A DNA stretch of 10,850 nt from Candidatus Hermodarchaeum yapensis. Lineage in GTDB: Archaea; Asgardarchaeota; Hermodarchaeia; Hermodarchaeales; Hermodarchaeaceae. Below are positions 1 to 10,850 of the stretch, piece after piece. The number at the start of each line of letters is the position of its first letter. The stretch's first letter is position 1. The notes beneath the pieces are model-generated. The model saw nothing but the letters and a program-made list of their open reading frames with translations. It had not been told where the DNA came from and ran no database searches. The stretch spans positions 1 to 10,850 of the forward strand of contig JAEOSK010000056.1 in NCBI GenBank assembly GCA_016840405.1, written 5' to 3'. Made by a program: the position numbers and the translations under genes.

Positions 1-1061
1 GTTTGCGCCTCGTCAATTCTTATCACGCTCTTACCCACTTTCTTGGCTTTGTAGGTCAAGAATTGGACGAACCGCCCCAAGAAGCCCGTGTTCTGAAGCG
101 AATGATACAACGTTCGAGCCGCTGCATCCTGCTGCCGACGCCCCGACGCCCGTTGTTTTCGCGCCATGACCTTCACCGCAAGATCACCAACAATGAACGT
201 GTTAGCCCGGGTATTTGTCACCACGACCTTGGACATCTTGTGCTGGAAATCGCGTAGTTGGTTGGTCAGCTTGCGGCGCATCTTCAGCCACTTCTGCTGA
301 TAGAAGTACCACTTTTTACTGTGCTTCCGACAATGATCACGTCGGGATTGCACCTCCCGCAGTTTGTTCTTCCAATACAGGTCCGCCCGACGATTGCGAA
401 TTTGAACAAATTTCCCTTGCTGGTTAACCGCCGTGGCCAAATTAATCACTCCCACGTCAATGGCCTGATACCGGCTATTGTCCACATACGGGGGAACCGC
501 CACCTCACAGGTGATGGCGACGAACCATCGATGTCGGCGATCTTGAAAGAGTTCCACCTGCTTGACCCTACCCTTCAGAGGTGGTAACCACGGTAACGCA
601 AACTCCAACTCAACACCCGAGGGATGACGGTGGGCGAAGCGAATCCGCTGGTGGTTAATGTCTAGGAAGAATCCGGATTGATTATAGCACAGGGTGGTAA
701 AATAGTGCTTGCCCTTGAAGCGGGGAGGTCGGGCCTGGAGGTCGCCGCGGCGCCAGAGGGCGTAGAAAGACTTGTAATCAGCATCGAGGCGTCGCAACAC
801 CATTTGCAGGACCTTCGAATAGACCCAGGCATACTCAGGATGCTGGGTCTTGAGGGCGGGGAGGGTGTTTTGTTGTTGGATGTAGGTAATGTAGGAGTGC
901 TCTGTCTTCGGTTTCGTGCGATTGGTTGTCCACTGGTGGCGGCGTTCAGCGAGGGCGAAGTTGTAGAGAAGGCGACATTTTTCGGAGAGGGTCCACAGGA
1001 CTTGGGCTTGAATCGCTGTGGGGCTTATGCGGATTTTGTGTGTCAGCAGCATCTGGGTCAT
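1..1061 (-). CDS. tnpB: TnpB RNA-guided endonuclease (IS200/IS605, IS1341-like) with rearranged RuvC-II; 3' end lies outside the window
   Basis: Manual translation from ATG 1061 is open for 353 codons to the edge: MTQMLLTHKIRISPT...CRLLYNFALAERR...YSKVLQMVLRRLDADYKSF...PPRFKGK...RWFVAITCEV...YQAIDVGVINLAT (RuvC-I D at 456-458)...DFQHKMSK...TFIVGDLAVKVM...FLGRFVQFLTYKAKKVGKSVIRIDEAQT. Absent from the ORF track because there is no stop in the window. Confidence 0.95.
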   Translation of the reverse strand, partial: MTQMLLTHKIRISPTAIQAQVLWTLSEKCRLLYNFALAERRHQWTTNRTKPKTEHSYITYIQQQNTLPALKTQHPEYAWVYSKVLQMVLRRLDADYKSFYALWRRGDLQARPPRFKGKHYFTTLCYNQSGFFLDINHQRIRFAHRHPSGVELEFALPWLPPLKGRVKQVELFQDRRHRWFVAITCEVAVPPYVDNSRYQAIDVGVINLATAVNQQGKFVQIRNRRADLYWKNKLREVQSRRDHCRKHSKKWYFYQQKWLKMRRKLTNQLRDFQHKMSKVVVTNTRANTFIVGDLAVKVMARKQRASGRRQQDAAARTLYHSLQNTGFLGRFVQFLTYKAKKVGKSVIRIDEAQ

Positions 1062-1169
1062 GCTATAGCTAGAAAAGTCATCGGTGTTTTTCAGTCTGGG
1101 GGAGGGGTGCGGATAAGTATCTGGACGATTCATCCCCGCCTTGAAAGACGGGGGCTTATCGACAAATAA
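1..1169 (-). mobile_element. Non-autonomous IS200/IS605-family (IS1341-like) element, left part
   Basis: A subterminal hairpin end is followed after about 70 bp by tnpB, leaving no room for tnpA. The right end is outside the window. Confidence 0.8.
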
Positions 1170-1173
1170 GTTA
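1134..1173 (-). repeat. IS200/IS605 left-end hairpin with guide tetranucleotide TAAG and putative target TAAC
   Basis: The minus strand reads TAAC|TTATTTGTCGA-TAAG-C-CCCCGTCT-TTCA-AGGCGGGG-ATGAAT. This is an imperfect GC-rich stem typical of Y1 transposase recognition ends. Confidence 0.8.
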
Positions 1174-1213
1174 AGTGGAGGCCTTGGACAGTAATCTGCA
1201 GAGTTGAATTTCA

Positions 1214-2896
1214 TTGGGTAAAAATCGGCGTGGCAGGAAAAAATCAGAAAAACCTCGTGACCAGGAAGCTAATATGCTGGATCCAAACATGGAGAAAACC
1301 CCAGAACGCGCTGAGAAGTTCATTACCACCTCCAGTGAACCCGTTGAGCGACTATACACGCCAGAAAAGCTTCAGGATATTGAGTATGACCGCGACCTTG
1401 GATTTCCCGGGCAACCACCCTATACACGTGGAGTGTATCCAACGATGTACCGGAGTCGCCTCTGGACCATGCGAATGTATTCTGGATTCGGAACTGCTGA
1501 ACAAACGAATGAACGGTATCAATATCTCCTGAAACAGGGACAAACCGGTCTGAGCGTTGCTTTTGATTTACCGACCCAGATTGGGTACGATTCGGATCAT
1601 CCGATGGCAGTCGGTGAAGTGGGCAAATGTGGTGTTGCCATTCCCTCTGTAGAAGACATGGCTACACTCTTTCAAGGTATTCCATTAGACAAAGTGAGCA
1701 CCAGCATGACGATTAACGCCCCTGCTGCTGTTCTGCTTGCGATGTACATTACTATTGCAAAACGCCAAGGTGTAGAACCTAAAGTGCTTCGCGGAACCAT
1801 CCAAAACGACATTCTCAAAGAGTATGTGGCTAGGGGAACCTACATCTATCCCCCAGCACCATCCATGCGCCTTATTACCGATACTATCGCCTATTGCCGA
1901 AATGAGTTACCCCGCTGGAATACTATTAGCATCAGCGGCTATCATATACGCGAAGCTGGAAGCACCGCCATCCAAGAGGTAGCATTCACGTTTGCCAATG
2001 GCATCGCTTACGTCCAAGCAGCAATAGATGCAGGATTACACGTAGATGAATTTGCACCCCGCCTCTCATTTTTCTTCGGAGCCCATAATGATTTGTTCGA
2101 AGAAGTTGCAAAATTCCGAGCAGCCCGGCGATTATGGTATCGAATTATGCGGGACCGGTTCAATGCCGAGGCCCCCCGATCCTGGTTATTACGATTTCAC
2201 ACCCAAACAGCAGGCTGTAGCTTGACCGCTCAGCAACCCGCAAATAATATTGTACGCGTTACTATGCAAGCCTTAGCCGCCGTCTTGGGTGGCACCCAAT
2301 CACTCCACACCAATTCCATGGACGAAGCCCTTGCCTTACCCACTGAAAAAGCCGCCACTATTGCATTACGCACTCAACAAATCCTTGCTCATGAAAGTGG
2401 GGTAGCAAACACTATCGATCCCTTCGGGGGGTCTTACTTCCTGGAGAATCTTACAAATGACATCGAAGAAGGGGTCGTAAAATATCTTGATCAAATTGAT
2501 AAGATGGGTGGCGTACTGCGAGCGATTGAAACGGGTTTCATTCAACGCGAAATCCATGATAGCGCATATCGGTACCAACGAGAAATTGAAACCGATGATA
2601 GAGTAGTCGTCGGCGTTAACAGGTTCAGCATTCCTGAAGAAGATCAGACCATCGAATACCTTCGCGTTGACCCAGCAGTGGAGAAAGCCCAATATAAGAA
2701 ACTAGTAAGCTTCCGAAAAAATCGAAATGTCCAGGCTGTCGAAAGAGCCCTTTCCCAATTAAAACAGGTTGCAGAAGGAAATACCAATCTCTTTCCCAGC
2801 ATTCTTGAAGCTGTTGAAGTCCATGCCACACTTGGTGAGATATCTGATGCCCTGCGTTCTGTGTTTGGTGAACACAAACCTGCACAAATTTTCTAA
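1214..2896 (+). CDS. mcmA: Methylmalonyl-CoA mutase, large (substrate-binding) subunit, split type lacking the B12-binding domain
   Basis: Motifs [15 protein letters not shown] (specificity Tyr), [28 protein letters not shown] (specificity Arg), [12 protein letters not shown] and [10 protein letters not shown]. No C-terminal DxHxxG domain. Start may be TTG 1214 (SD-like GAGTTGA) or ATG 1274. Confidence 0.93.
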
Positions 2897-4137
2897 TGCA
2901 CCTTAACTAGTTCTGAACCGGAGGGTATGGTCACGAATATAATTGGAATCAGAACGAGGGCTACTAAGGCAGCAACCCAATAAACTCCAGGTAAAGCCCA
3001 GATCCCGAGCACCACTGCCATTATCAAGGGACCCAGCGTCTGCCCTAATCGTAAGACCAACCCATTCAAAGACATCAATGCGGCACGGTACTCTGTCGGG
3101 GCGAGACGCACGAGTAGGGTCCAAGTTGTGGGCATCGCAAACCCCATTCCAATTCCAAAAAATGCCACAGGGATCAGGAGAAGCAAGAGAGTTGGGGCGA
3201 AAGGAACCAAAAAGAGTCCCAATGCCATAAAGGGGAAAGCAGAAAGTAGGACCGTTTTCATCGAAAACCTTTGGGCTAATTTATTCATAAAAGGAGAAAC
3301 AATAGCTGCTGCTAGAGAAATCAAAGAGATAACAAGACCTGCAATGAATGAGTTGACAAAAAAGAATGTGATAATGAGAAACGGAAGATAGGTGATAATT
3401 GCACCATAAAGCATGATGAAAACTGAGGTGCTGACTAAGAATAGTCCGGCTACTTGTCTATTTCTGAGAACTATACCAACTTGGGTGAAGTATTGTCGTA
3501 TTGAGAGCGTATCTTCTGGTTTTGGAACCTCCAGTTTAAAGAGTGCAGCTAAACCAATAGGTATTGCAAGGAGGGGGAGATAGAATGGGAAAAACCATCC
3601 AAAAAGCGTAAGAAATCCTCCCAGAGTAGGATAGATGGCAGTACCAGTACTTTGCATACTGACATTGTAACCCATCACTTGTGCGCGTTGTTGCCGTCTA
3701 TACAAGTCTCCAATGATAGTGATATTGAGGGATCCTAATGCAGCGGCACCAACTCCTTGAACAAACCGAATGCAAAGTAATATGAGAAAAGGAGAGATTC
3801 CCAACGCCAAGCCGATCGGTTCAGAGAACATACAAGAAAATCCAGCAACGCCAAACAGCAACAAAGAGGGGACTAATACTGGTCTTCGTCCAAATCTGTC
3901 CGCAGCGATACCCAAGAAGGGGGTCAGAATTATTCCTGGGATAGTGAAGATGATTACAACGAGACTGATCATTCCAGGCGGGATACCCAGTTCAAGACTC
4001 ATCCTGGGAAATGCTGGAGTAATGCTAGCTACACCCATAACCGCAATGAGAGTGGTGCCAAAAATAATTAGCAAATTGGCAGAAATTGGAAGGCGCTCCT
4101 CGTTTTTGCCTTCAGAGGACATCTCGTTTGGTTTCAT
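2893..4137 (-). CDS. MFS transporter, substrate unknown
   Basis: 414 aa with about 12 hydrophobic segments and MFS motif [11 protein letters not shown]. Its stop codon overlaps the mutase stop (2893-2896). Confidence 0.92.
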
Positions 4138-4219
4138 CTTAGCCGCTCCAACACCTAACCCTGAATAAAAACGTTTGTGGATTACAAGGTTAAAGAAACA
4201 GAAGTCTTTTCTAACCTAG

Positions 4220-4651
4220 ATGAAATTGACCCCATGGAGTTGTTTGAATTTGCGGATTGCACACATTGGTATTGCGGTCAAAAATGCAGAGGCGGCTCTC
4301 AAGTTATATCGCGAAGTCCTTGGACTTGACTCTACCCATACTGAAATTGTGGAAAGCCAGAAAGTTAAAACCGTCCAGATTCCCATCGGCGATTCCAGCA
4401 TTGAACTCCTGGAACCAACGAGTCCTGATGGCGTCGTAGCCCAGTTTATCGAAAAACGTGGGGAGGGGATTCATCATATTGCCATCGAAGTACAGGACAT
4501 CACTGCTGCATTGAACAAAATGAAAGCGGCGGGATATCGACTTATTGATGAGACACCGCGATTGGGAGCAGATAATATGCTTATCGCCTTTGTTCATCCA
4601 CGTAGCACAAATGGTGTCCTTCTCGAATTATGCCAACCCTCCAAGGATTAA
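4220..4651 (+). CDS. mce: Methylmalonyl-CoA epimerase (VOC fold)
   Basis: Motifs HIGIAV, IELLEP, FIEKRGEGIHHIA and FVHP...GVLLEL, plus pathway context. True start may be a few codons downstream. Confidence 0.93.
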   Translation: MKLTPWSCLNLRIAHIGIAVKNAEAALKLYREVLGLDSTHTEIVESQKVKTVQIPIGDSSIELLEPTSPDGVVAQFIEKRGEGIHHIAIEVQDITAALNKMKAAGYRLIDETPRLGADNMLIAFVHPRSTNGVLLELCQPSKD

Positions 4652-4660
4652 CACACCGAA

Positions 4661-5482
4661 GTGCAGGGCATGACAAAACCACCAATCCCCTTTGAGCCCA
4701 GAAACGATCCCTTTCAGCATGCCCTAGCAAATACTTCAAAACTCGTGGCCAAGCGTTTACTGCATTTTCCTGAACTGCCATCCACCAATACATACCTTAA
4801 GGAGAAAGGTACTGTTGGTGAACGCGAAGGATTAGTAGTCCTAGCAGATACACAAATAGCTGGGAAAGGGCGTTTCGAAAGATCCTGGCATTCACCACCA
4901 GGAGGTCTCTACTTCTCAATCTTGCTTCGTCCAATGACCATTTCTGCCGCGGAAGCGCCACTCATCACCCTAACGGCAGGTGTGGCTGTAGCCAAAGTTC
5001 TACAAACCGCCCTTGGAGTTCAAGCCAAGTTGAAATGGCCCAATGACGTACTCATTGAAAACCGTAAAGTGTGTGGCATTTTGGCTGAATCCACTCTGAT
5101 AGGTGCAGACATCGAATACGTCGTGTTAGGAATAGGTGTCAATGCAAATACACCGCTCAATGAAATGCCTTCCGACCTACAAACTTCAGCAACAACTCTC
5201 CAACACATTTTGAATCGTCCCGTTGATTTACCTCGATTGTTTGGATATCTCCTAGGTCAACTTGAGTTCTGGTATATTCGACTGCGTGATCAGGGTTTCG
5301 CCTCGATTAACCGAGAGTACCGACGGCTCTGTACACAACTTGGAAAGTCGGTGACAGTTACCATTGGGAAAGAAAAGCTCACTGGTGTCGCAAAGGATAT
5401 TGGAGCTGATGGAAGCCTAGTTCTCCACACCGATTCGGGACGAAAACACATCCGAAGCGCTGACATTCTTTCTTCAATGTAG
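4661..5482 (+). CDS. birA: Biotin-protein ligase, class I (no obvious HTH domain)
   Basis: Motifs STN, Q.AGKGR..R.W.SP.GGLYFS, KWPND, KVCGIL and GIGVN. ATG 4670 is an alternative start. Confidence 0.93.
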   Translation: MQGMTKPPIPFEPRNDPFQHALANTSKLVAKRLLHFPELPSTNTYLKEKGTVGEREGLVVLADTQIAGKGRFERSWHSPPGGLYFSILLRPMTISAAEAPLITLTAGVAVAKVLQTALGVQAKLKWPNDVLIENRKVCGILAESTLIGADIEYVVLGIGVNANTPLNEMPSDLQTSATTLQHILNRPVDLPRLFGYLLGQLEFWYIRLRDQGFASINREYRRLCTQLGKSVTVTIGKEKLTGVAKDIGADGSLVLHTDSGRKHIRSADILSSM

Positions 5483-5550
5483 GAAGCAAGTTTGAATGAC
5501 GTTCACAATTCTTTTAGGAGTGAAATTCTCAGTGAACGAGGAGAACCATT

Positions 5551-5937
5551 ATGATACCAACAGCATTCCATCTATTTTCTGTGATATTGGCTCTTCAATT
5601 TGATCCATTCTTTGACTGGATCTTTGGATTTCTTGGAATCTTTTGGATAATCTTCATTGTTTTCTTTGCGTTTTTCTTCATAATGATAATTGTAGTAGGC
5701 TATAGGGCGTGTAAAGCATCACAAACCACTCGGAGAATGTTTGATGCCTCAAAAGTACCGGTAGCGCGAACAACCACTCGACACCTTATGCGAGAAACCT
5801 TGCCCACTGAATGCCCTGAATGCGATGCACCCTTGAAATACAATGAGGTCAAGTGGGTGGGACCTCGACGAGCCGAATGTCCATACTGTGGAAATGTGGT
5901 TGAACTGCAAGAGGAAGATGTCTTCGAAAATTGCTAA
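5551..5937 (+). CDS. Hypothetical membrane-anchored zinc-ribbon protein
   Basis: Long Phe/Ile-rich hydrophobic N-terminus, C-terminal CPEC...CPYC, and GAGGAG upstream of the ATG. Confidence 0.8.
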   Translation: MIPTAFHLFSVILALQFDPFFDWIFGFLGIFWIIFIVFFAFFFIMIIVVGYRACKASQTTRRMFDASKVPVARTTTRHLMRETLPTECPECDAPLKYNEVKWVGPRRAECPYCGNVVELQEEDVFENC

Positions 5938-5985
5938 AAAAGAGAGAAATCTGGTGACTAGCGAAAACTAACCAGTCACCGAGAT
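5936..5985 (-). terminator. Hairpin plus pyrimidine tract downstream of desulfoferrodoxin
   Basis: The minus strand reads ATCT-C-GGTGACTGG-(10 nt)-CTAGTCACC-AGAT followed by TTCTCTCTTTTT, between convergent genes. Confidence 0.55.
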
Positions 5986-6013
5986 CACCTGGAATGTTCC
6001 CAGCTTCAACAGT

Positions 6014-6391
6014 TTAGCTAGTCTTCCAGAGTAAGTGAATGTTGCAGTATTCACGGGCCAAGTCGGGTTTCCCTTTCATAGGAAAGTCCGCCTCAGGTTT
6101 CATGCCAGGTTCAAGGAATTTACGCATAACCCAGCCATCTTTGATTACTTGAATCCATTCTATCCAATGTTCATCGACCATTGGATGAGGAGTCGAACCA
6201 ACAACAGTGTGGATTCCCTCCTTGGTTTCTTCAACGACAGGCACATGTTTTTCGGTCGTGAAATCAGCGGTTTGTTCTTCCATGAGTTTCATGGCTTGAC
6301 CGCAGCAGACTAGCGTTCCTGCGCCAGTATGAACTACTTCCACGATGTTTCCGCAAACCTCGCATTTATAGATTTGGAGAAGTTCAGTCAT
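6014..6391 (-). CDS. dfx: Desulfoferrodoxin (2Fe superoxide reductase)
   Basis: Centre I: YKCEVCGN...CCG. Centre II: EKHVP, HPM...H, CNIH. GGTGA SD upstream. Confidence 0.96.
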   Translation of the reverse strand: MTELLQIYKCEVCGNIVEVVHTGAGTLVCCGQAMKLMEEQTADFTTEKHVPVVEETKEGIHTVVGSTPHPMVDEHWIEWIQVIKDGWVMRKFLEPGMKPEADFPMKGKPDLAREYCNIHLLWKTS

Positions 6392-6435
6392 TTTATAATC
6401 ACCAATATCATTCTAACCTGAAAGTATAAGGAGGT

Positions 6436-6711
6436 CTACCCTGGCTTTTCCTTCGCCTCTTGTTCTTTTTTCTTTTTAACCATCTCTTGAACGTCGTTAT
6501 AGATCTCTTCGCCCACGCATTCTTTGGCGTACTCACAATACTCTACGCAGGACATCGTATCGTTATAGACTGTAAAGCCGCACTTGTCACAATCCATCTT
6601 CACGTCACTGGTGAACATTTCAATTTCTTCAGAACACCGCGGACAGGTCTTGAAGATGATGCTAGGTCGTTTTAGAGGCACAGCTCCAGGGCAGTCATCG
6701 ATAATCTTCAT
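6436..6711 (-). CDS. Small 8-cysteine putative metal-binding protein, function unknown
   Basis: C7, C23xxC26, C41xxC44 and C55xxxC59-x5-C65, followed by a charged C-terminal helix. Co-oriented with dfx. Confidence 0.85.
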   Translation of the reverse strand: MKIIDDCPGAVPLKRPSIIFKTCPRCSEEIEMFTSDVKMDCDKCGFTVYNDTMSCVEYCEYAKECVGEEIYNDVQEMVKKKKEQEAKEKPG

Positions 6712-6716
6712 GGCTA

Positions 6717-7982
6717 TCAGCCATGAGTTAACAATGTTGAGCTTAAAATCAGTTCGGTTTTCCGAATCTTATGAGATATCATTAGTTCTCTGTTCGGTTC
6801 CTGCATCATCGACGGGCACTGCCCTAGAGGGCTGTCACCTCCCGCCTCATAACAAGCGTTTTGAGTCTCCGTGAAACCCACGGCGACAAATAGCAAATTA
6901 ATACTAGCGTTTAAATCTCGATCTATCCTCAGGCCACACACTTTACAATGATAGTTATGTTTAGCTGATAGTTCCGTCTTAATGAACCCACATTGGGAAC
7001 AGCGTCTTGAGGACGGAAAAAACTGAGGAGCCACAACCAATCTCGATCCATACCACTGAGTCTTGTATTCAAGTTGACGACGAAATTCAGCGAAACTTAC
7101 ATCAGATACTGCTTTAGCTAGTGAGTGATTTTTTCGCATTCCATTTACATGAAGTGATTCGATTACAATAACTGACTTGGTTTTCGCCAGTTTTGATGTC
7201 ACCCTATGAAGAGCGTTCTTACGAATATTTGCAATTCGAGCATGAAGTCTTTGAAACCTAAGCCTTGCTTTTGCCCGATTTTGGCTGTTTTTACATTTTC
7301 GAGGTAGAGTTCGTTGAATACGTCTCAACTTCCGTTCATAGCGAGCCAATGCACGAGGATTATCGTATGTAGTGCCGTTAGACAATGTCGCTAACCATTT
7401 AATCCCCACATCCACGCCAACCATAGGACCTGTGTTTTTGATTGGATTGATTTCCTCTTGCACCTGAAGCGATACGAACCACCGACCCGCCTTCTCTGAA
7501 ATAGTCACAGAGAGAATATGAACATGATCAGATTCGGGAGGTAAGTAATTGCGTTCTTTTAGTCGCAAACGACCCAACCTTGGTAACTGTATGGAATCTT
7601 CGAAAACTCTAATCACTCCAGTTAATCTGAAAGATCCAATTCCCTTTTTCCGTGACTTTAAACACGGAAACCCTGGTGATTCTCCATTTTTTACTCGTCG
7701 AAAGAAATTTTTAAAGGCAATATCAAGATTGCGTAGAGCCTCTTGAGGGGCACATTTGGATACACTATACATCCATTGGAACTCGTTTTGTTTTAACTTT
7801 ACAAGTTCCCGATGTAAATCAATTGCACTTGGCGACTTGCCTGTTTTAGAATATTCTTCGATTTTTCGCTTAAGTCCCCAGTTAAAAGCAAAACGGGAAC
7901 AGCCTGCATATTTGTAACAGAGTGAACGTTGTTGGTTATTCAGTTTCAACTCTGTTTTATAGCCACGGTGGACTATAACCAT
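6717..7982 (-). CDS. tnpB: TnpB RNA-guided endonuclease, IS607-like clade, without tnpA
   Basis: N-terminal YKTELKLNN...AGCSRFAFNWGL, RuvC-I VGVDVG, RuvC-II IVIESL, zinc finger CSQC...CKVC and RuvC-III DRDLNASINL. Confidence 0.95.
   Translation of the reverse strand: MVIVHRGYKTELKLNNQQRSLCYKYAGCSRFAFNWGLKRKIEEYSKTGKSPSAIDLHRELVKLKQNEFQWMYSVSKCAPQEALRNLDIAFKNFFRRVKNGESPGFPCLKSRKKGIGSFRLTGVIRVFEDSIQLPRLGRLRLKERNYLPPESDHVHILSVTISEKAGRWFVSLQVQEEINPIKNTGPMVGVDVGIKWLATLSNGTTYDNPRALARYERKLRRIQRTLPRKCKNSQNRAKARLRFQRLHARIANIRKNALHRVTSKLAKTKSVIVIESLHVNGMRKNHSLAKAVSDVSFAEFRRQLEYKTQWYGSRLVVAPQFFPSSRRCSQCGFIKTELSAKHNYHCKVCGLRIDRDLNASINLLFVAVGFTETQNACYEAGGDSPLGQCPSMMQEPNRELMISHKIRKTELILSSTLLTHG
6735..6890 (-). 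ncRNA. Putative omegaRNA (reRNA) of the second TnpB; boundaries approximate
   Basis: Position overlapping the tnpB 3' end is established for these elements. Stem-loops are present at 6869-6883 (CCGTG/CACGG), 6821-6832 (GCCCT/AGGGC) and 6753-6766 (TTCGG-AAAA-CCGAA). Confidence 0.55.
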
Positions 7983-8053
7983 AAATGAACTTTATAATTG
8001 GCGTCATATAAGCAGAACCCACACCTCATGCAAAGTGAACCAGCTCTCTTTTC

Positions 8054-8329
8054 TTAATCTGAAGATTTTTCCTCTTGCTTAGTTTCAGGTTTTGCTTCTT
8101 CCTCGCCAGGAATCGGTTGCGACGTCACTTTTTCAATGGCTGCAATCAATTCATCTTTTAACTCTAAGGAGATGCGGACACCTTTTTTCGTGGGGCGCCA
8201 ATCCGCTTCACCTGCCTGATAGTAGATACGGATGTCAATTCCATAGAAGCCCCGAAACTCGGATAGCGACACCCAGATTTTCTCTGTTTCACTCCGAGGC
8301 AATGCAATTGGTTCACCAATAATCGTCAT
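8054..8329 (-). CDS. PC4/Sub1 (p15)-family ssDNA-binding protein
   Basis: VSLSEFRG...IDIRIYY...WRPTKKGVRI matches the PC4 fold signature (human VSVRDFKG..IDIREYW...PGRKGISL). Acidic/charged tail and AGGTGA SD. Confidence 0.88.
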   Translation of the reverse strand: MTIIGEPIALPRSETEKIWVSLSEFRGFYGIDIRIYYQAGEADWRPTKKGVRISLELKDELIAAIEKVTSQPIPGEEEAKPETKQEEKSSD

Positions 8330-8385
8330 GATAGAATCACCTGTACCTTAATGACAAAATGCACTCTAAAAAGAATTGCTTTCCA

Positions 8386-8433
8386 GAAAAAAACAAGAAA
8401 AAGGCGGATTCGGCACTTCTTGGTGAACCGCCT
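8386..8433 (-). terminator. Hairpin plus T tracts downstream of rubredoxin
   Basis: The minus strand reads AGGCGG-TTC...GAA-T-CCGCCT followed by TTTTCTTGTTTTTTT. Confidence 0.55.
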
Positions 8434-8457
8434 ACCCCGCCAAGTTTATTCGACAGT

Positions 8458-8622
8458 CTAATCAGCGGGTTCAAACATATCCTTGCCAACACCGCAAACG
8501 GGACAAACCCAGTCTTCTGGGATGTCCTCGAAAGCCGTGCCAGGGGCAATGCCTCCATCGGGATCACCGACGGCAGGATCGTAGATGTAACCGCATGCTG
8601 TACAAACGTACTTCTGTGCCAT
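8458..8622 (-). CDS. rub: Rubredoxin, 54 aa (below the ORF-track cutoff)
   Basis: Manual translation: [62 protein letters not shown] upstream. Confidence 0.97.
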
Positions 8623-8694
8623 GGTAGGTCACCTATTTTTCTGTGGTTTCTTTGGTGGTTATTATTCTTTGGGTGTTATGATTCGGTCGTTTTG

Positions 8695-9279
8695 CTAGTA
8701 GGTTTCACATAAGACTTCAAAGTATGATGTGGAATGGAAGCAGGAGGGGCACTCATCTGGGGGTTCTTCACCTTCATGGACATAACCACATTCCCGGCAG
8801 ACCCAGCTGGTAGGTTTGGATTTCTTGAAGACTGTTTTGGCTTCGACTTCTTTGAGTAGAGCCGTGTATCGTTTGGCATGGTGATCTTCTGCTTTGGCGA
8901 TGGCACGGACTTGTTCAGCAATGGCTTTGAATCCCTCTTTTTCAGCCGTATCAGCAATGTCAGGATACATTTTGGTGTGTTCGTATGTTTCCCCTTCAAT
9001 GGCTGCTTTGAGATTGTCTATGGTTTTACCAACTTTCAAGGGAGCCACTGCGTCGACGCCGATTTCAGGCATGGATTTACCAGTTTGCTCCATGACGGCA
9101 TGAGCGGCGCGCCAGAAGTTTTTCGCGTGGACACGTTCGTTATCGGCGGTTACATTGAAGATTTCGGCGATTTGTTCGAATCCCTCTTTTTTAGCGATTT
9201 TTGCATAGATGTTGTAGCGGTTGCGTGCTTGGCTTTCACCGATGAAAGCTTGCACGAGTCCGATTAGGGTTTTGGACAT
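8695..9279 (-). CDS. rbr: Rubrerythrin
   Basis: Di-iron ligand motifs GESQA, NERVHA, GETYE and AEDHHA, plus a C-terminal rubredoxin-like CREC...CPSC. Confidence 0.96.
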   Translation of the reverse strand: MSKTLIGLVQAFIGESQARNRYNIYAKIAKKEGFEQIAEIFNVTADNERVHAKNFWRAAHAVMEQTGKSMPEIGVDAVAPLKVGKTIDNLKAAIEGETYEHTKMYPDIADTAEKEGFKAIAEQVRAIAKAEDHHAKRYTALLKEVEAKTVFKKSKPTSWVCRECGYVHEGEEPPDECPSCFHSTSYFEVLCETY

Positions 9280-9449
9280 TGTAATCTAACCTCGGTCGGT
9301 GTATCACTTGGGTTCTGGATAAGAATCTTTGCGATTTCTAGCCAAAGCTGTCTTTTGAAGCTAGGAGTTGGGTTTAAGAGGAGAAACTGCCAGAAGGGGC
9401 AACAGCTTTGTAGAATTCAATGCAAAGAATTGGCTGGAGTGTAACTCGG
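9280..9449. promoter_or_regulatory. Divergent promoter region (rbr / carboxyltransferase)
   Basis: TATA-like TTTAAG at 9373-9378 (+) and BRE/TATA-like CGCAAAGATTCTTAT at about 9319-9333 (-). SD-like GGAGTG (9436-9441) and GAGGT are also present. Confidence 0.5.
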
Positions 9450-10850
9450 ATGCCTTCAGAAGTTATGAATAAGAAGCTCAAGGAACTCCGAAAACGCCTA
9501 GAGAAGGCGAAATTGGGTGGCGGAAAAGAGCGGATTGACCGGCAACATAAAGCTGGTAAGATGACGGCTCGAGAACGGATTGAAAAGTTGTTGGACCCGG
9601 GGAGTTTCATGGAGTTTGATGCCTTAGTGGAGCACCGTGTCACCGAGTTTAAGATGGATAAGCAGAAAATCCCTGGAGATGGGGTTGTCACCGGCTACGG
9701 CACAATTGATGGACGTCTAGTCTTTGTGTTCAGTCAGGACTTCACCGTGTTTGGAGGCGCCTTAGGTGAAATGTTCGGAGAAAAGGTCACAAAAATTATG
9801 GATCTAGCCTTAGAAGCTGGAGCCCCTGTGATTGGACTGAATGATTCCGGTGGAGCACGTATCCAAGAGGGAGTGGCGAGTCTTGGAGCCTATGGTGAAA
9901 TCTTCTATCGCAATGTCATCGCTTCCGGTGTGATTCCACAAATTAGTGCAATTATGGGTCCGTGTGCGGGTGGAGCCGTCTATAGCCCTGCTGTAACTGA
10001 TTTTACGTTAATGGTGAAAAATACCAGCCGCATGTTCATTACCGGACCTAATGTCATCAAAGCTGTAACGGGCGAAGTCATTAGTTTTGAAGAATTAGGT
10101 GGGGCGATGACACATAACATCAAAAGTGGTGTAGCCCAATTCGCCGCTGAAAATGAAGAGCATTGTTTACAGCTTATTCGTGAGCTGTTATCGTATATTC
10201 CATCCAACAACATGGAGAATCCGCCAATTGTTGAGCCCATGGATGACCCGATGAGATCAGACCCCGGATTAAATGAGCTCCTACCTGATGATCCGACAAC
10301 ACCGTATGATATGAAACATGCGATTCTGAGTGTCGCAGATAATAATCGTTTCTTGGAGGTGCATGAACATTTTGCACAAAACATGGTTGTAGGGTTCATC
10401 CGGTTAAATGGTCACCCCGTAGGTGTAGTTGCGAATCAGCCCAACTATCTAGCTGGCACTTTGGATATCGACGCCTCTGACAAGTGTGCCCGGTTTGTTC
10501 GCTTTTGTGATGCATTCAACATTCCTATCCTAACCTTCATGGATGTGCCAGGATTTCTCCCTGGTGTCGAACAAGAGCACCGCGGAATTATTCGTCATGG
10601 TGCAAAGATACTTTTTGCATATGCTGAGGCGACTGCGCCAAAAGTAACGGTCATCACACGTAAGGCTATTGGTGGAGCGTATGTGGTGTTAGGTTCCAAA
10701 CATCTTCGGGCGGATGTCGTCTACGCTTGGCCCAGCACGGAAATGGCTGTGATGGGTCCAGAGGGCGCTGCTAACATTATTTTCCGTCGAGAAATTGAGA
10801 AAGCCAAGGACCCTGAAGCAGCCAGAGCGAAGCGCATCGCTGAGTACCGA
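9450..10850 (+). CDS. pccB: Acyl-CoA (propionyl/methylmalonyl-CoA) carboxyltransferase subunit, 3' end outside the window
   Basis: Manual translation: [10 protein letters not shown]...GKMTARERI...PGDGVVTG...QDFTVFGG...[10 protein letters not shown]...[12 protein letters not shown]...VANQP...[12 protein letters not shown]...DVPGFLPG...GIIRHGAK. Open for 467 codons to the edge. Confidence 0.94.

Follow-up and report, generated by a model that had tools for sequence, protein, structure and literature searches.

A likely transposase-less IS200/IS605 element carrying a RuvC-II-rearranged TnpB in a Hermodarchaeota-type Asgard archaeon

In the major clades of rearranged TnpB proteins the glutamate of RuvC-II is replaced, and in the largest of these clades, RIIr-5, the replacing residue is glycine (PMC10691335). 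An alternative glutamate was predicted by Altae-Tran et al. to compensate for this replacement (PMC10691335; PNAS 2023). Jiang et al. named the class TnpB2 and reported that its representative from Thermoplasma volcanium, TvTnpB (E323), cuts DNA (PMC10530073; Sci Adv 2023). In ApmFanzor2, the substitution E467A led to a loss of cleavage (PMC10530073), and the cryo-EM structure revealed a Mg ion held by Asp324, Glu467 and Asp501 (PMC11832414). According to Yoon et al., Fanzors and pro-Fanzors, the latter being encoded in cyanobacterial IS607 elements, are recognised by a RuvC-I motif DPG combined with the alternative glutamate (PMC10711439). Among natural proteins of solved structure, the best sequence match to the protein described here is the TnpB of ISDra2 from Deinococcus radiodurans (PDB 8h1j, 8bf8, 8exa; 81 bits over the full length).

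The analysed stretch of DNA (the window) comprises bases 1–10,850 of the contig C6, which belongs to a 2.7-Mb, 86%-complete genome of 77 contigs. A minus-strand frame is open from 1214 to 3 (404 residues, protein P0001) and runs off the contig. The start codon of the tnpB gene is the ATG at 1059–1061 (M52 of P0001). Since the homologues begin at M52 and their upstream frames contain stops, 1061 is taken as the real start of the gene, as the first-pass annotation had assumed. Pfam models OrfB_IS605 and HTH_OrfB_IS605 matched P0001, and the NCBIfam model guided_TnpB gave 152 bits at a cut-off of 100. The architecture is that of TnpB (HTH/WED-REC-RuvC-zinc finger), with the zinc-finger domain visible as its first 24 residues before the contig edge. 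The gene product is 80–82% identical to intact orthologues of 439 aa, and the 82%-identical one is named in NCBI as an 'RNA-guided endonuclease InsQ/TnpB family protein'. Modeling of a full-length, 80%-identical orthologue (P0003) using AlphaFold 2 led to a confident model (pLDDT 89, pTM 0.82), and its top fold match was ISDra2 TnpB (8h1j_A, TM 0.72/0.86). The positions of the features are listed in Table 1.

Table 1. Features of the tnpB locus in the window, with residue numbers of P0001 and of the orthologues.
Feature	Position	Strand	Details
tnpB coding sequence	1061..3	minus	codons 1–353 of the expected 439; no break; truncated by the contig end
RuvC-I catalytic Asp (predicted), IDVGV within QAIDVGV	456..458 (gtc -> GAC)	minus	D253 in P0001, D202 in the orthologues
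Gly at the canonical RuvC-II Glu position, FIVGDL	186..188 (acc -> GGT)	minus	G343 of P0001 = G292
Alternative Glu (predicted catalytic), RIDEAQ	9..11 (ctc -> GAG)	minus	E402 of P0001 = E351
IS200/IS605-type element, window part	1..1170	minus	from the left end (LE, position 1170) to the edge of the contig (position 1)
Non-coding left end, 109 nt	1062..1170	minus	precedes the tnpB start codon; DNA sequence conserved between copies
Candidate TAM / insertion target CTTAA	1171..1175	minus	directly 5' of the LE; from flank alignment and empty-site comparison

The codons of the predicted active site were read directly, and the first-pass annotation was right that the RuvC-I Asp is intact, that Gly stands at the canonical Glu position and that a Glu follows 59 residues later (Gly343 to Glu402). 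The RuvC-I Asp, which aligns with ISDra2 D191, is conserved without exception in 22/22 family members and throughout an alignment of 61 sequences. In the alignment with the ISDra2-derived TnpB from the PDB, IVGDLAVKxM lies over AVEDLNPKNM, which places the Gly on the canonical Glu and IDVGV on the RuvC-I Asp. In all the orthologues, the alternative Glu precedes the first zinc-finger CxxC by six residues (E-x6-CxxC). The orthologues carry this zinc finger and the RuvC-III Asp of the DRDxN motif; beyond the contig edge, the full-length paralogues and six intact orthologues from other MAGs read RIDEAQTTKRCCVCG...CDCG...DRDQNAAVN. The RuvC-III Asp is present in 21/21 relatives, and its codon in the window copy falls within about 188 nt that are unassembled. 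Across 22 Asgard family members with 48–100% identity, D202, G292, E351 and D385 (P0003 numbering) are invariant in 22, 22, 22 and 21 sequences, respectively. This invariance shows that the motif did not arise by chance.

The function of the relocated Glu was evaluated by comparison with Fanzor2. The alignment of the family profile with the mimivirus protein ApmFanzor2 (9b0l_P) places VIRIDE-AQTTKRCCVCG over VVNVNE-YLTTKTCSNCG. The family Glu aligns residue for residue with Glu467 of ApmFanzor2, numbered by counting along the chain, and the Asp of the DRD motif (D385) aligns with Asp501. Judging by this alignment, the Glu in the window is homologous to the proven catalytic residue of Fanzor2, so that the relocated active site proposed by the first-pass annotation is supported by this homology and by the invariance within the family. 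In the AlphaFold 2 model of P0003, the alternative Glu directly follows the strand 345–350, and the Asp, the Gly and the relocated Glu are found at the ends of three successive strands. In the model, this placement of the Glu is consistent with the described rearranged arrangement.

The absence of the canonical RuvC-II Glu is also a feature of TldRs, which descend from TnpB. The protein could accordingly be a domesticated, nuclease-dead regulator of the TldR kind, or the Asp after the Gly (IVGDL) could be the working acid instead of the downstream Glu. The latter option is suggested by the HMMER alignments with natural ISDra2 TnpB, which slide by one position and pair E278 with this Asp. When the flanking L and M are kept aligned, E278 falls on the Gly. 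Moreover, the residue after the Gly varies in the family (D, A, E, K or R), being A, E, K or R in 8/22 intact relatives, and therefore it cannot act as a displaced catalytic acid; invariance is seen instead for the downstream Glu and for both Asp. TldRs have lost the catalytic residues together with mobility, whereas the window family keeps the triad by means of the relocated Glu, and its element occupies many sites as an insertion polymorphism, with variable flanks (guides) and with no fixed gene neighbourhood. The orthologous proteins are also full length, with zinc finger and RuvC-III. Both options are thus extremely unlikely. The first-pass annotation had preferred a nuclease to a dead TldR, and the protein does look like an active one in sequence comparisons, given the zinc finger and DRDxN motif of the orthologues, the low dN/dS, the omegaRNA and the insertion polymorphism described below.

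A non-acidic residue (Gly343) at the canonical position and a conserved Glu402 are the marks of the rearranged class, and the window gene very probably encodes a compact TnpB of this known class (TnpB2/RIIr). The similarity to TnpB2/RIIr proteins includes the compact size, the Gly at the canonical Glu position, the alternative Glu before the zinc finger, the DRDxN RuvC-III motif, the IS200/IS605-type carrier, the 3' omegaRNA and the Y1 TnpA beside the relatives. The differences are that the protein belongs to a distinct Asgard-rich subfamily and that its second zinc knuckle is CxC, not CxxC. With ISDra2 TnpB it shares the size, the domain order and the DRDxN motif. However, ISDra2 TnpB has the canonical Glu278, and VSP is found in it where the window protein has IDE.

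The whole element is about 1.44 kb long, does not encode a transposase and contains tnpB as its single gene. Alignments of paralogues and orthologues define both of its ends, and the LE and the right end (RE) are unrelated sequences. Outside the window, the element continues through the unassembled part of about 188 nt (about 62 codons, spanning the zinc finger and RuvC-III) to the contig C26, whose positions 1–80 represent the RE and finish in ...GGGGTAGTTCAC. Positions 1–75 of C26 hold the final 24 codons of the reading frame, and 5 nt separate the TAG stop from the end of the RE. Thus, of the leftward extension suggested by the first-pass annotation, the right end and the last 24 codons were recovered on C26, and the zinc finger and RuvC-III of this copy are in the unassembled part. 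Logan contigs from two marine-sediment/seawater runs reach 143 nt past window position 1, among them a contig of 206 nt present in both runs. The LE holds an 8-bp hairpin about 17 nt from its tip, with a DNA-fold z-score of -1.15 that is non-significant versus shuffles; the terminal hairpin of the RE (helix 5 of the omegaRNA) is well supported by covariation.

The insertion site is located upstream of a methylmalonyl-CoA mutase gene. The site is empty in G098 and G099, two genomes from the genus of the host, and there reads ...CCACTTAA|TGAAA(T/G)TGATTCA..., while the filled site in the window genome (G000) reads ...CCACTTAA|CTTATTTG... Base-by-base comparison revealed that in G098 and G099 the equivalent of window position 1171 abuts C26 position 81 with nothing between. 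It follows from this comparison that C6 and C26 are neighbours, that the insertion is lineage-specific and that both ends of the element are intact. The insertion took place after the split from G098/G099, 3' of CTTAA and with no target duplication. The 5' flank of the close copies is TTTAA in 8/10 cases and otherwise CTTAA (the window copy) or TTTAC, and all of these copies finish in TAGTTCAC. Insertion 3' of a pentanucleotide, the lack of a duplication and a guide derived from the right flank are shared with ISDra2; the TAM of ISDra2 is TTGAT, and the candidate for the window family is (T/C)TTAA.

The search of the 86%-complete window genome for a Y1 TnpA and for a serine recombinase or resolvase returned no match, and Y1 TnpA was present in only 1/14 genomes of the genus. 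At the same time, a Y1 HUH transposase gene is located directly upstream of family members in three genomes of other Asgard genera (G307:C7, G308:C91 and G298:C105), and decayed Y1 copies lie beside family members in two more (G165:C97 and G010:C104). The absence of Y1 TnpA from the window genome and its presence beside the relatives allow us to consider the element a non-autonomous one of the IS200/IS605 type, which is now unable to transpose alone. The region 1–1170 of the window is likely to be the larger part of a transposase-less IS200/IS605 element with a RuvC-II-rearranged TnpB in an Asgard archaeon of the Hermodarchaeota type.

The last approximately 165 nt before the RE form a structure of five helices with 27 pairs, which was tested in 15 relatives. 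In this set, 95.5% of cells were paired, compared with 30–38% when the partners were slid, and compensatory changes were found in 18 pairs, compared with 3–7 in the slid controls. These values were reached by 0/500 shuffles. The terminal GUUCAC pairs with an upstream GUGAAC. The search in Rfam returned no family matching this RNA. The folded 3' region is the omegaRNA expected for a TnpB element. It lies beyond the window, in the gap and in C26:1–80; thus, the omegaRNA anticipated by the first-pass annotation was recovered as a covarying fold of the relatives, and part of the element's own copy falls in the unassembled gap. In the host genus, the tnpB ORF reads through the entire omegaRNA scaffold, up to 5 nt before the right end, which is a further difference from the described TnpB2/RIIr systems.

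The window genome contains seven further copies of the gene. The full-length paralogues on contigs C67, C73, C40 and C39 each have 2–4 in-frame stops over their full length, and three further copies, on C24, C74 and C76, have internal deletions. Stops are thus carried by four of the genome's five full-length copies, and the family is decaying in this genome. Given this background, it could be assumed that the window copy is itself a relic that has lost or is losing its activity: the unassembled 188 nt may contain a break, or the copy may be intact only by chance and have no function for the element or the host; the lack of a TnpA in the genome would fit such a fate. However, the visible 353 + 24 = 377 codons of the window copy are open and free of lesions, both ends of the element are intact and the insertion postdates the split from G098/G099. 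The paralogues have acquired about 1–3 stops per 353 codons, and at this rate a neutral copy of long standing should not be free of them. In addition, dN/dS over the 353 codons was 0.07–0.17 across the comparisons and 0.07–0.14 against five intact orthologues, and it was similar for the stop-bearing paralogues, while dS in the same comparisons ranged from 0.8 to saturation. The low dN/dS together with the high dS indicates that the copies are old, were acquired separately and have been under purifying selection, and that the stops are recent. A relic is thus an unlikely explanation for the window copy, and on balance the gene appears to be intact and functional.

Two other explanations for the state of the copies were considered. 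Neutral decay of the paralogues, suggested by a nucleotide identity higher than the protein identity, was rejected, as dN/dS was 0.07–0.17 in all pairs. Recoding of the '1 TAG' seen in many distant copies was also rejected: this is the natural stop near residue 430, and the alignments of the distant copies continue past it into the conserved omegaRNA DNA.

The host belongs to a Hermodarchaeota-type genus of Asgard archaea, in line with the Asgard-related host considered in the first-pass annotation. Six close relatives of the gene were found in the species-genome collection, all of them in Asgard MAGs. Four of these six, as well as 'Candidatus Hermodarchaeota archaeon YT1_028', belong to the GTDB genus of the window genome itself; the submitters labelled these MAGs as Hermod-, Odin- or Promethearchaeota. 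The family was detected in 63/400 genomes and in 19/85 genera of the phylum (E <= 1e-60). In the maximum-likelihood (ML) tree it sits in an Asgard-rich clade of 33 members (support 100/100), which is nested in a prokaryotic alternative-Glu clade of 49 members (support 100/96).

A gene of this kind in an Asgard host raises the question of Fanzor origins, on which the first-pass annotation had expected it to bear. Should Fanzors have their nearest prokaryotic relatives among the Asgard alternative-Glu TnpBs, the gene would be of immediate relevance to how eukaryotic RNA-guided nucleases arose. The similarity to Fanzor2 (ApmFz2, PDB 9b0l) is indeed clear at the active site, where the family has Gly at the canonical position, the alternative Glu homologous to Glu467 and the same E-x6-CxxC spacing, along with the motifs TTK-C-x2-CG and DRD-NAA. 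For the RuvC half alone the scores were comparable, at 53.6 bits with ApmFanzor2 and a little less, 45.8 bits, with natural ISDra2 TnpB. However, the window protein has neither an N-terminal extension nor an NLS, its host is prokaryotic and its RuvC-I motif is DVG, not DPG. The motif reads D(L/V/I/Q)G in 21 of the 22 family members and DPG in a single Asgard one (L041, G010). Note that for another DPG-bearing relative, P0015 from a 1.9-kb metagenome contig, no match was found in 400 Asgard genomes at E <= 1e-80. The partner of the family is Y1 (IS605) and not the serine recombinase of IS607, in contrast to pro-Fanzors, which are cyanobacterial IS607 TnpBs (PMC10711439). The fold comparison with the P0003 model ranked Fanzor2 14th (TM 0.63/0.60), behind ISDra2 TnpB as the best match.

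To these data, phylogenetic comparisons were added. A giant-virus Fanzor2 homologue (P0158) was recovered from IMG/VR by its motif pattern, and a search for its relatives returned only P0158 itself. This protein gave 60–73 bits against canonical-Glu TnpBs and 47 or less against the Asgard family. In the ML tree it was placed outside the 49-member alternative-Glu clade, on a long branch; the sampling behind this placement is thin, with a single Fanzor2, without Fanzor1 or pro-Fanzors and with representatives picked by similarity to the query. The AU test did not reject placing Fanzor2 together with all the alternative-Glu proteins in one clade (p 0.67) or grouping it with the Asgard-rich clade (p 0.255), the tree constrained to the latter being 20.7 lnL worse.

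A position of the Asgard alternative-Glu TnpBs as the nearest prokaryotic relatives of Fanzors, with a direct bearing of the gene on Fanzor origins, is very unlikely. It is also highly improbable that the Asgard-rich, Y1-associated alternative-Glu clade, with its sporadic DPG, is the true sister of Fanzors; were this so, the eukaryotic RNA-guided nucleases would trace to the archaeal host lineage and not to cyanobacterial IS607 elements. With the DVG motif, the Y1 partner, the IS200/IS605-style insertion, ISDra2 TnpB as the closest match and Fanzor2 outside the clade, the expected bearing of the window gene on Fanzor origins did not hold for the defining features that were compared, and a special link of this kind is unsupported.

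For the functional TnpB of an IS200/IS605-type element, a mechanism can be proposed from what is established for ISDra2 TnpB, TvTnpB and Fanzor2. The catalytic triad would consist of the Asp of IDVGV, the relocated Glu of RIDE and the Asp of DRDxN, with Gly at the former Glu position. The last approximately 165 nt, overlapping the 3' end of the coding sequence, would encode the omegaRNA scaffold ending in GUUCAC, and about 16–20 nt of flanking DNA after GUUCAC could serve as the guide. The TnpB–omegaRNA complex may then recognise the (T/C)TTAA TAM followed by a guide-matching sequence, that is, the element-free allele, and cut it. Repair from the filled copy would retain or spread the element. 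By its homology to TvTnpB and Fanzor2, the protein is a putative nuclease; the TAM, the guide length and the integrity of the approximately 62 unseen codons are likewise what we infer.

Thus, the gene encodes a real, mobile and probably functional TnpB with a relocated glutamate, a class that was already known. Publications of 2023–2024 covered this class along with its likely activity and the way it relates to Fanzors, so no new question is opened here, and a well-resolved Asgard example is added to the TnpBs with rearranged RuvC. The exact ends, the empty site in sister genomes, the candidate TAM (T/C)TTAA, the position of the guide and the covarying omegaRNA are enough to assay the 439-aa nuclease. 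The relocated Glu is common in Asgard genomes (63 of the 400 sampled) and occurs there with IS605-type biology, and therefore the motif alone does not indicate a link to Fanzors.

A second TnpB gene, of the ordinary kind, was found in the window (see table). Its RuvC-I motif reads GVDVGI, the canonical Glu is kept in VIVIESLHVNGM, PQFFPSS occupies the place of the IDE of the first gene (window 1061..3, minus strand), and the zinc finger CxxC...CxxC is followed by IDRDLN. The identity between the two proteins was only ~25%. Since the first gene is rearranged, both types of active site therefore lie side by side in the window.

Features located in the window and elsewhere in its genome (G000)
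Feature	Location	Strand	Remark
Intact TnpB, ordinary kind	window 6717-7982	(-)	421 aa
Methylmalonyl-CoA mutase, MFS transporter, glyoxalase-fold protein, biotin ligase, desulfoferrodoxin, rubrerythrin, carboxyltransferase	within window 1214-10850		
Full-length tnpB paralogue	G000 C67:11831-13147		
Full-length tnpB paralogue	G000 C73:7345-8661		
Full-length tnpB paralogue	G000 C40:17153-18469		
Full-length tnpB paralogue	G000 C39:10443-11756		
5'-truncated tnpB element remnant	G000 C74:9418-9812		a short way upstream of the gene for ribosomal protein uL3

One Asgard member of the rearranged family, L041 (G010:C104:4901-7385), has both a DPG at RuvC-I and the alternative Glu, the same combination as in the described Fanzor/pro-Fanzor signature, and is adjoined by a decayed Y1 TnpA. 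Three relatives from metagenomes, P0015, P0021 and P0022, show this combination too, and P0022 has a Y1_Tnp gene as its neighbour. In contrast to these four, the giant-virus Fanzor2 homologue P0158 contains DLG at RuvC-I.

Members of the host genus have a tnpB ORF that spans the whole omegaRNA scaffold, with its stop codon 5 nt before the right end of the element (L014:3626-3825, in an intact orthologue, and equivalents; G000 C26:1-80). The C-terminal tail of the protein is conserved (...LLQQPPVNGEPLQ...VDSMEAP..MQG), and the RNA is probably the reason for this conservation. Residues 426-439 had pLDDT <50 in the AF2 model.

Each of the four full-length G000 paralogues contains 2-4 nonsense codons, with zero indels across all four, and their dN/dS was still ~0.1. 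The stops inspected replaced Trp, Gln or Arg/Lys codons and resemble C>T or G>A substitutions; several independent tnpB lineages in this genome thus appear to have been inactivated recently, by point mutation alone. The same-genus genome G098 carries an intact copy (L009, G098:C15) at the same uL3 site as the truncated remnant; this is an orthologous insertion that has decayed in one of the two species and is still intact in G098. An intron-length tRNA match (111 nt) was noted at L009:2173-2283 (-), a short distance upstream of where the orthologous element in G098 has its left end. In addition, short Logan contigs from three runs fuse part of the left end (window 1096-1130) directly to right-end (omegaRNA) sequence, which indicates that internally deleted mini-copies, resembling the copy on G000 contig C76, are present in the population.

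The neighbourhood (window 1214-10850) combines a methylmalonyl-CoA cluster and oxygen-stress genes; the glyoxalase-fold protein is probably an epimerase. The element with the first tnpB gene has the mutase gene on one side and, on the other, the 3' end of an upstream gene (C26) that runs in the same direction, and therefore it may cut the mutase gene off from upstream signals.
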